A DNA stretch of 64,000 bases. Origin: Pseudomonadota bacterium (lineage in GTDB: Bacteria; Pseudomonadota; Alphaproteobacteria; G022571365). Both the position numbers and the translations under genes were made by a program. The notes beneath the pieces are model-generated. The model saw nothing but the letters and a program-made list of their open reading frames with translations. It was not told the origin of the DNA and made no database searches. This document shows, piece by piece, positions 1 to 64,000 of the stretch; position 1 is the first letter of the stretch, and each line of letters opens with the position of its first letter. Where the stretch lies: NCBI GenBank assembly GCA_022571365.1, contig JACZXZ010000002.1, positions 14,402 to 78,401 of the forward strand. The letters run 5' to 3'.

Positions 1-2
1 CG

Positions 3-104
3 CTTGCCGCGAGCCTCGAGCTGGCCCGGACCGGCAAGGCGCAGCTGCGCCAGGACGTGGCATTCGGACCGATCTACCTGCGCCGGACGCCGAAAGGCAA
101 ATGA
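3..104 (+). CDS. scpA: Segregation and condensation protein A, C-terminal fragment (gene starts upstream of window)
   Basis: Frame-3 translation ...ASLELARTGKAQLRQDVAFGPIYLRRTPKGK* resembles a ScpA C-terminus; stop overlaps the ATG of scpB (ATGA), the usual scpA-scpB coupling. Confidence 0.55.
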   Translation, partial: LAASLELARTGKAQLRQDVAFGPIYLRRTPKGK

Positions 105-742
105 CCGACAGGCACCAGCAATTGCGTCTTTTGGAGGCGGTGTTGTTCGCGACCCGCGAACCACTGAGCGAAGCGGTCCTGGCCGAGCGGATGCCCGACG
201 GGGTGGCGGTGTCATCGCTCATCGAAGACCTCAAGGAGCTTTACGCCAACCGGGGCGTTAACCTGGTGCGGGTCGCCGGCGGATGGGCCTTCCGCACCGC
301 CTCGGACCTGGCGTCCCGGCTTGCGGTCGAGACCCGGGTCGAACGCAAGCTGTCGCGGGCCGCGATCGAAACATTGGCGATCATCGCCTACCATCAGCCG
401 GTGACGCGGGCCGAAATCGAGGAAATCCGCGGGGTGTCTCCGAGCCGGGGGACCCTCGACATCCTGTTGGAGGCGGGGTGGATTCGCCCCGGACGTCGGC
501 GGCGCAGTCCGGGCCGGCCGCTCACCTGGGTTAGCACGGGGGCCTTCCTCGACCATTTCGGTCTGGAAAGCCTCGAGGATCTACCTGGTATCGAGGATCT
601 CAAGGCCACCGGTTTGCTCGACGCGCGGCCGGCCATCGGCGACTTTAGCGCTGGACTGTCCGACGCGGAACTTGCGGAAGAGGAGGCCGAGGCTCCGTCC
701 GGCGAGGAAGGGGACATGGCGCGCAACGCCGAGGACGACTGA
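101..742 (+). CDS. scpB: Segregation and condensation protein B
   Basis: 213 aa; N-terminal LRLLEAVLFATREPLS motif and winged-helix repeats typical of ScpB; acidic C-terminal tail. Confidence 0.85.
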   Translation: MTDRHQQLRLLEAVLFATREPLSEAVLAERMPDGVAVSSLIEDLKELYANRGVNLVRVAGGWAFRTASDLASRLAVETRVERKLSRAAIETLAIIAYHQPVTRAEIEEIRGVSPSRGTLDILLEAGWIRPGRRRRSPGRPLTWVSTGAFLDHFGLESLEDLPGIEDLKATGLLDARPAIGDFSAGLSDAELAEEEAEAPSGEEGDMARNAEDD

Positions 743-1105
743 GCGCCCGGCCGTCCAACCCCTATGGCGGGCTACCTCAGCCAAGTCTTCATCGTCAACG
801 GCGACACCTGATTCCGAAGTTTCGCACGCTCGACATGGGCCTACCTGCACCAGGGGTGTCCCGGCACGCCGTGGCGCAGGGGAGCATCGCCGCTGCTCAG
901 GGCCATCCATCACCGCTATGAGATTCGCCCGTATGAGCCGATCGCAAAGCCTCATCCCGGCCGTGGACAGCAAAGCGGCGTCAGTCCGGTCCGGCAGGGA
1001 CCCGCGTTGCCTGGAATCCCATCATCGCTGGCGCACGATGCGCGCGCCCGAGCCAAAAACTAAGGCCTCGCGACGGGCGAGGCCTCATTGAGGATGCCGG
1101 TGATG

Positions 1106-1133
1106 TTGCTAATAAGACTTATTCGCATTAATC
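1106..1133. promoter_or_regulatory. Candidate metal-responsive operator: perfect 13-bp palindrome AATAAGACTTATT in an AT-rich patch upstream of the ABC permease
   Basis: TTGCTAATAAGACTTATTCGCATTAATC in an otherwise GC-rich intergenic region; a hairpin GGCCTCGCGACGGGCGAGGCC lies just upstream (1063-1085). Confidence 0.25.
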
Positions 1134-1264
1134 TGGCAACAGGCGCGTGGTGACACAGATCGAAGCCGCGTCCTTGCCGATCTGCTTTGATTGCGAGAAA
1201 TGAGCCCGTGGCGAATTTGCCAGTAACTCCACTGACCCTTGAGCCGGCCGTTCGAGTCTGGCGG

Positions 1265-2911
1265 ATGTCACGGGCATGGCTCAACGGCTGGACTCTATTT
1301 ACCCTGCTCATTGCGGCGCTCGTCTCGATCCCGGTCATGGTCGTCGTGAGTAACGTATTCGTCCCGACCGGCGAGATCTGGAATCACCTGGCGGCGACGG
1401 TTCTGCCGCGCTACATCGCCAACTCCTTCTGGTTGATCCTCGGGGTCGGGACGGGCGTCCTGATCATCGGGGTCGGGACGGCCTGGCTGGTGACCATGTG
1501 CCGTTTTCCCGGCCGCCGAGCCATGGAGTGGGCGTTGTTGGTGCCGATGGCCGTGCCGGCCTATGTCATCGCCTATACCTACACCGGCCTGTTCGAGTTC
1601 GCCGGACCGGTGCAGACGGCGTTGAGAGAGGCCTCCGGGTGGACGCGGCAGGATTACTGGTTCCCCGAGATCCGGTCCCTGGGCGGCGCGATCACCATGA
1701 TGACGCTGGTGTTCTATCCCTACGTCTACCTGCTGTCGCGGGCCGCCTTCCTCGAGCAGTCGGTATGCGTGCTCGAGGTCAGCCGGACGCTCGGCTGCGG
1801 GCCGTGGCGGAGCTTCTTCACCGTGGCCCTGCCGTTGGCCCGGCCGGGTATCGTCGCCGGCCTGACGCTGGCGCTCATGGAGACCTTGAACGATTTCGGC
1901 ACGGTTCAATACTTCGCCGTCGACACCTTCACCACCGGCATTTACCGGACCTGGTTGGGCATGGGCGAAGCGGCCGCGGCGGCCCAGCTCGCGGCGGTAC
2001 TCCTGCTGTTCATCTTCGCCCTCGTCCTGCTGGAGCGGTGGTCGCGGGGGGGCGCCCGTTTTCATCACACCTCGGTCCGCTATCGGCCGCTGCCGCGCCA
2101 CCGGCTGCGCGGGCTCCGGGCGACACTCGCGCTTACGGCCTGCCTTCTGCCGATCTTCCTGGGGTTCCTGCTGCCCGGCGGGGCGCTCTTGACCTGGACC
2201 GTGGCAAGCGCGGGCGAGATGATCGACGCGCGGTTCGCGCGCCTGGTGCTCAATAGCTTTACCCTGGCGGCCACGGCCGCCGTGCTGGCCGTCGCTATCG
2301 CGGTCTTGATGGCCTACGGCCTCAGATTGCGGGCGACGAAAGCCATGATGCTCGCGGCCCGGGTCGCGAGCATGGGCTACGCGGTCCCCGGCACGGTGAT
2401 CGCGGTCGGAGTGCTGTTGCCCTTCGCCTGGATGGACAATGCGGTGGACGCGTGGATGCGAACCACCTTCGGGGTCTCCACCGGGCTTCTGTTGACCGGC
2501 ACCATCGCCGCGGTAATTTTCGCCTATCTGGTGCGGTTCCTGGCGATCTCCTTCAACACCGTCGAGGCCAGCCTGGCCAAGGTCACCAACAGCATGGACG
2601 ATGCCGCGCGAAGCCTGGGCCACGGGCCCGCCAGCATGCTCGCCCGGGTGCATATGCCGATGATCCGGGGCAGCCTCTTGACCGCCGGGCTCCTGGTCTT
2701 CGTCGAGGTCATGAAGGAGCTGCCGGCGACGCTCATCATACGGCCGTTCAATTTCGACACGCTCGCGATCCGCGTTTACGAACTGGCCGTCGACGAACGG
2801 CTCATCGAATCGTCCGGCCCCGCGCTTGCCATCGTGTTGGTGGGAATCATTCCGGTTATCCTGCTGAGCATGGCAATCACGCGCTCGCGTCCCGGTCACG
2901 GAAAGGGCTGA
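1265..2911 (+). CDS. ABC transporter permease, fused two-domain type (FbpB/ThiP-like, ~12 TM)
   Basis: Long hydrophobic ORF with two repeated permease halves; ATG at 1265 (MSRAWLNGWTLFTLLIAALV...) preferred over the TTG at 1187; stop adjoins the ATPase start. Confidence 0.8.
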   Translation: MSRAWLNGWTLFTLLIAALVSIPVMVVVSNVFVPTGEIWNHLAATVLPRYIANSFWLILGVGTGVLIIGVGTAWLVTMCRFPGRRAMEWALLVPMAVPAYVIAYTYTGLFEFAGPVQTALREASGWTRQDYWFPEIRSLGGAITMMTLVFYPYVYLLSRAAFLEQSVCVLEVSRTLGCGPWRSFFTVALPLARPGIVAGLTLALMETLNDFGTVQYFAVDTFTTGIYRTWLGMGEAAAAAQLAAVLLLFIFALVLLERWSRGGARFHHTSVRYRPLPRHRLRGLRATLALTACLLPIFLGFLLPGGALLTWTVASAGEMIDARFARLVLNSFTLAATAAVLAVAIAVLMAYGLRLRATKAMMLAARVASMGYAVPGTVIAVGVLLPFAWMDNAVDAWMRTTFGVSTGLLLTGTIAAVIFAYLVRFLAISFNTVEASLAKVTNSMDDAARSLGHGPASMLARVHMPMIRGSLLTAGLLVFVEVMKELPATLIIRPFNFDTLAIRVYELAVDERLIESSGPALAIVLVGIIPVILLSMAITRSRPGHGKG

Positions 2912-2912
2912 G

Positions 2913-3989
2913 ATGAACGAGGAGGCAATCCTGGAGCTCCAAAAGGTGAGTCATGCCTTCGGCCCGCTGCTGGCGCTCGACGATGTCAGCCTGACGATCG
3001 CGCCGGGCGAGCTGGTGTGCCTGGTGGGGCCTTCGGGCTGCGGCAAAACCACGTTGTTGCGCGTCGCCGCCGGCCTCGAGGAGCTGCAACAGGGCGGTAT
3101 CGCCATCGACGGCCGGACCGTGGCCGGTCGCGGCGCGCACATGCCGCCGGAAGAGCGCGGCGTGGGCCTGGTGTTTCAGGATTACGCGCTGTTCCCCCAT
3201 CTTTCGGTGCTCGACAATGTGGGCTTCGGTCTACGCGGGCAGCCCGCGGCCCAGCGCCGCATGCGCTCGCTCGAGATCCTGGAGCAGCTCGGGGTGGCCG
3301 GTCTCGCCCGGAACTTTCCCCACACGCTCTCCGGCGGTCAGCAACAGCGCGTCGCGCTGGCCCGCGCGCTTGCGCCAAAGCCCCGTTTGATGCTGCTGGA
3401 CGAGCCGTTTTCAGACCTCGACGCACGGCTCAGGGAACGGGTCCGGGACGAGACCCTGCACCTTCTCAAAAAGGCCGCCGCGGCCAGCCTGATCGTTACC
3501 CACGACCCGGACGAGGCCATGTTCATGGCCGAGCGGATAGCGGTTATGCGCGCCGGCCGAATCGTCCAGCTGGGCCGTCCGGCCGAGATCTACCTTCATC
3601 CGACGAACGCCTTCGTCGCCAGCCTCTTCAGCGAGGTCAACCGCATCGACGGCGTGGTTTCCGGCGGTGGGGTGGAGACCCCGTTCGGCATCCTCGACGC
3701 CAAGCATCTCGCCGACGGCACTGAAGTCCAGGTCTTGATCCGGCCCGAGGCGCTCAAGCTGGCCTGGGCCGGCGAAGGGGAGGCCGACCTCAACGTCGGC
3801 AGGGTCGTGACCGCTCGAATGCTGGGCCGCAGCACCCTCATCCATCTTCATCTCGGCCACTTCAACGGCCGGCCCTTGCACCTGCACAGCCGGGTGCCCG
3901 GCTACGTCGCCTTCGCCGAGGGCGACGACGTGACCGTAGGCCTCGATATCAGCCAAGCCTTTGTTTTCCCCAGAGATGACCCTACCTAG
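2913..3989 (+). CDS. ABC transporter ATP-binding protein with C-terminal TOBE-like domain (FbpC/PotA-like)
   Basis: Walker A GPSGCGKTT, ABC signature LSGGQQQRVALARAL, Walker B LLLDEP; ~120 aa C-terminal extension. Confidence 0.88.
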   Translation: MNEEAILELQKVSHAFGPLLALDDVSLTIAPGELVCLVGPSGCGKTTLLRVAAGLEELQQGGIAIDGRTVAGRGAHMPPEERGVGLVFQDYALFPHLSVLDNVGFGLRGQPAAQRRMRSLEILEQLGVAGLARNFPHTLSGGQQQRVALARALAPKPRLMLLDEPFSDLDARLRERVRDETLHLLKKAAAASLIVTHDPDEAMFMAERIAVMRAGRIVQLGRPAEIYLHPTNAFVASLFSEVNRIDGVVSGGGVETPFGILDAKHLADGTEVQVLIRPEALKLAWAGEGEADLNVGRVVTARMLGRSTLIHLHLGHFNGRPLHLHSRVPGYVAFAEGDDVTVGLDISQAFVFPRDDPT

Positions 3990-4086
3990 AAGGGCAGGTA
4001 ATATGCCGGCGTTGCAGGATGGACGTATTTTTGCCATCATCCACCGGTTGTACCGAAGCGGAGAAAACAACTAAGGAGCGACTAGG

Positions 4087-4338
4087 ATGGGGAGTTTCAG
4101 CATCTGGCATTGGCTTGTCGTTCTCGCTGTTATCCTTCTTCTTTTCGGCGGCAGCGGCAAGATATCGAAACTCATGGGCGATACGGCGCGGGGCATCAAG
4201 TCCTTCAAGAAAGGCCTCAAGGAGGAAGAGGAAGAGGAACCCGTCGTTGAGAATCAACCCCAGAAGGCCTTGAAGTCGGAAACGGCGGCGCCGGCCGCCG
4301 AGACCACCACGCAGAAGGACGAGGCGACCAAAAGCTGA
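4087..4338 (+). CDS. tatA: Twin-arginine translocase subunit TatA
   Basis: 83 aa; N-terminal TM helix then [24 protein letters not shown] amphipathic helix; acidic tail. Confidence 0.85.
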
Positions 4339-4392
4339 CGGCTTGAGCGGGACGCCATTCCCCTCGTCATTCACGGAAGGGGCTGACCTCTG

Positions 4393-5079
4393 ATGTTCGA
4401 CCTCGGTTGGTCCGAAATGATGATCATCGCCACGGTGGTGCTGATCATCTTCGGACCGAAGGACCTGCCGAAGGTCCTCAAGACCGCGACCTTTTGGATG
4501 CGCAAGGGCCGGGCGCTCGCCAAGGAGTTCCGGAACGGTCTCGATGAAATAGTCCGGGAAGCCGAACTGGATGAGCTCAAGAAGGACCTCGAATCGGCGA
4601 CGCGCTACGACCTGAAGGGGGAGATGGAAAAAACCATCGACCCGACCGGCAGCCTCGTCAAAGCCCTCGATGCGCCGGACGAACTCACCAAGTCGAAGGC
4701 CGAACCCGCGGCGGCGGGCGACACCGAGGCCAAGCCCAAGGCCGAACCCGCGGCGGCGGGCGACACCGAGGCCAAGCCCAAGGCCGAACCCGCGGCAGGG
4801 GACGACACCGAGGCCAAGCCCAAGGCCGAACCCGCGGCGGCGGGCGACACCGCGGCCAAGCCCAAGGCCGAACCCGCGGCGGCGGGCGACACCGCGGCCA
4901 AGCCCAAGGCCGAACCCGCGGCGGCGGGCGACACCGCGGCCAAGCCCAAGGCCGAACCCGCGGCGGCGGGCGACACCGCGGCCAAGCCCAAGGCCGAACC
5001 CGCGGCGGGGGGCACATCGAGGCCCAGACGAGGGAAGGCGAATCGAAGGCCGGCGGTGGAAAACGCGAGGAGCCGCTAA
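4393..5079 (+). CDS. tatB: Twin-arginine translocase subunit TatB with repetitive C-terminal extension
   Basis: MFDLGWSEMMIIATVVLIIFGPKDLPKVLKT... TatB-type N-terminus; C-terminal half is 7 tandem copies of KAEPAAAGDT(E/A)AKP. Confidence 0.8.
   Translation: MFDLGWSEMMIIATVVLIIFGPKDLPKVLKTATFWMRKGRALAKEFRNGLDEIVREAELDELKKDLESATRYDLKGEMEKTIDPTGSLVKALDAPDELTKSKAEPAAAGDTEAKPKAEPAAAGDTEAKPKAEPAAGDDTEAKPKAEPAAAGDTAAKPKAEPAAAGDTAAKPKAEPAAAGDTAAKPKAEPAAAGDTAAKPKAEPAAGGTSRPRRGKANRRPAVENARSR
4696..5010 (+). repeat. 42-bp tandem repeat, about 7.5 copies, inside tatB coding sequence
   Basis: AAGGCCGAACCCGCGGCGGCGGGCGACACCG(A/C)GGCCAAGCCC repeated head-to-tail; copies 1-3 carry GAG, copies 4-7 GCG, copy 3 carries AGDD variant. 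Confidence 0.9.
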
Positions 5080-5166
5080 CGGGGGATGCCCTGGTGGCGG
5101 CGAAATCTGAGGGGGCCTAAGAAAGTGGCCGAAGAAGCCGCAGGCGAGGAGCGTGAGGAGAAAAAG

Positions 5167-5928
5167 ATGCCGATGCTCTCCCATCTGGGGGAGCTCCGCA
5201 ATCGGCTGATCTATTCCTTCATTGCCTTCATCATCGCGTTTTTCGCCTTTTTCTACGTGGCCGAGGACATATTCGCGTTCCTGGTCAGGCCGTTAGCCCG
5301 GGTCATGGAGAAGGAGACCGGCGGGCGCATGATTTACACCGCCCTGCACGAGGCGTTCTTCACCTACGTCAAGGTGGCGTTCTTCAGCGCGGCCTTTGTG
5401 TCCTTTCCGGTCGTCGCCGGCCAGATCTGGGCGTTCGTCGCGCCGGGCCTCTACAAGAACGAAAAACGGGCCTTCCTACCCTTCCTCGTCGCGACCCCCA
5501 TCCTGTTCATTATGGGCGCCGCGCTCGTCTATTACCTTATTTTCCCGCTTGCCTGGCAGTTCTTCCTGGGCTTCCAGACGCCGAGCAGCGAGGGCATGCT
5601 GGCCATCGAGATCGAGCCCAAGATCAACGAGTATCTCTCCCTGGTCATGCGGCTGATCTTCGCCTTCGGCGTCGGCTTCCAGCTTCCGGTGTTGCTGTTG
5701 CTGATGGCGCGGGCCGGCCTGGTGACCGCCAAGGGCCTCGCCGCCAAGCGCAAATACGCCATCGTCCTGGCCTTCATCGCCGCCGCGATCCTGACCCCGC
5801 CGGACGTCATCAGCCAAGTCGGCCTGGCCCTGCCGATCCTCCTGCTCTACGAGATATCCATCTTCCTGGTCCGCCTGTCCGAGAAACGGCGGGCTGCCAA
5901 GGAGGCGGCCGAAGAGGCCGAGAGCTAG
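5167..5928 (+). CDS. tatC: Twin-arginine translocase subunit TatC
   Basis: MPMLSHLGELRNRLIYSFIAFIIAF... canonical TatC N-terminus and 6 TM segments; GAGGAG RBS before ATG 5167 (ORF track begins 5086). Confidence 0.85.
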   Translation: MPMLSHLGELRNRLIYSFIAFIIAFFAFFYVAEDIFAFLVRPLARVMEKETGGRMIYTALHEAFFTYVKVAFFSAAFVSFPVVAGQIWAFVAPGLYKNEKRAFLPFLVATPILFIMGAALVYYLIFPLAWQFFLGFQTPSSEGMLAIEIEPKINEYLSLVMRLIFAFGVGFQLPVLLLLMARAGLVTAKGLAAKRKYAIVLAFIAAAILTPPDVISQVGLALPILLLYEISIFLVRLSEKRRAAKEAAEEAES

Positions 5929-6064
5929 GACAAAGCGCGGGGAAACCGATTTCAACCCGGGCTTTTGACCCCGCGCGGCGGTGGACGCGGCCCGCACCGC
6001 GACCTATAAGAGCACGCCGGCACACGGCGCTTGGTATTGAGTTTCGCGGAAACGCAAGTCGTAT

Positions 6065-6170
6065 TCCTGGCCCTCATGCTTCGACAGGCTCAGCACGACG
6101 GCTTCGACAAGCTCGGTATGAGGACTTCGACAGGCTCAGCATGAGGGCATAAGCATGCGTTCGATCCTGA
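6065..6170. repeat. Composite intergenic repeat element (REP/MITE-like) upstream of serS
   Basis: Inverted ends GCCCTCATGC ... GCATGAGGGC enclosing two direct copies of CTTCGACAGGCTCAGCA plus a degenerate third (CTTCGACAAGCTCGG). Confidence 0.35.
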
Positions 6171-6240
6171 GCCGCTCGAGGGGCGAGGCCCGTCTCGCGT
6201 ATCTACGATAGTACGTAGCTAGTCACGACGACGGTTCCCG

Positions 6241-7518
6241 ATGTTCGATCTCAAATGGATCCGCGACAATTCGGCGGCCTTCGACGCCGGGCTCAAGGCC
6301 CGCGGCGTGGGGCCGACAGCCGCGCGCGTCATCGCGCTCGACGAGAAGCGCCGCGAGGCGCTCACCGCCGCCCAAGAAATCCAGGCCCGGCGCAACAAGC
6401 TGTCCAAGGAGATCGGCATCGCCAAGACCAAGGGCGAGGACGTGAGCGGGATGATCCGCGCCGTATCGGCCGAGGAAGAGCTCCAGGCTGAAGCCGAGGA
6501 ACGGGTGCGGCAATTGGCCGCCGGGCTCGACGAGCTGCTCGAAGGCCTGCCCAACCTGGCGGCCGATGACGTGCCGGTGGGGGAGGACGCCAGCGCCAAC
6601 GTCGTCTTGCGCACCGTCGGCGTGAGGCCCGAATTCGACTTCACGCCCAAGGAGCATTTCGAGATCGGCGCGGGGCTGGGCCAGATGGACTTCGAGCGGG
6701 CGGCGAAGATGTCCGGGGCGCGGTTCGTCGTGCTCACCGGCGCGCTCGCCCGGCTCGAGCGGGCGCTCGCCCAGTTCATGCTCGACCTCCACACCACCGA
6801 GTTCGGCTACACGGAAGTGAGCCCGCCGCTCTTGGTGCGGGACGATGCTGTGTTCGGCACCGGGCAGTTGCCGAAATTCGGCGCCGATTTGTTCCGCACC
6901 ACCGACGATTACTGGCTAATCCCGACGGCCGAGGTGCCGCTCACCAACCTGGTGCGCGAGCGGATTCTCGACGAGGGCGACCTGCCGCTCCGATTCACCG
7001 CCTTCACCGGCTGCTTCCGCTCCGAAGCCGGAGCCGCCGGCAAGGACACCCGCGGCATGTTGCGCCAGCACCAATTCTACAAGGTCGAGCTGGTCAGCAT
7101 CACCCATCCCGACCACTCGGAGGCCGAACTCGAGCGCATGACGTCCTGCGCCGAGGAGGTGTTGAAACGGCTCGGGCTCCACTACCAGGTGGTGGTCCTG
7201 TCCACCAGCGACATGGGATTTGCCGCGCGCAAGACCCTCGACATCGAGGTCTGGCTGCCCGGCCAGGAGGCCTACCGCGAGATTTCCAGCTGCTCGAACT
7301 GCTGGGACTTCCAGGCCCGGCGCATGAAGGCGCGCTTCAAGCCGGCGGGGGGCAAGGGCACGCGCTTCGTCCACACCCTCAATGGCTCCGGCCTTGCCGT
7401 CGGGCGCACCCTGATCGCGCTGCTGGAGCACTACCAGCGCGCCGACGGCTCGGTCGAGATGCCGACGGCCTTAAGACCCTATATGGACGGGCTCGAGGTC
7501 TTGACCGCCGATGTTTAA
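6241..7518 (+). CDS. serS: Seryl-tRNA synthetase
   Basis: 425 aa; N-terminal coiled-coil arm, class II motifs ([21 protein letters not shown]; [15 protein letters not shown]). Confidence 0.95.
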
Positions 7519-8293
7519 GTGGCCGCTCGACCTCGCCCGGGCGCGGATCCTGATCTCGAATGACGACGGCGTTTACGCGCCCGGCCTGAAGCTCCTGGAG
7601 CGAATCGCCCGCCAGTTGTCGAAGGACGTCTGGGTGGTGGTGCCGCAAATCGAGCAAAGCGCCGCCAGCCATTCGCTGACCCTGTCCCGGCCGCTCAGGA
7701 TCCGGAAGCTGTCGCCGCGCCGCTACTGGCTGGACGGCACGCCCACCGACTGCGTGCTGCTGGCGATCAAGAATATCCTGAAGGACCATCCTCCCGACCT
7801 GGTGCTGTCCGGAGTGAACCGGGGCGGCAATCTGGGCGAGGACGTCACCTACTCGGGCACCATCGCCGCGGCCATGGAGGCGACGCTCTTGGGCGTCCCG
7901 GCGATCGCCTTGAGCCAGTATGTGGTCGGCAACAACCGGACCAAGTGGCAGACCGCCGAGCGTCACGCGCCAGGGCTCATCAGGCGGCTGGTCGAGGTGA
8001 CCTGGCCCGCGGGCGTGGTCGTCAACGTCAACTTCCCCGACGTTCCCGCCGATGAGGTCACGGGGATCGAGATCACCCGCCAGGGTCGGCGCAAGGTCGG
8101 CGACGAGCTTCAGGAACGGCTTGACCCGCGCGGCAGGCCCTATTACTGGATCGGCAGCATGCGCAGGGAGGAGCTGTCGCGGCCCGGCACGGACCTGGCG
8201 GCGGTCCACCAGGGCGCCATTTCGGTAACACCGCTCTACCTCGACCTGACTCACGCGCCGACCGTCAAGGCGTTCAGAAAGACTTGGCATTGA
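7511..8293 (+). CDS. surE: 5'/3'-nucleotidase SurE
   Basis: [16 protein letters not shown]-terminal motif; 260 aa; overlaps serS stop. Confidence 0.9.
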
Positions 8294-8471
8294 CCTTTGA
8301 GGCCCGAATATCCCCCTGCTTGCGGAACTCAGGCGGTTTATACTATGGGGGTATTGGGGCTCGCCCTGTCCCGCTCGTCGCCGATGGGCCACGCGGTGCC
8401 GGAATGAAGCCGGAAGCCGATGCAAGGGACGCGCGCCTGACGGTATAAACTTCACCTCGGGGGCTTGATCG

Positions 8472-9458
8472 ATGGAGAGGTCTCGCCCGGTCGTGGGCGG
8501 GCTCGGTTTCGCGACGGCGCTCGCCGCCATGGTGTTGCTCACCGGCTGCGCGGTACTCGGCCCGCCATTGGTGCCGGTGACGCAACGGACCACGCCGCCC
8601 CCGGGCCAGGCCTTGCGAATCCTCGCGGGGAGCGGGATTCATATCGTCAAGCGCGGCGATACGGTCTACGGCATCTCGCGGCGCTACGGCCTGCCGGTGC
8701 GCGCGGTGATTGACGCCAATGGGCTCGGGCCGCCCTATCTCCTGGAGATCGGCCAGCGCCTGGTCATTCCCGAAACTCTGGAGCACCTGGTCCAGCGCGG
8801 CGACACGCTCTACGGCATCTCGCGGCACTACGGGATCTCCATGAGCGATGTGGCCAGGGCCAACGGGATCAAGCCGCCTTACACCATTGTGGTCGGCCAG
8901 CGCCTGCGTCTGCCGTTGTCGGCGCCCGGCCTGGCGCTCGCCGCGGCGCCGAATCCGGCGGCGCCTTCCATTCCGGCCGACAGGCAGCCGTCCCAACCCT
9001 CCAAGACCGAGCGTCTGGTCGCCATCCCGACCCCGCCGCCCTTGAGCAACGACACGTTCCTGTGGCCGGTCAAGGGCAAGATCATCTCGAGCTTCGGCCC
9101 GAAGAAGAACGGCTTCCATAACGACGGCATCAACATTTCCGCGCCGCGCGGAACGCCGGTCGTGGCGGCCGCGAACGGCGTGGTGGTTTATGCCGGCAAC
9201 GAGCTCAGGGGCTTCGGCAACCTGCTGCTGATCAAACATGCCGACGGCTGGATAACCGCCTACGCCCACAACGAGACCTTGCTGGTCAAGCGCGGCGACC
9301 TGGTGAGAAGAGGCCAGATCATCTCTCGCGTCGGCAGCACCGGCAACGTCGCCGAGGCCCAGCTTCATTTCGAAATTCGCCGCGGCCGGCGCGCGGTCAA
9401 TCCCCTGGACCAGATGGTCCAGATAGGCCGGCCCACACAAGCGGTCGCCAAGGCCTGA
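8472..9458 (+). CDS. nlpD: LysM-domain M23 family murein endopeptidase lipoprotein (NlpD-like)
   Basis: Lipoprotein signal (..LLTGCAV), two LysM repeats (VKRGDTVYGISRRYG; VQRGDTLYGISRHYG), C-terminal M23 domain; follows surE as in the surE-(pcm)-nlpD arrangement. Confidence 0.85.
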   Translation: MERSRPVVGGLGFATALAAMVLLTGCAVLGPPLVPVTQRTTPPPGQALRILAGSGIHIVKRGDTVYGISRRYGLPVRAVIDANGLGPPYLLEIGQRLVIPETLEHLVQRGDTLYGISRHYGISMSDVARANGIKPPYTIVVGQRLRLPLSAPGLALAAAPNPAAPSIPADRQPSQPSKTERLVAIPTPPPLSNDTFLWPVKGKIISSFGPKKNGFHNDGINISAPRGTPVVAAANGVVVYAGNELRGFGNLLLIKHADGWITAYAHNETLLVKRGDLVRRGQIISRVGSTGNVAEAQLHFEIRRGRRAVNPLDQMVQIGRPTQAVAKA

Positions 9459-9713
9459 TGAATTGACGGGCGGGGTGGGGAGCTCGGCCGCAACGCTCCG
9501 ACACGCCCGCCTCGATCGTCAATCGAGGTGAGCGGGGCAGCGGCGGGTGTGAAGGACCACGGCGTTTGCTCCCTCCCTGCGTTGCCGGTATGGTGCCGGG
9601 AGGATTGCCGCGGGCGCGCCGCGGGCCCTGCGGCGTGGCCCCGGTCGCTTGCAAGTGTGGCTTCTGGCGGTATAGTCCGGCAGATTTCGCCGTCTTGAGA
9701 GGGGAGACCCGCG

Positions 9714-10106
9714 ATGTTCATTTCGCCAGCTTACGCGCAAGACGCGGCCAACGGGGGCGGGTTCGATCTCATGGCGCTCCTGCCGCTGATCCTGATCTTC
9801 GCCGTGTTCTACTTCCTGCTGATCCGCCCCCAGCAGAAGAAAATGAAGGAGCACAAAGTCAAGGTCGCGGCGATGAGGCGTGGTGATAAGGTCGTGACCG
9901 GCGGCGGCATCATTGCCACCGTTACCAAGATCGTGGACGACAACGAGGCCGTCGTCGAAATCACCGACGGCATCAAGGTGCGCATCATCAAGTCCACGGT
10001 CTCGGACGTGCTGGCCAAGCCCGAGCCAGCCAGCGGCGGAAGAGGCCAGGCCGAGGGCGACGGCGAATCCAAGCGGGGCGCGGACAAGCTGGTGGGACGC
10101 CGCTGA
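9714..10106 (+). CDS. yajC: Preprotein translocase subunit YajC
   Basis: LILIFAVFYFLLIRPQQKKMKEHK... YajC signature; precedes secD. Confidence 0.9.
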   Translation: MFISPAYAQDAANGGGFDLMALLPLILIFAVFYFLLIRPQQKKMKEHKVKVAAMRRGDKVVTGGGIIATVTKIVDDNEAVVEITDGIKVRIIKSTVSDVLAKPEPASGGRGQAEGDGESKRGADKLVGRR

Positions 10107-10143
10107 TCTTCCGACGAACTAAGGAGAGCGCGCCCGTCCTCCA

Positions 10144-11778
10144 ATGGTTTATATCGCCCGATGGCAGATCTTTCTCGTCCTCGCGGTTTGCGCCTTCGGC
10201 CTGATCTTCGCGGCCCCGAACGCCCTCGAACGCAAGACGGCGGAGGACCTGCCGGGCTGGCTCCCGCATAAGCAGATCAGCCTCGGGCTCGACCTCCAGG
10301 GCGGGTCCCACCTGTTGCTCGAGGTCGAGGTCGAGGAGGTCATCGAGGAGCAACTCACGACGCTCACCGATGCGGTCCGCAGCGGCCTGCGCCAAGCACG
10401 CATCGGCTATACCGGCCTGGGCACGGAGGGAACGAGCGTCGTCTTCCAGGTGCGGGATCTCACCGAGCTCGAACGGACCCGAGAGGTGGTGGAGGAGATC
10501 GCCGGTGGGTTCGGCGGCGGAATCGGCCTCGTCCGGAGCATCGTCACCGGCGCGGGCCGCGAGGTCGAGGCGACGGTCTCGGACGACGGCAGCGCGATCC
10601 TGGCGCTCACCGAGAAGAGCATCAAGGATCGCCAGCAGCGAGCGATCGAGCAATCGATCGAGATCATCCGCCGCCGGATAGACGAGACCGGCACGCGGGA
10701 GCCGACCATCCAGCGCCAGGGTGCGAATCGCATCCTGGTGCAGCTGCCGGGCGTCGGCGACCCCGAGCGCGTCAAGCGCCTGTTGGGCAAGACGGCGAAG
10801 CTCACCTTTCACCTGCTGGACCCGACAACCACCGTCGCCCAGGCGCTCCGGGGCCAGCTGCCGCCGGGCTCGATGCTGCTCCCCGGCGATGATGTCGACG
10901 CCGCCGGACAGCCGACAACCGAATATGTCGTGCGCAGGCGCGTGGAAGTGGGCGGCGACCGCTTGATCGACGCCCAGCCCACCTTTGATCAGAACAACCA
11001 GCCGGTCGTGAGTTTCCGTTTCGATACGGTCGGCGGCCGGAAGTTCGGCGATGCGACCAAGGAAAACGTCGGCCGACGTCTCGCCATTGTCCTCGACGGC
11101 CAAGTGATCAGCGCCCCCGTCATCCGCGAGCCGATCCTGGGCGGCTCCGGGCAAATCAGCGGGAACTTCACCGTGAGCTCGGCCCAGGACCTGGCACTCT
11201 TGCTCCGGGCCGGGGCCCTGCCGGTGCCTCTCGTCATCCTCGAGGAGCGCACGGTCGGCCCCGGCCTCGGCGCCGACTCGATCGAGGCCGGCAAGATAGC
11301 GAGCATCCTCGGCCTCATCCTGGTCCTCGTGTTCATGGCGACGGTGTACGGTCTGTTCGGGTTGATGGCGGACATCGCGCTCCTGCTCAACCTGATGTTG
11401 ATCGCGGCGGTGCTTTCGACCCTGCAAGCGACGCTGACTCTGCCCGGCATCGCCGGAATCGTGCTCACCATCGGCATGGCGGTGGACGCCAATGTGTTGA
11501 TCTTCGAGCGCATCCGCGAGGAAGTGCGCGGCGGCAGGACGCCGATCTCCGCCATCGACGCGGGTTACAAGCGCGCGCTCACCACCATCATCGACTCGAA
11601 TCTCACGACGCTGATCGCGGCGATCTTGCTCTTCATATTCGGCTCCGGCCCGATCAAGGGTTTCGCCGTGACCCTCTCGATCGGAATCGTGACCTCGATG
11701 TTCACCGCCATGATGGTGACGCGGTTGATGATCGTGACGTGGCTCAGGCAGCGCCGCCCGCAGGCTCTGCCGATCTAG
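10144..11778 (+). CDS. secD: Protein translocase subunit SecD
   Basis: 544 aa; N-terminal TM, large periplasmic domain, C-terminal 6-TM bundle (LGPGLGADSIEAG...). Confidence 0.95.
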   Translation: MVYIARWQIFLVLAVCAFGLIFAAPNALERKTAEDLPGWLPHKQISLGLDLQGGSHLLLEVEVEEVIEEQLTTLTDAVRSGLRQARIGYTGLGTEGTSVVFQVRDLTELERTREVVEEIAGGFGGGIGLVRSIVTGAGREVEATVSDDGSAILALTEKSIKDRQQRAIEQSIEIIRRRIDETGTREPTIQRQGANRILVQLPGVGDPERVKRLLGKTAKLTFHLLDPTTTVAQALRGQLPPGSMLLPGDDVDAAGQPTTEYVVRRRVEVGGDRLIDAQPTFDQNNQPVVSFRFDTVGGRKFGDATKENVGRRLAIVLDGQVISAPVIREPILGGSGQISGNFTVSSAQDLALLLRAGALPVPLVILEERTVGPGLGADSIEAGKIASILGLILVLVFMATVYGLFGLMADIALLLNLMLIAAVLSTLQATLTLPGIAGIVLTIGMAVDANVLIFERIREEVRGGRTPISAIDAGYKRALTTIIDSNLTTLIAAILLFIFGSGPIKGFAVTLSIGIVTSMFTAMMVTRLMIVTWLRQRRPQALPI

Positions 11779-11789
11779 GGGGCCGAGAC

Positions 11790-12734
11790 ATGTGGACGCT
11801 GAGACTGTTTCCGGCCGGGACCAAGATCGAGTTCATCAACCCGCATCGTCTTTGGTTCGCCCTGTCGGCGACGCTCATGGCGCTGTCGATCGGCTTCTTC
11901 CTGGTCCGGGGGCTGAATTTCGGCATCGACTTCAGGGGCGGCATCCTGATCGAGGCCCGAACCCCGGGCCCGGCGGACTTGGGCGAGATGCGGGCCAGGC
12001 TCACCGGGCTCGGCCTGGGCGAGGTGGCGCTCCAGGAATTCGGCACGCCGAGAGACGTGCTGATCCGCGTCCAGCGCCAGGAGGGCGACGAAAAAGCGCA
12101 GATCCGCGCCATCAGGATCGTCAAGGAGGCCCTGGGCGAGGATGTCGACTACCGCCGCACCGAGTTCGTCGGGCCCAAGGTCGGCGCCGAGCTCGTCCGG
12201 GCCGGGGTGACCGCGGTGGTGCTCGCGGTGCTCGCGATCATGGTCTATATCTGGTTCCGATTCGAGTGGCAGTTCAGCCTCGGCGCGGTGGTGGCGCTCG
12301 CTCACGACGTGCTCTCGACCATCGGCATCTTCGCCGCGCTGCAGCTCGAGTTCAACCTGTCGACCCTGGCGGCGATCCTGACCATCGCGGGCTATTCCAT
12401 CAACGACACGGTGGTGGTCTATGACCGGGTGCGCGAGAACCTGCGCAAGTACAAGAAGATGCCGTTCGCCGAGCTCTTGAATCGCAGCATCAACGACACC
12501 CTGTCGCGTACCCTGATGACCAGCGTCACGACGCTCTTGGCGCTCTTTGCCCTGTTCATTTTCGGCGGGCAGGTCATCCGCGGCTTCAGCTTCGCCATGA
12601 TCTGGGGCGTGGTCATCGGCACCTACTCGTCGATCTGCCTGGCGGTGCCCCTTTTGCTTTACATGAACTTGAGGCGCGGCGCCCCGGGCGACGTCGGCCG
12701 ACCGAAAGCAGCGGTGGCGGACCAGGCGTCCTGA
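11790..12734 (+). CDS. secF: Protein translocase subunit SecF
   Basis: MWTLRLFPAGTKIEFINPHRLWFALSA... SecF N-terminus; AGGGGG RBS before ATG 11790 (ORF track begins 11739 inside secD). Confidence 0.9.
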   Translation: MWTLRLFPAGTKIEFINPHRLWFALSATLMALSIGFFLVRGLNFGIDFRGGILIEARTPGPADLGEMRARLTGLGLGEVALQEFGTPRDVLIRVQRQEGDEKAQIRAIRIVKEALGEDVDYRRTEFVGPKVGAELVRAGVTAVVLAVLAIMVYIWFRFEWQFSLGAVVALAHDVLSTIGIFAALQLEFNLSTLAAILTIAGYSINDTVVVYDRVRENLRKYKKMPFAELLNRSINDTLSRTLMTSVTTLLALFALFIFGGQVIRGFSFAMIWGVVIGTYSSICLAVPLLLYMNLRRGAPGDVGRPKAAVADQAS

Positions 12735-12742
12735 GGGGCATC

Positions 12743-13120
12743 ATGGATATCGGCCCACGCGCCCTGGGCGATCGACAGCTCATCCAGAGCTACGGCGAGG
12801 GCCGCTTCCGCATAAGCGGCACGGTCCATGACGGCGGCGTTCTGGTATTCCCAGAGCGGACCTTGCCCTGGCCGGTTGCAAGCATCCGGGGCGTGACGGT
12901 CGATTCGCTCGCCGAGGTGACGGCGGCCGAGCCGGCGGTCGAAATCCTGCTCTTGGGCTGCGGCAGCCGCTTCGAGACGATTCCCGCCGCGCTCAAGGAA
13001 GCGCTCAGGGAGGCCGGCGTGATGGTCGACTCCATGGACACGGGCGCGGCGTGCCGGACCTACAACGTGCTGGTGTCCGAAGGCCGCCGGGTCGCGGCGG
13101 CGCTGATCGCCATCGACTGA
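12743..13120 (+). CDS. Mth938-like domain protein (DUF498; homolog of complex I assembly factor NDUFAF3)
   Basis: 125 aa; IQSYGEGRFRISGTVHDGGVLVF ... VEILLLGCGSRF pattern; position right after secF is typical for this family in Alphaproteobacteria. Confidence 0.65.
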   Translation: MDIGPRALGDRQLIQSYGEGRFRISGTVHDGGVLVFPERTLPWPVASIRGVTVDSLAEVTAAEPAVEILLLGCGSRFETIPAALKEALREAGVMVDSMDTGAACRTYNVLVSEGRRVAAALIAID

Positions 13121-13184
13121 CGGGGGCCGAGGGCGGTACGGCGCGCGGCTCAAGTAGGGCGGTGAAATACGTCGTGCTTCCTCG

Positions 13185-13320
13185 CCCTTCGAGACGCCGC
13201 CCTCATCCCGAAGGCCCGCCCTTCGAGACTCCGCCCTCATCCTGAGGAGAGGCGAAGCCTCGTCTCGAAGGAGAGGGCCGTTCCTCAGGGGAGCGGGGAC
13301 GTCTCGAAGGGTGAGGCGCA
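13185..13320. repeat. Cluster of direct and inverted ~26-bp repeats between convergent genes (REP-like / bidirectional terminator hairpins)
   Basis: CGCCCTTCGAGAC(G/T)CCGCCCTCATCC twice in direct orientation, then inverted partial copies (..GTCTCGAAGGAGAGGGCCG.., ..GTCTCGAAGGGTGAGGCG..). Confidence 0.4.
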
Positions 13321-13343
13321 GCCCGAACTCGTGACGGCAGGTC

Positions 13344-13961
13344 CTAGAAGATGTTCTGCGCCGCGACCATGCCGAAGAACATCGGCACCGAAAGCATGGT
13401 GTTGGTGCGCGAGAACAGCATGGCCGTGCGGGCCGCCTTCGCCTTGGCGTCGGCGTCCGCCTCGACGATGCCCAGCACCTTCTTCTGGTTGGGCCAGATC
13501 ACGAACCAGACGTTGAACCACATGATGATGCCAAGCCACATGCCGATGCCGATGGCGGTATAACGCGGGGTGTAGCCTTCCGCGAGCGCCGTGAGGCCAG
13601 CGGTGGCTACGTGATGATAGTTACTCCAATCATAGACAAGCCCCACGAGGATCAAGCCGGTGACGATCGTGGCCATCGCTGCCCAACGGAACCAGAACAG
13701 GGCCGCCGGCGCGATCACTTTGCTGATCGCCGGTTTCTGGTCGTCGGGGATCTTCCCCATGTTTGGGATTTGCACGAAGTTGAAATACCACAAGAGGCCG
13801 ATCCACATGACGCCGGAAAGCACATGCAGCCAGCGGAATAGGAAGGACCAAAATTCCCCGCCGTCCCAACCGCTGATCCAGAGGTAGACAAGGAAGAAAA
13901 TAACCGCGAGGACGACGCCTGCGGTCACGGTCCGCCACAAAGATGCAAGAATCGCAGCCAT
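13344..13961 (-). CDS. Conserved integral membrane protein of unknown function (Trp-rich, 5-6 TM)
   Basis: 205 aa, start at MAAILASL; several hydrophobic helices rich in W/F (WIGLLWYFNFVQIP; WLGIIMWFNVWFVIWP); no family recognised with confidence. Confidence 0.5.
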   Translation of the reverse strand: MAAILASLWRTVTAGVVLAVIFFLVYLWISGWDGGEFWSFLFRWLHVLSGVMWIGLLWYFNFVQIPNMGKIPDDQKPAISKVIAPAALFWFRWAAMATIVTGLILVGLVYDWSNYHHVATAGLTALAEGYTPRYTAIGIGMWLGIIMWFNVWFVIWPNQKKVLGIVEADADAKAKAARTAMLFSRTNTMLSVPMFFGMVAAQNIF

Positions 13962-14107
13962 TGGTAACCTCCCCCGAGGCAACATGAGAAGCTTTATAAA
14001 CTACTCTAACACTGCCTCCCCCGCCGCGACAAGGACGGGCCGCTGGTGAAGTTGGGTTTATGGCCGGATTTGGCTGCGGCGCCGCCGAGACTTACATTTC
14101 CCTTGTC

Positions 14108-14956
14108 ATGGCCCGGAAGTCAGACTCGTCCTACTGCGCCGAACAGGTCCGAACCCACGACGGCGATCGCTATCTGTGCGGCCTGTTTGCGCCCGAGCCG
14201 CGGCGCCGCGCGCTCTTTGCCCTCTACGCCTTCAACATCGAGGTTGCCAGGATCCGCGAGGCGGTCAGCGAGCCGCTGTTGGGCCATATCCGGCTGCAAT
14301 GGTGGCGGGAGGCCATCCTGGGCATCTATGAAGGCTCGTCGCGCGACCATCCGGTGGTTCGCGCGCTGGCCGACGCGATCGAGCGGTTCGACCTTTCCAG
14401 GACTTACTTCGACCGGCTCATCGAGGCGCGCGGGTTCGACCTGGACGACTCGCCGCCGGAGAATTTGCCGGCCCTCAAGCGCTACGTGGAGGAGACCTCG
14501 GCCAACCTGATCCTGCTCGCCCTCGAGGCCCTCGAGGTGCGCGAGGGAAGGACGTTCTGGGCCGGCCGCCATGTCGGCGTGGCCTGGGCCTTGACCGGGC
14601 TGCTGCGCGCGGTGCCGTCCCACGCCCGGGCAAAGCGCCTCTACCTGCCCGCCGATCTGATGGAAAAGGAGGGCGTCAGGAAGGCCGACCTGTTCGAACT
14701 GAAGCCCTCCGCCGGGCTCGCGGCCGTGGCCAGGACGCTGGCCGGCGAAGCCCGGGAGCACCTCGCCCAGGCCCGCGCCCTCAGCCGGCACGTGCCGCGC
14801 CAGGCCGTGCCGGCGCTGCTGCCGGCAGCCCTCGCCGAGGCCTATCTGCGGCGCATGGAGAGGCGGGGCTTCAACCTCTTCGACCCCAGGCTCGGCTTGA
14901 GCAAGCCCGGGCGGCAGCTACGCCTCGCCTGGGCGGCCTTTCGTAACCGCTATTGA
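14108..14956 (+). CDS. Phytoene/squalene synthase family protein (NDUFAF6-like)
   Basis: Trans-isoprenyl diphosphate synthase head-to-head fold signature (LYAFNIEVARIRE; HIRLQWWREAI; YLPADLMEKEG); no carotenoid or hopanoid neighbours. Confidence 0.7.
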   Translation: MARKSDSSYCAEQVRTHDGDRYLCGLFAPEPRRRALFALYAFNIEVARIREAVSEPLLGHIRLQWWREAILGIYEGSSRDHPVVRALADAIERFDLSRTYFDRLIEARGFDLDDSPPENLPALKRYVEETSANLILLALEALEVREGRTFWAGRHVGVAWALTGLLRAVPSHARAKRLYLPADLMEKEGVRKADLFELKPSAGLAAVARTLAGEAREHLAQARALSRHVPRQAVPALLPAALAEAYLRRMERRGFNLFDPRLGLSKPGRQLRLAWAAFRNRY

Positions 14957-14983
14957 GGGCTCGCCCCGGCGGCGGTGGCGGCG

Positions 14984-15364
14984 CTATCGACTCCACTCAG
15001 CGCGCAGCTCGACCATGAGAGCCTCGATTTCGCTCACCCGCTCGTCGCTGCAGAAATCGTCCGGCAGTTCTTCGGCGTAAGACGCCTGGTAGAAGCCGAA
15101 CAGCGCGCCAATGAAAGCCAACTGCTCTTGAGTCCAGGGCTTACGCCGTTCCCGGGCCATGAAAGCGAGGTAATAGGGCTCCCAGTCCAGGCCGCATTTC
15201 AAGGCCATTCCCGCGGGCTCACTCGCTACGCCGATGCGTTCGAGATCCTCCTCCGAAGGAATGTTGAAATCCTCCGCCGTTGCCGGGATGGCCAACATCA
15301 ACCCGGCCGCGACGACGACGGCTGTGACGGCGCGGTGAGGTAAACTCGCCCATCGCCACACCAT
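14984..15364 (-). CDS. Hypothetical secreted protein (signal peptide, 2 Cys)
   Basis: MVWRWASLPHRAVTAVVVAAGLMLAIPATA/EDF... predicted signal peptidase I site; mature part acidic/aromatic; lies just downstream of uvrA on the same strand. Confidence 0.4.
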   Translation of the reverse strand: MVWRWASLPHRAVTAVVVAAGLMLAIPATAEDFNIPSEEDLERIGVASEPAGMALKCGLDWEPYYLAFMARERRKPWTQEQLAFIGALFGFYQASYAEELPDDFCSDERVSEIEALMVELRAEWSR

Positions 15365-15488
15365 TCCGCCGCCCGAGCGCCGTCGAGACACAGGACCAAT
15401 TCGACGAGCGCCCTGGAAGCGATCGCGCGCTTGCTCTCGCGGCCGCCCGAATTCGAGCCAGGCCAGACATCCAGCTCGGTGGTGCAAC

Positions 15489-18359
<2,871 letters not shown>

Positions 18360-18637
18360 CGGGTCCCTTCAGAAAGGCGGCCGGCGGTCGGGCCGCAGCG
18401 TTCGAATATCACGCCGGGGGCGCGCTGGAAAGCCAGTGCGAAGCAAGGCCCGGCCCCTCACGACGCCGGCTTGCAGCCGCCGAAAACGGCGCCGCGGGCA
18501 ATGAAGGCGCGGCTGTCGTCGTCGCTCCAGCCTTCGGTCATCGGCGCCTTCCACCTCAACACATGGCGGTGGCAAACCACCCGGCTTTGCGTGTACAGTA
18601 CGTCAACGCGACTATACCGTGAACCGGGAGCAATTTC

Positions 18638-19102
18638 ATGGCAGGCAGCATCAATAAGGTCATTCTGATCGGCAATCTTGGGCGCGACCCGGAGGTCCGC
18701 TCGACCCAGGATGGCACCCGGGTCGCCAACTTCACCCTGGCGACCAACGAGACCTGGCGGGATCGTGAGAGCGGCGAGCGCCGCGAGCGCACCGAATGGC
18801 ACCGGATCGTCATCTTCAACGAGCGCCTGGTCGATGTCGCCGAGAAGTACCTGAGAAAAGGCTCGAAGATCTACCTCGAAGGCCAGATCCAGACCCGCAA
18901 ATGGACCGATCAGTCGGGCCAGGAGCGCTATACCACGGAGGTCGTCCTGCAAAAGTTCCGGGGCGAGCTGACCATGCTCGATACGCGCGGCGAGTCGGCG
19001 ACGGCCGAGGCCGGCGCGGAGGCAGAGGGGAAGACGGAGGCGGAGCCGGCGGAGGGCGGCTCGAAAGTAGGGGAGGACCTGGACGACGAAATCCCCTTCT
19101 AG
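18638..19102 (+). CDS. ssb: Single-stranded DNA-binding protein
   Basis: [21 protein letters not shown]... OB fold, Gly/Glu-rich tail ending DDEIPF; divergent from uvrA. Confidence 0.95.
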
Positions 19103-19307
19103 CTTGGGACTCCAGGCGAACGGCCGTACCTTCCCGTGCCCACATCTCTGACGTCCGATATCCTTGGAAGGGTCAGCGTCAGCGAGCGTTGCCGCGCGGG
19201 CTTTTCCGGAGTCAAAAACTCCCAGAGCCGCCGCCCCCGTAAAGGGCTGCCGCCCGGCGTGCAAGGTGTGCGGTAAATCGATGGCCAAGGGGGAACGAAT
19301 CCCGTAG

Positions 19308-20477
19308 ATGGCTCAAGGCACGCGCGCCCTGTTCCCCGATCTCGAGACGGATTCAGCCAGCCGCCACAAGACAGGGATACTGCCCTCCCAGGAGGTTGAG
19401 GCGTTGGTTCGGGCCGGCCACATCACGGCCGAGCCGGCCATCTGCGACGACCAGATCCAACCGGCCAGCATCGATCTGAGGCTCGGGGGCGTCGCCTATC
19501 GCGTCCGCTCGAGCTTCCTCGCCGGCGAAGCCTCGACGGTGAGGGACAAGATCGAAACCCTGGCCATGCACGAGATCGATCTGACAGGAGGCGCCGTCCT
19601 GGAGAAAGGATGCGTCTACATCGCTCCCCTGGTGGAGGAGCTGAGGCTTCCGGCGCAGGTCGCGGGCCGGGCCAATCCCAAGAGCAGCACCGGCCGGTTG
19701 GACATCTTCACCCGCGTAATGACCGATTATTCCAAGGAATTCGAGACCATCACAAAGGGCTACAAGGGAAAGCTGTTCGTGGAAATCTCGCCGCGCACCT
19801 TCAGCATTCTTGTCCGCGCCGGCGCCAGATTGAACCAGCTGCGTTTCATCCGCGGCTCCCCGTTGTCTTCCGACACCGAGCTGTCGCGTTTGCATGACCG
19901 GGAGACCCTCGTCTACTCGGAAGACGAGTCGCCCGAAGAGGCCACGATTTCGCGGGGACTCTGGATCTCGATCGACCTCAAGGAAAACCGTAAATCAGGC
20001 CTTATCGGCTACCGGGCCAAGAAACACGCGCCCGTTATCGACCTCGATCAGGCCGGCTTCTATGAGCCCTTGGACTTTTGGGAGCCGATAACCAAGATCG
20101 ACGCCAAGGGTATCATACTCAATCCAGGCGACTTCTATATCCTGGGCTCGAAGGAGAAAATCCGCATCCCGCCCGCCTACGCCGCGGAAATGGTCGCCTA
20201 CGACACCTCCCTGGGCGAATTCCGCATACATTACGCCGGGTTTTTCGATCCCGGCTTTGGATACGGCAGCGACGATATCCCTGGGACGCGGGTAACCCTC
20301 GAGGTGCGATCCCACGAGGTGCCGTTCCTGCTGGAGGACGGACAGAAGGTGGGCCGCTTGATTTATCAGCGCCTGACCCAGAGGCCGAGCAAAATTTACG
20401 GGCCCGCGATCGGCTCCTCCTACCAACGTCAGGAACTGGCCTTGAGCAAACAGTTCAAGGCCGTTGGTGCGCCTTGA
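19308..20477 (+). CDS. dcd: 2'-deoxycytidine 5'-triphosphate deaminase, long bimodular form (~390 aa)
   Basis: dUTPase-fold motifs (PASIDLRLG; GRANPKSSTGRLDIF) in N-terminal half and a second degenerate copy in the C-terminal half. Confidence 0.75.
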   Translation: MAQGTRALFPDLETDSASRHKTGILPSQEVEALVRAGHITAEPAICDDQIQPASIDLRLGGVAYRVRSSFLAGEASTVRDKIETLAMHEIDLTGGAVLEKGCVYIAPLVEELRLPAQVAGRANPKSSTGRLDIFTRVMTDYSKEFETITKGYKGKLFVEISPRTFSILVRAGARLNQLRFIRGSPLSSDTELSRLHDRETLVYSEDESPEEATISRGLWISIDLKENRKSGLIGYRAKKHAPVIDLDQAGFYEPLDFWEPITKIDAKGIILNPGDFYILGSKEKIRIPPAYAAEMVAYDTSLGEFRIHYAGFFDPGFGYGSDDIPGTRVTLEVRSHEVPFLLEDGQKVGRLIYQRLTQRPSKIYGPAIGSSYQRQELALSKQFKAVGAP

Positions 20478-20676
20478 GCCGGCCGCCTACCCGAGGAAAC
20501 CGGACCGCCGGATCGTCTCATCCGTCCTGGGAGATCGGCGGGGCGCGGCGGCCCGCCAACTCCGCCATCCTGTTGTTCGCAGGCGCAAAATCTGCTAAAT
20601 TTAGGGGCACAGATTTCGTGCAACCGGTGGACCTCGCCGGGGCCACGCCTTCCCTTGAAATCCGGAGCAAGATGGG

Positions 20677-23598
20677 TTGACCACGCCGCCCGCACCGCCT
20701 GAATACGACATCACGATCGTGAGCCTCGAGGAGGAGATGAAGCACTCCTACCTCGACTACGCCATGAGCGTGATCGTGGCCCGCGCGCTGCCCGACGTGC
20801 GCGACGGGCTGAAGCCGGTCCACCGCCGCATCCTTTACGCCATGAAGGAGGGCGGCTACGACCGGGCCAAGCCGTTCCGCAAGTCGGCGCGCATCGTCGG
20901 CGACGTCATGGGCAAGTACCACCCCCACGGCGACGCCGCCATCTACGACGCCATGGTGCGCATGGCCCAGGATTTCTCCATGCGGCTCATGCTCATCGAA
21001 GGGCAGGGCAATTTCGGCTCCATGGACGGCGACCCGCCGGCCGCCATGCGTTACACCGAGGCGCGGCTCGCCCGCTCGGCCGAGGCGATTCTCGAGGATT
21101 TCGACAAGGGCACGGTCGACTTCAAGCCCAGTTACGACGGCAACGCCCAAGAGCCCGCCGTGCTGCCGGCCCGGTTTCCCAACCTGCTGGTCAACGGCGC
21201 CGGCGGTATCGCCGTCGGCATGGCGACCAACATCCCGACCCACAACCTGGGCGAGGTGATCGACGCCTGCTGTGCCTACGTGGACAATCCTGAGATCACC
21301 ATCGACGAGCTGATGGAGCACCTGCCGGGGCCGGACTTCCCGACCGCCGGCATCATACTCGGCAGAACGGGCATCCACGAAGCGTATCACACCGGTCGTG
21401 GCTCCATCGTCATGCGCGGACGCGCCGAAATCGAGGAGATCCGCAAGGATCGCCAGGCCATCGTCATCACCGAGATCCCGTATCAGGTCAACAAGTCGCG
21501 GATGGTCGAGCGCATCGCCGAGCTGGTTAGGGATAAGACCATCGAGGGCATCGTCGATCTGCGCGACGAGTCCGATCGCCACGGCGTCCGCGTGGTGGTC
21601 GAGGTCAGGCGCGATATCATCCCCGAGGTGGTGTTGAACCAGCTCTACCGTTACACGCCACTGCAGACCAGCTTCGGCGTCAACATGCTGGCCTTGAACC
21701 GCGGCCAGCCGGAGATGATGAATCTCAAGGACATCATCGCCCTCTTTATCGACTTCCGCGAGCAGGTCATCACCCGGCGCACGATATTCGAACTCAACAA
21801 AGCGCGGGCGCGCTCCCACATCCTGCTCGGCCTCGCCATCGCCGTGATCAACCTGGATCCGGTGATCGCGCTGATCCGCAAGGCTTCCGATCCGGCGGCC
21901 GCGCGGGCCGCGCTCAGGAAGCCGCCGTGGCCGGCCGGCGAGATGGAGGCGCTGATCCGCATGATCGACGAGCCGGAACAGAGCCTTAAGGACGGCGCCT
22001 ACCGCCTGTCGGAAGAGCAGGCGAAGGCGATATTGGAGCTCAGGCTCCATCGCTTGACCGGGCTCGAGCGCGACAAGATCGTCGAGGACTTGAAGGCGCT
22101 CGTCGATCAGATCTCCGGATATCTCGAGATCCTCGGCTCCCGGGAGCGCCTTTTGGAGATCCTGCGCCGCGAGCTTCAGGAGATGAAGGAGGAATTCGCG
22201 ACCCCGCGCCGCACCCAGATCGAGGAGATCGAGTTCGAGCACGACATCGAGGACCTGATCCAGCGCGAGGAGATGGTCGTCACCGTCACGCACACCGGCT
22301 ACATCAAACGGGTGCCGCTGTCGACCTACCGGGCGCAGCGCCGCGGCGGCAAGGGCCGGGCCGGCATGGCCACCCGCGAGGAGGACTTCGTCAGCCAGGT
22401 CTTCGTCGTCAACACCCACACCCCGGTCCTGTTCTTCTCCTCGCGCGGCATCGTCTACAAGATGAAGGTCTACAGGCTGCCCTTGGGCGCCCCGCAGGCG
22501 CGCGGCAAGGCGCTGGTCAATCTGTTGCCGCTGGAGGAGGAAGAGACGATCACCACCCTGATGCCCATGCCCGAGGACGAGCAAAGCTGGGGCGAACTCC
22601 ACGTCATGTTCGCCACCTCGGCCGGCCATGTCCGGCGCAACAAGCTGTCGGATTTCGTAAACGTCATGGCCAAAGGCAAGATCGCCATGAAGCTCAAGAA
22701 CGGCGACCAGCTCGTCGGCGTTCAGACCTGCACCGAGGACGACGACGTGTTGTTCGCCACCGGCGGCGGCAAGTGCATCCGCTTTCCGGCCACCGACGTC
22801 CGGGTGTTCAGCGGCCGCTCCTCGATCGGCGTCAGGGGCATCAGACTAGCCTCGGGCGATAAGGTCATTTCGATGTCGATTCTCACCCACATCGCAGCCG
22901 ACCCGAAGGATCGGGAGGAATACCTGCAAGCAGTCAACGCCAAGCACCGGCTTGCCAGCACCGAGTACACCGGCAAATCGGAGGAGAAAGCCCGCGATGA
23001 GCAGCGCGCCGCGCGGCTTGACGAGCAAAATTTCGTCGAGATGGCCGAGCACGAGGAGTTCATCCTGACGGTTGCCGAGAATGGTTTCGGCAAGCGTACC
23101 TCGGGTTACGACTACCGGATCGCCCGGCGCGGCGGCAAAGGCATCGGCAGCATGGAGCTGGAGCGCGACGGGAACGCCGTGGTCGCGGCGTTTACTGTCA
23201 CCGACGACGATCAGATCATATTGATGACCGACGGCGGGCAGATCATTCGATGCCCGGTGAATGACATTCGCGTCGCGCGGCGCGCCACCAGGGGAGTCAC
23301 CGTGTTCAAGCTCGCGGAAGGCGAGAAGGTGGTGTCGGTGTCGCGCCTCGGTGACGTCGGCGTCGAAGGCGACGGAGAAGAAGCAGGCGACGGAGAAGAA
23401 GCAGGCGAGGGCGAAGAGGCGGCGGACGGAGCGGCGGAATCGGAGGCGACGACCGTGGAGGACGACGGCAAGGGGGATGGTGGAGCGACGGCATCGGAGG
23501 CGACGGCCGTGGAGGACGACGGCAAGGGGGATGGTGGAGCGGCGGAATCGGAGGCGACGGCCGTGGAGGACGACGGCAAGGGGGACGGAGAACAATGA
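20677..23598 (+). CDS. gyrA: DNA gyrase subunit A
   Basis: 973 aa; [36 protein letters not shown] region, active-site Tyr region (AAMRYTE), C-terminal beta-pinwheel repeats and acidic tail; TTG start at 20677. Confidence 0.97.
23380..23590 (+). repeat. Tandem repeats encoding the GyrA acidic C-terminal tail (18-bp x2 then ~60-bp x3)
   Basis: GGCGACGGAGAAGAAGCA x2; GGAGCG(A/G)CGG(C/A)ATCGGAGGCGACG(G/A)CCGTGGAGGACGACGGCAAGGGGGATGGT x3 giving [16 protein letters not shown] repeats. Confidence 0.85.
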
Positions 23599-24116
23599 GC
23601 GAGTCGCACACCGGCGTCTATCCGGGGACCTTCGATCCGACCACGAACGGCCATCTCGACATCATCTGGCGGGCGCTGCGGACCGTCGACCGTCTGATCG
23701 TGGCGGTCGCCGTCCATGCCGAAAAGGAGACGCTGTTCGACGTCGATGAGCGGGTCGAAATGATGCGCGAGGAGATTGCCACCCTGGACCGGAGCGAGGC
23801 CGGGCGGATCGAGGTCCATTCCTTCGACACCCTGCTCATGGACTTCGTCCAATCCGTCGGGGCCTCGATCATCATCCGGGGCTTGCGGGCGGTCTCGGAC
23901 TTTGAATACGAGTTCCAGATGACCGGCATGAACCGTCGCCTCAACCCGGATGTCGAGGCGGTGTTTCTCATGGCCTCGGAGGCGCACCAGTTCATCGCCT
24001 CGCGTCTGATCAAAGAGATCGCGCGCCTGGGCGGCGATATCTCCCCGTTCGTCTCGCCCCGTGTCGCCCGGCGCCTCGCAGAGCGCATCGCGGAACGGCG
24101 CCGGTCGCGGAAATAG
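23595..24116 (+). CDS. coaD: Phosphopantetheine adenylyltransferase
   Basis: [17 protein letters not shown] (HxGH nucleotidyltransferase motif); 173 aa; start overlaps gyrA stop. Confidence 0.92.
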
Positions 24117-24129
24117 CCAGAACGGACTC

Positions 24130-24600
24130 TTAGAGCCAGCGCCTGACGGACGCCTTGTAGGCCAGGTACGCCGCGCCGAACTTCCCCTCCAGGTACCGTT
24201 CCTCGCGGGCGATCACGCCATAGCGGATGACGGCGAGGGCAGGCACGAGCAGTCCCAGAATCCACGGATTGTCCGCGACGATCCCGATTCCCGCGTGGAT
24301 CAGGCTCAACGACAGATAAATCGGGTTGCGGGAGAGCCGGAAGGGGCCCGTGGTGACGAGCGCGGTGGTCGGCTTGTGCGTTACGACGTTGGTGCCGGCC
24401 TTGCGGAGGCGCCGCATGACGAGGGCTATGATGACGACGCCCGGGAAGATGAGCGCAAGTCCGGCGGCGAATTGCCCGGTGCCCGGAAGGATCGCGGCCG
24501 GCCAGACATAATCGAGCCCCAAACCAAGCCCGAGAAATCCCAGATAGATGACCGGCGGCGGGGCGATGACCCCGGGGCAATCCCTGTTGTCTGCGGTCAC
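24130..24600 (-). CDS. Isoprenylcysteine carboxyl methyltransferase (ICMT)/phospholipid methyltransferase family membrane protein
   Basis: GPFRLSRNPIYL and REERYLEGKFGAAY motifs, 4-5 TM; GTG start. Confidence 0.7.
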   Translation of the reverse strand: MTADNRDCPGVIAPPPVIYLGFLGLGLGLDYVWPAAILPGTGQFAAGLALIFPGVVIIALVMRRLRKAGTNVVTHKPTTALVTTGPFRLSRNPIYLSLSLIHAGIGIVADNPWILGLLVPALAVIRYGVIAREERYLEGKFGAAYLAYKASVRRWL

Positions 24601-24652
24601 GATCGGCGTCTTCCTCGGGTGTCTGCGGTCACGATCGGCGTCCTCCTCGGGG
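24588..24652. repeat. 32-bp tandem duplication spanning RBS and GTG start codon of the ICMT-family gene
   Basis: TGTCTGCGGTCACGATCGGCGTC(T/C)TCCTCGGG x2 (one mismatch); second copy out of frame with the CDS. Confidence 0.85.
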
Positions 24653-24920
24653 TTTCAGGCTAGTCGTTCCGATCCGGCGATCCAAGCCGCTGCGCCCGAC
24701 CCCCAGGGGCGAGGGCCTTGTATCAGGAGCTTTCAAGCCGCCTGGCCGAGTGGTGCGGGCGCCTGGCAAATGGTGCGAGCTCCTGGCGAGGCCCCGCCTA
24801 TCGCCGGGCAAACCGCGCCCGAAAGAGAGGGCTGGAACTGGGGTGGCGTCACCGGCGCCGTGGCGCCGGCTAAGCGGCGGCGCCGACTATTGACCGGCTC
24901 CGGCCCCAGACCTATGTTCC

Positions 24921-24943
24921 GGCCTATGTTCCGCGGCGTCAGG
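24921..24943. repeat. 12-bp tandem duplication (CCTATGTTCCGG x2) immediately upstream of tRNA-Lys, duplicating a -10-like TATGTT
   Basis: TTGACC-N17-TATGTT promoter-like arrangement (24888-24928) with the TATGTT-containing 12-mer duplicated. Confidence 0.6.
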
Positions 24944-24952
24944 GGCGCGTAG

Positions 24953-25028
24953 CTCAGTCGGCAGAGCAACGGACTTTTAATCCGCAGGTCCCCGGTTCGA
25001 ATCCGGGCGCGCCCACCAATCAAAATCA
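24953..25028 (+). tRNA. tRNA-Lys (anticodon UUU)
   Basis: GGGCGCG acceptor stem, GCTCAGTCGGCAGAGC D-arm, anticodon loop CUUUUAA, TTCGAATCC T-loop, encoded CCA. Confidence 0.92.
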
Positions 25029-25468
25029 ATGATTCATCCGGAGCCTCGCGGACGATAAGCCCCGCCAGGTCCTGGTTTGCAATTCCGGCCGCACCCATAG
25101 TCCGCACCGCCAACACTTGGGTCACGGAATTCCTCGACCTGGCCGAGCCGGCCGGCCTGCCATAATAGTACGGCGGGCAGGCTGGCGGGCGCCTGTCCGA
25201 AGCGGGAAATTCCCCTCATCCTGGACGACCTGGACCGGCTGCTCGCCCGCCGCCGCACATCCGGCGCGGAGCCGGTGACGAGCCCGTGAAGCGATTGGTC
25301 CTATCCGGCGTGAATTTCGGGAGCGCCGTTTCGTCGCCCGCCCGAGGGACCCGGCTCCTCCCGCGCGGGCCGGCGGAGGGTCCGATGCTAGGCTCATCGA
25401 CACCCGCGGCACACCAGCTTTGCGGCAGGCATGACGGCAGCTTGCCGCCCGCCGGCAGGACGCCCCTC

Positions 25469-26914
25469 TCAGCCGGCGCAACAGGGCAGTTTGCTCACGT
25501 CCTTCTCGAAACTCAGGGCCGCGAGCTTGAGGCCTTCCACAGTCGTCAGATAGGGAAAGATGGTCTCCGCCAGATCGGTCACGGTGAGGCCGTGTTTGAT
25601 GGCGAGCACGGCCGTCTGGATACTGTCGCACCCTTCCGGCGCCAGAATGTGCGCGCCGAGCAAGCGCCCCGTCTTCCCCTCGGCCACCAATTTGATGAGG
25701 CCGCGCGTGTCGCGCGCGGCGAGCGCCCGGGGCACCAGCGCCAGCGGGAGGATGGCCGTCGCCACCTTCAGGTCCCGGTCGCGGGCTTGGGCTTCGGTCA
25801 AGCCAACGCTGGCCACTTGGGGATCGGTGAAGGCGATGGACGGCATGGCCGTGGCGTCGTAGTGGCGTCCGTCGCCGTTCAGCGCGTTCTCGGCCGCGAT
25901 CTTGCCCCCGTAGGCCGCCATGTAGACGAACTGGTCCCGGCCGGTCACGTCGCCGGCGGCGTAGATATTCGAGCCCGTCGTGCGCAACCGGTCGTCCACC
26001 TTGATGCCGCCGTTCGGGGTCAGCTCCACACCGGCCTCCTTCAGGCCCAGCCCCTGCGTGTTGGGCCGGCGACCGGCGCTGACCAGAATCTTCTCGGCCT
26101 CGATCGTCTCGGCGGCTTCGTCGCCTCCGATTGAAATAGCCACGCCTTCCGCCGTCCGCCGGATTTCTCTGTAGGAGATTCCACTGCGAATGGTGATCCC
26201 CTCGTCTCGGAAATAGCCGGCCAAGGCCTCGCCGATCTCCGGCTCGGCTTCCGGGAGCAGCCGGCGCCGGCAGAGGACGGTGACCTTCACGCCCGCCCGG
26301 GCAAGCATCTGGGCGAGCTCGCAGCCGATATATCCGGCCCCGATCACAAGCAGCGAGGCGGGCAGGCGCTCGAGCTCCAGGGCGCTCGTGCTGGTCAGGT
26401 AAGGAACGTCCTCAATCCCGGGGATCGGCGGCACCGCGGCGGAGGCGCCCGTTGTAATGACGATCTTATCGGAGCGCAGCAGGCTGCCGTTCACCGCCAC
26501 GCCGTCGCCGGTAAGGCGCGCCGGACCCTCCATATAGGTGATGGCGCTGTAGGACGGCAGCGGATCGCTGTACTTGGTCCGCCGCAGGCTTGCCACCAGT
26601 TCATCCTTCTGCGCGACGAGCGCGCGCCAGTCACCCAGCTCCGCATGGCCGCGGATGCCGGCAAAGCGCGCGGCGGTTCGTGCCTGATGGAGGGTCTCGA
26701 CCCCGCGGATCAGCGCCTTGGAAGGGACGCAGCCGACGTTGACGCAGGTTCCGCCGATGGTCCCGTGCCCGATGAGCGCGACTCGCGCCCCAAGCTCGGA
26801 AGCTTGGATGGCGGCGGCAAATCCCGCCGAGCCGGCGCCGATGACGATCAGGTCCGGCGCCCCATTGGCCTGGCTGGCGCTGCTGTCGCAGCAAGCCCGC
26901 GTGGCGCTGGTCAT
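25469..26914 (-). CDS. merA: Mercuric reductase MerA, core form without N-terminal HMA (NmerA) domain
   Basis: Redox-active disulfide GGTCVNVGCVPSK, FAD/NAD(P) Rossmann motifs, C-terminal vicinal Cys pair ...KLPCCAG* diagnostic of MerA; start at MTSATRACC (ORF track extends further upstream). Confidence 0.85.
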   Translation of the reverse strand: MTSATRACCDSSASQANGAPDLIVIGAGSAGFAAAIQASELGARVALIGHGTIGGTCVNVGCVPSKALIRGVETLHQARTAARFAGIRGHAELGDWRALVAQKDELVASLRRTKYSDPLPSYSAITYMEGPARLTGDGVAVNGSLLRSDKIVITTGASAAVPPIPGIEDVPYLTSTSALELERLPASLLVIGAGYIGCELAQMLARAGVKVTVLCRRRLLPEAEPEIGEALAGYFRDEGITIRSGISYREIRRTAEGVAISIGGDEAAETIEAEKILVSAGRRPNTQGLGLKEAGVELTPNGGIKVDDRLRTTGSNIYAAGDVTGRDQFVYMAAYGGKIAAENALNGDGRHYDATAMPSIAFTDPQVASVGLTEAQARDRDLKVATAILPLALVPRALAARDTRGLIKLVAEGKTGRLLGAHILAPEGCDSIQTAVLAIKHGLTVTDLAETIFPYLTTVEGLKLAALSFEKDVSKLPCCAG

Positions 26915-26937
26915 TGCACGGTCCCGGTGCCGCCGGA

Positions 26938-27183
26938 TCAAGCGGGCCGGTCGGCCCCTTGTCTCGAGGCCCTGCGGGCCAGAGCGTAGCGCACCACCGC
27001 ATAGATGGTGATCGCGATAAAGATCGCGAGAAGTGGAAAGAGAATGTAATCGAGCCAGCCGCCAACCCACGCCGACAGCCCAACCACACCGAACAGAACC
27101 GCCAGCACCGGGGTGAAACAGCAGACCCCGGTGATGACCGTGCCCCAGCCACCTGTGCGAAGAAGATTTTCGTTGGTGATCAT
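26938..27183 (-). CDS. merF: Mercury transporter MerF-like (81 aa, 2 TM)
   Basis: TGVCCFTPVLAVLFGVVGLSA ... LDYILFPLLAIFIAITIYA closely parallels MerF; only one vicinal Cys pair (the C-terminal CC of canonical MerF is absent). Confidence 0.7.
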   Translation of the reverse strand: MITNENLLRTGGWGTVITGVCCFTPVLAVLFGVVGLSAWVGGWLDYILFPLLAIFIAITIYAVVRYALARRASRQGADRPA

Positions 27184-27341
27184 GAGAGTCTCATCCTTGT
27201 CGAATGGTTGACTCCGCCGGAGTCAACAGGTCCATGAAAATGGCTTTGCCGACCTGCATTCCTTCTATCGAGGGACGACGGAGACCCCTTGACGCCGGGA
27301 ACCGACCTTGCAAATCGCCGATGGATGGTCCAATCATAGGA

Positions 27342-27358
27342 CCTGTAGTAACTATAGG
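27342..27358. promoter_or_regulatory. Candidate MerR operator (imperfect dyad CCTGTAG-TAA-CTATAGG) in the merR / merF divergent intergenic region
   Basis: Near-palindrome centred between the merF start (27183) and merR start (27385); MerR-type operators lie in the spacer of the regulated promoter. Confidence 0.3.
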
Positions 27359-27384
27359 TTCAAGTCTTTTTTTGGAGGGTCGCC

Positions 27385-27804
27385 ATGCTCGAGATTGACA
27401 TACCGCTCCTCAAGATCGGCGCGCTGGCGGAGCGGATCGGCTGCAAGGTCGAAACCATAAGGTATTACGAGGCCATCGGGATTCTGCCGAAGCCCGGGCG
27501 CAGCGAAGGCGGCCAGCGGATCTACAATCGCGACCACTTGAAGCGTCTCAACTTCGTCCGCCGCGCCCGGAACCTCGGCTTCACCCTGGACGAGGTCCGC
27601 GCGCTGCTGCGCCTGGTCGACGAAAAGGGGCATAGCTGCGCCGAGGTGCGGGCGCTGGGGCGCGCCCATCTCGACGGCGTCCGCGCCAGGATCGCGGACC
27701 TTGAGGCGCTCGAAGCGGTGTTGGAGAAGCTGGTCCAGGACTGCGCCGGCGGCACGGTCCCGGAGTGCCCGATCATCGAGGCGCTGTTCCGGGAGGCGGA
27801 CTAG
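27385..27804 (+). CDS. merR: MerR family Hg(II)-responsive transcriptional regulator
   Basis: N-terminal MerR HTH (IGALAERIGCKVETIRYYE), coiled-coil, three Cys in MerR positions (C in GHSCAEV; C-x8-C in DCAGGTVPECP); divergent from merF-merA. Confidence 0.8.
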   Translation: MLEIDIPLLKIGALAERIGCKVETIRYYEAIGILPKPGRSEGGQRIYNRDHLKRLNFVRRARNLGFTLDEVRALLRLVDEKGHSCAEVRALGRAHLDGVRARIADLEALEAVLEKLVQDCAGGTVPECPIIEALFREAD

Positions 27805-27948
27805 GGTCCGCGCCAAACCGCCGGTTAGCTGGCAGCAGAGGCCCGCTTTGTGATAGAGTTTCGGTGCCCGACAGGCTCGTGTGGGAAATGCCGGATTAAG
27901 GATGTCGGGTAAGATCAATAAGAATACCGGGTAAGATCAAAAGGGAGG

Positions 27949-28536
27949 ATGACGAAAATGACGAGCGCGACTTCAATTCACCCTGCCGTGGATCAGGGTG
28001 TGAAACCTGGGGCGCAGGATTTTGCGGGCGGGACGCTCGTGTGCAAATGCGATCAAAACCCCGTTGAGGTAACGGTTAAAGGGCAATGTGCACATAATCA
28101 CGTATGCGGCTGCACGCAGTGCTGGAAGCCTGAGGGCGCAGTGTTCTCGCAGATCGCGGTCGTGTCGCGTGACAACCTCAGCGTAACCGCGAACGAACAT
28201 AAGCTTGAGATCGTGGACCCCTCCGCAGGTATTCAGCGATACGCCTGCACGGGGTGCGGCGTTCATATGTATGGCCGTATCGAAAACAAAAATCACCCAT
28301 TCTTCGGGCTTGATTTCATCCATACTGAACTATCCAAGGAAGACGGCTGGGCAGAACCTAAATTCGCGGCATTCGTTTCCTCAGTCATTGAATCGGGAAC
28401 CAAACCCGATCAGATGGATAGTATCAGAGCAAGGCTGAGAGAACTGGGTCTAGAGCCTTATGATTGCCTTTCGCCGGCCTTGATGGATGCAATTGCAACC
28501 CATACCGCCAAGGCAGCGGGCGTCTTGAGTGACTAA
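27949..28536 (+). CDS. gfa: S-(hydroxymethyl)glutathione synthase (glutathione-dependent formaldehyde-activating enzyme)
   Basis: Near-identical to Gfa across its length (IHPAVDxGxKP...FAGGTLxCKC...[16 protein letters not shown]...[11 protein letters not shown]...FAAFVSSxIESG...[13 protein letters not shown]); coding GC ~52% vs ~68% surroundings. Confidence 0.9.
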
Positions 28537-28790
28537 TCATTCGATCGCGGTGAAATAACACCCGGCCGTCAATGGCCGTCTGTTCAAAGAGGGTATGCGC
28601 CTGAAAGCGCCGCTGTTTTGAGCTTGGGCAATATGGCGCGCCACGTCCACGAGCGGATCATGGACCATGGGTGAACGGTCGCCGGCAAAGCATTCCGAGT
28701 CGCTGAAACGTCTGCTCGACCGGGACGAGCCGGATTTCAAACACTAACGAGGGCGCCAAGGCAACAAGCACAATCCAAGGGAGGGATGGC

Positions 28791-29900
<1,110 letters not shown>

Positions 29901-29962
29901 AGCCTGATTCGAAAGATCCGACGCGGATGCCGGCGGGATCGCGGCGGCAACCCCGGCCGGCG

Positions 29963-31372
29963 TCAAAGCCGGCACAGGGGAGGGGTCCCGAGGCGCTCGC
30001 GCGCCGTGCCCAGAGTCTTCTCGATGGCGAGGCCCAGGGCGAGAAGCCGCTCGTCCGCGCCATGGCGGGCCATGAGCTGGAGTCCGACCGGCATGCCCGC
30101 TTGGTCGCGTGCGACCGGTAGCGTGAGCGCGCACATCCCGAACATGTTGGCGATGGAGGTATTGCGCAGCGCGCGCATGTTCATGGAATGATAGCCATCC
30201 ATCCCGGTCACCTCGGCGACCGCCGGCGGCGTCACCGGAACCGTGGGCGAGGCGAGCAAGTCCACGGCCGCCAGACGCCGGCCCGCCGAGGCGGCCAGCT
30301 CGGCGCTTCGGCGGTTCGAAAAGCCCCCGGCCGGCATGCCGCCACTGGCGGAGATTCGCCCCGTAACCACGGGATCCAGGGTCCCCAGCCATTCCGGAAG
30401 CCGGCTGGACAGGAAGGCGGAGCGTTCGGCGGCGATGCCGCCGCGGCCGACCTTGGAATAGATCTCGGACGCCTCTGCGGCTTCCGGCAGCGCGATCCTC
30501 ACGAGCTTGGCGCCCCTGGCGGCCACCTCGTCGAGCGCGGCCTTCACGCCTTCGGCCACGCCCGGCGAGCAGTCATCCCAGAACAGATCGTCGCAGATTC
30601 CGAGCCTCAACCCCGCCACCTCCACGCCCGCCAACAGTTGCCGGAAGCGCTCGATATCGTCGCACTCGGGATCGATGCCCGGAAAGGCGAAGGCGATGTC
30701 GGCCACCGACCGCGCGAGCAGGCCGGCGGTGTCGTAGGTCGGGCTCAAGGGCACGATCCCCGCCGTCGACCACCGGCCGACGGTGGTCTTGAGCCCGACA
30801 TTGCCCGTCATGCTGGCCGGAATCCTGATCGACCCCCCGGTGTCGGACCCGAGCGCGAGGAATGCCGAGCCTTCGCACAGGCTCACGCCGGCGCCGCTCG
30901 ACGACCCGCCGGGCACGCGGTGGACCTTCGCGTCCCACGGATTGCGCGGCGTACCCCAGTGCGTGTTGGTACCCAAGCCGCCAAAAGCGAACTCGACCGT
31001 GTGGGTCTTGCCGGTGATCACCGCCGCCTGCCGGCGCAGGGCCTGGATCACGGGCCCCTCGGCTTCCCACTCTTCCGGCAACCGCCTGGGCGAGCCGGCG
31101 TAGGTCGGCAAATCCTTGACCCCGTAGATGTCCTTGACCGAGATGGGAATGCCTTGCAACGGCCCCGAATCGAGGCCGGCGGCGAAAGCGGCGTCGGCCG
31201 TCCGGGCCTGGGCCAAAGCGCCATCGGGGTCCCAGGTCTTGTAGGCGCCGAGGACCGGGTCGAGGTGGTCGTGTCGGGCGATCGCCTCCTCGGCGAGCGC
31301 CTCGGCGCTGGTGCGCCCGGCCCTGAGGGCCTCGGCCACCTCTTCAAGCGGTTGGTGCATGAACTCAGTCAT
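29963..31372 (-). CDS. Amidase signature family protein
   Basis: GGSSSGAGV...GSDTGGSIRIPA amidase signature with Ser-cisSer-Lys catalytic context; start at MTEFMHQPLEE. Confidence 0.8.
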   Translation of the reverse strand: MTEFMHQPLEEVAEALRAGRTSAEALAEEAIARHDHLDPVLGAYKTWDPDGALAQARTADAAFAAGLDSGPLQGIPISVKDIYGVKDLPTYAGSPRRLPEEWEAEGPVIQALRRQAAVITGKTHTVEFAFGGLGTNTHWGTPRNPWDAKVHRVPGGSSSGAGVSLCEGSAFLALGSDTGGSIRIPASMTGNVGLKTTVGRWSTAGIVPLSPTYDTAGLLARSVADIAFAFPGIDPECDDIERFRQLLAGVEVAGLRLGICDDLFWDDCSPGVAEGVKAALDEVAARGAKLVRIALPEAAEASEIYSKVGRGGIAAERSAFLSSRLPEWLGTLDPVVTGRISASGGMPAGGFSNRRSAELAASAGRRLAAVDLLASPTVPVTPPAVAEVTGMDGYHSMNMRALRNTSIANMFGMCALTLPVARDQAGMPVGLQLMARHGADERLLALGLAIEKTLGTARERLGTPPLCRL

Positions 31373-31427
31373 GGTGAGTGACCGTGGCGTGGAGTCGATC
31401 CCGCGGGGATCCGCCTTCCCGGCCCGA

Positions 31428-31928
31428 TTACGCGGCGCGGCGGCCGCTGAGCGCCGCCTCTTCAACGCGCACGCGGTGACGCAGCAGAAGGAGGTTCATG
31501 AGGGAGAAGACGAGGGCGATCTCCCACGCGCCGAAGGCGAGCGGCAGGATGGCGATCTCGGCGATCACCACCAGGTAGTTGGGATGGTGGAGGAAACGGT
31601 AGGGGCCGCGCTTGACCAGCGGCGCGCCGGGCAACGTGATGATCCGGGTCGTCCAGTATTTGCCCAGGCTCGCGATGGTCCAGACCCGCGCGGCCAACAG
31701 CGCGGCGAAGAGGCCGATGAGCGGCCAGTGGAGCGGCGCGTCCTCCGGCACCGCCAGCAGGAGGGCGAGGAGCCAGGCGCCGTGGAGCAGGATGAACAGC
31801 GGGTAATGGTCCGCCCCGACCTCCACCGCACCCTCGGCCAGCAGGCGCCGGGTGTTGCGCCGGGCGTGGACGAGCTCGCCCAGGCGCTGCAAGACGACCA
31901 GCGCGACGATCCAGTCGTGGATGCTCAC
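31428..31928 (-). CDS. ICMT-family membrane methyltransferase, translationally coupled to the type III PKS (SrsB-like)
   Basis: GPYRFLHHPNYL motif, 4 TM, 166 aa; start overlaps PKS stop (31925-31928). Confidence 0.7.
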   Translation of the reverse strand: MSIHDWIVALVVLQRLGELVHARRNTRRLLAEGAVEVGADHYPLFILLHGAWLLALLLAVPEDAPLHWPLIGLFAALLAARVWTIASLGKYWTTRIITLPGAPLVKRGPYRFLHHPNYLVVIAEIAILPLAFGAWEIALVFSLMNLLLLRHRVRVEEAALSGRRAA

Positions 31929-32971
31929 CCCACCTCCATGGTGAGAAACGCGGCCGTGAAGCCCGGCCCCAGCGCCGACAGGAGATAGCGGCCGGTATCG
32001 CCCGCTTTAAGCGCCCGGTCCAGAACGAACATGACGGAGGCCGCCGACATGTTGCCGTACTCTCTGAGAACGGCGCGGGCGTGGTCCAAGACGCCGTTGT
32101 CGAGGCCGAGCGCCGCCTCAAACGCGGCCAGCACCTTGGCGCCCCCGGGATGGCAGAGGAAGCTGTCGATGTCGTCCAAGCCCAGGTCCTGCCGCCCGAG
32201 AAAGTCTTCGAGCGCGGGGCGCAGCTGGTCGCGCACCAGGGCCGGGATATCGCGCGAGAACAGGACGCCGAGGCCGTCCTCCTCGACCCTCCAGCCCATC
32301 ACGTCGAGGGAGTTCGGCCAGGTGTGCTCGCCCCAAGCGGTTAACGTGGATCCGTTGCCGGTGCAGCCGATGAGGGCCGCGGCGGCGCCGTCGCCGAACA
32401 GGGCCGAGGCGATGACGTTGCTTTTCGATTGGTCGGTCCGACGGAAGGTCAGGCCGCACAACTCCACCACCAGGAACAGGATCTTCTGTTCCGGCGCCGC
32501 CTGGGCGAGGGCGGCGGCGCGGGCCAGTCCCAGCACGCCGCCGGCACAGCCCAGGCCGAAAATCGGCAGGCGCTGGACGTCGCGCCGCATGCCGAGGCGT
32601 TCCATGAGCAGCGCATCGAGGCTCGGGGTGGCGATGCCCGAGGTCGAGACCGCGACGATGCCGTCCACCTCCTCGACGCCGCACCCCGCCGCCGCCAGGC
32701 AGTCGAGGGTGGCACGCTCCAGAAGCGCGACGGCGTTATCGATATAGAGCCGGTTGCGTTCGACCCAGCCATGCTTTTTCTGGTACCAGTCCACCGGCAC
32801 GCAGGAATAACGCGTCTCGATGCCGGCATTTTCGTAGACGGGCAGCAGGCGCTCGATCTCGTCGCCGAGTTCGGGAAACAGCCGCCGGGCGTGGGCCGCC
32901 ACCTCCGATTGCCGCAATATGAAAGGCGGGACGGCGGTGGCGAGGGCAAGCAGTCCAGGTGCGGGCAGCAT
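31925..32971 (-). CDS. Type III polyketide synthase (chalcone/stilbene synthase superfamily)
   Basis: Catalytic Cys in FGLGCAGG, His in FLCHPGGAKV, Asn in GNMSAASV; 348 aa. Confidence 0.9.
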   Translation of the reverse strand: MLPAPGLLALATAVPPFILRQSEVAAHARRLFPELGDEIERLLPVYENAGIETRYSCVPVDWYQKKHGWVERNRLYIDNAVALLERATLDCLAAAGCGVEEVDGIVAVSTSGIATPSLDALLMERLGMRRDVQRLPIFGLGCAGGVLGLARAAALAQAAPEQKILFLVVELCGLTFRRTDQSKSNVIASALFGDGAAAALIGCTGNGSTLTAWGEHTWPNSLDVMGWRVEEDGLGVLFSRDIPALVRDQLRPALEDFLGRQDLGLDDIDSFLCHPGGAKVLAAFEAALGLDNGVLDHARAVLREYGNMSAASVMFVLDRALKAGDTGRYLLSALGPGFTAAFLTMEVG

Positions 32972-33189
32972 CGCTCACGGACCTCCTTTGCTCTTAGCCC
33001 TACAGTCGATAATGGCCGAATGCCAGCGAGACATATGGACATATCGATAAAGCCCGCCGCCAACGGAAGCGACGTTATCGGTCAGGTCCGAGCCGGCCGG
33101 AAGCGCAATTCGGTTGCGCTTCGGCGTGGACTTTACCATTCTGGGGACGAAACCGTTGCGGTGAATCGATTCATTCGACGGGAAGCAGA

Positions 33190-33990
33190 ATGAAACGCGA
33201 GAGTTCCGAAGCTCAGAGTCCATCCTCGCGCAAGCCGAAGGTTGTCAACAACCCGGCGGCGCAGGCACAGCCCGTGAAGATCAAGCTGGGCGGCAAGCTG
33301 CGCGCCTATTTCCTTGCCGGCGTCCTGGTCACCGCACCGATCGCGATTACCTTCTACATCGCTTGGCTGGTCATCGATTTCGTAGACAGTCGGGTGACGC
33401 CGCTCATCCCGGCCAAATACAATCCGGAAACCTACCTGCCGTTCGGCATTCCCGGCCTCGGGCTGATCATCGTGATCATCGTCCTCACGCTGGTCGGCTG
33501 GCTCACCGCCGGTTACCTCGGCCGCCTGTTCCTGCGCATGGGCGAAAGGGTGTTGGCCCGGATGCCGTTCGTCCGCAGCGTTTACAGCGCCACCAAACAA
33601 ATCGTCGAAACCGTGCTGACCCGGCAGTCGAGCGCCTTCCGCCAGGTTGTCTTGTTCGAGTACCCGCGCCGCGGCAGCTGGGCGCTCGGCTTCATCACCG
33701 GCCAGACCCAGGGCGAGGTCCAGAGCCTGACCCAGGACGAGGTCGTCAACGTGTTCCTGCCGACCACGCCCAACCCGACCTCCGGCTACCTCCTGTTCGT
33801 GCCGCTGAAAGATCTGGTGGTGCTGGACATGACGGTGGAGGAGGGCATCAAGATGGTCGTCTCGGGTGGGATCATCACGCCGCCCGACCGGCGGCCGGCG
33901 CGCATCCGCGCGCTGCCGAAGATCGCCGCGGCCGAGCGAGACACGCCCACGATCCCGATCAAGGCGGGCAAAAAGGGCGGCTCAGCCTGA
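33190..33990 (+). CDS. DUF502 family membrane protein
   Basis: Two N-terminal TM helices then conserved MPFVRSVYSATKQIVETV ... PTTPNPTSGYLLFVP motifs typical of DUF502. Confidence 0.7.
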   Translation: MKRESSEAQSPSSRKPKVVNNPAAQAQPVKIKLGGKLRAYFLAGVLVTAPIAITFYIAWLVIDFVDSRVTPLIPAKYNPETYLPFGIPGLGLIIVIIVLTLVGWLTAGYLGRLFLRMGERVLARMPFVRSVYSATKQIVETVLTRQSSAFRQVVLFEYPRRGSWALGFITGQTQGEVQSLTQDEVVNVFLPTTPNPTSGYLLFVPLKDLVVLDMTVEEGIKMVVSGGIITPPDRRPARIRALPKIAAAERDTPTIPIKAGKKGGSA

Positions 33991-36057
33991 GCGCACGTAT
34001 TTCACCACGGCATCCCGTTCGAACAGGTACAACAGCGTCCTCAAGGCCGCGCCGCGGGGCGTCTCGAGGCCAGGGTCGCGCTCCAGGATGAGCCGGGCGT
34101 CGTCGCGGGCCACGGCCAGAAGCTCGGCATGCTCGGCCAGGTCGGCCAAGCGGAAGTCGGGCAGGCCGCTTTGCCGCGTGCCCAGAAGCTCGCCGGCGCC
34201 GCGCAGGCGCAAATCCTCCTCGGCGATGCGGAATCCGTCGTCGGTCTCGCGCAGGATTTTGAGCCGCGCCCGCGCCGTCGGGGTGAGCGGCCCGGCATAT
34301 AGAAACAGGCAGGTGGACGGCTTGTCGCCGCGCCCGATACGCCCGCGCAGCTGATGCAGCTGGGCCAGGCCGAAGCGCTCGGCGTGCTCGATCACCATGA
34401 TGTTCGCCGCAGGCACGTCGACGCCGACCTCGATCACCGTGGTGGCGACCAGGACGCCCAGGTCGCCTTTGGCGAAGGCGGCCATGACCGCGTCCTTCTC
34501 GGGGCCCTTCATGCGTCCGTGAACGAGGCCCACACGGCCGCCGAACCGGCCGGTGAGGTAGGCGTGACGCTCGCTGGCGGCGGCCAGATCCACCGCCTCG
34601 GACTCCTCGACCAGGGGACACACCCAATACGCTCTCGCCCCCTGGCCGACCCTCCGCTTGACGGCGGCGACCACCTCCCCGAGGCGGGACAGCGGCATCG
34701 TCCTGGTATCGACCGGCGGCCGGCCGGCCGGCTTCTCGGTGAGGGGCGAGACATCCATGTCGCCGTAGGCCGCGAGCAACAGCGTGCGCGGAATCGGCGT
34801 CGCCGTCATCACCAGCATGTCGACGCCGCGCCCCTTGGCCGCGAGCATCAGGCGCTGGTGCACGCCGAACCGGTGCTGCTCGTCGACGACGGCGAGACCC
34901 AGATCCCGGAAGGCGACCTGTTCCTGGAACAGGGCGTGGGTGCCGACCGCGAGTTTGATATCTCCGGCGGCGAGACCGTCGAGGACGGCCCGGCGCTCCT
35001 TGCCCTTGCCGCGTCCGGTCAAGAGCGCGATCTCGACGCCGGCGGCCCGGGCCAGCGGCTCCATGGTGGCCATGTGCTGGCGCGCGAGGATCTCGGTCGG
35101 CGCCATCAGCGCGGCCTGATGCCCGGCCTCGACCGCATTCAGCATGGCCATGAGCGCGACCACCGTCTTGCCGCTGCCGACATCGCCCTGGAGGAGGCGC
35201 AGCATGCGCGCGTCCGAGGCCATGTCGGCGGCGATCTGGGCAAGCGCCTGTTCCTGCGAGCCGGTGAGTCGGAAGGGCAGTGCTTTCAACACGCGCTCAC
35301 GCAACCGGCCGTCGCCGGCAACGGCCCGACCCGGCAGGCGGCGCAGCTGGACCCGCGCCAGGGCGAGCGCCAGCTGGCTGGCCAGGAGTTCGTCATAGGC
35401 CAGCCGCGCCCGCGCCGCCGGCGTCAGCCCGGCCCGGGTCTCCGGCGCGTGCGCTTCGCACAGGGCCGCGCGCCAGGATTTCCAGCCCTGGCGTGCGAGG
35501 TAGGCCGGGTCGATCCATTCGGCCAGCTCGGGCGCCCGTTTCAGCGCCGCGCGCACCGCCTTGCCCAAGGTGTTGAGGGTCAGCCCGGCGGTCAGCCTGT
35601 AGACCGGTTCGACCCGCTGCAGATGGTCGAGCTCGTCGAGGGTGGCGATATAGTCGGGGTGGGTTATCTGAATCTGCTTGTTGTAGTGCTCGACCTTGCC
35701 GCTTACGACCCGAAGCTCGCCTTCCGGCAGGACCCGACGCAGGTAGTCGGGCCGGGCGTGAAAGAACACCAGATCGAGACGGCCGGTCTGGTCGGAGCAG
35801 CGCACCTTATAGGGCAGGCGCGGATGCCGCGGCGGCAGGTGGGCATCGACCCGAAGCTTGATCGTCGCGATGGCGCCGGGCGGGGCCTCCGCCACCTTGG
35901 GGGCGAAGCGGCGGTCGATCACGTCCGTCGGCAGGTGCCACAGGAGGTCGACCACATGGGGGCCGGCAACCTTCTCGATGAGCTTGGCGATGCGCGGGCC
36001 GACCCCGTCAAACGAGGTCACGGGCGCAAACAAAGCAAACAGAATCTCCGGACGCAT
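33982..36057 (-). CDS. recG: ATP-dependent DNA helicase RecG
   Basis: 691 aa; wedge domain, helicase motifs (GDVGSGKT; DEQHRFG; TATPIPRT), C-terminal TRG motif. Confidence 0.95.
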   Translation of the reverse strand: MRPEILFALFAPVTSFDGVGPRIAKLIEKVAGPHVVDLLWHLPTDVIDRRFAPKVAEAPPGAIATIKLRVDAHLPPRHPRLPYKVRCSDQTGRLDLVFFHARPDYLRRVLPEGELRVVSGKVEHYNKQIQITHPDYIATLDELDHLQRVEPVYRLTAGLTLNTLGKAVRAALKRAPELAEWIDPAYLARQGWKSWRAALCEAHAPETRAGLTPAARARLAYDELLASQLALALARVQLRRLPGRAVAGDGRLRERVLKALPFRLTGSQEQALAQIAADMASDARMLRLLQGDVGSGKTVVALMAMLNAVEAGHQAALMAPTEILARQHMATMEPLARAAGVEIALLTGRGKGKERRAVLDGLAAGDIKLAVGTHALFQEQVAFRDLGLAVVDEQHRFGVHQRLMLAAKGRGVDMLVMTATPIPRTLLLAAYGDMDVSPLTEKPAGRPPVDTRTMPLSRLGEVVAAVKRRVGQGARAYWVCPLVEESEAVDLAAASERHAYLTGRFGGRVGLVHGRMKGPEKDAVMAAFAKGDLGVLVATTVIEVGVDVPAANIMVIEHAERFGLAQLHQLRGRIGRGDKPSTCLFLYAGPLTPTARARLKILRETDDGFRIAEEDLRLRGAGELLGTRQSGLPDFRLADLAEHAELLAVARDDARLILERDPGLETPRGAALRTLLYLFERDAVVKYVRSG

Positions 36058-36135
36058 GACTCGCGGCTTGTGAGAGCTGACAGGGCAAGCTCAAGGTTCT
36101 ATATCCTACATACTAGGGTGTCGCAGGTGCACGCA

Positions 36136-36408
36136 ATGACTGAGGAGACGAACGCCCGCCTGAAGCGCCTCCTGTTCCGCAGTTGGCACCGGGGCACGCG
36201 GGAAATGGATCTGCTGCTCGGCAATTTTGCCCGGCGCCATCTCGAGTCCTTCACCGAGGACCAGCTCGACCGGTTCGAAGCCCTGATCGAGCTCGGCGAT
36301 CCTGAGCTTTTTGCCTGGATCAGTGGTCTTGAGAGCGTGCCGCCGGGCCTCGACAACGACGTCATGAGCCTTCTAAAGGACTTCAAGTTCAGGTCTATAA
36401 GTGATTGA
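36136..36408 (+). CDS. sdhE: FAD assembly factor SdhE (DUF339)
   Basis: 90 aa; RLLFRSWHRGTREMDLLLGNFA ... DPELFAWI signature. Confidence 0.8.
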   Translation: MTEETNARLKRLLFRSWHRGTREMDLLLGNFARRHLESFTEDQLDRFEALIELGDPELFAWISGLESVPPGLDNDVMSLLKDFKFRSISD

Positions 36409-39400
36409 AATTAAACTATAACGAACTTTCAGAGCCGGGCCGGGTCGTAATCTCGGGGGCGCCCGAGGGCTTCGACGCCCTGATCCTCGGCGCCTTTGCC
36501 GCCTCGGGCGCGGTCCGCGATCTCCTGCACATCGCCCGCGACGATGCGCGCATGGCGCTCATGGCCGAGGCGCTGGCCTTCTTCGCCCCCGGGGTCGAGG
36601 TGCTGACCCTGCCGGCCTGGGACTGTCTGCCCTATGACCGGATGTCGCCCAACGGCGACGTGGTGAGCCGCCGCATCGACACCTTGAGTCGGCTCGCCGC
36701 GGGCCGGACCCCATGCCGGATCGTGCTGACCACGGTGAACGCGTGCTTGCAGCGCATGCCGCCCCGGGAAATGTTCGCGGACTCGACCTGGCGCGCGCAT
36801 GTCGGCGAGACGCTGTCGCGTGACGAACTCCTCGGATTTCTGACACGGAACGGCTACAGCCGGGCGGAGACCGTACGCGAGCCCGGCGAGTACGCGGTGC
36901 GCGGCGGCATCATCGACATCTTCCCCCCGGGGAGCCGGGAGCCCTTGAGGCTCGATCTGTTCGGCGAGGTGCTCGACGGGGTGCGCAGCTTCGATCCGCT
37001 GTCCCAGCGGAGCACCGGCAAGCGCCAGGCGATCACGCTCAAACCCGTGAGCGAGATCCTGCTGGACGGCGCGACCATCTCCCGCTTCCGCATGGGTTAC
37101 CGGGAGCTGTTCGGAGCGGTGGCCGGGCACGACCCGCTCTACGAGGCGATCAGCGCCGGCCGCAGGCACATTGGCATGGAGCACTGGCTGCCCCTGTTCC
37201 ACGAGAGGCTGGAGACGGTGTTCGACTACCTGCCCGAGGCCGCCGTCACCCTCGACCACCAGGCCGAGGAGGCGGTCGGGGCGCGGTTCGACCTGATCGC
37301 CGAACACTACCAGGCGCGCGGCAGCCTGGCCGGCCGGGGCGGAGCCGCCGCCGACGGAGCGATCTACAAGCCGCTGCCGCCGGATCGGCTCTATCTCGGC
37401 CGGAAGGAATGGAAGGCGCTCATCGGGCGGCGCGCGGCCGGCTTCTTTTCGCCGTTCGCGGCGCCGGAAGGGGAGGCGAGGACGGTCGATGCCGGCGGCA
37501 AGCGGGGCCGTGACTTCGCGGACGCCCGCGTCCGGGCCGACGTCAACCTGTTCGACGCCGTGGGCCGCACCATCGCCGAGGAACGCGCGGCCGGGCGACG
37601 CGTCATCATCACCGCCTACAGCGCCGGCGCCCGCGACCGCCTGCACGGGCTCTTGAGGGATCACGGGGTCGCCGAGCTGGTCATCGTCGATAGCTGGCCG
37701 GACGTGGTCTCCCTGCCGCCCGCCGCCGCCGCCCTTGTCGTCCTGGCGCTCGAGCACGGATTCCAGACGCCGGAAGCGACGGTCATCACCGAGCAGGACA
37801 TCCTGGGCGAGCGCTTGACCCGCGCCGTCCGCCGCCGGCGCCGGGCGGAGAACTTCATCCAGGAGGCATCGAGCCTCAACCAAGGCGACCTGGTCGTCCA
37901 CGTCGAGCACGGCATCGGCCGTTATGACGGGCTGGAGACCCTGGAGGTCTCGGGCGCGCCCCACGATTGCCTGCGCCTGGCCTACGATGGCGGCGACCGG
38001 CTGTACGTCCCGGTCGAGAACATCGAGATGCTGTCGCGCTACGGCTCGGAGACCAGCGGCGTCCAGCTCGACCGCTTGGGCAGCGCCCACTGGCAGGCCC
38101 GCAAGGCCCGGGTCAAGAAGCGCATCAAGGACATCGCCGAGCGCCTGATCCGGGTCGCCGCCGAGCGGCATCTGCGCACGGCTCCGGTCATGGCCCCGCC
38201 CGAGGGCCTGTACGACGAGTTCTGCGCCCGCTTTCCCTATCCCGAGACCGAGGACCAGCTCAAGAGCATCGAGGACACCCTGGAGGACTTGAGCAACGGG
38301 CGGCCGATGGACCGCCTGATCTGTGGCGACGTCGGTTTCGGCAAGACCGAGGTGGCGCTCAGGGCCGCCTTCATCGCGGTCATGTCGGGCGCCCAGGTCG
38401 CGGTGGTGGTGCCGACCACGCTCTTGAGCCGCCAGCACTACCAGACCTTCCATGAGCGCTTCGCCGCCTTGCCGGTTCGGATCGAGCAGCTCTCGCGGCT
38501 GGTGTCGGCGGGACGCGCGGCGGCGGTCAAGCGGGGACTCGCCGAGGGCACCGTGGACATCGTCATCGGCACCCACGCGCTCTTGGGCAAGACCGTCCGG
38601 TTCAAGAACCTGGGTCTGGTGGTGGTCGACGAGGAGCAACATTTCGGCGTGGCCCAAAAGGAGCGGCTCAAGGAGCTCGAGAGCGACGTCCACGTGCTCA
38701 CGCTCACCGCGACTCCGATCCCGCGCACCCTGCAGATGGCCCTGACCGGCGTGCGCGAGATGAGCCTGATCGCCACCCCACCGGTCGACCGGCTGGCGGT
38801 CAGGACCTTCGTCCTGCCCTATGACCCGGTGGTCGTGCGCGAGGCGATTCTGCGCGAGCACCGGCGCGGCGGACAGGCCTTCTACGTCTGCCCCCGGATC
38901 GAAGACCTGCCCCGGCTGGGCCAGCGGCTCGAGGAGCTGGTGCCCGAGGTCAAGATCGCCACCGCCCATGGCCGCATGGCGGCGGGCAAGCTGGAGCGGA
39001 TCATGGCGGGCTTCTACGACCGCGCCTACGACCTGTTGTTGTCCACCAACATCATCGAGTCCGGCCTGGACATACCGAGTGTCAACACCATGATCGTCCA
39101 CCGCGCCGACATGTTCGGGCTCGCCCAGCTTTACCAGCTCCGGGGCCGGATCGGGCGCTCCAAGGTCCGGGCCTACGCCTACCTCACCCTGCCGTCCCAC
39201 GACGTGCTCTCGGCCACCGCGCGCCGGCGGCTCGATGTCATGCAGACCCTCGACAGCCTCGGGGCCGGCTTCAGCCTGGCGAGCTACGACCTGGATATTC
39301 GCGGCGCCGGCAACCTCCTGGGCGATGAACAGTCGGGCCATATCCGCGAGGTCGGCATCGAGCTGTATCAGCAGTTGCTCGAGGAGGCGGTGGCGCGCGG

Positions 39401-39929
39401 CCGAGAGGAGGGGCGGGGAGCCGACGGCGGCGCGCCGGCGGCCGAAGAATGGAGCCCGCAGATCAACATCGGAACGCCGGTGCTCATCCCCGACGGCTAC
39501 GTGGCCGATCTGGGCGTCCGCCTGGGCCTCTATCGCCGCATCGCCGAGCTGGTCGATCAAGCCGAGATCGAGGCCTTCGCCGCCGAGCTGATCGACCGTT
39601 TCGGACCGCTGCCGGGCGAGGTCGAGAACCTGCTCAAGGTCGTCGCCATCAAACGGCTCTGCCTCCAGGCCGGAATCGACAGGCTGGAGGCGGGCCCCAA
39701 GGGCGCGGTGGTGTCGTTCCGCTTGAACCGTTTCGCCAATCCCGAGGGGCTGGTGGATTTCATGTCGTCCGAGGCCCAAAGGGTCAAGATGCGCTCCGAC
39801 CACAAGCTGGTCTACCGGCACGACTGGAGCGAGCCGGAGCGGCGCTTTGCCGGCATCGAACGCCTGATGCGGCGGCTTGCCGAGATCGCGGCAAAAGCCG
39901 CGCCACGCCGGCCCGTCGCCGGATCCTGA
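36405..39929 (+). CDS. mfd: Transcription-repair coupling factor
   Basis: 1174 aa; UvrB-homology N-terminal region, RNAP-interaction domain, superfamily 2 helicase motifs (GDVGFGKTEVA; DEEQHFGV; LTATPIPRT), TRG and C-terminal domain; start uncertain (TTG at 36405 overlapping sdhE stop). Confidence 0.95.
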   Translation: MKLNYNELSEPGRVVISGAPEGFDALILGAFAASGAVRDLLHIARDDARMALMAEALAFFAPGVEVLTLPAWDCLPYDRMSPNGDVVSRRIDTLSRLAAGRTPCRIVLTTVNACLQRMPPREMFADSTWRAHVGETLSRDELLGFLTRNGYSRAETVREPGEYAVRGGIIDIFPPGSREPLRLDLFGEVLDGVRSFDPLSQRSTGKRQAITLKPVSEILLDGATISRFRMGYRELFGAVAGHDPLYEAISAGRRHIGMEHWLPLFHERLETVFDYLPEAAVTLDHQAEEAVGARFDLIAEHYQARGSLAGRGGAAADGAIYKPLPPDRLYLGRKEWKALIGRRAAGFFSPFAAPEGEARTVDAGGKRGRDFADARVRADVNLFDAVGRTIAEERAAGRRVIITAYSAGARDRLHGLLRDHGVAELVIVDSWPDVVSLPPAAAALVVLALEHGFQTPEATVITEQDILGERLTRAVRRRRRAENFIQEASSLNQGDLVVHVEHGIGRYDGLETLEVSGAPHDCLRLAYDGGDRLYVPVENIEMLSRYGSETSGVQLDRLGSAHWQARKARVKKRIKDIAERLIRVAAERHLRTAPVMAPPEGLYDEFCARFPYPETEDQLKSIEDTLEDLSNGRPMDRLICGDVGFGKTEVALRAAFIAVMSGAQVAVVVPTTLLSRQHYQTFHERFAALPVRIEQLSRLVSAGRAAAVKRGLAEGTVDIVIGTHALLGKTVRFKNLGLVVVDEEQHFGVAQKERLKELESDVHVLTLTATPIPRTLQMALTGVREMSLIATPPVDRLAVRTFVLPYDPVVVREAILREHRRGGQAFYVCPRIEDLPRLGQRLEELVPEVKIATAHGRMAAGKLERIMAGFYDRAYDLLLSTNIIESGLDIPSVNTMIVHRADMFGLAQLYQLRGRIGRSKVRAYAYLTLPSHDVLSATARRRLDVMQTLDSLGAGFSLASYDLDIRGAGNLLGDEQSGHIREVGIELYQQLLEEAVARGREEGRGADGGAPAAEEWSPQINIGTPVLIPDGYVADLGVRLGLYRRIAELVDQAEIEAFAAELIDRFGPLPGEVENLLKVVAIKRLCLQAGIDRLEAGPKGAVVSFRLNRFANPEGLVDFMSSEAQRVKMRSDHKLVYRHDWSEPERRFAGIERLMRRLAEIAAKAAPRRPVAGS

Positions 39930-40220
39930 TGGGGCGCTGTCGCGGCCTGGCCCCGGGGCCGCTTGCCTCCCGGCGCGATTGCCGTTGACGGTCGCCGGCG
40001 CGTGAGTCCCTATAGGAAGTCAATCGGGTCGAGGCCCGCCCGGGCGCCGCGGCGGGGTGCGCCGTTGAAGGAAAAGTCCCGTCCATAGAGCGGCCATGGA
40101 CATTCGAATCGACTGGCTCCTGACCATGTGCAAGGCCTGGAAGCTGGACCCGGGCGAGGCCGTCTCCGAGGCGCATGAGCCGTCCCGACTCCGGCCGCGG
40201 AAAGGGGGGGATTTCCGGCC

Positions 40221-41252
40221 GTGGAGTTGAGCGCCAAAGGCTCGCAGGTCCGACTCGAGAGATTCATCGCCGAGGCGGCCGGGGCCGAGGCGGCGGCGGT
40301 CGAGTCCATCGCCCTGCTGGACGGCGGGGCGGTGCTGGAGAACTGGGCCGTCGAGGTGAGCATCCGAGGCGGCCCGCAGGCCGGCCGCCACCGTCTGGTG
40401 TTGCGGACGGATCCGCCGGCGAGCCTTCCCGAAAGCCTCTCCCGCCTCCAGGAGTTCGCCGTGTTGAAGGCGGTGTTCGAGGCCGGCGTCACGGTGCCGG
40501 AGCCCCTCTGGCCCTGCGCCGACCGGGAGGTCATCGGCCGGGACTTCTACCTCATGCGCCGGATAGACGGCACCACCGCCGGCCTTCGCCTGGTGCGCGA
40601 GGAGTCGCTTGGAGGCGACCGCGAGGCCCTGCTCGAACGGCTCGGACGGGAGCTCGCGCGCGCCCATGCCATCGTGCCGCCCCGGGCCGACCTCGACTTC
40701 CTGCCCATGCCGGAGCCCAGTCCGGCGCTGTCCTCGGTCGCCAAGTGCCGCGCCTATCTGGACTCCTACCCCCGGCCGTACCCGGTGCTCGAATGGGGGC
40801 TCCGGTGGCTCGAGCGGAACGCGCCGGAGGCCACGGAGTTGGTGCTGGCCCATCACGACTTCCGCACCGGCAATTACATGGTGGACGGGACCGGGTTCAC
40901 CGGCATCCTCGACTGGGAGTTTGCCGGCTGGAGCGATCCCATGGTGGATCTGGGTTGGTTCTGCGCCGGATGCTGGCGTTTCGGCGCCTATGACAAGGAG
41001 GCCGGCGGGATCGGCTCGCGCGAGAGCTTCTATCGCGGCTACCAACGGGCCTCGGGCCGGGAGATCGACCCGGCCGCCGTCTACTACTGGGAGGTGATGG
41101 CCCACGTCCGCTGGGCGGTCATCACGCTTCAGCAGGGCATGCGGCACCTCTCCGGCGAACAGCCGTCGCTGGAGTTGGCGCTGACCGGGCGCCGCCCGGC
41201 CGAGCTCGAGCTGGACATCCTGTTGATGACCGACAAGCCGAGGGTGCCCTGA
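40221..41252 (+). CDS. Phosphotransferase enzyme family protein (APH/choline-kinase-like fold)
   Basis: Brenner motif HHDFRTGNYMV and downstream DWEF...D motif; GTG start with G-rich RBS. Confidence 0.75.
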   Translation: MELSAKGSQVRLERFIAEAAGAEAAAVESIALLDGGAVLENWAVEVSIRGGPQAGRHRLVLRTDPPASLPESLSRLQEFAVLKAVFEAGVTVPEPLWPCADREVIGRDFYLMRRIDGTTAGLRLVREESLGGDREALLERLGRELARAHAIVPPRADLDFLPMPEPSPALSSVAKCRAYLDSYPRPYPVLEWGLRWLERNAPEATELVLAHHDFRTGNYMVDGTGFTGILDWEFAGWSDPMVDLGWFCAGCWRFGAYDKEAGGIGSRESFYRGYQRASGREIDPAAVYYWEVMAHVRWAVITLQQGMRHLSGEQPSLELALTGRRPAELELDILLMTDKPRVP

Positions 41253-41656
41253 TGCAGGACCGACCGAAGGGCGCGGAGCTGCTCGCCATCGCCCGGCGGA
41301 CCCTGGTCGAGAAGCTCACGGACCTGCTGCCCGAGGAGCGCCGTGGTGACGCTTCGAGGATCGCCGAGGCCATGGCGATCGCCGCCCGCGAGATCGAGGC
41401 CGGCGAGCGGCCCTTGCGCGCCGAGCTCGAACGGCTCGCCGCGCTCTATGGCGAGACGCCGGCCGAGGCCGGCGACCGGGAGGCCTTGGAAGGCGAGGTG
41501 ACACGGCTCAACCGGCGGCTGGCGGCCGATATCCGCGCCGGCAAGTTCGACTCGCCGGACCGCCGCCGGGCGGCCCGGGCCCATCTCCTGGACAGCGCCC
41601 GGGACAAGCTCGCCGAAAGCAAACCGGAACACCTGAAGGCGCGGGGGCTGGACTAG
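41252..41656 (+). CDS. Hypothetical helical protein, translationally coupled to the phosphotransferase gene
   Basis: 134 aa, Ala/Arg/Glu-rich, start ATG overlaps upstream stop (TGATG). Confidence 0.45.
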   Translation: MQDRPKGAELLAIARRTLVEKLTDLLPEERRGDASRIAEAMAIAAREIEAGERPLRAELERLAALYGETPAEAGDREALEGEVTRLNRRLAADIRAGKFDSPDRRRAARAHLLDSARDKLAESKPEHLKARGLD

Positions 41657-41737
41657 CCGTCGGGGCCGGCCTAGCCTCGCGGGGCTCGGCGCGCGCGAAC
41701 CGATCTCGGAGAATCGAAGGGAGCGAGACCGGACAGC

Positions 41738-41808
41738 ACCGCCGTCGGCGAAGGCGGGCCTGCCAGCCGAAGCTATCGGCGAAGGCGGGCCTGCCACCCG
41801 AAGCCGAA
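41738..41808. repeat. ~37-bp direct repeat x2 immediately 3' of tRNA-Ser
   Basis: CGGCGAAGGCGGGCCTGCCA(G/C)CCGAAGC repeated with a 10-bp spacer. Confidence 0.8.
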
Positions 41809-41817
41809 GACGTAGGG

Positions 41818-41907
41818 TGGCGGATGGGGTGGGATTCGAACCCACGAGGAGCGTTAACCCCTGCCGGTTTTCAAGACCGGTGCCTTAAACCGCTCGGCCA
41901 CCCATCC
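41818..41907 (-). tRNA. tRNA-Ser (anticodon UGA)
   Basis: Reverse complement reads GGATGGGTGGCCGAGCGGTTTAAGGCACCGGTCTTGAAAACCGG...GGTTCGAATCCCACCCCATCCGCCA: long variable arm, anticodon loop CUUGAAA, encoded CCA. Confidence 0.9.
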
Positions 41908-42124
41908 CCATGAGAGGCAAGGCGCAGGCCGTCTCTTCCGCGCCAATGTCTAGCATGGGCCTCGCCAGACGGCTAGCCGGGACAACCATCCGGTTGATCC
42001 CCGGCGCCCGGCCAATCGGCTCCCGGCCCGCGCCCTCCAAACAGGCGGCACGCCGGCTGTTGTGAATTGCGCCTGGCCGAGGGCTGTGGCACAAGAGGCC
42101 GCGGACTTCTGGAGTCGGCATGAA

Positions 42125-43129
42125 ATGCACAGCCCCGCCGCCTGGACGCGCGCCTTGCCAGCCTCCATCCTGGTTTCAGCGCTCGTCTTCTTCCTTGCCC
42201 TGGTCATGGGCTCGCGGGCGAGCGCCCATGAGACCTTCGCCGGCTGGCTCGAAGGGGTTCGGGCGGAGGCCGCTTCCCGCGGCATTTCCCAGGCGACGAT
42301 CGAGGCCGCTCTCACCGATCTCGAACCCATTGCCCGGATCATCGAACTGGACCGCAACCAGCCGGAGTTCACCCTGAGCTTCAAGGAATACCTCGACCTG
42401 GTGGCGTCCGCCTCCAGGATCGAGACGGGCCGGTTGAAGCTCGCCGAACACCGCGCCGTCCTGGAGGAGGTCGACGGGAGATTCGGCGTCGCGCCCCGGG
42501 TCATCGTCGCGCTCTGGGGCATCGAGACCGATTTCGGGCGCAGGCCGGGCACCTTCCCGGTGATCGGCGCGCTCGCCACGCTCGCCTATGACGGGCGGCG
42601 CGGCGCCTACTTTCGAGGCGAGCTGTTCGACGCCCTCGTGATCCTCGAGGAAGGCCATATCGAGCCCGAGCGCATGATCGGATCCTGGGCCGGAGCGATG
42701 GGTCAGAACCAGTTCATGCCGTCGAGTTTCCGCCGATACGCGGTTGATTACGACGGCGACGGCCGGCGCGACATCTGGACCGCGCCCGGCGATATCTTCG
42801 CCTCGGCCGCCAACTACCTGGTGGGATCGGGCTGGCGTCGCGGCCAGCCCTGGGGCCACAAAGTCGTGCTGCCGAGCGACTTCGACCCGGCGCTCGCCGA
42901 CCTCGAGGTGGTAAAGCGCGTGGGCGAATGGCAGGCTCTTGGCGTCCGCGGCGCCGACGGCGACGAGCTCGCGCCCGGCGACCGGCTCGCCTCGGTGGTC
43001 CTGCCGGATGGGCCTCAAGGCCCGGCTTACGTGATCTATGACAATTACCGGGCGCTCCTGAAATGGAACCGCTCGATTTTCTTCGCGACCTCGGTGGGAT
43101 ACCTTGCCGACCGGATCGGAGGCGGGTAG
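42125..43129 (+). CDS. mltB: Lytic murein transglycosylase (MltB/SLT_2 family)
   Basis: Signal peptide then conserved ALWGIETDFG catalytic Glu region and MGQNQFMPSSF motif; ATG 42125 chosen (ORF track begins 42062 GTG). Confidence 0.85.
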   Translation: MHSPAAWTRALPASILVSALVFFLALVMGSRASAHETFAGWLEGVRAEAASRGISQATIEAALTDLEPIARIIELDRNQPEFTLSFKEYLDLVASASRIETGRLKLAEHRAVLEEVDGRFGVAPRVIVALWGIETDFGRRPGTFPVIGALATLAYDGRRGAYFRGELFDALVILEEGHIEPERMIGSWAGAMGQNQFMPSSFRRYAVDYDGDGRRDIWTAPGDIFASAANYLVGSGWRRGQPWGHKVVLPSDFDPALADLEVVKRVGEWQALGVRGADGDELAPGDRLASVVLPDGPQGPAYVIYDNYRALLKWNRSIFFATSVGYLADRIGGG

Positions 43130-43170
43130 ACTACTATATATAGGTCAGGATATTTGCAGCCTACTACATC

Positions 43171-44136
43171 ATGCTGCGTTCGCGTCTCGCACTCTGGCTC
43201 AATCTGATCGCGGCGGGGCTTGTGCTCGGCGCCTGCGCCGAAATCGAGCTGGCCTTCTATGGGGCCAAGGGGATCGTGCGCGAGGGGCCGGCACCCGCCA
43301 AGGGGATCTACAAGATCGGGAACCCGTACCAGATCGACGGCGTCTGGTACTATCCGGGTGAAGACTACGGCTATGCGGAGACCGGCATCGCGTCGTGGTA
43401 CGGCGTGGAGTTTCACGGAAAGACCACCGCCAACGGCGAGATCTTCAACATGAACGCGCTGACGGCGGCCCACCGCACGCTTCCCATGCCCAGCCTGGTG
43501 CGGGTGACGAATCTGGAGAACGGCCGGGCCGTGGTCGTCCGCGTGAACGATCGCGGCCCGTTCAACCATGGCCGGGTCATCGATGTCTCGCGCCGCACCG
43601 CCCAGCTTCTCGGCTTTGAGAGGAAAGGCACGGCCAAGGTGCGGGTCAAAATCCTGCCCGAGGAAAGCCGCTCCCTTGCCTTGATGGCAAAGGGGTCCAT
43701 GGTCACCGCGCAAGAGCGCATGGCCGTGGCCGCCGCGCCTTTGACCACGGTTATCAGCGAGCCCTTGCCGCCACCGCCTGGTCTCGAGGCCGCGCCCGCG
43801 CTTGGGGCGGACCTCCCGCCACCGGCCCCCGCGGGTCCGCCGCCGGCCACGGAGCCGGCGGTCTGGCCCTCCGCAACCGGCGAGGTCACCTTCGAGCCGG
43901 TCCGGCCGACAAATATTTTCGTCCAGGCCGGCGCCTTCACCCAATACGACAACGCCAACCGCTTGAGAGCAAGGCTCTCCGGCCTGGGGCCGACCCGGGT
44001 CACCCAAGTGGAGATTACGGGCCAGCTGTTCTTCCGCGTCCGGCTGGGACCGATCGCGAGCGTAGGGGAGGCCGACCGGCTGCTCGCCCACATGATCGAC
44101 GCGGGATACCCGGAGGCGCGGATCGTGGTCGACTAG
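43171..44136 (+). CDS. rlpA: Septal ring lytic transglycosylase RlpA (DPBB domain + C-terminal SPOR domain)
   Basis: Lipoprotein-like signal (LVLGAC), DPBB core [21 protein letters not shown] ... VRVNDRGPF, Pro-rich linker, SPOR-like C-terminus (IFVQAGAF...). Confidence 0.85.
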
Positions 44137-44314
44137 ATGGTCGAATTCAGTCGCCTTGTTAAGGTTCCCTTCCTCGCCGCGATGGGGTTTGCCCACCCAG
44201 CCGGCCTCGCGCCGACACAATTCCGGCCTATTTCGCACCTAGGATGCGACCAGGATGAGCCGGCGTGGATTGACGGCCGGATCGAAGCGAGGCAAAGCCA
44301 AGAATAGGAAAGCC

Positions 44315-45481
44315 ATGAGTATCTGCCGATTTGCCGCAACTGTACTTCGTCCTCACCGGCCGCTTGCCGTGGCCGTACTCATCGCCCTGCTGGTGGCCGG
44401 GGGCCCGGCGGCGGCGACCGAGACCCCGGCCCGCCAGGCCATCCTGGTGGACATGACCACGGGAAGCGTGCTGCTCGAGAAGAACGCGGACGAACTCGTG
44501 CCGCCGGCGTCCATGAGCAAGATCATGACTCTCTACATGGTGTTCGAGCGTCTCAAGGACGGCAGTCTGTCGCTCGACGACACCTTCCTGGTCAGCGCGA
44601 AGGCGTGGCGCAAGGGCGGCTCCAAAATGTTCGTGGAAGTCGACAAACGGGTCCGGGTCGAGGACCTGCTGCGCGGCGTCATCGTCTCCTCGGGCAACGA
44701 CGCCGCCATCGTGCTGGCCGAGGGCCTCGCCGGCACCGAGGAGCTGTTCGCCGAGGAGATGACCCGGCGGGCCCGCGAGATCGGACTCGAACACAGCGTG
44801 TTCAAGAACGCCACCGGATGGCCCGACCCCGAGCACCTGATGACGGCGCGGGACCTCGCGATCCTGGCCCAGCACACGATCGAGAATTTCCCCGGGCTTT
44901 ATCCCTATTACGCCGAGACCACCTTTACCTATAACGGCATCCGGCAGGAAAACCGCAACCCGCTGCTGAACCAGCGCACCGGGGCCGACGGCCTGAAAAC
45001 CGGCCACACCGAGGCCTCCGGCTACGGGCTCACGGCCTCGGTGGAGCGCGATGGACGCCGGCTCATCCTGGTCGTCAACGGGCTCGCCGGCGTGCGCGAG
45101 CGCGCCACGGAGTCGGCCCGGCTGATCGAATGGGGCTTGCGCGAGTTCGATACCTACGCCCTGTTCAAGGCCGGGGAGGTCGTGGAGGAGGCCGAAGTCT
45201 GGTTCGGTGAAGCGGCGCGTGTACCGCTCGTCGTCGCCTCGGACGTCGTCGTCACCCTGCCGCGCAAGGCCCGGGTAGAGATGACGGTGGCCGCGCATTA
45301 CGAGGGACCGATCCCGGCGCCAATCGAGGCCGGCGCCCAGATCGCCAAGCTGGTGGTAAGCGCGCCCGGAATCCAACCCGTGGAGTTTCCCCTGGTCGCG
45401 GGTGCGGGGGTCGAGCGGCTGGGCCTGTTCGGCCGGCTGAGCACCACGTTCAACTACCTGCTGTGGGGTGTCCTGGATTGA
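44315..45481 (+). CDS. dacC: D-alanyl-D-alanine carboxypeptidase (PBP5/6 class, DacC-like)
   Basis: Signal peptide; SXXK (ASMSKIMT), SGN (SSGND), KTG (LKTGHT) motifs; C-terminal beta-sandwich domain; an upstream in-frame ATG at 44255 is also possible. Confidence 0.88.
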   Translation: MSICRFAATVLRPHRPLAVAVLIALLVAGGPAAATETPARQAILVDMTTGSVLLEKNADELVPPASMSKIMTLYMVFERLKDGSLSLDDTFLVSAKAWRKGGSKMFVEVDKRVRVEDLLRGVIVSSGNDAAIVLAEGLAGTEELFAEEMTRRAREIGLEHSVFKNATGWPDPEHLMTARDLAILAQHTIENFPGLYPYYAETTFTYNGIRQENRNPLLNQRTGADGLKTGHTEASGYGLTASVERDGRRLILVVNGLAGVRERATESARLIEWGLREFDTYALFKAGEVVEEAEVWFGEAARVPLVVASDVVVTLPRKARVEMTVAAHYEGPIPAPIEAGAQIAKLVVSAPGIQPVEFPLVAGAGVERLGLFGRLSTTFNYLLWGVLD

Positions 45482-46158
45482 GCAACGGCCCCGGTCGGAG
45501 GAAACGCAAGCAGGGGGCACAGCCGACGCGCGGACGATTCATCACCGTCGAGGGCGGCGACGGGGTCGGCAAATCGACCCAGACCCGGCTGCTGGCCGAG
45601 GCGCTTGCCGGCACCGGCATCGACCTGCTCACCACGCGCGAGCCCGGCGGCGCGCCCGGCGCCGAGGAGATACGCAAGCTGCTGGTCGACGGCGCCGTCG
45701 GCCGCTGGGATGCGCTCACCGAGGCCCTGTTGCACTTCGCGGCGCGGCGCGACCACCTGGTGCGGACGGTGTGGCCCGCCCTTGAGGCCGGTCGCTGGGT
45801 GGTCGCCGACCGCTTCGCCGATTCGACCCTGGCCTACCAGGGCTACGGCCAAGGTCTCGAAGGTGCCACGGTCGAGACCCTTTACCGGCTGACCGTCGGT
45901 GATTTCGCGCCCGATCTGACCCTGATCCTCGACCTGCCGGCGGAAGTCGGGAGATCGCGCGCCGCGGACCGGTCGGCGGGCAAGCACCGCTACGAGCGCA
46001 TGGATCTGTCGTTTCACCGGCGCCTGCGCGAGGGTTTTCTCGACATCGCCCGCCGCGAGCCCTTGCGCTGCGTCGTGATCGACGCGAGCGGGACCGAGGC
46101 GGAAACCCACACCTTGATTTGCGCCGCCTTGCGCGAGCGTCTGGGCGTGGAGCTTTGA
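45478..46158 (+). CDS. tmk: Thymidylate kinase
   Basis: P-loop FITVEGGDGVGKST, DRF motif (VVADRFADS), LID region; start uncertain (TTG 45478 overlapping dacC stop). Confidence 0.85.
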   Translation: MSNGPGRRKRKQGAQPTRGRFITVEGGDGVGKSTQTRLLAEALAGTGIDLLTTREPGGAPGAEEIRKLLVDGAVGRWDALTEALLHFAARRDHLVRTVWPALEAGRWVVADRFADSTLAYQGYGQGLEGATVETLYRLTVGDFAPDLTLILDLPAEVGRSRAADRSAGKHRYERMDLSFHRRLREGFLDIARREPLRCVVIDASGTEAETHTLICAALRERLGVEL

Positions 46159-47255
46159 CGACGGGGCCCGACACAGCGCCCGAGGTCGCGCCGTCGCCCA
46201 GGGCCAATCCGGAGCTCGTGGGCCACCCGGCCGCCGAGCGCACGCTCATCGAGGCTTGCCGCTCGGGCCGTCTCGCCCACGCCTGGCTGATCACCGGCCC
46301 CAAGGGCATCGGCAAGGCGACGCTCGCCTTCCGCTTCGCCCGTTTCGTCCTGACCGCGGGCGGCGGCGCCAGGCCGTTCGAGGGGGCGCCCGAGTCCCTT
46401 CGAGTCGACCCCGACCATCCCGTGTTCCGGCGCGTCGCCGCGGGCGGCCATGCCGACTTGTTCACCGTCGAGCGCGGCTATGACGAGAAACGCGGGCGGC
46501 TGCGCACCGAGATCGTCGTCGACGACGTCCGGGATGTCGGCGCCTTCCTGCACCTGACGCCGGCGGAGGGCGGCTGGCGGGTCGTGGTGGTCGACAGCGC
46601 CGACGAGATGAACCGCAACGCCGCGAACGCCCTCCTCAAGGTGCTCGAGGAGCCGCCGCGCCAAGTGCTGATCCTAATGGTGAGTCACAACCCCGGGCGG
46701 CTTCTGCCCACTATCCGGTCGCGCTGCCGCAAGCTCCCACTCAGGCCTTTGGACGAGGCGGCGGTGGCCGGGATCCTTGCCCGCGCCCGCCCGGACCTCA
46801 CCGCCGAGGATATGCGAACGCTGGTGCGGCTCGCCGAGGGCAGCGCCGGGCGCGCCGTGGATTTGGCGGAGCAGGGCGGACTCGACCTCTACCGCGAGCT
46901 GGTCGGCCTCGTGGAAGGACTGCCGCAGCTCGATGTCGGAGCGCTTCACGCGCTCGCCGACCGGCTGGGCCGGGCCGGGGCGGAGACCGCCTACTACACC
47001 ATGACCGGGCTCTTGAGCTGGTGGCTCGCTCGGCTGATCCTGAGCGGCGGCGAGCTCGGAGGCAGGCCCGGCGAGATCGTGCCGGGCGAGGGCGCCGTGA
47101 TGGCGCGGCTGCTCAAATATCGCGGCCTTGATCAATGGCTGGGGGTGTGGGAAAAGATCACCGGCCTCTTCGCTCAGGCGGAGAGCGCCAATCTGGATCG
47201 CAAACAGGTTGTCCTCAACGCCTTTGTTACGCTAGGGCGCGCCGCGGGCCCTTGA
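46155..47255 (+). CDS. holB: DNA polymerase III subunit delta' (clamp-loader AAA+)
   Basis: GRLAHAWLITGPKGIGKATLAF P-loop-like region, SRC motif (TIRSRC); start uncertain (TTG 46155 or GTG ~46218). Confidence 0.85.
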   Translation: MTTGPDTAPEVAPSPRANPELVGHPAAERTLIEACRSGRLAHAWLITGPKGIGKATLAFRFARFVLTAGGGARPFEGAPESLRVDPDHPVFRRVAAGGHADLFTVERGYDEKRGRLRTEIVVDDVRDVGAFLHLTPAEGGWRVVVVDSADEMNRNAANALLKVLEEPPRQVLILMVSHNPGRLLPTIRSRCRKLPLRPLDEAAVAGILARARPDLTAEDMRTLVRLAEGSAGRAVDLAEQGGLDLYRELVGLVEGLPQLDVGALHALADRLGRAGAETAYYTMTGLLSWWLARLILSGGELGGRPGEIVPGEGAVMARLLKYRGLDQWLGVWEKITGLFAQAESANLDRKQVVLNAFVTLGRAAGP

Positions 47256-47315
47256 TTCCCCGGCCTGGCGCGTTCACCCTGCAGTCCCGAGCCGCGTCAC
47301 CAGCAGGAGCTTGCC

Positions 47316-48926
47316 ATGCCCGGGCTCCAGCCCGCTAACCGAACGGCCTACTATATCACCACGCCGATCTACTACGTGAACGACGCCCCCCACATCGGTC
47401 ACGCGTACACGAGCCTTGCCTGTGACGTGCTGGCCCGGTTCATGCGGCTCGACGGCTACGAGGTCAAGTTCCTGACCGGTACCGACGAGCACGGCCAGAA
47501 GGTGGAGAAGTCGGCCACGGCGGCGGGGATGGAGCCAGGGGCCTTCACCGACAAGATGTCGGAGAACTTCCGGACGCTCTCCCACGCCATGAACTTCAGC
47601 AATGACGATTTCATCCGGACCACGGAGCCGCGCCACATCGCCGCTTGCCAGGCCCTGTGGCGGGAGTTGAAGGCGCGCGACCAAATCTATCTCGGCGTCT
47701 ATGCCGGCTGGTACGCGGTGCGCGACGAGACGTACTACACCGAAAGCGAGGTCGTCGAAGGCCCGGACGGCAAGAGGGTGGCCCCGACCGGGGCCGAGGT
47801 CGAATGGGTCGAGGAGCCGAGCTATTTCTTCCGGCTTTCGGCCTGGCAGGAGCCGCTTTTACAGCTCTACGAGGACAATCCCGACTGCATCGCGCCCGAC
47901 AGCCGGCGCAACGAGGTCGTCAGCTTCGTCAGGAGCGGGCTCAAGGATCTGTCCATCTCCCGCACCAGCTTCAAGTGGGGCGTGGCGGTTCCCGACGACC
48001 CCGACCATGTCATGTATGTCTGGCTCGACGCGCTCACCAATTACATCACCGCGGTCGGCTATCCGGACGCGGAAGGGAAGGGGTTCACCCGCTTCTGGCC
48101 CGCCGACCTGCACGTGGTGGGCAAGGATATCCTCCGGTTTCACGCGGTCTACTGGCCGGCCTTCCTCATGGCCGCGGGACTCGAGCCGCCCAAGCGCGTT
48201 TTTGCCCACGGCTGGTGGACCAACGAAGGCCAGAAAATCTCCAAATCCCTGGGCAACATCATCGAACCCCTGCATCTGGTGGAGGAATACGGGCTCGACG
48301 CGGTGCGCTATTTCCTCCTGCGCGAGGTCCCCTTCGGCAATGACGGCGATTTTTCCCACCGGGCCATCATCGGCCGCGTCAATGGGGATCTCGCGAACGA
48401 CTTCGGCAACCTCGCCCAGCGCGTGCTGTCGATGATCCACAAGGACTGCGGGGGACAGGTGCCAGATCCGACGGACAAGGTGGATTACAAAAGGGATGCC
48501 GAGTCCCTGAGCGCATTGACCGGCGCCCATGAGCTGATCGGATCGCTGCGGCCAATCATGGCTCGTCAGGCCTTTCACGAGGCGCTTGAGTTGATCTGGG
48601 ACGTCGTTCGTGAAGCGAACCGTTATGTCGACAAACAGGCGCCTTGGGCGTTGAGGAAAACGGATCCCGCGCAGATGGATGCCGTTCTCTATGTCCTGGT
48701 GGAAGTCCTGCGCCATCTGGCGATCGTGCTTTGGCCGTTTATGCCTGGTTCATGCGACCGCCTACTGGACCAGCTTGCCGTCCCGAAAAAGGCGCGCGAC
48801 TTTGACTGCCTGACGACCGACCCCGATCGCTTCAGGAACGCTCACTCGCTTAAACCAGGGACCGCCCTGCCCAAGCCCGAAGGCGTCTTCCCGCGCTATG
48901 TGGAGGCGAAGGAGAAGACCGCGTGA
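47316..48926 (+). CDS. metG: Methionyl-tRNA synthetase (short form without C-terminal tRNA-binding domain)
   Basis: HIGH motif (APHIGHAYT), KMSKS motif (KISKSLGN), 536 aa. Confidence 0.95.
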   Translation: MPGLQPANRTAYYITTPIYYVNDAPHIGHAYTSLACDVLARFMRLDGYEVKFLTGTDEHGQKVEKSATAAGMEPGAFTDKMSENFRTLSHAMNFSNDDFIRTTEPRHIAACQALWRELKARDQIYLGVYAGWYAVRDETYYTESEVVEGPDGKRVAPTGAEVEWVEEPSYFFRLSAWQEPLLQLYEDNPDCIAPDSRRNEVVSFVRSGLKDLSISRTSFKWGVAVPDDPDHVMYVWLDALTNYITAVGYPDAEGKGFTRFWPADLHVVGKDILRFHAVYWPAFLMAAGLEPPKRVFAHGWWTNEGQKISKSLGNIIEPLHLVEEYGLDAVRYFLLREVPFGNDGDFSHRAIIGRVNGDLANDFGNLAQRVLSMIHKDCGGQVPDPTDKVDYKRDAESLSALTGAHELIGSLRPIMARQAFHEALELIWDVVREANRYVDKQAPWALRKTDPAQMDAVLYVLVEVLRHLAIVLWPFMPGSCDRLLDQLAVPKKARDFDCLTTDPDRFRNAHSLKPGTALPKPEGVFPRYVEAKEKTA

Positions 48927-49738
48927 CGCTGGTGGACAGCCACTGTCATCTCGATTTTCCGGATTTCGCGGGCGAGCTCGACGCGGTCATCGCCCGGGCC
49001 GCCGCCGCCGGTGTCGGCGTCATGGTGACGATCTGCACCAAATTGAGCGCCTTCGATCGGGTGCTCGCCATCGCCGAGACCCATGACAACGTCTATTGCT
49101 CGGTCGGGGTCCACCCGCACGAGGCGGCGGGCGAGGGGGTAGAGGAACCCGATCGCCTGATCGCGCTGGCACGTCATCCCAAGGTGGTCGGCATCGGCGA
49201 GACCGGACTCGACTACCACTACGAGCACAGCCCAAGGGAGGCCCAGCAGGAAAGCTTCCGAGCCCATATCGGCGCGGCGCGGGAGACGGGCCTGCCACTC
49301 ATTGTCCATACCCGCAAGGCCGATGAGGACACCGCCCGGATTCTTCGGGAGGAAACCGCGATCGGACCGTTTACAGGCCTCATACATTGCTTTAGCACAT
49401 CTAGAGAACTAGCTGAAATTGCTATGAAACTTGGATTCTACATCTCCCTTTCGGGGATCGTTACCTTCGAGAAAGCCGGCGATCTTCGGGCAATTGTCCA
49501 GAATCTGCCGCTCGAGAGGCTCCTGGTCGAGACCGACGCACCCTACCTGGCGCCGGCACCGATGCGGGGTAAGCGGAATGAACCCGCCTTCGTCGTCCAC
49601 ACGGCCGAGGCCGTCGCGGCGCTCAAAGGAATGGCGCCGGAGGCTTTTGCGCGGGCGACCAGCGATAACTTCTTCCGCCTGTTCCAGAAGGTCCAGACGC
49701 CAACGTCCGCGCGGCTTTCCGCAACGGCACGCGGGTAA
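48923..49738 (+). CDS. tatD: TatD family metal-dependent hydrolase
   Basis: VDSHCHLDF start, conserved His/Glu/Asp metal ligands (GVHPHEA; GETGLDYHY; HCFS; ETDAPYL). Confidence 0.9.
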   Translation: MTLVDSHCHLDFPDFAGELDAVIARAAAAGVGVMVTICTKLSAFDRVLAIAETHDNVYCSVGVHPHEAAGEGVEEPDRLIALARHPKVVGIGETGLDYHYEHSPREAQQESFRAHIGAARETGLPLIVHTRKADEDTARILREETAIGPFTGLIHCFSTSRELAEIAMKLGFYISLSGIVTFEKAGDLRAIVQNLPLERLLVETDAPYLAPAPMRGKRNEPAFVVHTAEAVAALKGMAPEAFARATSDNFFRLFQKVQTPTSARLSATARG

Positions 49739-50020
49739 CCATTGCGGGCCGCGAGGACGGCGAAGTAGCCACCGCCGCAGACCACCACAGCGCTTGGATA
49801 GGGACGGTTCGAGGGAACGGTTCGAGGGGCCGGATTCCTCGAACCCTTGGACAGAGGTCAAAACAACCCTTATTATTTACCATAATATACATTATGCGCT
49901 AAATTTATATGGCGGCATCGCCCGCCGGGCCAAGCGCCCTCTCGCCTTCCTCCCCGCTCCCTCTGTCCACCAATTTTCCCGGCCGATGGCACCGCTCACG
50001 GTGAAAGGTCTCGATTAACC

Positions 50021-50120
50021 GCTGAATCCCGTTGAATCCCGTTGAATCCCGCTGAATCCCGTTGAATCCCGCTGAATCCCGTTGAATCCCGCTGAATCCC
50101 GCTGAATTCTGCTGAATCTT
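50021..50120. repeat. 10-bp tandem repeat array (G[C/T]TGAATCCC), 8 perfect + 2 degenerate copies
   Basis: GCTGAATCCC GTTGAATCCC GTTGAATCCC GCTGAATCCC GTTGAATCCC GCTGAATCCC GTTGAATCCC GCTGAATCCC GCTGAATTCT GCTGAATCTT within an ~850-bp non-coding gap. Confidence 0.9.
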
Positions 50121-50595
50121 GCAACATCTCCCGGCTAGCTCCAGAGCATGGAGCGCCTGAGAGACCCCGAGCATGGCTGATCTTTGTCGTTCCGAGCCGA
50201 CAACGCATCGCTCCTCAAGGAGCGCGCTACGCCAGGGTATGTATAATAGGTTCCAATGGTCCAGGCCGCGGTGATGGCAGGCGCGGTGGACCGTCCACCG
50301 GATAACCCGGGTTCTCCTCCTGCCAGGGCGCCGAACACACCCGCCGCGGCCAACCGGAGCCCGTAGCAAGGCAAACATCGCCAAGCCGGGCTCTGCACCT
50401 GGTCTCGCGGCACGCTCTTGGACCGCTACGCGCCAGCGACGACCTAACCACCCCGGTGCCCGAGCCCGGCGGCACCCCAGAGCCCCGCCACGGCTACGCC
50501 AAGAGCCCCCAACAGTGCGGCAGCCGATGAGAATTTCGATATTGACGCCGTGGGCACGCGGTCACGGGCCCGGCGCCGGCGCGCGGGACCGAGCC

Positions 50596-51402
50596 TCAGT
50601 CGGCGGCGAACCTGTCCCGAAGCATCCGCCAACTCGCCTCATCAGGGGCAAGCAGGAAGTTGCCGGCGGTGAGCGTCGGCCGGTAGGGCGTGCCGTCGAG
50701 GCAAGCGTTGTAACCGCCGGCCTCGCCGTGAATCAAAGCGCCCGCGGCGTGATCCCAGGGCCAAAGCCGGGTGAACAGGCCGAAATGCGTCTCGCCGCGG
50801 GCCAGCGCCAGATATTCGTGGCCGACGCAGCGGCGGTAAATGGCGGCGCCGAGTCCCTTCTTGCGCTCGGCGAGGTCGGGCGTAATTCCAGGCCGGCCTG
50901 GGCGGGCATAGACGGCGCCCCGCATTTGCTCCGGCGCGGCGGCCGCGGCGACGTGCAGACGCCGCTTCCCAATCCAGACCCCCTCGCCTTGCGCGGCCAT
51001 CACCGTCTCGCCGCCGAGCGGATCGTGAATCCAGGCGGCCGCGGTGCGCCCGCGCACGACAAAGGCCACTATCATGGCGAACGGTGGCTTGCCGTCGGCG
51101 AAATTGGCCGTGCCGTCCAGGGGATCGATGATCCAGACGGGCGCTTTGCCCGCGAGATTGCCCAGGATCGTCGGGTCCTGATCGACCGCTTCCTCACCGA
51201 CCACCAACGACCCCGGGATGAGCTCCCGGAACGCGCGCGTCAGCCGCCGCTCGGCGGCCAGGTCGGCTACCGTGACCAGGTCGCCCGGCTGTTTCTCCCT
51301 CACCTCGCTCGCCGCGAGCCGCTTGAAGCGCGGCAGGATATCGACCGCGGCGGCCTCGCGGATCAACCGCTCGACCCTGTCCATATCGGGTGTCATAGGC
51401 AT
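50596..51402 (-). CDS. Inositol monophosphatase family protein
   Basis: WIIDPLDGTANF metal-binding motif and second Asp motif region; start at MPMTPDMDRV (ORF track extends through an upstream duplicated segment). Confidence 0.8.
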   Translation of the reverse strand: MPMTPDMDRVERLIREAAAVDILPRFKRLAASEVREKQPGDLVTVADLAAERRLTRAFRELIPGSLVVGEEAVDQDPTILGNLAGKAPVWIIDPLDGTANFADGKPPFAMIVAFVVRGRTAAAWIHDPLGGETVMAAQGEGVWIGKRRLHVAAAAAPEQMRGAVYARPGRPGITPDLAERKKGLGAAIYRRCVGHEYLALARGETHFGLFTRLWPWDHAAGALIHGEAGGYNACLDGTPYRPTLTAGNFLLAPDEASWRMLRDRFAAD

Positions 51403-51530
51403 GTTCGACGGTAGCACGGACGCTCGGAAGAAAAAGGGGCCGCGCGGATCAACCGCTCGACCCTGTCCATATCGGGTGTCATAGGCATGTTCGACGGTAG
51501 CACGGACGCTCGGAAGAAAAAGGGGCCGCG
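51359..51530. repeat. 86-bp perfect tandem duplication covering the IMPase start codon region and half of the groEL terminator
   Basis: CGGATCAACCGCTCGACCCTGTCCATATCGGGTGTCATAGGCATGTTCGACGGTAGCACGGACGCTCGGAAGAAAAAGGGGCCGCG present twice head-to-tail (51359-51444, 51445-51530). Confidence 0.9.
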
Positions 51531-51545
51531 TGGCACGCGGCCCCT
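51510..51545 (-). terminator. Rho-independent terminator of groESL
   Basis: 10-bp GC stem AGGGGCCGCG/CGCGGCCCCT with 5-nt loop, followed on the minus strand by TTTTTCTTCC; 27 bp past the groEL stop. Confidence 0.75.
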
Positions 51546-51571
51546 GAAAAACCAAGATTCGGTCGGGCCGG

Positions 51572-53212
<1,641 letters not shown>

Positions 53213-53500
53213 CTATTCGATAATACCGATAATGTCAGACTCTTTCATGATCACGAGGTCCTCTCCCTCGATTTTGACCTCGGTGCCCGACCACTTGCCG
53301 AACAGCACGCGGTCGCCCTTCTTGACGTCCAGGGGACGGAGCTTGCCGTCCTCGCCGAGCGTGCCCGCGCCGACGGCTTTCACCTTGCCCTCCATGGGCT
53401 TTTCCTTAGCGGTGTCGGGGATAATGATGCCTCCCGTGCTCTTTGCATCCTTCTCCAGGGGCTTGATCAGCACACGGTCATGTAGCGGTCTGAATTTCAT
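53213..53500 (-). CDS. groES: Co-chaperonin GroES
   Basis: 95 aa; [16 protein letters not shown] start, mobile loop, [13 protein letters not shown]. Confidence 0.97.
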
Positions 53501-53544
53501 TGAGGCACCTCCTTGGTTGTCGGCCTGAGCTCAAGTCCGGATTG

Positions 53545-53571
53545 TTAGCACTCCGGGGAAGTGAGTGCTGG
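53545..53571. promoter_or_regulatory. CIRCE (HrcA operator) inverted repeat in groES leader
   Basis: TTAGCACTC-CGGGGAAGT-GAGTGCTgg matches TTAGCACTC-N9-GAGTGCTAA except the last two bases. Confidence 0.75.
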
Positions 53572-53572
53572 C

Positions 53573-53601
53573 TATATAAGAGGTGCCTCTGGCCTTGTCA
53601 A
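53573..53601 (-). promoter_or_regulatory. Sigma-70-type promoter of groESL (TTGACA-N17-TATATA on minus strand) immediately upstream of CIRCE
   Basis: Reverse complement of 53573-53601 reads TTGACAaggccagaggcacctctTATATA. Confidence 0.5.
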
Positions 53602-53674
53602 CCGGGTTTGTCGGGCGAGATCTGAGCGGTCCCGGCAGCACCAGAGGCCTTGGTTTCAAAGAGAATCAGCGCGC

Positions 53675-54988
53675 TCAATGATACCGGTCCCGTGCCCGGT
53701 GTTCGAACCGGGCGATGTCGGCGGCATTGAGGCTGACTTTGAAATGTGCGAAGCCCGCGTCGTCGTGGCGGCTTAGCACCTCGCCACGGTCGTAGAGCCA
53801 GGCCATGGCTGCGCCGTCCGCCAGATCCACGGTGAGCTCGACGATTTGGCGAGATGCCCTGAGCCGTCCGTCGATCAGTGTCAGCAGCGTATCCAGGCCC
53901 TCGCCGGTGAGCGCCGAGGTGGGGACTGCGTGGCCGTTGCGCCGGGCCTGATTGTAGGCCCCCCGCTTCGCTTCGTCGTCGAGCAGATCGAGCTTGTTCA
54001 ACACTTCGATCAGGCCGCTGTTCACCGCGTCGCCCAGGCCAAGGTCGCGGAGCACCCTGTGGACATCCTCCTTCTGCTCCGCGCTATCGGGATGGGCGAT
54101 ATCGCGCACGTGAAGGATGACATCGGCCTGGCGAACTTCCTCTAATGTGGCTCGGAACGCCGCCACCAAGTCGGTCGGCAGATCGGAGATGAAGCCCACT
54201 GTGTCGGACAGGATGACCGGGTGGCCCGAGGGCAGCTTGAGGACGCGCATGGTCGGATCGAGCGTCGCGAACATGAGATTCTTGGCATCCAGCTCGGCCT
54301 TGGTGAGGCGATTGAACAGGGTTGATTTGCCAGCGTTGGTGTAGCCGACCAGTGAGATGATCGAATACGGCATCCGCCGGCGCGCGTGGCGGTGGAGCCC
54401 GCGGGTCCGCTTGACCCCCTCCAGCTCACGCTTCAGCCGCGCGATTCGCTCACCGATGAGCCTGCGGTCCACTTCGATCTGAGTCTCGCCCGGCCCGCCG
54501 ATGAAGCCATAGCCGCCGCGTTGCCGTTCCAGGTGGGTCCAGCTCCGTACCAGGCGGCTTCGTTGATAGGACAGGTGCGCCAGCTCGACCTGCAGGCTGC
54601 CCTCCCGCGTGCGCGCCCGCTCGCCGAAGATTTCGAAGATCAAGCCGGTGCGGTCGATCACCTTGCAGTCCCAGGCGCGCTCAAGGTTACGCTGCTGAAC
54701 GGGCGTGAGGCCGGCATCCACGATCGCCACTTCCACCCTTTTCGCCTTGACCAAGGCGGCGAGGGTTTCCACCACGCCGGCGGCGAACAGAGTCGCCGGG
54801 CGCGGCCGGTTCACCCGGATCGTGTCCGTGTGGACAACCGTGAGATCGATGGCATGGGCAAGGCCGATTGCCTCCTCCAGCCGCGCCTCGGGTGTCCGTC
54901 CGGCCTCTCTCGCCGACTTGAGAACAGGATGCAGGACTACCGCCCGGCCTGTCGATGGTGCCTCGCGAGAAGGGAGGTTGCGCGTCAA
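53675..54988 (-). CDS. hflX: GTPase HflX
   Basis: N-terminal HflX domain, G1 GYTNAGKSTLFN, G3/G4 motifs; directly downstream of hfq. Confidence 0.92.
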   Translation of the reverse strand: MTRNLPSREAPSTGRAVVLHPVLKSAREAGRTPEARLEEAIGLAHAIDLTVVHTDTIRVNRPRPATLFAAGVVETLAALVKAKRVEVAIVDAGLTPVQQRNLERAWDCKVIDRTGLIFEIFGERARTREGSLQVELAHLSYQRSRLVRSWTHLERQRGGYGFIGGPGETQIEVDRRLIGERIARLKRELEGVKRTRGLHRHARRRMPYSIISLVGYTNAGKSTLFNRLTKAELDAKNLMFATLDPTMRVLKLPSGHPVILSDTVGFISDLPTDLVAAFRATLEEVRQADVILHVRDIAHPDSAEQKEDVHRVLRDLGLGDAVNSGLIEVLNKLDLLDDEAKRGAYNQARRNGHAVPTSALTGEGLDTLLTLIDGRLRASRQIVELTVDLADGAAMAWLYDRGEVLSRHDDAGFAHFKVSLNAADIARFEHRARDRYH

Positions 54989-54989
54989 A

Positions 54990-55241
54990 TCAGCCTTCGT
55001 CGTCCTCCTTGTCCGGTTCGAACAGCTGGATTGCTCCCGTCGGCATCACCGTCGAAATGGCGTGTTTGTAAACCAACTGGGAATGGTGATCGCGGCGCAG
55101 GAGCATGGAGAAATTGTCGAACCAAGTGATGTTTCCCTGAAGCTTGACGCCATTGATCAGAAAGATGGTCACAGGCGTCTTGTTCTTGCGGACGTGGTTC
55201 AAGAACACGTCCTGCAGGTTCTGTGATTTTTCTGAGGGCAT
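54990..55241 (-). CDS. hfq: RNA chaperone Hfq
   Basis: 83 aa; Sm1 ([11 protein letters not shown]...[13 protein letters not shown]) and Sm2 (YKHAIST) motifs. Confidence 0.97.
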
Positions 55242-55366
55242 CGGTAACTCCGCTCATTTGGTCTTCTGGACCAGCCAGGCAAAGGCCCTGGCCCTCCCCG
55301 CTTGCCGGATGCGAACGGTCATCCCGCGCGAGTCGGTCTTCTACTTCAATATGAAAATATGGGGCC

Positions 55367-56020
55367 TTACGGGTCCCGCACAAGGGCGGCGAACGCCGAG
55401 CACCCGCTGATCCACCTGTCCGGCTGCGGAGCTGTGATCCCAGCCATCTCCGGCTGCGCTTCGCCCATCAGCACGGCCGTGCAGCCGGCGTTGCGCGCGC
55501 ATTCCACGTCAATGGCCGCGTCACCGACGAACCATACCGCCGGACCGCGGGGGATGCCGCTGCCGGCGAGCGCCAGCTCGACCGCCGCCACTGCCGGCTT
55601 GTCCTCGGCCGCGTCCATCGCCCCCACCATCCGGGCAAAATAGGCTGCCCAGTTCAGGTGGACCGCCTCCCGGCGCAACAAGTCGCCGCGCTTGTTGCTG
55701 ACGACACCGAGATAGATGTCCTCGGCCGCAAGCCCAGCCAGCATCTCGGCGGCGCCGGGCCGCGCCGTGAGAGTCTCGAGATGGTTGGCGGTAAAGCGGT
55801 CGTAAAAGATCCTCGTCGCCTCGTGCCAGCGCTCGCCGAATACCCGGGGGAAGCTGTTGCGCGCGGACTCGCGCACCCGTGCTCGCACCTCCGCCCGGTT
55901 CCAGGGCTCATGGCCCATGGCGACGAGGGTGGCGTTGAGAGCCTCGTAAATGGCCGCCCAGTTGTCCACCAGAGTGCTGTCCCAGTCGAACAGTATGGCG
56001 CGGGGACGATTGAGTCTCAT
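55367..56020 (-). CDS. HAD superfamily hydrolase (phosphoglycolate phosphatase-like)
   Basis: DxDxT motif ILFDWDSTL, S/T motif (GVVSNK), K and DD motifs (KP...VGDAAID). Confidence 0.75.
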   Translation of the reverse strand: MRLNRPRAILFDWDSTLVDNWAAIYEALNATLVAMGHEPWNRAEVRARVRESARNSFPRVFGERWHEATRIFYDRFTANHLETLTARPGAAEMLAGLAAEDIYLGVVSNKRGDLLRREAVHLNWAAYFARMVGAMDAAEDKPAVAAVELALAGSGIPRGPAVWFVGDAAIDVECARNAGCTAVLMGEAQPEMAGITAPQPDRWISGCSAFAALVRDP

Positions 56021-56886
56021 CCCAGGTGGGGAGCCGGCGCACCCGCCATGTGGGCGAGATAGAGATCACGTATTTTCAGGGTCAGCGAGCCGGGCTTTCC
56101 ATTGCCCACGACCGCGTCGTCGATACGCACGACCGGAAGCACCAGGGAGGTCGTGCTGGTGAGAAACGCCTCGCGGGCGGCCTTGGCCTCGCCCACGGTG
56201 AAGGGCCGTTCCACGAACTCGACGCCGTTACGGCGCGCCAGATCGAGCACCGAAAGCCGGGTGATGCCGCCCAGGATCGCGGTGTCGGTCGAGCGGGTGA
56301 TCAACAGGCCGTCGCGGCCGACAATCCAGGCATTGGTCGAGGTGCCTTCGGTGATGAAGCCGTCCCGATCAATCTGCCAGGCCTCGAATGCGCCGGCCTC
56401 TTGGGCAGCTTGCTTGCCCAGCACGTTGGGCAGCAGGGACACTGACTTGATATCGCAGCGCCGCCAGCGAATGTCCGGGATCGTGATGACGGTGACGCCA
56501 TCCTGGGCAAGACGCTCGCGATGAAGATCCGTTTGCCGAGCCGTCATCACCAACGCGGTCTTGTTTTGCGCCGGAAACGCGTGCTCGCGGGGGGCGGTGC
56601 CACGGGTCGCCTGGATGTAGAGGATGCCGTTCACGACGCGATTGCGGCGCACCACCTCGCGCATAACGATCGTGAGCGACCGGCGTGACAGCGGCGGCGC
56701 GATCCGAAGCTCGCGGAGCGAGCGTTCGAGGCGGTCGAGGTGGGACTCTTCGTCGATCAGTCGGCCGCCCTCAACCGCGATCACTTCATACACCCCGTCC
56801 GAGAACTGGTAGCCGCGGTCCTCGATATGCACGGCGGCCCGCCGGTGGGGGAGGTATTGGCCCTCGACATAGGCGACGCGGGACAT
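56017..56886 (-). CDS. dat: Class IV (D-amino acid / branched-chain) aminotransferase
   Basis: FSDGVYEV and catalytic Lys region (RCDIKSVSLL), EGTSTN motif; 289 aa; 4-bp overlap with downstream HAD gene. Confidence 0.8.
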   Translation of the reverse strand: MSRVAYVEGQYLPHRRAAVHIEDRGYQFSDGVYEVIAVEGGRLIDEESHLDRLERSLRELRIAPPLSRRSLTIVMREVVRRNRVVNGILYIQATRGTAPREHAFPAQNKTALVMTARQTDLHRERLAQDGVTVITIPDIRWRRCDIKSVSLLPNVLGKQAAQEAGAFEAWQIDRDGFITEGTSTNAWIVGRDGLLITRSTDTAILGGITRLSVLDLARRNGVEFVERPFTVGEAKAAREAFLTSTTSLVLPVVRIDDAVVGNGKPGSLTLKIRDLYLAHMAGAPAPHLG

Positions 56887-57033
56887 GATCTATGCCGCCT
56901 TTACGCCGCCCTAGAGATAGCTGGCGATGTGATCGCCAGCCTCACGGTTTCGGGACTCTCGGAACCAGCCCCCGGACAGGGCGCGCCGCGGCAACGCCTC
57001 CGGTGCGCCCCAGCCCGGTTCGCCCTCGGCCCA

Positions 57034-58410
57034 TCAGAAAAATTCAAGGCGCACCGCGAACATCTTTTCGACCTTCTTGACAGTGCGTTCCGTAGCAAAG
57101 ACGACCACGCGGTCGCCGACGCTGACGACCGTGTCGGGGCGCGGGATGATCACCTCGCCCGCCCTCAGGATGGCGCCGACGATGACCCCCTTGGGAAGCT
57201 TGATCTTCCGCAAGGGTGCGCCGATCAGGCTGGATGTTTCCAGGGCTTCCGCCTCGATGATCTCGCCGAATCCTTCGCGCAGGGAGTGCACCGAGAGAAT
57301 CCGCCCGCGGCGGACATGCTGCAGGATGGTGGAAACCGTGATCGCGCGCGGGCTCACCACCACATCCACGCCCAACGTGGTGATCAGCGGCTCGTAGGCC
57401 ATGTTCTTGATCAGGGTCACCGCCCGCTTGCAGCCGGACCTCTTGGCCAGCAGCGAGGACAGGATGTTGACCTCATCATCGTTGCTCACCGCGACGATGG
57501 TTTCGGCCGCCTGTACGTTGGCCTCATCGAGGATCTCCGGATCGAGGGCATCGCCGTTGATGACCAAGGTCCGGGGCAACATTTGGGCGATGTGTTCGGC
57601 CCGATCCGAGTCCATTTCGATGACCTTGGCGGTCACGCCCGGATGGTGAGCTTCGATCTCCTGGGCGAGGTACAGGCCGATATTGCCGCCGCCGGCGATG
57701 ACCACGCGCCGCGCCTCGCTCTCCTCATGGCCGAACGCCGCCATGCCGCGGGCGACGTGATCGCTGTCGACCACGAAATACACGTCGTCGCCGGGCAGCA
57801 TGACCTGGTCGCTGGTCGGGACGAATGGCCGGTCCTCCCGGATGATACCGACGACCACGATATTGAGATCGGGGAACAACTCGGTCAGCTCTCTCAGCGG
57901 CGTGTCCAGGATCGGGCAGTCATTTGTGCAGCGGACCCCGATCACCCTGATCTTGCCGTCGGCCAATGGAATCATGTCGAACGCGCCCGGCGCTTGAAGC
58001 CGGCGGCTGATCGCCCGGGCCACCTCGATCTCCGGCGAGATGATCACATCGATCGGCAATTGATCGCGGCTGAACAGGTCGGCCCAGATCGGCTGGAGAT
58101 AGCTTTGATGGCGCACGCGGGCGATCTTGGTCGGCACGTTGAACAGCGAGTGCGCGACCTGGCAGGCGACCATGTTCACCTCGTCGGCATAGGTCACCGC
58201 GATGATCATGTCGGCATCGGCGGCACCGGCCCGCTCAAGGACATGAGGATGCGAGGCATAGCCGACCATCGCCTGGACATCGAGCGAATCGCCGATCCTG
58301 CGAATCAGCTCGGGCGACTTGTCGATCACGGTAACGTTGATGTCTTCCGCCGCCAGGTGACGGGCAATGCTAAAGCCCACCTGTCCGGCGCCGCAGACGA
58401 TGACTTTCAT
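57034..58410 (-). CDS. trkA: Trk potassium uptake system protein TrkA (tandem RCK/NAD-binding)
   Basis: MKVIVCGAGQVGFSIARHL Rossmann start, second Rossmann half VVIAGGGNIGLYLAQEI; 458 aa. Confidence 0.9.
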   Translation of the reverse strand: MKVIVCGAGQVGFSIARHLAAEDINVTVIDKSPELIRRIGDSLDVQAMVGYASHPHVLERAGAADADMIIAVTYADEVNMVACQVAHSLFNVPTKIARVRHQSYLQPIWADLFSRDQLPIDVIISPEIEVARAISRRLQAPGAFDMIPLADGKIRVIGVRCTNDCPILDTPLRELTELFPDLNIVVVGIIREDRPFVPTSDQVMLPGDDVYFVVDSDHVARGMAAFGHEESEARRVVIAGGGNIGLYLAQEIEAHHPGVTAKVIEMDSDRAEHIAQMLPRTLVINGDALDPEILDEANVQAAETIVAVSNDDEVNILSSLLAKRSGCKRAVTLIKNMAYEPLITTLGVDVVVSPRAITVSTILQHVRRGRILSVHSLREGFGEIIEAEALETSSLIGAPLRKIKLPKGVIVGAILRAGEVIIPRPDTVVSVGDRVVVFATERTVKKVEKMFAVRLEFF

Positions 58411-58460
58411 CGGCTAAATCCCCTCGCCGTCAATCCCGCTGGACGGTCGGGCTCAGCGGT

Positions 58461-59867
58461 TCAGGCGTCGAATTTGTGAGACTTCTGCCCGCCGTAGACG
58501 CCGAGCGACTTCAGCTTGCGGTGCAGGGCGGAGCGCTCCATCCCGATAAATGCCGCCGTCCGCGAGATGTTGCCGCCGAAGCGCGTAACCTGCGCCATGA
58601 GATACTCCCGTTCAAAGATTTCGCGTGCCTGGCGCAACGGCAGTCCCATCACTTCGCCGCTCTTTTCCCAACGCAGCACGGGGGGGGTGATGCTACTGAT
58701 CTCGGGCGGCAGCATGTCGGCGCGGATCGGCTGGTCGGCTTTGCCGGGCGCCATGATCAGCAGCCACTCAACGACGTTGCGAAGCTGGCGCACGTTGCCG
58801 GGCCACTCATAGGCCTGGAGCGCGGCCAGGGTGTCGTCGCCCAACTTGCGCGCCGGCAGGCCGGCTACCTCGGCTATCAACGCCATGAGGTGTCGGGCCA
58901 AGAGCGGGATGTCCTCGCGCCGCTCCGTCAACGGCGGCACCCATAGCGGAACCACGCTCAGGCGGTAGTACAGGTCCTCGCGGAACCGGCCGGCGGCGAC
59001 TTCCGCCTGCAAGTCGCGGTTGGTCGAGACGATCACCCGAACGTCGACCTCGACGCCGGCTCGACCGCCGAGGCGCAGGAAGGTCTGTTCCTGAAGCACG
59101 CGAACGATCTTACCCTGCGTTTCCAGCGGCATATCCGCGACCTCGTCGAGCACAAGCGTCCCGTTATGGGCTTGCTCGAAGGTTCCGACCTTGCTCGGCG
59201 TGCCGGCCCCTGCCCCGCCCGGCTCGATCCCGAACAACTCGACTTCCATCCGATCGGGCTGCATCGTCGCGCAGTTCAGAATAACGAACGGCCCGTTGCC
59301 GCGGCGCGAGCGCCCATGCAGCAGCCGTGCGATCATCTCCTTGCCCACGCCGGCCGGTCCCGTGATCAGGACCCGGCTGCTGGTGGGCGCGACGCGATCG
59401 ATGGCCTGGCGCAGCTGGTTGATCACCGCGGACTTGCCGATGAGTTCCGAACCGACGCCCGCCCGCAATCTCAGCTCTTCGTTTTCGCGCCTGAGACGCG
59501 CCGCCTCGATGGCGCGCTCGACAATGACCAGCAGGCGGTCGGCCTTGAATGGCTTCTCGATGAAGTCGTAGGCCCCCTTCTTGATCGCGGTCACGGCGGT
59601 CTCGATGTTGCCATGGCCGCTGATCATCACCACCGGAACCGAGGGGTGCTCGTTCATGACGATGCCGAGGACCTCGAGTCCATCCAGTTTGCTATCCTGG
59701 AGCCAGATATCGAGGATCACCAGGTTCGGCCGCCGGCTTCGGACGGCCTCAAGCGCGCTCTGGCCGTCGGCCGCCTGGCGGGTGTGGTAGCCCTCATCCT
59801 TGAGGATGCCGGCGATCAACAACCGAATGTCGGTTTCGTCATCGACGATCAGGATATCATGAGCCAT
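58461..59867 (-). CDS. ntrX: Sigma-54-dependent response regulator NtrX
   Basis: Receiver domain ([11 protein letters not shown]...), AAA+ sigma-54 activation domain (GPAGVGKE; GAFTGA-like region; ESELFGHE equivalents), C-terminal HTH; start overlaps ntrY stop. Confidence 0.88.
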
Positions 59868-62166
59868 CGTCAGTCGTCTTCGTGGTTGGTGAGTGAGGAG
59901 TGTCAACAGACGGGGTTTCGTCTTGTGGCGCCTGGTCCTCGCCCGCGTCGAAGACCAACCTGACCCGGGCGCCGCCGCCCTCGCGGTCCTCCAGGGTTAG
60001 GTCGGCACCGTGATCTTCCATGATTTTCTTAACGATCGCCAGCCCCAGACCGGTGCCATTGCTGCGGGTGGTCACATACGGTTCGGTGTACTGATCGCGC
60101 TCCTCCGACGGGAAACCGGTGCCGTTATCCTCGATCTCGATGACGACCCGGCCCTGGTGGGGCTCGGCGACGCGGACGACGACACTACCCGGCGGCGGCT
60201 TCGAGGTGGAAGACGACTCGCGGCTCAGGATCGAATCGATCGCGTTCTGCAACAGGTTGGTCAGGGCCTGGCCGAGCTGGCGCCCGTCGCACCGCAGCAT
60301 GATGGCTCGATCCGGGAGCTCGACCGAAAACGCGATGTCGGGATGGGCGCTCTGTTGCAGGAATATGGCTTGCCGGCACAGCCCGGAAAGGTCCTCCGAC
60401 TTCATGACCGGTGCCGGCATCCGGGCAAAGGCCGAGAACTCGTCGACCATGCGCTCGATATCGCCGACCTGCTGGACGATGATGTCGGTGCAGGCTTTGA
60501 AGATCTCCGGGTCGCTCTTGATCTGCTTGAGATATTTGCGCTTCAGCCGCTCCGCCGAAAGCTGGATCGGGGTCAGCGGATTCTTGATCTCGTGGGCGAT
60601 GCGCCGGGCCACGTCGGCCCAGGCGGCCTGGCGCTGCGCGGTCAACAGCTTGGTGACGTCATCAAAGGTAACCACAAAGCCTTTGGCCTCGTCGTCGACG
60701 CGCTCCGCGGCGATCCGCACAAGGAGGGTCCGCGTGTGGCCGGAGCGGGTGATCTTGATCTGCGATTGGACGAGCCGCAAGGGATGGCGACGGGCGGACT
60801 CGATCAGCTCGGCCATCTCCGGCAGGGCCTTGGCCAGTTTCTGTCCGATGAGCTGCTCCACATTTACCGATAGCAAGCGAGAGGCCGACCGGTTGAGGAG
60901 GTTGATCCGCCCCGCACGGTCGAGACCGATCACCCCCGCCGAGACGCCCTCGAGCACAGTTTCGGTGAAGCGCCGCCGGATGTCGAGCTGGCGATTGGCT
61001 TCCACCAGCTCGCTCCGCTGGGTCGCAAGCTGGCTGGTCATGCGGTTAAAAGCGCGGTTGAGCGAGCCGATCTCGTCGGTGTCCGGTCCATCGGCCACAC
61101 GGACCGTGAGGTCTCCGGCCCTCACCTGCTCGGTCGCGGTGATGAGGCGGCTGATCGGCCGTACCAACCGCGTGGCGAAGGCGAGTCCGACCCAGATCGC
61201 GGCGAGCAGCAGCAGCAACGCGCCCGCGGTGAAAATCATGACGAAGGTGATCTGCAGGCCGGAGCGCCGGCCCTCCAGCTGTTCATAGATGGCGACGGCG
61301 GTCTGGGTCCGCTCGATATGGCCCAACACCCCGGGTTCGACAAAGCGGCCGACGATCAGGAATGTATCGAGGAAGGGGTCGAGCTGGACCAGCGCGCGCA
61401 CCCGGTCGTCCGCCTCGCTGGTAAGGATGGCAATCTCGCCGTTGCGGGCCTTCTCGAGCGCCCAGACCGGCAGCGGCTCGAACTCGAGGGCGAAAGTGAG
61501 GCCCGAACGGGCGAACACCCGGCCTTTAGCGTCGAAAATCAGCGCTTCCGAGAGGGATCTGAGCGCCGCCTGGGCGGCGACGAACTGCTGGAACCGGCCT
61601 GGATCCTGCATCGACAGCAGGCTCTCGCGACGAAGGTCGTTCCCCATGGCCAGGACGTCGGAGCGGATGTTCTGCTGATGCTCGTCCAGATAGGCCTCGG
61701 TCACGGCGAGGGACTCCTTCAGCGCCGTGCGCACCCGCTCGCTGAACCACGCCTGGACACCGAAATCGAAAAACAGCACCGAAAACACCGAGACCGCAAT
61801 GGCCGGCGTCACCGCCACCAGGCTGAACAGCAGGACCAGCCGAACATGCAGCCTTGAGCCGGCCGAACCGCGGCGGCGCTCGGCCCAGACTTGGACGATG
61901 CGCCGAGCGATCACCGTGCCCAGCAGCAGCAGCACCACCAGATCGACGTTGAGCAGCAGGAGGACCGTGTCCGGATCGGGCCCCAATGGCGGCGAGCCGG
62001 TCAACGCGGCATAGGTCGCGATACCCGAGAGGATGGCCGCCGCCGTCAAGGCAAAGGCCAGCTTGCGCGCTAGACCGACGCGGTTCGCCCAACGCATCAA
62101 TTGCACGGAAAGTTCGCTTGGCGCTCCGGCAGAGTCGACCGTCATCGTGAAACCCGTCGCGGGCAC
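59857..62166 (-). CDS. ntrY: Sensor histidine kinase NtrY
   Basis: 769 aa; N-terminal TM segments, HAMP, PAS, H-box [18 protein letters not shown], HATPase G-boxes (DNGTGF; GTGLGLAIV). Confidence 0.9.
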
Positions 62167-62212
62167 CCCGGCTCCATGGGCGCTGTGTCGCTGTGGTGCG
62201 GTTGAACGGCGG

Positions 62213-63094
62213 TCATTTTACGCCCCGGGCCACCCGGATGTCCAATTTGCGGATCTTCTTTCTCAATGTGTTGCGGTTGAGGCCGAGCAATCGCGCCGCC
62301 TTGAGCTGGTTGCCCCGGGTCGCCTTCAGGCTCAGGGAGATCAGCGGCCTCTCGACCTCGCGCAGCACCCGCTCATAGAGCCCGGTCGCCGGCAGGCCGC
62401 CCCTGTGGGCGTCGAAATAGGCCTTTAAATGATGTTCGACCGCCTGGCCCAGATTGCCGTCTTCCGGTGTCCCCGCCGGGGTGGGCGGCGCCGTGACATC
62501 GGCCAGCTCAGCCTCGATGATATCGACCCCAATGACCTCTTCCGCGTGCAGCACGGCGAGGCGCCGGATCAGATTCTCGAGCTTGCGGTCCGCATCCGAT
62601 GCGTTCTGTTCCAGGAGCTGCGCCGCGCCGCGAATGCCCGAAAGCGGGGTCTTGACCTCGTGGGCCAAAAGCGCAGCCATCGCCGTCACCGAACGGGCCG
62701 CGTTGCGATGCGTGGGCTGCCGATCGATCTTGCGGGCGATCGACTGTTCGTGAAGCCAGACCACGATCCGGTCCGGGAGTTCGGCGAGCGGCGCCGCTTG
62801 AATCGCCACCAATCGGGCGCCCATGCGCGGCGTCTCCAGGGTGACGCCGTATTCGGAAACGCCGGCGCCATGGGCGCGGACCTGCTCAAGCAACGCGAAC
62901 AGCGGGCTGTCCGCGGGGATGAGGTCGTGCAGCGGCCGCCCGCGCAAGTTGGCGGCGCTGGTGTCGAAGAACTGCTCCGCCGCCATGTTGACATAGCCGA
63001 TGCGGTCCTCGGGACCGATCACCAGCACCGGACCGGCCAGCGCGTTCAAGACCGCGCCGGCGTCGACTTCGAGCCGGTCCTCGCGTTGCCGCAC
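62213..63094 (-). CDS. In-frame NtrB'-'NtrC fusion ORF: NtrB N-terminal PAS + H-box (DHp) joined to NtrC C-terminal AAA+ lid remnant + Fis-type HTH; probable deletion derivative of ntrBC
   Basis: N-terminal part [30 protein letters not shown] (NtrB PAS) and [20 protein letters not shown] (H-box); C-terminal part [28 protein letters not shown] ... [31 protein letters not shown] (NtrC end). No HATPase, receiver or sigma-54 AAA+ core. Only ~0.94 kb lies between dusB stop and ntrY start. GTG start at 63094 is tentative. Confidence 0.7.
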
Positions 63095-63108
63095 GGAGAG
63101 CCCGCCGG

Positions 63109-64000
63109 TCACGCCGCCATCTTCTCCATGACCGGGGCTTTCTCCATGACCGGGGCATAGAAGGCGCGAATCGCCGCGCGTACCGCCCCGGGGTCCGCGA
63201 GGCGGTTGATCCCGGCGCGGAACTCGGCCGAGCCGGGAAGACCCCTGCTGTACCAGGCGATGTGTTTGCGCGCCATGCGCACGCCGGCTTCGGCGCCATA
63301 GTGGATCATCATGTCCTCGTAATGGTCCAGCACGGTTTGGAGCTGCTCCCTGAGCGACGGGGCGGCCAGGCGCTTTCCGGTCCTCAGGAAATGGATGACC
63401 TGCCTCAGAAACCACGGCCGGCCACAGGTGCCGCGGCCGATCATCACGCCGTCGGCTCCCGATTCGGCGAGACATTGCTTGACCTCCTCGAGCGAGGTGA
63501 TGTCGCCGTTCGCAATCACCGGGATGTGCACCGCCTCCTTCACTTCTCGGATGAACTTCCAGTCCGCCCGTCCCCGATAGAGCTGGCAGCGGGTGCGCCC
63601 GTGGACCGTGATCATCTGAATGCCGCAGTCCTCGGCGATTTTGGCAAGGCTGGGCGCGTTGCGTGCGCACTCGTCCCAACCGGTCCGCATCTTCAGCGTC
63701 ACCGGCAGGTCAACCGCCTCGACCGTGGCCTCGAGGATGCGCGCGGCGTGGACCTCGTCGCGCATCAGAGCCGATCCGGCATGGCCCTTGACCACTTTCT
63801 TGACCGGACAGCCGAAGTTGATATCGATGATCGCGGCCCCCCGGTCCTGGTTGAGCTTGGCCGCCTCCGCCATGACCTCGGGCTCGTAGCCGGCGAGCTG
63901 AACCGCCATGGGGTGTTCCTCGGCGCAGTTCGACGACATTTTCATGGACCGGCGAGTCCGGCGGACCATGGCCTGGCTGGCGATCATCTCGGAGACGACA
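63109..64000 (-). CDS. dusB: tRNA-dihydrouridine synthase B (NifR3), N-terminus beyond window
   Basis: [12 protein letters not shown] catalytic Cys motif, TIM-barrel FMN sites (TVHGRTR; IANGDI); ORF runs to window edge. Confidence 0.9.
63122..63157. repeat. 18-bp tandem duplication in the 3' end of dusB (adds APVMEK to C-terminus)
   Basis: TTCTCCATGACCGGGGC(T/A) x2; translates on minus strand as ...[15 protein letters not shown]. Confidence 0.85.

Follow-up and report, generated by a model that had tools for sequence, protein, structure and literature searches.

The Tat pathway is essential in certain bacteria and dispensable in others. In an uncultured alphaproteobacterium the gene for one of its subunits, TatB, contains a 42-bp sequence repeated head to tail in its 3' part. 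This raises the question whether the number of copies differs between strains, and what a change in this number would mean for the translocase. We analysed the surrounding stretch of 64,000 nucleotides, called the window in the following, together with related contigs from metagenomes. With a probability of roughly 0.75, the array is a coding minisatellite (VNTR) in the disordered C-terminal tail of TatB, which is tolerated and drifts almost neutrally.

The tatB gene and its product

The operon containing the repeat is composed as follows.

4087-4338, + strand: tatA, 83 aa, first gene of the tat operon (NF001940 TatA/TatE 105.4 bits, cut-off 83; PF02416)
4393-5079, + strand: tatB, 228 aa, holding the repeat (TIGR01410 67.4 bits; PF02416)
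5167-5928, + strand: tatC (TIGR00945 218 bits; PF00902 239 bits)
6241-7518: serS, 3' of tatC, in the operon tatA-tatB-tatC-serS

The gene had been named tatB in an earlier note on this DNA, and this assignment holds: the TIGR01410 profile matches residues 2-80 above its curated cut-off of 56.5 bits, and the gene is located between tatA and tatC. PF02416 (TatA_B_E) scored 29.8 bits on tatB (cut-off 21). The order tatA-tatB-tatC was also found in all ten related contigs long enough to show the gene order.

For tatC, three in-frame start candidates are present at 5086, 5125 (GTG) and 5167 (ATG), and depending on the assembly TatC is called by gene callers as a protein of 280, 267 or 253 aa. A Shine-Dalgarno sequence (GAGGAG) lies 6 nt in front of the ATG at 5167, and the matching residue is where the family model begins. 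TatA comprises 85 aa in one related contig (L009, 4688-4945) compared to 83 aa elsewhere, owing to a 6-nt indel; the length of the TatA tail may be variable, too.

The part of tatB in front of the array encodes the conserved portion of the protein.

4393-4695, + strand: conserved TatB module, residues 1-101 (transmembrane helix, Gly-Pro hinge, amphipathic helix, short helices)

The best matches of the window TatB among solved structures were E. coli TatB 9dzz_B and 2mi2_A, the alignment covering E. coli residues 1-86. Both proteins share the transmembrane helix with E8, the Gly-Pro hinge, the amphipathic helix and the short helices (2MI2, 9DZZ). E8, G21 and P22 do not vary in an alignment of 37 sequences. 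From this alignment, AlphaFold2 predicted helices at residues 7-20 (transmembrane helix), 22-56 (amphipathic helix), 59-70, 74-82 and 87-92, with Gly21-Pro22 as the hinge and a pLDDT of 70-87 across residues 1-50. Residues 93-228 were predicted as coil (pLDDT about 45-58, in the array portion about 45-56), and the array starts at residue 102, inside this coil. Matches of Pfam and NCBIfam models to the window TatB were confined to the N-terminal module, with none over the repeat units.

The earlier note had assumed that the array replaces the unstructured tail of TatB. According to the AlphaFold2 model, the array is instead itself predicted to be unstructured and lies within that tail. A hydrophilic unstructured tail beginning near residue 96-100 is also a property of E. 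coli TatB, where transport persists after its removal. In contrast to E. coli TatB, the tail of the window protein consists of a 42-bp array with polymorphic copy number and a basic end of 22 residues derived from a frameshift.

The 42-bp array in the window

4696-4989, + strand: seven full in-frame units of 14 aa each (units 1-3 E-type, units 4-7 A-type)

Tandem Repeats Finder reported a single array at 4688-5024 (period 42, 8.0 copies, 95% matches, no indels, score 590), which is the top-scoring tandem repeat of the 64-kb window. The 30-nt core of the unit matched seven times at an exact spacing of 42 bp (4696, 4738 and so on up to 4948), compared to no match in 100 dinucleotide-preserving shuffles. 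In the tatB frame, units 1 and 2 each read KAEPAAAGDTEAKP, unit 3 reads KAEPAAGDDTEAKP and units 4-7 each read KAEPAAAGDTAAKP. Units 1 and 2 are identical at the DNA level as well, and so are units 4-7 among each other. These adjacent identical units indicate recent duplication.

Thus, the seven tandem copies of a 14-residue unit were described correctly before, and the reported variants were confirmed exactly, with GAG in units 1-3 and GCG in units 4-7 at codon 11 and one GDD copy. The extent of 4696-5010 given for the array was right for the seven units, which end at 4989; position 5010 falls within an eighth unit that had been overlooked.

The 42 nt of a unit correspond to 14 codons, and the frame of the array is continuous with that of the TatB N-terminal domain. 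The unit contains a GCG-GCG-GCG run and encodes a linker rich in Ala, Pro, Lys, Glu, Asp and Thr. The G+C content of the array DNA is 79%, compared to about 60% elsewhere in tatB. Between 4700 and 4999 there is not a single T on the + strand (AT skew 1.0).

The eighth unit and the shifted C-terminus

The 3' end of tatB and the adjacent spacer contain the following features.

4990-5030, + strand: eighth unit, shorter by 1 nt (deletion between 5013 and 5014; aligned with the consensus unit)
5014-5079, + strand: out-of-frame basic C-terminus TSRPRRGKANRRPAVENARSR, 22 residues, plus stop (translation)
5080-5120, + strand: remnant of the unshifted frame, HIEAQTREGESKAGGGKREEPLTGDALVAAKSEGA plus stop, open to the TAA at 5118-5120; now the tatB-tatC spacer

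In a global alignment the eighth unit matches the consensus at about 36 of 41 nt (23 of 24 before the single-base gap and about 13 of 17 after it). Because of the 1-nt deletion, the final 22 residues of the protein are read in another frame than the units and are strongly basic. Without the deletion the eighth unit would read KAEPAAGGDIEAQT, and the protein would run on as REGESKAGGGKREEPLTGDALVAAKSEGA to the TAA at 5118-5120, which is located 5 nt before the GTG at 5125.

The shifted eighth unit was present in every allele and locus examined, and the terminus ...KANRRP[A/V]VENARSR was found in 18 of 18 TatB proteins of the clade, followed by TAA or TGA as stop codon depending on the lineage. 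Since it is common to all of these proteins and loci, the frameshift is a fixed ancestral change and not a sequencing error.

We infer the direction of the frameshift, from the unit frame to the present basic end, mainly from the alignment of the eighth unit. Comparison with other TatB proteins adds to this to a small extent. The nearest outgroup protein (P0137) is 62% identical across the TatB N-terminal domain. In BLASTP, the sequence with the restored unshifted tail aligns to it through the tail with 118 bits, versus 115 bits with the real tail, for which the alignment ends at residue 93. This gain of 3 bits lends weak backing to an originally unshifted frame. Neither the frame-1 tail nor the unshifted-frame tail showed similarity to an outgroup when 136 TatB homologues were searched by BLAST, and the tails of distant TatBs are not conserved. 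GC3 values of 74% and 73% do not discriminate between the two frames.

Copy number among relatives

The TatB proteins in the two closest 90%-identity clusters have lengths of 144, 158, 172, 186, 200, 214 and 228 aa, which are exact steps of 14 aa; the window TatB is identical to one of them (P0133). For comparison at the DNA level we used 17 distinct contigs from ENA and NCBI, all of them metagenome assemblies. In the flanks, these contigs share 95.2-99.9% identity with the window and among each other. The DNA of the N-terminal module is 99-100% identical in loci of lineages A and B and 95-96% in lineage C. SerS is 92-100% identical inside this group, and the next relatives follow at 82% (P0370) and then at 74% or less. 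Judged by these identities, the window and the 17 contigs form a single clade at the level of a species, that of an uncultured alphaproteobacterium. JGI metagenome contigs, scanned for exact copies of a 41-mer of the tail and a 30-mer of the N-domain, gave no match.

The numbers of full units are given below; in each locus the shifted eighth-type unit comes after them.

7 full units: window, L008
6 full units: L006
5 full units: L009
4 full units: L004, L007
3 full units: L005, L012, L018
2 full units: L011, L020
1 full unit: L010, L013, L017

All alleles are known from metagenome assemblies, and the counts, including the seven of the window, are to be read at assembly level. At this level one to seven units occur behind flanks of 95-99.9% identity, which bears out the proposal that the copy number varies between strains. 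A fixed count in close relatives, named in the earlier note as a sign of an old stable feature, was not seen (1-7 units). The description as a hypervariable slipped-strand locus is likewise supported at assembly level, with slippage changing only the length of the tail.

The counts could also be a product of assembly, with a single and probably long true count and the series from one to seven units arising by collapse or truncation of short-read data. The array does disturb assemblies. Gaps of 100 N lie within it in L014 (about 3323-3422) and L019 (about 3248-3347), which contain at least six and at least four units, respectively, and owing to these gaps tatB is uncalled in both. The SPAdes contig of L022 ends in the array at 3206, and a scaffold gap of 100 N follows directly after the array of L020, from about 3290. 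Contigs assembled by MEGAHIT (k141) hold at most four units.

Furthermore, the longest perfectly 42-periodic stretch comprises 197 bp in the window (4812-5008) and at most 125 bp in all other assemblies. The 197 bp exceed a read length of 150 nt, a value which we assumed. Long homogeneous arrays are probably under-represented or collapsed in assemblies. The difference between the window and the other assemblies suggests such censoring or collapse, and the count of four identical A-type units in the window is therefore uncertain.

Two of the shorter arrays resemble a longer one minus internal units, with flanks 99.9% identical. L006 and L010 have six units and one unit, respectively, although their flanks agree at all but 4 of 6503 positions. 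The single unit of L010 is chimeric, its 5' part corresponding to that of unit 1 and its 3' part to that of unit 6 of L006, and the array of L018 corresponds to that of L006 minus units 4-6. Chimeric units of this kind are expected from real deletions and are also a product of collapsed assembly.

Several points speak against assembly as the source of the whole series. One or two units plus the last unit amount to 84-126 bp, which can be spanned by reads of about 150 nt (the assumed length), and a junction missing from the reads should break a contig and not be invented. The alleles differ not in unit number alone but also in unit sequence (P0001, P0124, P0131, P0127, P0136), and several counts occur inside each of the three lineages. 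From one sample (ERZ27267515) a 3-unit and a 4-unit allele were both recovered, on different contigs. All seven units of L008 are distinct in sequence, so that this count is not an assembly expansion; L008 and the four-unit L004 are resolvable by a unique marker in each unit. We regard a purely artefactual series as unlikely.

The units also carry a signature of the lineage. Codons 6-8 read AAG in lineage A, TGG or AGS in lineage B, and AEG or AGG in lineage C. These motifs indicate homogenisation of the units within lineages.

Drift and constraint in the TatB tail

For a coding minisatellite, whole 42-bp units would be gained and lost by replication slippage or by unequal recombination between near-identical units, which is the likely mechanism. 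Each change of one unit would stay in frame and lengthen or shorten the Ala/Pro/Lys/Glu/Asp/Thr-rich linker by 14 residues. Since the tail past about residue 100 is unneeded in E. coli TatB, which serves as the model here, such changes may be tolerated and drift almost neutrally. The outcome would be alleles of one to seven units, and perhaps more, in a single species, with unit variants that are homogenised and specific to each lineage. The 1-nt deletion in the last unit would be an older event, fixed clade-wide, by which an acidic end was exchanged for the basic end of 22 residues.

In E. coli, TatB is a random coil from residue 96, and the truncated proteins 1-111 and 1-121 are wild-type-like in transport and quality control (PMC9436932). 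Quality control depends in part on the membrane-extrinsic domain of E. coli TatB, for which a chaperone-like activity is also described (PMC9436932). The quality-control effect maps up to residues about 101-123 and not to the distal coil (PMC9436932).

Among 42 units we counted 19 non-synonymous and 8 synonymous non-consensus codon states, corresponding to an omega-like ratio of 0.81 per site for the array, a value based on small counts. The summed pN/pS values of the neighbouring genes, with tatB represented by its N-terminal module, were lower, as listed here.

ABC ATPase: 0.14
serS: 0.26
tatB N-terminal module: 0.36
tatC: 0.51
tatA: 0.62

The substitution pattern is consistent with relaxed, almost neutral evolution of the array. 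Taken together with the truncation work in E. coli, the small substitution counts suggest that changes in tail length are functionally neutral. Two codons, 5 (Ala) and 9 (Asp), do not vary among the 42 units; this may point to some constraint or be due to recent common descent alone.

Alternatively, it might be that selection maintains the allele series and that tail length and the basic terminus modulate the TatBC receptor, for example by substrate caging, folding quality control or interaction with anionic lipids. The role of the E. coli membrane-extrinsic domain in quality control would fit with this, as would the two invariant codons, the conservation of the basic terminus in all alleles and the occurrence of similar A/P/K-rich repeats in other alphaproteobacterial TatB tails. 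Against it stand the mapping of the E. coli quality-control effect to about residue 101-123 or before, the predicted disorder of the tail (AlphaFold2) and the ratio of about 0.8 for the units. Furthermore, unit number shows no pattern with lineage, and invariant codons are to be expected anyway among recently duplicated units. Altogether, we consider selected length tuning improbable. The stricter claim, that tail length and basic terminus are functional and under selection and that the natural series of 1 to 7 or more units tunes TatBC, has long odds against it. If it were true, the TatB tail would vary in length in the manner of a contingency locus, within a core machine of protein export, and the alleles would tune the handling of folded substrates or the association with the membrane or cytoplasmic partners.

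A phase-variable contingency locus, in which slippage toggles TatB or, by polarity, TatC, is very unlikely. A highly repetitive tract is present inside the coding sequence of an operon gene, and one unit did suffer a frameshift. This frameshift is a fixed point deletion in all lineages, not a reversible switch. Gain or loss of a unit keeps the frame, and 18 of 18 alleles are in frame with the same terminus and stop position. On/off switching does not take place, since the unit comprises 3 x 14 nt and no allele is truncated; a phase-variation switch was ruled out by this unit length.

Rarity of the array and comparison with known systems

Bacterial coding VNTRs are characterised by in-frame near-identical units, a strain-variable count, conserved flanks and a location in extended or disordered parts of proteins. 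Most of those described are found in surface or secreted proteins, and their variation is thought to be selected. In contrast to these, the TatB array belongs to a subunit of a membrane translocase and lies in its cytoplasmic tail. It has the instability of the repeat, presumably by strand slippage, in common with simple-sequence contingency loci. It differs from them by a unit length that is a multiple of three, by alleles that are all in frame and by the lack of on/off switching. Flexible linkers rich in Ala, Pro and charged residues, with which the TatB tail may be compared, are known from TolA, TonB and the E2 component of 2-oxo-acid dehydrogenases.

We determined how common repeats in TatB tails are in a sample of the 119 nearest TatBs, which were picked on the basis of the N-terminal domain only. 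These proteins have a median length of 155 aa and a maximum of 177 aa, compared to 228 aa for the window TatB. Tails were long enough for a test in 109 of them, and a significant tandem repeat was found in 6 of these 109. The best was KAAPR x 4.2 (P0223), with a unit of 5 aa. That TatB C-termini are usually non-repetitive, as stated in the earlier note, agrees with these numbers (6 of 109 repetitive, none above 4.2 copies of 5 aa). In a second sample, which was collected with the full-length query and is thus biased to A/K/P-rich tails, we found arrays of a 16-aa unit x 4.4 (P0102) and of PAQTA x 6 (P0062). The TatB tail of P0075 contains PAKTA/PAETA x 5. These alphaproteobacterial tails (P0102, P0062, P0075 and P0223) resemble the window TatB in having Ala/Pro/Lys/Thr/Glu-rich head-to-tail repeats in the same region of the protein, but their unit sequences are unrelated and their arrays are shorter.

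A phmmer search with the array against 1.84 billion representatives resulted in 67 matches with E <= 0.001, and the ten matches inspected were unrelated low-complexity proteins with period 14. The clade's own representative was the sole recognised TatB carrying the unit in this search. Among the titles and abstracts listed for TatB and 'tandem repeat' in the literature, none dealt with a repeat in TatB. The TatB array is clade-specific and the largest seen in this analysis, and both short repeats in TatB tails and coding VNTRs in disordered segments are known in kind. It reveals no new mechanism and is a fairly ordinary coding minisatellite.

The locus is of modest interest for other reasons. 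It offers a natural series of alleles in which the tail of a Tat receptor subunit is extended by about 14 to 98 residues. The series could be used to test whether the 'dispensable' C-terminal domain has a length-dependent role in a non-model alphaproteobacterial TatB. The array could also act as a strain marker for a widely sampled uncultured alphaproteobacterium. For metagenome studies it is a warning, as the locus breaks or gaps assemblies, alters the gene calls of tatB and tatC and yields long spurious ORFs.

Overlapping reading frames and other repeats in the window

Four long ORFs overlap the supported tatB gene.

4670-5110, + strand: repeat-driven spurious ORF
4605-5015, - strand: repeat-driven spurious ORF
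4685-5017, - strand: repeat-driven spurious ORF
3982-5184, - strand: repeat-driven spurious ORF

A Pfam search of these four ORFs gave no family in any of them, and genes in the overlapping frames were rejected on this result. This agrees with the earlier remark that the repeat creates long spurious ORFs in other frames and on the opposite strand. That the repeat codes for a protein in one of the other frames or on the - strand, where such long ORFs exist, or for a structured nucleic-acid element can practically be dismissed: the ORFs match no Pfam family, Rfam gave no family in or near the repeat region of tatB, two units folded as single-strand DNA did not exceed composition-matched shuffles in stability (z = -1.2 and 0.1), and the tatB frame is continuous with an N-terminal domain supported by its family.

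Repeats are found at further positions in the window. The gyrA gene (20677-23598, + strand) encodes a GyrA with PF00521, six PF03989 blades and an acidic tandem-repeat tail. At its 3' end (23367-23585) a unit of 18 bp (GDGEEA-like) is repeated 3.6 times and one of 54 bp 2.9 times with 95% identity. The gyrA tail is the second in-frame C-terminal repeat in a housekeeping gene of the window, which hints at a genome-wide tendency.

At 50019-50118, ten 10-bp copies are arranged head to tail, CCGCTGAATC alternating with CCGTTGAATC (90% matches). They lie within roughly 850 nt without a supported gene, flanked by a gene for a TatD-family DNase (48923-49738, + strand) and an inositol-monophosphatase gene (50596-51555, - strand). 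The periodicity of one helical turn suggests a candidate array of phased binding sites. Another repeat, an 86-bp unit x 2.1 with 98% identity, is located at 51352-51530 in the 5' end of the inositol-monophosphatase gene and adjoins a chaperonin-family (Cpn60/TCP-1) gene (51572-53200, - strand).

The spacer between tatC and serS contains a block of about 195-210 nt (about 6027-6238) with 3-4 copies of CTTCGACAGGCTCAGCATGAGG, including a 23-bp x 3.1 repeat at 6078-6148. The block is present in lineages A and C and missing from lineage B (L007), where the spacer comprises 118 nt compared to 312 nt. It looks like a small inserted repeat element, and its motif presumably resembles the widespread dispersed repeat of the 'FDKLRMR' type of Proteobacteria.

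Follow-up and report, generated by a model that had tools for sequence, protein, structure and literature searches.

An intact three-gene merR/merF-merA module beside a tRNA-Lys gene, probably a mercury resistance operon of alphaproteobacterial type

A 64-kb stretch of DNA from an uncultured alphaproteobacterial lineage (the window; positions are counted from its first nucleotide) carries a divergent merR and a merF-merA pair that probably constitute an intact and functional Hg(II) resistance operon, narrow in spectrum, alphaproteobacterial in type, and with no more than three genes left (Table 1). The gene set is of an ordinary kind, common in Alphaproteobacteria, and belongs to an already-known type of system. 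When all window ORFs were searched by phmmer with Tn501 and Tn21 probes, no merT, merP, merC, merD, or merE was found in the 64 kb, which upholds an earlier note on this DNA and adds merC to the absences it listed. The note's reading of a real minimal merR/merF-merA module is likewise supported, MerA and MerF both scoring above equivalog cut-offs. ORF calls and ARAGORN agree with its placement of the ORFs and of tRNA-Lys(UUU), but the gap between the merA stop codon and the tRNA gene is 450 bp, not ~440 bp. The locus shows merR-merF-merA to be a naturally occurring unit that is stable and inherited. Among the relatives examined it is the smallest regulated set for mercury detoxification, and as such it may be of use in metagenome annotation and in compact biosensor or bioremediation constructs.

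Table 1. Features of the mer locus and its left flank (window coordinates).
Feature	Position	Strand	Description	Basis
tRNA-Lys(UUU)	24943-25018	+		ARAGORN; Rfam tRNA, 73.7 bits
Variable junction spacer	25019-25221	.	from tRNA to efflux-pump relic	contig comparison
Putative truncated RND/AcrB-like permease gene end	25222-25290	+	22 codons plus stop (LDDLDRLLARRRTSGAEPVTSP); convergent with merA	
merA	25469-26914	-	core-only mercuric reductase, 481 aa	TIGR02053; PDB matches
merF	26938-27183	-	two-helix Hg(II) importer, 81 aa	NF033565; PF11431; PDB 2m67
Inferred merF-merA 5' leader	27184-27332	-	~150 nt	intergenic comparison
Perfect palindrome	27208-27226	.	19 bp, TTGACTCCG-G-CGGAGTCAA; 24 nt upstream of merF ATG	
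Predicted MerR-type promoter/operator of merF-merA	27333-27363	-		read from sequence; architecture of relatives
merR	27385-27804	+	divergent MerR-family metal sensor, 139 aa	PF09278; PF13411; PF00376

MerA scores 543.8 bits on the equivalog model TIGR02053 (cut-off 454.45). The next family, lipoamide dehydrogenase, reaches 366 bits, under its cut-off of 408.8, and the scores on the models for RclA, hypothiocyanite reductase, and others are far under theirs. In the PDB the protein is closest to MerA 5x1y (E=6e-125) and the Tn501 MerA core 1zk7. Residues used to recognize MerA are a redox-active CxxxxC, a C-terminal Cys pair, and the substrate-site tyrosines Tyr194 and Tyr535 of Tn501 (Boyd and Barkay, PMC3466566). 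The window enzyme carries the full set, with the redox pair Cys57/Cys62 within GGTCVNVGC, the C-terminal vicinal pair Cys478/Cys479 within LPCCAG, and Tyr115 (TKYSD) and Tyr455 (FPYLT), which, matched by motif, would correspond to the two Tn501 tyrosines. The protein begins MTSATRACC, with Cys8/Cys9, and has no N-terminal HMA (NmerA) domain. It was thus rightly described as core-only with a C-terminal CCAG, but the suggestion that it is a specially reduced enzyme does not hold, as NmerA is absent from nearly all alphaproteobacterial-type MerAs and a core-only form is the rule in this clade. Rhizobial operons with NmerA-less MerAs are induced by Hg and confer resistance (PMC11227200).

The 81-aa product of merF was proposed for alignment with MerF, and it aligns across both transmembrane helices, with 87.1 bits on NF033565 (cut-off 50; residues 7-65), 65.6 bits on PF11431 (cut-off 24.3), and a match to PDB 2m67 over residues 5-71 (E=3e-16). 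It has no cysteines other than Cys21/Cys22 in helix 1 (GVCCFTPVL); none lies past residue 22, and thus the C-terminal CC pair is missing. The vicinal pair of helix 1 is essential for transport, the C-terminal pair has been reported as dispensable, and MerF alone suffices as an importer (PMC5500634). Since the C-terminal pair is reportedly dispensable and is absent from 26 of the 30 nearest MerF homologs, it is not family-defining; the cysteine pattern had been described correctly, but it represents the majority state and not a special reduction.

The regulator carries all three MerR Pfam domains (PF09278, PF13411, and PF00376). Its best NCBIfam match is TIGR02051 MerR at 125.9 bits, under the cut-off of 150.85, with the CadR-PbrR (119.7 bits) and CueR (119.6 bits) models close behind and under their own cut-offs; against solved structures it scores 106 bits with CadR, 103 bits with PbrR, and 95 and 84 bits with MerR. 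In an alignment with Tn501 MerR, all three Hg-ligand positions are occupied, Cys85, Cys120, and Cys128 matching Cys82, Cys117, and Cys126. The Cys triad had been noticed before, but the spacing then given, C-x8-C, is in fact C-x7-C, which all aligned alphaproteobacterial MerRs share. The protein groups with MerRs encoded beside merTP(F)A in ~30 aligned loci, and its clade is found, with a shared operator, beside ~50-55 alphaproteobacterial mer operons.

In the predicted merF-merA promoter, a -35 TTGAAC (27363-27358) and a -10 TATGAT (27338-27333) are separated by a 19-bp spacer, inside which lies the dyad ACCTATAGT-T-ACTACAGGT (27359-27341). A standard promoter scanner allows spacers of 16-18 bp only and therefore missed this promoter; the call rests on comparison with relatives, in which the layout TTGAnn / CTGTAGT-N-ACTACAG / TAnnnT lies between merR and merT in ~30 alphaproteobacterial loci. 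One half-site in the window is mismatched (CTATAGT vs. CTGTAGT in the clade). A divergent merR with a dyad inside a 19-bp-spacer promoter is the layout expected of an Hg(II)-responsive MerR. The promoter hexamers and RBSs of the mer genes are intact, that of merR being GGAGGG, 5 nt before the ATG.

The regulator scores could also be taken to indicate a system unrelated to mercury, in which a CadR/PbrR-like protein, responding to some other metal or to an oxidant, governs a small membrane protein and a flavoprotein disulfide reductase of generic type. CadR and PbrR are its nearest solved structures, it is nearly equal on the MerR, CadR-PbrR, and CueR models, and the operator half-site may resemble CadR/PbrR-type sites. 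This explanation is nevertheless highly improbable, as MerA stands 90 bits over the mercuric-reductase equivalog cut-off, with RclA and hypothiocyanite reductase far below theirs, and possesses both the MerA-specific C-terminal CC and the two tyrosines; in addition, the MerF family is mercury-specific, and the same regulator clade and operator accompany merT-merP-merA in ~50 loci.

For the preferred mercury resistance operon, a mechanism can be proposed from the characterized Tn501/Tn21 and pMER327/419 systems. A MerR dimer would occupy the dyad within the merF-merA promoter, whose 19-bp spacer is over-long, and hold Hg(II) through ligands from both subunits, Cys85 from one and Cys120/Cys128 from its partner; in the Hg(II)-bound state it would under-wind the spacer and turn on transcription. 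MerF would carry Hg(II) across the inner membrane through Cys21/Cys22 without MerP or MerT. MerA would take the ion at Cys478/Cys479, possibly after the Cys8/Cys9 tail, and pass it to Cys57/Cys62 for NADPH/FAD-dependent reduction to volatile Hg(0). The module probably originated from the usual merR/merT-merP-merF-merA order by loss of merTP, after which it stayed in the lineage until its codon GC resembled that of the host; an efflux-pump gene would have decayed on the merA side, and tRNA-Lys would have become adjacent only via a later deletion or rearrangement. Against this explanation stand a regulator that is under the MerR cut-off and slightly nearer to CadR and PbrR structures, the dyad mismatch, an unusually long leader with its palindrome, small polymorphism counts behind the inference of purifying selection, and the weakness of the matches that identify the pump relic.

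Loss of merTP is uncommon, seen in two or three of the 58 alphaproteobacterial-type loci with enough upstream sequence to be counted. Gene orders among these include merR/merTPFA (34), merR/merTPA (16), merR/merTFA (2), and merR/merFA (2). L104 is a clean second case of merR/merF-merA, and L032 is an intermediate in which a degenerate merT'-'merP fusion ORF precedes merF. With merT kept in 52 of the 58 loci, the three-gene module could instead be a decaying remnant that provides no useful resistance without merT/merP and is drifting toward pseudogenes, a view with which the relic state of the adjacent efflux-pump gene, the deletions segregating at that junction, the long leader, and the one operator mismatch would agree. 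However, merA, merF, and merR are full-length and uninterrupted by frameshifts or stops in seven or more metagenome assemblies of independent origin (L081-L085, L171, and L173), and pN/pS is 0-0.37, below 0.4 throughout, a figure with few substitutions behind it. Decay is also at odds with the intact promoter hexamers and RBSs, with the sufficiency of MerF alone as an importer (PMC5500634), and with the exchange of the merF cassette for an intact allele in place of its loss; on balance it is unlikely.

The module has the marks of an old acquisition that settled in this lineage long ago, as was proposed from the sequence in the first place. GC3 is host-like in merA (0.853) and merR (0.900; host 0.846 +/- 0.045), the genes are intact, and the merR-gfa-adhC junction is the same in lineages with 91-95% DNA identity. 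The claim that GC content matches the host stands for merA and merR; GC3 is lower in merF (0.72), and the adjacent gfa is a clear outlier (0.58).

The leader of merF-merA, 50-80 nt in relatives, is about 150 nt in the window and is 96-100% conserved relative to L171 down to position 27227. Its palindrome occurs once in the window, where chance would give 0.02 matches, and is otherwise present in near-identical contigs only, the right arm being missing from L171, and its center marks the position of a recombination breakpoint. The merF cassette has been replaced through recombination by another intact allele. A riboswitch or other structured RNA in the leader was rejected, there being no Rfam match and no unusual fold (fold z-score -0.10). 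A merP or merT relic was rejected because Pfam was empty in all frames; blastx gave one HMA-like match (E=0.047) against a tiny database with composition correction off. A 22-codon upstream ORF, MQVGKAIFMDLLTPAESTIRQG, the first 15 codons of which are kept in L171, was also set aside, as its Shine-Dalgarno sequence directly adjoins the ATG and conservation extends over the entire leader DNA.

On the other side of merA, the gap to the tRNA gene, which is preceded by a sigma-70-like promoter (24890-24918), contains a pump-gene relic only. An efflux-pump identity is weakly indicated by a Pfam ACR_tran match under its cut-off (E=3.4e-4, 18.9 bits). By phmmer the window relic matches a fragment in L084 (E=4e-7); the frame runs 74-76 codons in L084 and L171, and in L113 a full 1095-aa RND-like ORF lies convergent and directly past merA. 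Across contigs the right mer junction is conserved and the left is variable. Window positions 25045-25257 are missing from L087 and L173, the ends of the deletion showing CATCCGG microhomology; L086 departs from the window sequence ~22 nt past the tRNA, and L084 and L171 cease to match it to the left of 25223. The latter two have mer genes 99% identical to those of the window and share the merR-gfa-adhC right flank, but where the window has the tRNA they have pilin and ECF-sigma genes.

These junctions bear directly on the proposal that tRNA-Lys served as the integration site, the module being genomic-island cargo inserted site-specifically at the tRNA, with integrase and att repeats since eroded. 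The tRNA 3' end does face the module from 450 bp away, L086, the closest relative at this tRNA, has an unrelated flank from ~22 nt past it, and a tRNA lies 150-400 bp past merA in L002, L018, and L025, where ~0.3 would be expected by our own rough estimate. Yet in L084 and L171 the module and right flank lie beside pilin/ECF-sigma genes, the tRNA is absent, and more of the pump gene remains; tRNA adjacency is thus attributable to a later deletion or rearrangement, and the window arrangement cannot be the parent of theirs. Moreover, Pfam detected no integrase or transposase in the genes of the flanking ~10 kb to left and right, and the window contains no direct repeat of 12 nt or longer derived from the tRNA 3' end (11-mers being GC-rich chance matches), the lack of an integrase and of an att repeat having been reported at the outset; the GC3 of merA and merR equals that of the host, contrary to the composition of an island, and the mer-gfa-adhC junction is common to lineages 5-9% diverged. 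Island integration is therefore quite unlikely.

In a comparison of the tRNA-Lys flank among relatives, suggested by the earlier note, the L086 flank is different, its contig ending after 508 bp; at the protein level neither it nor the far flank of L084 showed homology to the window; and JGI metagenome contigs yielded no match to the tRNA 3' end with its flank. The note had regarded the same genes at a non-tRNA locus with full merTP as evidence against itself, and half of this was seen, loci of that kind with merTP(F)A being those of other genera. The tRNA is the neighbor of the module and not demonstrably its integration site, a warning that tRNA adjacency does not equal tRNA integration when population-level contigs indicate, as here, an origin by deletion or rearrangement.

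The closest known systems are the alphaproteobacterial merR/merT-merP-(merF)-merA operons, including that of a Sinorhizobium medicae accessory plasmid (PMC11227200) and L005, L010, L012, and L089. They share with the window the NmerA-less MerA clade (63-73% identity), the MerR clade with C-x7-C, the operator (TTGAnn, CTGTAGT-N-ACTACAG, 19-bp spacer), and merF immediately upstream of merA. Unlike them, the window has neither merT nor merP, in which only L104 and the partly decayed L032 are alike, and has a longer leader; unlike the S. medicae operon, it is chromosomal and syntenic across strains. The MerF of pMER327/419 (Tn5053 family, merRTPFAD), the source of characterized MerF, is 57% identical to that of the window over 65 residues and has the same two-helix layout and Cys21/Cys22, but possesses a second, C-terminal pair (Cys71/Cys72) and acts alongside MerT and MerP in a system with NmerA on MerA and with merD. 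Tn501 and Tn21 resemble the window in the divergent merR, the 19-bp-spacer promoter with internal dyad, a MerA core ~47% identical in which the Cys and Tyr set is unchanged, and a MerR 41% identical with the three Hg-ligand cysteines aligned. In contrast to them, the window is without MerT, MerP, MerC, MerD, MerE, and NmerA and is not transposon-borne, and Tn501 differs in its operator (TCCGTAC-N4-GTACGGA) and in C-x8-C.

The sole element of broader interest at the locus is the conserved N-terminal Cys pair of MerA. Among 60 NmerA-less alphaproteobacterial-type MerAs, 41 carry a vicinal Cys pair near the N terminus and five more retain one Cys; the tail consensus is M-x-[D/E]-C-C, 8-19 residues ahead of the FAD-binding GxGxxG, and we estimate the chance expectation at well under 1%. 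A Cys-pair tail also occurs in a planctomycetotal MerA (L040). Core-only MerAs elsewhere, such as those of Metallosphaera sedula (4ywo), Streptomyces, and Thermus, likewise lack NmerA, and in them Hg(II) presumably reaches the C-terminal Cys pair directly or via small thiols (PMC4500099). A tail like that of the window MerA and most of its clade was not found described for these other enzymes, nor was the motif found described in the openly searchable literature. Tentatively, the tail might be a minimal functional substitute for the ~70-residue NmerA, a flexible thiol arm that picks up Hg(II) where MerF or MerT faces the cytoplasm and hands it over to the C-terminal Cys pair; were it functional, it would account for the supply of Hg(II) to MerAs that have no metallochaperone domain. 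The MerA tail and merF have been swapped together as one recombination cassette, which would fit a co-adapted pair.

The mercury-resistance locus near tRNA-Lys(UUU) comprises merR and a divergent merF-merA operon, and probes for MerT, MerP, MerC, MerD and MerE found no match anywhere in the whole window. With MerA and MerF both scoring above equivalog cut-offs, the minimal module proposed in the earlier note is therefore confirmed, subject to two small corrections concerning the regulator (cysteine spacing and a score below cut-off).

Features of the mer locus and its surroundings (window positions)
Feature	Position	Strand
gyrA	20677-23598	+
coaD	23595-24116	+
PEMT/ICMT-like methyltransferase	24130-24600	-
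tRNA-Lys(UUU)	24943-25018	+
merA	25469-26914	-
merF	26938-27183	-
-10 TATGAT of merF-merA promoter	27338-27333	-
Operator dyad ACCTATAGT-T-ACTACAGGT, one mismatch	27359-27341	-
-35 TTGAAC of merF-merA promoter	27363-27358	-
merR	27385-27804	+
gfa	27949-28536	+
adhC	28791-29900	+
Amidase	29963-31465	-

The regulator contains three MerR Pfam domains; it scored 125.9 bits on the MerR equivalog model, below the curated cut-off of 150.85, and among solved structures CadR (106 bits) and PbrR (103 bits) matched it marginally better than MerR (95 and 84 bits). It can be aligned over its full length with regulators lying divergent from merT-merP-merA at some 30 loci of Alphaproteobacteria, and each of these has cysteines at the positions of Tn501 Cys82, Cys117 and Cys126. 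The cysteine triad noted earlier is thus present in the window protein, but its spacing, as in all of these relatives, is C-x7-C and not C-x8-C. The window and these loci, which differ in the window's lack of merTP, also have a promoter/operator in common (-35 TTGAnn, dyad CTGTAGT-N-ACTACAG, 19-bp spacer, -10 TAnnnT). On the basis of the alignment, the matching cysteines and the common operator, the regulator is treated as working like MerR of alphaproteobacterial mer operons. By analogy with the characterized Tn501/Tn21 and pMER327/419 systems, MerR bound to the dyad would repress the promoter and then activate PmerFA upon Hg(II) binding, MerF would import Hg(II) on Cys21/Cys22, and MerA would reduce it to Hg(0). 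The merF-merA leader is about 150 nt long, compared with 50-80 nt in relatives, and showed no unusual fold (z = -0.10) and no Rfam match.

MerA (481 aa) exceeded the cut-off of TIGR02053, the equivalog model for mercuric reductase (543.8 against 454.45 bits); among solved structures it is closest to MerA 5x1y and the Tn501 MerA core 1zk7. It retains Cys57/Cys62 (GGTCVNVGC), Tyr115, Tyr455 and the C-terminal Cys478/Cys479, and lacks the N-terminal HMA domain (NmerA). Relatives recovered in a one-genome-per-species scan and a metagenome-contig scan were at most 73% identical, the closest all being alphaproteobacterial. The 81-aa protein is MerF, as had been claimed (NF033565, 87.1 bits against a cut-off of 50; PDB 2m67, E=3e-16; 57% identity to the pMER327/419 protein), and Cys21/Cys22 are its only cysteines, bearing out the reported absence of a C-terminal pair. 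MerF requires only the first pair and can transport Hg(II) alone (PMC5500634). Both proteins are reduced relative to Tn501, as the earlier note held, but ordinary relative to their own clade: among 67 alphaproteobacterial-clade (alpha-type) MerAs (phmmer score ≥500), only two have long N-terminal extensions (five have incomplete N-termini), and 26 of the 30 nearest MerF homologs inspected lack the C-terminal pair. Rhizobial MerA operons without NmerA are Hg-induced and confer resistance (PMC11227200). At least one of these two extensions, that of Reyranella (locus L002, MerA ORF of 758 aa), resembles the extension of Bradyrhizobium centrolobii MerA (L003, 744 aa); both proteins are apparent MerB-MerA fusions, since the L003 extension holds FFCSDEHLSAW, a motif typical of the MerB C-terminus. 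Such fusions have been reported for some rhizobia (PMC11227200).

When the MerA N-termini of the window and of related loci L004-L034, L071 and L089-L126 were compared, a vicinal cysteine pair was found in 41 of 60 NmerA-less alpha-type proteins (a single Cys in 5, none in 14), typically as M-x-D/E-C-C, 8-14 residues ahead of GxGxxG. In the window it is Cys8/Cys9 (26888-26893), and MerA of the closely related contig L171 also has it (MSTTAQDCC). We could not find a description of this pair in the literature searchable without subscription; it is the sole feature of the locus of which this can be said. We hypothesize that it may act as a minimal NmerA substitute. A similar tail occurs in a Planctomycetota MerA (L040).

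The uncommon feature of the module is the loss of merTP. The alpha-type loci that extend far enough upstream for comparison number 58; of these, 34 are merR/merTPFA, 16 merR/merTPA, two merR/merTFA and two merR/merFA. One of the latter (L104) is a clean second case; the other (L032, Limimaricola pyoseonensis) has, between operator and merF, a 125-aa ORF (7375-7752) resembling a decayed in-frame merT'-'merP fusion, with AC in place of the MerT CC pair. L032 thus represents an intermediate stage of merTP loss and makes the route of reduction to merR/merFA visible. The merF cassette has been exchanged by recombination, because identity to L171, 94-100% over most of merA and over merR, operator and leader, falls to 59-73% at 26800-27225 (L171 5000-5450), spanning the first ~35 merA codons, merF and its RBS; L171 MerF is 85 aa and overlaps the merA start. 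The right breakpoint is the center of a 19-bp palindrome without mismatches (27208-27226), which occurs once in the window, against a chance expectation of 0.02, and is confined to this merF allele. At least seven independent assemblies have intact mer genes, and pN/pS, calculated from few substitutions, is 0-0.37, which speaks against the module being a dead relic.

The earlier note had seen neither an integrase nor an att repeat. In agreement, the neighboring genes include no integrase, nor any transposase, and direct repeats of the tRNA-Lys 3' end (≥12 nt) are absent from the window; GC3 (merA 0.853, merR 0.900) is that of the host (0.846 ± 0.045). The suggestion that tRNA-Lys served as the integration site was not supported. 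Metagenome contigs encoding identical or near-identical proteins show two arrangements. L081-L083 have that of the window, and so do L087 and L173 apart from a deletion of 25045-25257, the ends of which share CATCCGG microhomology. In L084, whose mer genes are 99% identical, and in L171, the match to the window extends only to 25223; beyond it, the ORF facing merA has 74-76 codons versus 22 in the window (25222-25290, +), and genes for a 467-aa protein with repeats, an ECF sigma factor and a Flp pilin lie further out, with no tRNA. The 76-codon fragment has weak similarity to the final transmembrane segments of RND/AcrB permeases (sub-threshold Pfam match, E=3.4e-4), and in L113 a full, convergent RND-like gene directly follows merA. 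As the pump relic of the window is contained within the longer version, the window's arrangement cannot have given rise to that of L084/L171, and the 450-bp mer/tRNA-Lys adjacency is therefore probably the product of a later deletion or rearrangement. For the tRNA locus itself, the nearest relative is L086, which is ~93% identical through gyrA-coaD-methyltransferase and unrelated from ~22 nt past the tRNA. Three other alpha-type loci have tRNAs in the window's geometry, on the strand opposite merA and 150-400 bp past its stop codon (L002 9628-9704, Arg; L018 1918-2096, Pro plus Met; L025 9569-9645, Met), exceeding the ~0.3 expected by our rough estimate.

On the other side, merR-gfa-adhC-amidase order is kept in L170-L173 at 95-99% identity. 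gfa looks recently acquired, given its GC3 of 0.582 (GC 0.536) against ~0.85 for the host; a 22-bp tandem direct repeat (TAAGGATGTCGGGTAAGATCAA / TAAGAATACCGGGTAAGATCAA, 27897-27940) lies directly upstream of its start. Sister contigs carry a ~297-bp insert between merR and gfa that the window lacks (L170 143-438, L171 6036-6331, L172 1-221). Within it, 107 bp are a ~91% identical copy of the 5' part of the adhC coding sequence (28839-28945 in the window), which points to insertion of gfa beside adhC by a duplication-generating event. L170 and L171 also lack ~1.2 kb (window ~31440-32650) between the amidase and a type III polyketide synthase region, containing a second ICMT-like gene, a further indel polymorphism of the neighborhood. 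The acidic tail at the end of GyrA (~23270-23598) includes three near-identical repeats, over which L081 and L173 align discontinuously, so that repeat number or assembly varies. A 32-bp tandem repeat (…CGGTCACGATCGGCGTCYTCCTCGGGTGTC…, 24600-24651) at or upstream of the methyltransferase 5' end is present in two copies in the window and ~4 in L087, and is thus a variable-number repeat.

Follow-up and report, generated by a model that had tools for sequence, protein, structure and literature searches.

A translationally coupled type III polyketide synthase–ICMT-family methyltransferase gene pair, probably for a methylated phenolic membrane lipid, at a conserved alphaproteobacterial site

We conclude that a type III polyketide synthase (PKS) gene and the ICMT-family methyltransferase gene that overlaps it in the window (the whole 64,000-nucleotide stretch of DNA analyzed) probably constitute a two-gene operon of the bpsAB/dquAB/srsAB kind, whose product would be a methylated long-chain phenolic membrane lipid, either an alkylpyrone or an alkylresorcinol methyl ether. 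Both proteins carry the required catalytic residues and folds, their genes are translationally coupled, and many Alphaproteobacteria have inherited the two genes together at one fixed site in the chromosome. The amidase gene that follows belongs to the conserved chromosomal backbone as a gene in its own right and is only a neighbor of the pair. The pair is an ordinary, widely conserved unit and offers little new biology, the route from a PKS and an ICMT-type methyltransferase to methylated alkylpyrone/alkylresorcinol membrane lipids being already established. What our analysis adds is the fixed alphaproteobacterial site beside DUF502-recG-mfd with its RecG-like slow divergence, a set of cultured carriers of the pair (Rhodospirillum centenum, Telmatospirillum sp. 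J64-1, Pelagibius marinus and Azospirillum lipoferum), and grounds for removing the amidase from cluster predictions at this locus.

The PKS gene (31925..32971, minus strand) was assigned from Pfam profiles, a PDB match and an AF2 model searched with Foldseek. It encodes a single-domain protein of 348 aa, in keeping with the about 350-400 aa expected of the superfamily, with Pfam scores of 80.7 bits for Chal_sti_synt_N and 65.1 bits for Chal_sti_synt_C (cut-offs 27), and an AAGGAGG lies 9 nt 5′ of its ATG. The intact Cys-His-Asn triad claimed from the sequence alone is indeed present: Cys142 (codon 32546-32548), His274 (32150-32152) and Asn307 (32051-32053, all minus strand) fall within GLGCAGG (139-145), CHPGGAK (273-279) and GNMSAAS (306-312), respectively. 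The triad aligns with that of Pks11 and is unchanged across 25 orthologs; the two Pks11 structures, 4jao and 4jat, differ solely by a Ser in the latter where Cys142 aligns, the residue having been mutated in 4jat. Phe192 lies within LFGDGAA, and Lys279 follows His274 by five residues. The AF2 model (pLDDT 86, pTM 0.90) has the thiolase-type alpha-beta-alpha-beta-alpha fold, matching many type III PKS structures at TM 0.86-0.90. Third-position GC in the PKS, methyltransferase and amidase frames is 0.87, 0.94 and 0.87, on account of which we favored these three over the many spurious high-GC ORFs, and with E-values of 1e-18 to 1e-80 they are far beyond chance.

The second gene (31428..31928, minus strand, GTG start) encodes an integral-membrane SAM-dependent methyltransferase of 166 aa, which has the ICMT fold and scores 97.7 bits against Pfam ICMT (cut-off 24), the match running from position 2 to 93 of the 95-position profile. 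It is not a true prenylcysteine methyltransferase ortholog, because the NCBIfam equivalog for protein-prenylcysteine methylation gives only 19 bits vs its cut-off of 160. In the Ste14/ICMT enzymes the C-terminal cofactor-binding consensus consists of RHPxY, a hydrophobic stretch and then EE, and the protein fits this, with GPYRF/HHPNY at residues 108-118 (HHPNY itself at 114-118) and Glu156-Glu157 near its C-terminus. The SAM-binding residues of the family, on which the sequence-only reading had made its proposal depend, are thus in place, and 28 orthologs show no variation at H115, P116, N117, Y118 or E156. Residue 114 is His here, whereas among 27 aligned orthologs it is mostly Arg, with His in one and Lys in two. 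We counted this His114, in place of the usual Arg at the first position of (R/H)HPxY, against the phenolic-lipid reading.

The TGA of the PKS gene and the GTG of the methyltransferase gene share the 4 bp GTGA at 31925..31928 (minus strand), as can be read directly from the sequence and as had been reported for this stretch before, with a GGAGG 4 nt 5′ of the overlap. The arrangement is that of the bpsAB/dquAB type, an ICMT gene on the same strand immediately downstream of the PKS gene, and it is far from peculiar to the window. In 78 of 80 related genome loci an ICMT gene lies directly 3′ of the PKS gene, the other two loci ending at contig edges; of 79 related loci, 54 have the two genes joined by an ATGA or GTGA overlap and 72 have a gap of at most 10 nt. 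The same overlap occurs in the plasmid copies of Rhizobium sp. BG4 and Marinovum algicola, and annotation also places the pair on replicons of Azospirillum lipoferum, Rhizobium and Marinovum. We clustered all ORFs within 4 kb across the 80 loci and found no third gene, be it for a hydroxylase, a transporter or an acyl-activating enzyme, conserved 3′ of the pair, since no family occurs in more than 8 of the 80. The earlier remark that no srsC-like hydroxylase follows the pair is correct: the next gene here is the amidase gene, no SrsC-like or FAD oxidoreductase gene lies beside the pair in the window, and no such family recurs in the 80 loci. Neither a fatty-acid-activating gene nor an ACP gene adjoins the pair.

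Is this, as had been proposed, an uncommon secondary-metabolite locus within a core region? The comparative data say otherwise. The neighbors of the pair in the window are DUF502, recG, mfd, amidase, frmA and gfa genes, and the order mfd-recG-DUF502 / PKS-ICMT is kept across many Alphaproteobacteria, including about half of the 80 related loci and R. centenum, with the DUF502 gene divergent upstream of the PKS gene in 43-44 of the 80. The pair has diverged about as much as RecG (mean identity 62% vs 66%), and its GC content and skew are unremarkable, giving no signal of horizontal transfer. The fixed syntenic site and the RecG-like slow divergence point to a long-standing physiological role, and conservation of the bps/dqu-type locus within its lineage has likewise been taken to suggest that it serves a physiological function and not an antibiotic one (PMC9827899). 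One could go further and propose that the pair, instead of being an accessory secondary-metabolite locus, has been passed down vertically as a near-housekeeping envelope-lipid module in Rhodospirillales-like Alphaproteobacteria, fixed beside DUF502 and co-regulated with it through a shared divergent promoter, and that DUF502 might be involved in handling or sensing the methylated phenolic lipid. We consider this extension doubtful, but if it were true it would give the first functional lead for the uncharacterized membrane protein DUF502 and would mean that phenolic lipids are important to free-living alphaproteobacteria of sea and soil in which neither cysts nor spores are formed. The divergent intergenic region between the PKS and DUF502 genes, delimited by ORF coordinates, spans 218 nt (32972..33189) and is presumed to hold the promoter of the pair; a promoter scan that included it found no sigma-70-like site, and an Rfam scan (by E-value) of 27000-37000 matched no regulatory RNA or riboswitch. 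An upstream CGCGAACATGTGATCC box and a CACTNTAAC box are common to Stellaceae-like loci and are not present in the window.

Among characterized systems, the closest in gene organization are bpsA-bpsB of Bacillus subtilis and dquA-dquB of the Sporomusaceae, in which, as here, the PKS gene comes first, an ICMT-family gene is next and there is no hydroxylase gene. BpsB O-methylates the products of BpsA, and DquA/DquB form a conserved PKS/ICMT-like two-gene locus that gives long-chain alkylpyrones (PMC9827899). The catalytic residues of DquA (Cys141, His273, Asn306 and Lys278) are offset by just one from those of the window PKS (142, 274, 307 and 279). In contrast to the bps/dqu systems, the sequence here comes from the MAG of a Gram-negative alphaproteobacterium for which neither a spore nor a cyst stage is known, and identity to a homolog from a Firmicute (Brevibacillus) reaches only about 45%. 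Another close counterpart is the R. centenum PKS B6IT04 / ACI98675.1, whose locus (mfd-sdh5-recG-DUF502 divergent to PKS-ICMT) is syntenic with the window and whose PKS and methyltransferase are 55% and 71% identical to ours, although this PKS has a 13-residue insertion, the two genes are separated by a 3-nt gap instead of overlapping, and what lies downstream is a Crp/Fnr gene, not an amidase gene. One R. centenum PKS, RpsA, accepts C6-C20 acyl-CoA as starters and methylmalonyl and malonyl units as extenders and gives alkyl-dimethylpyrones (PMC6274091), and a chalcone synthase gene is deregulated in a ppr mutant of this species (PMC2993699); B6IT04 (ACI98675.1/AAD43969.1) is possibly RpsA and/or the product of the Ppr-controlled "chalcone synthase" gene, in which case the window gene would be a syntenic ortholog of an enzyme with known biochemistry. 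The srsABC genes of Streptomyces griseus and the pks10 operon of Mycobacterium smegmatis likewise couple an alkylresorcinol-type PKS to an O-methyltransferase (PMC5916927, PMC10896814), and the srs cluster yields methylated phenolic lipids (PMC5916927), but these are three-gene operons whose hydroxylase/oxidase leads on to alkylquinones, an enzyme for which we found no gene here or conserved in the 80 relatives. In the arsABCD operon of Azotobacter vinelandii, type III PKSs produce alkylresorcinols and alkylpyrones, which become part of the membrane (PMC5916927, PMC6274091); its two PKSs are fed by the type I FAS-like ArsA and ArsD, and it has no ICMT-type methyltransferase. Of the two comparisons offered in the sequence-only reading, that with srsAB stood, PKS11 being the best match and the pairing and overlap being conserved, while that with ars is only functional because type I FAS-like genes are absent, no ArsA/ArsD-like partner genes being found in the window.

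By analogy with these families, the pathway would have two steps. The PKS, presumably a soluble homodimer, would take up a fatty acyl starter of medium or long chain length on Cys142, from acyl-CoA or possibly from acyl-ACP, the latter being considered because Lys279 is present. It would then add two or three malonyl- or methylmalonyl-CoA units and close the ring either by lactonization, giving a 4-hydroxy-6-alkyl-2-pyrone, or by aldol condensation, giving an alkylresorcylic acid or alkylresorcinol. The ICMT-fold enzyme would O-methylate a free hydroxyl with SAM at the membrane, and the resulting methyl ether may remain in the envelope and change membrane properties.

How secure is the lipid-type assignment of the PKS, which rests on best-hit ranking, fold search and synteny? 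Its nearest characterized relatives appear to be long-chain acyl-primed enzymes of the BpsA/SrsA/PKS11-like group. The top PDB sequence match is Mycobacterium tuberculosis Pks11 (1.8e-50, 175 bits, about 31% identity), a long-chain, methyl-branched alkylpyrone synthase that is closest to our protein by both sequence and fold but has another genomic context; Foldseek also places PKS11 first (TM 0.90), followed by the alkylresorcinol synthase CylI, and JGI labels homologs at 65-73% identity "alkylresorcinol/alkylpyrone synthase". However, the non-lipid THN synthase 1u0m is the third PDB sequence match, and because its 151 bits are little under the score of Pks11 we can only infer the preference for a long-chain starter. 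The best NCBIfam match, moreover, is DpgA with 147 bits, so that one might envisage a non-lipid aromatic synthase of the THN, phloroglucinol or DpgA-like type, primed by malonyl-CoA or a short acyl group, with the methyltransferase acting on a small aromatic compound. We regard this as very improbable: the DpgA score is far under the cut-off of 425 bits, the leading sequence and fold matches are long-chain enzymes, an integral-membrane methyltransferase of the ICMT fold suits a lipidic substrate, and the characterized PKS/ICMT-type pairs that we found in the literature all handle long-chain phenolic lipids (PMC9827899, PMC5916927).

If the product is a long-chain phenolic compound, does it then stay in the membrane as an inert lipid, or is it the precursor of polyketide quinones, i.e. 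of alkylbenzoquinones that carry electrons in low-oxygen respiration, as they do in M. smegmatis and S. griseus? In M. smegmatis the O-methylated alkylresorcinols made by the homologous srs-like three-gene operon are oxidized to quinones for anaerobic respiration (PMC5916927), and downstream of the syntenic R. centenum pair come the Crp/Fnr-type regulator gene and the fixGHIS-ccoNOQP genes. We nonetheless consider a quinone pathway unlikely at this locus, as no gene for an SrsC-like or FAD-dependent oxidase lies beside the pair in the window or is conserved among the 80 loci, and as the cco/fix adjacency is absent from the window and no downstream family recurs beyond the few loci given above. 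A methylated phenolic membrane lipid remains the reading that we prefer for the pair, and the last matter to be weighed is whether the amidase contributes to making it. The amidase gene (29963..31372, minus strand) does begin, as described earlier, after a gap of 55 nt from the ICMT stop on the same strand, and transcriptional read-through into it is possible because this gap contains no terminator-like site (the only one found is inside the PKS coding sequence) and no unusually stable hairpin, RNA folding of the two short gaps being unremarkable (z-scores -0.55 and -1.0). The order PKS-ICMT-amidase also occurs in two other lineages, one of the 80 other genome loci (L051) and one metagenomic contig (L093), with an amidase identity of 56%. 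It could therefore be argued that the three genes are one functional operon in which the amidase either cleaves an N-acyl amide to provide a fatty acid as starter or modifies a product of the pair that bears an amide. Against this, 79 of the 80 related genome loci have PKS-ICMT without this amidase, an ortholog 61% identical to it adjoins DUF502-recG where PKS-ICMT is lacking (L090), and other orthologs adjoin PALP/Usp or TRAP-transporter genes. To our knowledge, no amide bond occurs in the products described for this PKS class. We judge a three-gene pathway quite improbable, and the comparative gene context led us to reject both the amidase as a pathway member and the earlier suggestion that the product is its substrate or that it supplies a starter. 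That amidase-PALP-Usp is common to L091 and L093, with or without the PKS pair, fits the amidase as a backbone gene.

The amidase itself is an amidase-signature enzyme (Pfam Amidase, 271.6 bits). Counted from its ATG it has 469 aa, the length of the deposited protein, and it carries the Lys / cis-Ser / Ser motif of the family, with Lys80, GGSSSG at 155-160 (Ser157/158) and GGSIR at 179-183 (Ser181). It falls under the cut-off for all NCBIfam equivalogs, and the name GatA, which JGI gives to its homologs, was rejected on a TIGR00132 score of 202 bits vs a cut-off of 481. A 19-nt near-palindrome flanks the amidase gene on both sides and is statistically unusual; as even a 96-98% identical relative does not conserve it, it was taken as incidental.

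Three co-oriented ORFs occupy positions 29963-32971 on the minus strand, and their frames are favored over many overlapping high-GC ORFs by third-position GC of 0.87-0.94: a type III PKS of 348 aa (31925-32971), in which both chalcone/stilbene synthase domains score far over threshold, an ICMT-family membrane methyltransferase of 166 aa (31428-31928; ICMT 97.7 bits, cut-off 24) and an amidase-signature enzyme (29963-31372; 271.6 bits), whose start is best placed at the ATG at 31372, which gives 469 aa and so matches the deposited protein in length. The PKS gene ends ATG GAG GTG GGG TGA and, because the GTG start of the methyltransferase is embedded in GTGA, with GGAGG just 5′, the two genes overlap by 4 bp; they are translationally coupled. 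A gap of 55 nt separates the methyltransferase from the amidase ATG. The sequence-only reading had described this layout, overlap and gap correctly, and its quoted motifs were found at PKS residues 139-145, 273-279 and 306-312 and methyltransferase residues 108-118.

Both proteins have intact catalytic machinery and folds. By sequence, the PKS is closest among solved structures to M. tuberculosis Pks11 (1.8e-50), with whose catalytic residues Cys142, His274 and Asn307 line up; 25 orthologs show no variation in this triad, in Phe192 or in the GPG loop. The AlphaFold model (pLDDT 86, pTM 0.90) has PKS11 as its nearest fold (TM 0.90), a structure entry whose title speaks of revealed intermediates of methyl-branched alkylpyrone synthesis, and the alkylresorcinol synthase CylI as its second. 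PKS homologs number in the thousands, and the nearest (65-73% identity) bear the JGI name “alkylresorcinol/alkylpyrone synthase.” Five residues past the catalytic His lies Lys279, equivalent to Lys278 of DquA, a position tied to ACP-delivered starters (PMC9827899); by analogy, it may hint at such a starter here. In the methyltransferase, HPNY and Glu156 are invariant in 28 orthologs, and residue 114 is His in the window and mostly Arg in 27 orthologs (one His, two Lys). Since the protein scores far under the NCBIfam equivalog for true protein-prenylcysteine methyltransferases, we infer that it is an ICMT-family member with a different substrate, like BpsB and SrsB.

The PKS and methyltransferase are co-inherited as a pair. 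With each species represented by one genome, a scan gave 80 related loci (PKS identity 58-68%), hosted mostly by Alphaproteobacteria (Rhodospirillales, Stellaceae, Kiloniellaceae, Telmatospirillum, Pelagibius, Minwuia), and the ICMT gene lies directly 3′ of the PKS gene in 78 of them, the remaining two contigs stopping at the PKS. Of 79 loci, 54 have an ATGA/GTGA overlap and 72 a gap of ≤10 nt. Upstream of the PKS, 43-44 of the 80 have a DUF502 gene in divergent orientation, and beyond it come recG (found in 31 loci by ORF clustering and in 36 by tblastn) and mfd; downstream of the pair, no gene family occurs in more than 8 of the 80. Mean identity is 62% for the PKS and 66% for RecG, with a weak correlation (r = 0.40, p = 0.015), and the GC content of the pair is not atypical. 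From this fixed synteny, RecG-like divergence and ordinary GC it follows that the pair behaves like a unit of vertical descent with a constant place in the chromosome rather than like an island, and the earlier suggestion that it is unusual in a core region does not hold. The window itself is a typical alphaproteobacterial core stretch (tat, serS, secDF, uvrA, ssb, gyrA, coaD, recG, mfd, metG, groEL, ntrXY-like), and an identical PKS protein occurs on contig JADFSJ010000011.1 (MAG GCA_022560825.1) and, with gene order unchanged, on several metagenomic contigs.

Could the pair be a near-housekeeping module of the envelope whose function is linked to that of DUF502, the membrane protein transcribed divergently from it? 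We consider this improbable, because DUF502 remains beside recG in a locus without the pair (L090) and plasmid-borne PKS-ICMT pairs exist without DUF502. Farther copies in the same order (44-49% identity) are found on replicons of Azospirillum lipoferum, Rhizobium and Marinovum, beside varying third genes (an SDR, an MFS exporter, a hypothetical protein).

Several individual loci deserve comment. In L059 and L081 the ICMT match covers only part of the protein (residues 67-165 and 68-118) or has no in-frame start, which suggests frameshift, decay or assembly error. Other loci come from MAGs with non-alphaproteobacterial labels (L033, L043, L049, L064, L073, and the Eremiobacterota-labeled L025, L066, L080, L085; labels include Udaeobacter, Flavobacteriales, Longimicrobiales, Betaproteobacteria, Acidiferrales and Eremiobacterota); alphaproteobacterial recG-DUF502-PKS synteny in L033, L043 and L025, extending to mfd in the first two, suggests mis-binning of contigs or a recent transfer. 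Two boxes, CGCGAACATGTGATCC and CACTNTAAC, possibly operator and promoter elements, are conserved among Stellaceae-like loci (L016, L019, L023, L026, L031, L035, L039, L042, L054, L056, L072, L075, L076), where they lie between the divergent DUF502 and PKS genes, roughly 95 and 30 nt 5′ of the PKS start; both are absent from the window.

Domains, folds and conserved pairing thus uphold the core of the sequence-only reading, a type III PKS and an ICMT-type methyltransferase in a phenolic-lipid operon, with a product predicted from relatives. As judged from characterized systems (PMC9827899, PMC5916927, PMC6274091), the PKS would extend a fatty acyl starter two or three times, the chain would be cyclized to an alkylpyrone or alkylresorcinol, and the membrane methyltransferase would O-methylate this with SAM as donor, giving a methyl ether that would stay in the envelope. 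Sequence cannot tell pyrone from resorcinol: the Trp/Gly position said to set this outcome in ArsB/ArsC mispredicted the DquA product (PMC9827899). There is no hydroxylase at the locus, which is therefore closer to bpsAB/dquAB, likewise without one, than to srsABC, and quinone formation would require an unlinked oxidase. The pair adds one case to an already known kind of phenolic-lipid locus.

Rhodospirillum centenum offers a syntenic counterpart (mfd-sdh5-recG-DUF502 divergent to PKS-ICMT; methyltransferase 71% identical). Its PKS (ACI98675.1/B6IT04/AAD43969.1) is 55% identical to that of the window. R. centenum RpsA is a characterized type III PKS that uses C6-C20 acyl-CoA with methylmalonyl-/malonyl-CoA to make alkyl-dimethylpyrones or alkyl-dimethylresorcylic acids (PMC6274091), and a chalcone synthase gene of this species is deregulated in a ppr photoreceptor mutant (PMC2993699); that B6IT04 is one or both of these is a lead. 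There (L094 10662-20531, CP000613.2) a gene for a Crp/Fnr-family regulator and then fixGHIS-ccoNOQP (cbb3 oxidase) come after the pair, an adjacency that, by clustering of downstream ORFs, is not conserved in other loci; since mycobacterial polyketide quinones have a role at low oxygen, it is suggestive.

The amidase had been proposed to modify the product or supply a starter, and the contexts of its orthologs speak against this. These orthologs are common (53-61% identity) and occur after mfd-sdh5-recG-DUF502 as two amidases without PKS-ICMT (L090), in amidase-PALP-Usp order without a PKS (L091), among TRAP transporter genes (a Limibacillus-type contig) and in the order recG-DUF502-hydrolase-PKS-ICMT-amidase-PALP-Usp (L093); the amidase directly follows the pair in only one of the 80 genome loci (L051). 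We conclude that the amidase is a chromosomal backbone gene, into or out of which backbone the pair has moved, and that a shared function is unlikely. The pair and the amidase may be co-transcribed, as the 55-nt gap contains no terminator. The amidase signature is present (Lys80, GGSSSG, GGSIR), and the protein falls under threshold for every NCBIfam equivalog, leaving the JGI name GatA unsupported. Each of the two short intergenic gaps flanking its gene contains one copy of a near-palindromic 19-mer, CGATCCCGCGGGGATCCGC (31396-31414 and, with 2 mismatches, 29923-29941; about 0.26 matches expected by chance per window); a relative of 96-98% identity has this element in degenerate form, and other species lack it.

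Elsewhere in the window, a second small ICMT/PEMT-superfamily membrane methyltransferase (24130-24600, minus strand; PEMT 56.6 bits, ICMT 27.6 bits) adjoins coaD and has no linked PKS. A compact mercury-resistance set at 25469-27804, surrounded by housekeeping genes, comprises merR (27385-27804, plus strand), divergent from merF (26938-27183, minus) and merA (25469-27070, minus; MerA equivalog, 543 bits). Convergent toward the amidase is a glutathione-dependent formaldehyde detoxification pair (27949-29900, plus), gfa (S-hydroxymethylglutathione synthase, 338 bits) and frmA (class III alcohol dehydrogenase, 621 bits). In a close relative, about 300 nt of tandem CCTCAGGGTGAGGTCAAGCAGRAAGCCTC-like repeats (L006, 12386-12680) are inserted between the amidase and frmA; the window lacks this insertion.

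Follow-up and report, generated by a model that had tools for sequence, protein, structure and literature searches.

A chromosomal dif site, flanked by variable tandem repeats, very probably marks the replication terminus of an uncultured alphaproteobacterium

The closest described counterpart of the locus analysed here is the chromosomal dif site, a 28-bp sequence with two partly palindromic 11-bp arms and a 6-bp centre that is known from E. coli and from Alphaproteobacteria, reportedly including Caulobacter, where it is said to have been described by Jensen in 2006. The site serves the Xer/FtsK dimer-resolution pathway, as outlined in PMC3130261 and PMC2800217. The hallmarks of dif are a low G+C content, an intergenic location and proximity to the GC-skew maximum (PMC2731167); the published E. 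coli dif is GGTGCGCATAATGTATATTATGTTAAAT, and the alphaproteobacterial sites listed include those of M. magneticum, CGTCGCCATAATATACATTATGCGACAA, and B. quintana, AAATTCCATAATATATATTATGCGATAA (Carnoy & Roten 2009, PMC2731167 Table 1). Several other kinds of systems share particular features with the present locus, namely, the plasmid Xer sites cer and psi, in which accessory sequences adjoin the XerC arm and 100-200 bp of non-coding DNA lie on the XerC side of the core; the IMEXs, integrative mobile elements exploiting Xer (CTX-phi, TLC-phi and the gonococcal genetic island), which are clade-specific DNA adjoining dif; intergenic variable-number tandem repeats, that is, minisatellites as used in MLVA typing; and contingency loci, which are hypermutable repeat tracts with strain-variable copy numbers. 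The central region of cer consists of 8 bp.

The window, by which we mean the whole 64-kb stretch of alphaproteobacterial DNA that was analysed, contains an 857-bp gene-free gap (49739-50595) between two convergent genes. On the left is tatD (48923..49738, plus strand; Pfam TatD_DNase, E 3.8e-89), the last gene of a plus-strand block, with metG (methionyl-tRNA synthetase) upstream of it; on the right is an inositol monophosphatase (IMPase) family gene (50596..51396, minus strand; Pfam Inositol_P), the last gene of a minus-strand block, which has its stop at 50596, encodes 266 aa as called in related contigs, and has the genes for GroEL and GroES on its far side. Within and near the gap, the G+C content falls to 0.48-0.49 in 100-bp windows at about 49800-49950, compared with approximately 0.65-0.70 nearby. 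The first-pass annotation of this DNA had drawn attention to the gap, to a 10-bp array, to a repeat with an inverted copy and to an AT-rich patch, all of which we found in the places it gave; it had put the G+C content at 68%, whereas the window average is actually about 65-66%, and it did not recognise the AT-rich patch as dif.

When the gap was compared by BLAST with 80 TatD-homologue loci, one per alphaproteobacterial species, a single short stretch, gap positions 133-167, was found to match in more than 20 of the loci, and this stretch is the AT-rich patch. On the minus strand, the patch contains TTAGCGCATAATGTATATTATGGTAAAT, which has 19 consecutive bases in common with the E. coli K-12 DNA between yneL and hipA; of 5426 complete E. 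coli genomes, 5386 contain this 19-nt match, each of them a single time. The complete 28-bp XerC/XerD chromosome dimer resolution site (49875..49902, minus strand) reads TTAGCGCATAA-TGTATA-TTATGGTAAAT, with the XerC arm TTAGCGCATAA at 49902..49892, the 6-bp central region TGTATA at 49891..49886 and the XerD arm TTATGGTAAAT at 49885..49875. It is identical to the published E. coli dif in 24 of the 28 positions, and the mismatches are located in positions 1-3, in the outer XerC arm (TTA versus GGT in E. coli), and 23 (G versus T), which are the variable ones according to PMC2731167. The conserved A at position 25 is present, and the M. magneticum and B. quintana sites, taken on the opposite strand, are nearly identical to that of the window. 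Its G+C content is 0.25 (7 of the 28 bases) in a window of approximately 66% G+C, and it is intergenic. Taken as a whole, the gap can be interpreted with considerable confidence as follows: the AT-rich patch is the chromosomal dif, and the rest is fast-changing non-coding DNA whose repeats most likely have no role of their own.

The site is both conserved among species and unique in the window. A pattern search detected the dif motif downstream of tatD, in one constant orientation, in the loci of 47 of the 80 alphaproteobacterial species, at a distance of 0.8-4 kb from tatD; in the Mesorhizobium locus, one of the 47, 27 of the 28 positions agree with the published M. loti dif. With a position weight matrix (PWM) built from 45 distinct sites out of the tatD-anchored loci, the window dif scored 43.6 bits, the next best site in the 64-kb window only 6.8 bits, and shuffled sequence at most 7.2 bits, so the PWM scan of the window revealed no second or degenerate copy. 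A second AT-rich patch in the gap, TATGTATAATAGG (50236-50262), was considered as a dif candidate and rejected, being neither dif-like by the PWM nor conserved (it reads GTATGTAGGTTC in L093).

Closer comparisons were made with two sets of contigs. Same-species metagenome contigs, found by exact-protein look-ups, are 98.3-99.3% identical to the window over 7-11 kb, most of them with an identical TatD, and more distant relatives, found by a TatD homologue search, include L093-L095 (about 96% DNA identity) and L096 (90% TatD identity). The dif sequence is identical in L096 and in every same-species contig that spans the site, and differs by one base in L093-L095. In relatives at 74% TatD identity, the dif 28-mer is the sole sequence in common with the gap. 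Within the species, about 100 bp that include dif and an adjacent hairpin are invariant in six contigs, and constraint outside the 28-mer is possible. A search of the JGI metagenomes for the exact pattern of dif plus its flank produced no match.

Across the alphaproteobacterial loci (among L007-L086), there appears to be an ancient linkage of metG, tatD, a gene for an MBL hydrolase and dif, often with mazG past dif (e.g. L021 6080-6107, L046 5628-5655 and L062 8119-8146). In most Alphaproteobacteria, tatD and dif are separated by this MBL-fold hydrolase gene; in the clade of the window, the gene is missing, and only 136 bp separate the tatD stop from dif.

In common with the chromosomal dif sites of E. 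coli and Alphaproteobacteria, the site, which occurs once in the window and is low in G+C and intergenic, lies where gene orientation and GC skew switch. In a composition-based gene map, 31 putative genes to the left of the gap are on the plus strand and 9 on the minus strand, the last 10 all being on the plus strand, and to the right there are 10 minus-strand genes and one plus-strand gene. Cumulative G-C reaches its peak of about +215 at 42-48 kb and, after approximately 49 kb, descends to -36 by 64 kb. The skew itself is weak (+0.006 on the left, -0.025 on the right); its change of sign falls no more than a few kb from the gap, and its plateau starts several kb ahead of dif, as seen within a view of only 64 kb. 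Of the 6 copies of GGGNAGGG, the motif that orients FtsK in E. coli, 5 point toward dif, a number too small to carry weight. The right flank (53213-63987) encompasses dusB, three large ORFs, a class-IV aminotransferase, a HAD-hydrolase and hflX, and then the groES-groEL-IMPase genes, all on the minus strand and pointing toward dif. We regard it as very probable that the chromosome of this uncultured alphaproteobacterium has its dif locus, and with it the replication terminus, in this gap; tatD and the IMPase gene would then converge because the two replication arms meet at the gap.

A plasmid Xer site is unlikely because the neighbours are chromosomal housekeeping genes, namely, tmk, holB, metG, secDF, groESL, hflX, dusB and two tRNA genes. 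The locus further differs from cer and psi in that distant relatives lack a conserved flank, and from cer in that the central region consists of 6 bp, as in chromosomal dif.

By analogy with the known pathway, the arm at 49892-49902 would be bound by XerC and that at 49875-49885 by XerD. FtsK, moving along the DNA toward dif as the septum closes during cell division, would activate XerD for the first strand exchange, and XerC would complete the exchange across the 6-bp centre, so that a chromosome dimer would be converted into two monomers. We assume that XerC, XerD and FtsK are present in this organism: xerC, xerD and ftsK were not encountered among the 17 window ORFs scanned against Pfam, a further set of 10 among them consisting entirely of housekeeping genes, and such recombinase and translocase genes are usually located in other parts of the chromosome.

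The most conspicuous feature of the rest of the gap is a 10-bp variable-number tandem repeat, GYTGAATCCC, at 50019..50118, 116 bp from the XerC arm of dif (TRF period 10, 10.0 copies, 90% matches). It consists of 8 exact units (50021-50100) and two degenerate units at the 3' end, and the motif occurs elsewhere in the window only at the chance level. The first-pass annotation had proposed a comparison of copy numbers among relatives, and the counts indeed differ, from 5 to 13 units. The window has 10 units, in which GCTGAATCCC and GTTGAATCCC alternate; L003 has 13 units, with GGTGAATCCC repeated 9 times; L004 has 6, and L001 and L092 have about 5 each; in L002, the array is broken by an N-run; and L093-L095, as well as L096, have about 5 diverged units. 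These numbers come from short-read metagenome assemblies, several of which are broken or contain N-runs within the arrays, so the exact counts are uncertain; the copy-number variation itself is real, as shown by the differing units that are expanded. Comparison of the units indicates that the ancestral array apparently comprised about 5 already diverged units, followed by independent expansion of different internal units in each strain. The expansion of different units in different strains implies slipped-strand mispairing. As for the repeat unit elsewhere, three consecutive units were detected in four unrelated loci of the JGI metagenomes, with about 3 copies each, and in none of the sequences of a viral contig collection. 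L089, an unrelated JGI metagenome contig of 67% GC, has a degenerate array at 1-150 in which a similar 10-bp unit, CCAGTTGAATCCCGTTGAATCCC..., recurs about 14 times.

In its architecture, the array resembles intergenic minisatellites: the short units are arranged head-to-tail, those at the end are degenerate, and both the copy number and the identity of the expanded unit vary between strains that are 98-99% identical. It differs from them in that it is located directly beside dif and is accompanied by two or three more polymorphic duplications (of 13, 14 and 86 bp) within about 1.6 kb. The suggestion of a contingency (phase-variable) locus does not hold because the array lies in no ORF or promoter, so that changes in copy number switch nothing; unlike the tracts of contingency loci, it is placed where the convergent tatD and IMPase genes face each other with their 3' ends.

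On the XerD side, 26 bp from dif, there is a 13-bp tandem repeat, ACGGTTCGAGGGA, in 2.3 copies, with an inverted copy (49800..49848). TRF delimits the repeat at 49800-49828 with period 13, and ACGGTTCGAGGG occurs in it twice, at 49804-49815 and 49817-49828; the inverted copy, with arms at 49816-49827 and 49837-49848, yields a hairpin of 9-12 bp. The predicted fold of 49790-49870 has an energy of -30.5 kcal/mol and is not exceptional (z = -1.45). Across the related contigs, this repeat ranges from 1 to about 7 copies: there is one in L093; two in the window, L001, L003, L004, L094 and L095; three in L002; four in L092; and 6-7 in L096. In L096, the 6-7 copies (L096 805-880), together with a 14-bp tandem duplication, CCTGTCCACCAATT (L096 1014-1041), in the spacer between dif and the 10-bp array, represent two further independent tandem expansions beside dif. 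The spacer itself (49903..50018 in the window) is non-coding and differs between strains by indels of 1, 2, 5 and 6 bp.

Beyond the 10-bp array, the block 50119..50204 is the best-conserved part of the gap apart from dif, with 92% identity to L094 and L096, compared with 75-87% in the other gap segments and 87-90% in third codon positions of tatD. It is followed by a segment of about 235-245 bp (50207..50451), bounded by short CGACGAC direct repeats, that is absent from L001 and L002 and present in the window, L003, L004, L092 and L093-L096; because the more distant relatives have the segment, its absence is a deletion. The second AT-rich patch belongs to this segment. Inside it, the palindrome GGTGGACCGTCCACC (50283-50297) is represented by GGTGACCGTCACC in L092, L094 and L096, with one base fewer in each arm and the palindrome still perfect; either selection has kept a change in both arms, or one template-switch mutation has altered the two together. 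Over the 7-11 kb compared, nearly all indels fall within the gap, and many of them are of 1, 2 or 5 bp; the many lengths that are not divisible by 3 leave no reading frame intact in the gap.

Together, the 10-bp and 13-bp arrays, the 14-bp duplication and the deletion of about 240 bp are best accounted for by replication slippage or by break repair between short direct repeats, with slippage and short-homology deletion acting in what is the region's sole non-coding tract of any size. The E. coli terminus has been reported to be a spontaneous fragile site (PMC8213236), and recurrent breakage followed by repair may here, too, add to the dynamics of the repeats. The arrays, along with the 86-bp duplication nearby and the deletion, are suggestive, and no more than that, of DNA around dif that would be unusually prone to slippage or break repair, which would fit the E. 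coli reports. The repeats themselves most likely have no function of their own, a neutrality that we argue from the absence of evidence for one.

Polymorphism is not limited to the gap. A tandem duplication of 86 bp (51352-51530; 2.1 copies, 98% match) takes in the spacer between groEL and the IMPase gene, together with the 5' end of the latter, with two copies in the window and L001 and one in L002, L092, L093 and L094. Tandem repeats that are coding and in-frame were observed in large ORFs at 4688-5024 (42 bp x 8.0, 95% match) and at 23428-23585 (54 bp x 2.9). Divergence is strongly asymmetric across dif: on one side, third-codon identity in tatD (49139-49738) is 0.905 with L094 and 0.869 with L096, and on the other, identity in the 3' 500 nt of the IMPase gene (50596-51095) is 0.984 and 0.980, respectively. 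This asymmetry suggests a recombination breakpoint or a sweep boundary at or near the dif gap.

Among the alternative interpretations of the DNA around dif, an origin from a mobile element has to be considered because dif is a known hotspot for the integration of such elements. Under this scenario, which we consider very improbable, the DNA that extends for roughly 690 bp from dif on its XerC side, the 10-bp array included, would be a decayed IMEX that integrated via the Xer recombinases. The stretch lacks a coding signal and is clade-specific, given that only the 28-mer is held in common with the relatives at 74% TatD identity, and both features would be compatible with a remnant of this kind. 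However, unlike the known IMEXs, the stretch amounts to only about 690 bp, contains no genes and is not flanked by a second dif-like site, the best other PWM score in the window being at the chance level; no ORF and no pseudogene similarity was detected in it, and its repeat pattern was not matched in the viral contig collection. Moreover, every lineage of the clade has the segment, which leaves no empty site to prove an insertion. The pseudogene search, a tblastn comparison of the gap with 5866 ORFs from the 80 related loci, returned only noise, with all scores below 30 bits. The decayed insertion remnant envisaged in the first-pass annotation accordingly finds no second dif-like site, ORF or pseudogene trace to build on.

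A different possibility, and in our assessment a very improbable one, is that the terminus makes use of the tandem arrays as accessory elements, with the 10-bp array serving as a binding or methylation platform and the 13-bp repeat as a guide or stop for FtsK. GANTC is the target of the CcrM methyltransferase in Alphaproteobacteria, and this sequence, in the form GAATC, is contained in 9 of the 10 units of the window array, which results in 9 GANTC sites per 100 bp compared with at most 3 in any other 100 bp of the window. The platform could then be pictured, although with very little likelihood, as 10-bp units spaced one per helical turn, most of them carrying GANTC, that would be bound, for example, by a terminus-organising protein or would mark completed replication. 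Conceivably in line with such a role, lineages with as little as 90% TatD identity have at least 5 units at a constant distance from dif, variation within the unit is lowest in its GAAT core, and the DNA around dif, hairpin included, is invariant within the species. Yet the high density of GANTC in the array follows trivially from the repetition of the unit, several units in other strains lack the motif (GAATT, GAATA, AAATC), and GANTC usage over the window is unremarkable, with 180 sites observed and 201 expected. Likewise, the range from 5 to 13 copies, with different units expanded, fits slippage better than it fits a tuned platform, and the hairpin in L093 shows no compensatory change. No substantial tandem array was identified within 1 kb of dif in the 47 other alphaproteobacterial species, in which only two-copy repeats at the chance level were seen. 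The terminus-binding protein ZapT of Caulobacter has no defined motif for comparison (PMC7188993), and chromosomal dif is reported to need no accessory sequences (PMC2731167). Hence it is hardly to be expected that the arrays flanking dif on either side have a function specific to the terminus, whether in modulating Xer/FtsK or in marking the terminus in this lineage. In a weaker version of the same idea, the clustering of the arrays might record a mutational process that is specific to the terminus, such as break repair at dif; if so, this process would be readable from natural populations.

The least probable reading, to which we attach almost no likelihood, is that the gap encodes a small RNA or contains a promoter that transcribes through the repeat: a sigma-70-like site, TGGACA-17-TATTAT (49848-49876, plus strand), the relatively good conservation of the block 50119-50204 and the paired one-base change that keeps the GGTGGACCGTCCACC palindrome perfect can be cited for it, but the -10-like hexamer, which ends one base before the XerD arm, reflects the AT-rich sequence bordering dif, and conservation of the -35 region does not extend to other species. 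L093 and L096 have lost a TATAAT in the second AT patch, at 50242, the change in the palindrome is one event and could come from template switching, and the searches for RNAs and terminators in the gap were negative. Specifically, in an Rfam scan of the whole window at gathering thresholds, a check that had been proposed in the first-pass annotation, no family reached the threshold in the gap, and when the gap alone was searched at E-values up to 10, the best sub-threshold hits had E-values of 3.2-5.8; one of the candidates, a SAH riboswitch at 50119..50204, scored 15 bits against a threshold of 37, which is the chance level, and the fold of this block is not significant. A tRNA/tmRNA scan found none in the gap, and the proposed search for Rho-independent terminators detected no terminator-like site there. 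RNA folding of four gap segments on both strands gave z-scores of -0.08, -0.51, +2.99 and -1.39, none of them significant, the plus-strand RNA of the array being less structured than shuffled sequence (z = +2.99). Coding potential is similarly lacking: the gap ORFs (159, 92 and 82 aa) have no Pfam match and no coding composition, and their frames are broken by strain indels. Of the proposals made for this gap before our analysis, the variation in copy number is thus borne out, and the small RNA, promoter and contingency interpretations are not.

To summarise what the preferred interpretation, a chromosomal dif amid neutral repeats, means, this is a well-known element in a fresh instance, from a poorly sampled alphaproteobacterial lineage, and knowledge of Xer recombination is unchanged by this locus. 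The repeat arrays provide a ready marker for strain typing. With dif in this position, the length of the gap, the convergence of the genes and the AT-rich island are all accounted for, and no new element needs to be postulated. Recognition of dif also fixes the replication terminus of an uncultured alphaproteobacterium, for which the nearest species-level genome shows only 71% TatD identity, and offers annotators an anchor for the replichore structure of its chromosome.

Follow-up and report, generated by a model that had tools for sequence, protein, structure and literature searches.

An 86-bp tandem duplication, probably a copy-number polymorphism, joins a terminator-like hairpin and a short upstream ORF to an inositol-monophosphatase-family gene behind groESL in an uncultured alphaproteobacterium

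Microhomology-mediated events are reported to be the dominant class of tandem duplication in bacteria, and loci classed as 'highly variable' are found at one, two or three copies among isolates (bioRxiv 10.64898/2026.02.28.708716). The MIRU repeats of mycobacteria are tandem units of tens of base pairs that lie at a gene start, differ in copy number among strains and contain a small ORF with a -4 stop overlap; this -4 nt overlap supports translational coupling, which has been proposed to allow the placement of MIRUs at start codons while hardly affecting the gene (PMC12548453). The locus described here is an 86-bp direct repeat between groEL and a gene of the inositol monophosphatase (IMPase) family, in a 64-kb stretch of DNA that we refer to throughout as the window. 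In nothing essential does it differ from a microhomology-mediated tandem duplication: the additional copy lies head-to-tail, relatives have a single copy, the ends share a short homology (2 bp exact, 6/7 imperfect), and one and two copies (possibly three) occur within the species. What is particular here is that one breakpoint falls at the stem-loop boundary of a terminator and that a terminator-like hairpin is regenerated at the junction. With MIRUs the locus shares tandem units at a gene start, the small ORF with its -4 stop overlap and the variable copy number; however, MIRUs form a dispersed family at many loci, whereas the 86-bp unit is unique and locally derived. Two kinds of regulatory element also invite comparison. 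As in tandem or translation-suppressed intragenic terminators, two GC hairpins with U-tracts follow groEL, 86 nt apart, and the second lies inside an ORF, but this second hairpin is a chimera made by the duplication and is terminator-like by sequence. As in leader-peptide attenuators of the trp and his type, a short ORF upstream of the gene overlaps a terminator hairpin; in contrast to these, the arrangement has neither an antiterminator pairing nor a regulatory codon run that we could find, and it is present in some strains and absent from relatives, so the likeness is one of layout and not of membership. The event is of an already understood kind, an ordinary structural polymorphism of the replication-slippage type with an instructive junction.

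The initial annotation of this DNA described a perfect 86-bp tandem duplication whose unit contains the start of IMPase with its first 14 codons, the T-tract and one arm of the terminator. Our analysis bears this out, the 14 codons being those that begin at the first ATG. The two copies (Table 1) are directly adjacent, head-to-tail and identical at 86 of 86 positions, and TRF returned a period of 86 with 2.1 copies and a score of 351. The exact period-86 run extends over 174 bp (51357-51530), so that the limits of the unit can be shifted by 2 bp (CG). Read in the order of transcription, the unit opens with the 3′ arm of T1, the terminator of groEL, and continues through the T-tract and a 25-nt leader to ATG-CCT-ATG and another 12 codons; its right boundary (51530/51531) coincides with the last stem pair of T1, adjoining the hairpin loop. 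The chance origin of an 86-bp identity is negligible. When 20-mers sampled across the unit were searched on both strands of the 64 kb, they matched solely in its two copies, and the window holds no other repeat of period 86. Two tandem arrays elsewhere in the window, at 4688-5024 (42 bp x 8, 95% matches) and 23428-23585 (54 bp x 2.9, 95% matches), have in-frame lengths and presumably encode repeat-containing proteins.

Table 1. Features of the groESL-IMPase region, in window coordinates
Feature	Position	Strand	Basis or remark
Inositol-monophosphatase-family gene, 266 aa from second ATG	50596..51396	-	PF00459, E 1.9e-39
Left microhomology GGCCTCG	51352..51358	.	6/7 match to GGCCGCG ending each copy; last 2 bp (CG) exact
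Proximal copy of 86-bp unit, runs on into IMPase gene body	51359..51444	-	sequence identity; one such unit in single-copy contigs L002, L006, L066, L067, L076
uORF created by the duplication, 31 codons, MPMTPDMDRVERLIRAAPFSSERPCYRRTCL and stop	51393..51488	-	translation
T2, junction-born hairpin and U-tract	51428..51463	-	RNA fold; terminator scan
Distal (groEL-side) copy of 86-bp unit	51445..51530	-	identity to 51359-51444; TRF period 86
T1, original groEL intrinsic terminator: 11-bp GC stem, 3-nt loop, TTTTTCTT	51513..51545	-	terminator scan; RNA fold
groEL	51572..53200	-	PF00118
groES	53213..53500	-	PF00166
groESL control region: TTGACA (53601-53596), 17-nt spacer, TATATA (53578-53573), then CIRCE-like inverted repeat (53571-53545)	53545..53601	-	promoter read from sequence; CIRCE by pattern match

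The gene downstream of the repeat belongs to the IMPase family (136 bits against PF00459, for which the cut-off is 27), with scores below the NCBIfam cut-offs for the subfamilies HisN, CysQ and SuhB. An in-frame ATG at 51402 lies 6 nt upstream of the start given in Table 1. The N-terminus read from the second ATG, MTPDMDRV, aligns with MHPDPDRV and MNPDLDRV in relatives (pattern M-x-P-D-x-D-R-V), which points to the second ATG at 51396 as the true start; gene callers pick this same start on all related contigs. A 319-aa ORF beginning at TTG 51555 reads the two copies of the unit in different frames. That the N-terminal extension of this ORF is not real, 86 not being a multiple of 3, had been pointed out before and holds, so that for annotation the long ORF predicted over the repeat should be treated as spurious, with the second ATG as the start. 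Upstream, the CIRCE-like repeat that precedes groESL has 2 mismatches to the consensus, with 0.01 such matches expected by chance. CIRCE is the operator of HrcA, and the near-consensus promoter together with this repeat marks groESL as a typical heat-shock operon. A consensus-only scan, which owing to a rule on the last base also missed the TTGACA-N17-TATATA promoter of groESL, returned no sigma-70-like promoter in 51200-51700, between groEL and IMPase or at the junction; on the strength of this empty scan in and around the unit, a promoter created by the junction was rejected. A search of Rfam with 49500-54200 gave a single sub-threshold match, to ncS54 on the terminator (24 bits, gathering score 43), which we took as a generic hairpin match.

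A scan of GTDB species representatives with the IMPase protein returned relatives of at most 51% identity; the representatives do not include this species, and the relatives' loci were used for layout and for placing the start codon. In all six distant relatives compared (76% groEL identity, ~50% IMPase identity) the groEL-terminator-IMPase layout is kept, the groEL stop being followed by a GC hairpin and T-tract equivalent to T1, ~27 nt and then the ATG, and the unit is present in a single copy. Because these outgroups are all single-copy, the two-copy state is derived. Contigs of the species itself were found in metagenomes by exact-protein look-up of groEL, groES, IMPase and tatD; they are more than 99% identical, with at most 26 differences over 3.4 kb, and ten are informative. 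Two copies are present in L001 (ZHOU22-1, SAMN16252676), in L003 (ERZ27267460, contig name k141_...) and in L075 (ZHOU22-1, SAMN16252678), and in the last two a SNP tells the copies apart (L003, distal ATGAAC and proximal ATGGAC; L075, distal ATGCCT and proximal ATGTCT). A single copy is found in L002, L006/L065, L066, L067 and L076, from five samples. L004 has at least 2.6 copies, all ATGTCT, up to the contig end, a count that may stem from the way the assembler walked a loop. L070 ends precisely at GATCCGCG, where the one-copy and two-copy paths diverge, and L005 ends at the C/T SNP of the leader. The one contig found to encode exactly the IMPase protein of the window is single-copy. The ZHOU22-1 study alone contributes contigs with 2, 2 and 1 copies and one that ends where the two paths branch. 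For contigs built with k<86 (probably those named 'scaffold_') a count of two strictly means at least two. A highly variable tandem-duplication locus, or VNTR, would show three or more copy-number states in one species; here the one- and two-copy states are firm, and the single candidate for a higher state, L004, runs into its contig end. A run that contains this species, SRR12068625, is labelled marine sediment in a published table. In L065 (2187-3326) and L073 (1490-2629) hflX is called with a later start, at 379 aa instead of 437 aa, which could be a difference in the start region or a frameshift in those strains.

From the identity of the two copies the initial annotation had concluded that the duplication is recent. 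It is derived and, compared with the species, young, yet it is a segregating polymorphism rather than a new event private to this genome: the two-copy allele occurs in at least three other independent samples and has diversified there, as seen in the SNPs of L003 and L075 and in different alleles of the terminator loop. Taken as one joint reading, we consider it quite likely that the duplication is genuine and derived, that it passed from one copy to two by a microhomology-mediated tandem duplication, and that it segregates as a copy-number polymorphism in natural populations of this uncultured alphaproteobacterium.

What the duplication does to the sequence between the two genes is more than to add half a terminator, as had been supposed, since the junction rebuilds a whole hairpin and U-tract. 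This element, T2, reads GGGUCG-A-GCGG/UUGAU/CCGC-G-CGGCCC, followed by C and UUUUUCUU, and has an interrupted stem of 10 bp. Its left arm and loop come from the 5′ coding sequence of IMPase in the distal copy (codons ~6-12), and the proximal copy, with its duplicated terminator arm, supplies the right arm and TTTTTCTT. The predicted fold of T2 has an energy of -19.1 kcal/mol (z -2.6, a value matched by 1 of 200 shuffled sequences), compared with -23.3 kcal/mol (z -4.7) for T1; T2 is retained in the MFE structure of the whole 246-nt region, and the terminator scan flags it as terminator-like. In its native context the left arm folds no better than shuffles (z +0.3), and T2 is therefore a product of the junction. 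In sequence T2 is built like an intrinsic terminator, with a GC-rich stem-loop and, directly behind it on the transcribed strand, a U-rich tract; it is a second terminator-like element after groEL. The out-of-frame start context noted upstream of the gene in the initial annotation is also present, and can be specified further: the distal ATG (51488) opens a uORF (Table 1) that would be translated from the same leader as the real gene and runs through T2, and its TGA (51395-51393) overlaps the IMPase ATG (51396-51394) as ATGA. A -4 overlap of this kind is the classical geometry for coupling by termination and reinitiation.

The T-tract and the ATG of IMPase are only about 33 nt apart, a tight layout that relatives conserve. 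Together with the empty promoter scan between groEL and IMPase, this short gap makes it probable that at least part of the transcription of IMPase comes from the CIRCE-controlled groESL through T1, although a promoter of the non-sigma-70 type inside the unit would change the predicted effect. On the two-copy allele, read-through transcripts from groESL would meet T2 as a second terminator. Ribosomes translating the uORF should in turn suppress T2 by hindering formation of its hairpin, the -4 overlap would allow reinitiation at the IMPase ATG, and the proximal copy would keep the native IMPase leader intact. The net effect on IMPase output is likely to be small or modest; the output may fall somewhat and come to depend more on translation. 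A small net effect would explain how the two-copy allele persists at intermediate frequency without decay.

As to how the second copy arose, the join runs from ...GGTTGATCCGCG (IMPase codon 14, counted from the first ATG) to CGGCCCCTTTTT in the 3′ arm of T1, with 2 bp of exact microhomology within CG[C/A]GGCC. The defining features of a microhomology-mediated tandem duplication, an ancestral single copy and ends that share at least 1 bp (the threshold taken from bioRxiv 10.64898/2026.02.28.708716), are both present. The duplication would then have formed by replication slippage or template switching between CGCGGCC in the 3′ arm of T1 and CGAGGCC at IMPase codons 13-15 (from the first ATG). 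The two breakpoint regions share sequence similarity, with AGGG... left arms and CG[C/A]GGCC right arms. The idea that the breakpoints lie in two equivalent pre-existing hairpins was rejected, as the 5′ hairpin of IMPase in its native context does not outscore shuffled sequence, whether folded as RNA (z +0.3) or as DNA (z +0.65).

Other sequence polymorphisms were seen at and near this locus. The loop of T1 (51531-51535), in transcript sense, reads TGCCA in the window; L066 and L075 have its exact reverse complement, TGGCA, and the remaining contigs have TGCCG. The pattern resembles an inversion of the hairpin loop combined with a SNP, and two adjacent substitutions are also possible. Replacement of a loop by its reverse complement is a classic signature of intramolecular template switching in a hairpin. 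The T1 loop thus resembles known cases of quasipalindrome template switching, and it sits at the hairpin that holds the duplication breakpoint, but the likeness concerns the loop and not the duplication itself. IMPase and tatD are convergent, and the 857-bp spacer that separates them contains a 10-bp array, CCGCTGAATC, at 50019-50118 (10 copies, 90% matches), whose copy number ranges from ~3 to ~13 among the conspecific contigs, several contigs or scaffolds breaking or carrying N gaps there. A 13-bp direct repeat (CCCTCGAACCGTT-like) at 49802-49828 occurs twice in the window, three times in L076 and four times in L006, and a block of ~245 bp (~50205-50451, in the same spacer) forms an indel polymorphism, present in the window, L006, L066, L077 and L081 and absent from L001 and L076. 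The IMPase-tatD stretch is generally prone to slippage-type events, and such further polymorphisms in the neighbouring spacer fit a mutation-driven, near-neutral origin of the duplication. Between the convergent genes there is also a strongly AT-rich, perfectly conserved island (49856-49912; CCATATAAATTTAGCGCATAATGTATATTATGGTAAATAATAAGG...) in a genome of 66% GC; it could be a promoter or a small-RNA gene, and had no Rfam match at E<=1.

The repeat could in principle have been produced by the assembler from a genome that is truly single-copy, through an untrimmed join of contigs overlapping by k-1 = 86 or a mis-walked de Bruijn loop, a scenario that would have overturned the initial annotation and that we regard as very improbable. 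The length of the perfect duplication could indeed equal k-1 for k=87, and the breaks of L004, L005 and L070 inside or at the edge of the repeat indicate that assemblers struggle here. However, three further samples, drawn from at least two studies and each assembled independently, have the same junction, a junction k-mer is impossible from a purely single-copy genome, and period 86 occurs nowhere else in the 64 kb. L003 is moreover a MEGAHIT-style contig with k=141, a length at which a repeat of 86 bp forms no loop; since k=141 resolves the two-copy repeat, and since copy-specific SNPs are present in both L003 and L075, an artefact is essentially excluded. That a mobile element or dispersed repeat of the REP, MITE or MIRU-like kind was inserted at the IMPase start strikes us as more improbable still. 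An extra unit at a start codon with an ORF coupled at -4 spacing is what MIRUs show (PMC12548453), but a dispersed repeat has copies at unrelated loci, whereas the 86-bp unit is local sequence repeated at its sole locus in the window, with no further copy on either strand; a JGI metagenome scan with a 28-nt core of the unit gave 0 matches, and the single-copy allele already holds the whole unit in place. A recurrent hotspot, with repeated origins of the duplication at identical breakpoints, is a more serious contender, though we find it doubtful. The leader SNP ATGCCT/ATGTCT divides the one-copy alleles (T in L002; C in L006, L066, L067 and L076) and appears in the multi-copy alleles in all combinations, C/C in the window, L001 and L003, C/T in L075 and T/T/T in L004; the T1 loop has undergone a change of the template-switch type (TGCCA versus its inverse TGGCA); and active duplication loci are reported to recur (bioRxiv 10.64898/2026.02.28.708716). 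Against this, ordinary or unequal recombination of a two-copy C allele with a one-copy T allele can yield both C/T and T/T, and the contigs may be mixtures of strains. The window, L001, L003 and L004 also have a nearly identical groEL haplotype in common, with 0-1 differences among them and 3-6 differences to the one-copy contigs, while L075, at 3 differences from this multi-copy haplotype, leaves room for recurrence. Such sharing favours a single origin followed by recombination or conversion, an argument weakened in that metagenome consensus contigs can be strain mosaics; SNPs in the body of IMPase are too few to resolve the origin of the alleles.

The remaining question is whether selection has a part in maintaining the alleles, as intermediate frequency across several studies could also reflect selection rather than neutrality. 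Each unit might be a cassette of a terminator and a translated leader, whose copy number (1, 2, 3 or more) tunes the insulation of IMPase from heat-shock read-through out of groESL, making the locus a nascent attenuator or a contingency-like locus. Several observations agree with such a selected module: a full hairpin and U-tract is rebuilt at the junction, an ATGA overlap couples the uORF, which runs across T2, to the IMPase start, groESL is CIRCE-controlled, both alleles occur in several samples and even within one study (ZHOU22-1), and the two-copy allele is old enough to have diversified while T2 and the uORF start were kept. We nevertheless judge it unlikely. The MFE and centroid folds contain no competing antiterminator, and the uORF peptide contains no regulatory codon run; the hairpin is largely explained by the sequence similarity that gave the microhomology; the other length polymorphisms of the adjacent spacer look like plain slippage; relatives do without the duplication; and the sample of ten informative contigs is small. 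The stronger form of the proposal, in which the unit is a stackable cassette of terminator and coupled leader ORF and the one-, two- and three-copy alleles are kept because copy number sets how much groESL read-through reaches IMPase, seems to us quite unlikely; were it true, this would be a leader-peptide-type attenuator caught at birth, from a single slippage event.

Under the preferred reading, that of a microhomology-mediated duplication segregating as a copy-number polymorphism, the interest of the locus lies in its junction. One slippage event creates three things here, a terminator-like hairpin, a uORF and a translationally coupled start, and the unduplicated allele in the same populations provides a natural control. 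If the alleles differ in IMPase output, the locus would be a simple model of how regulatory leaders are born de novo; if their outputs are equal, it would show that a duplication at a gene start can compensate for itself and so persist.
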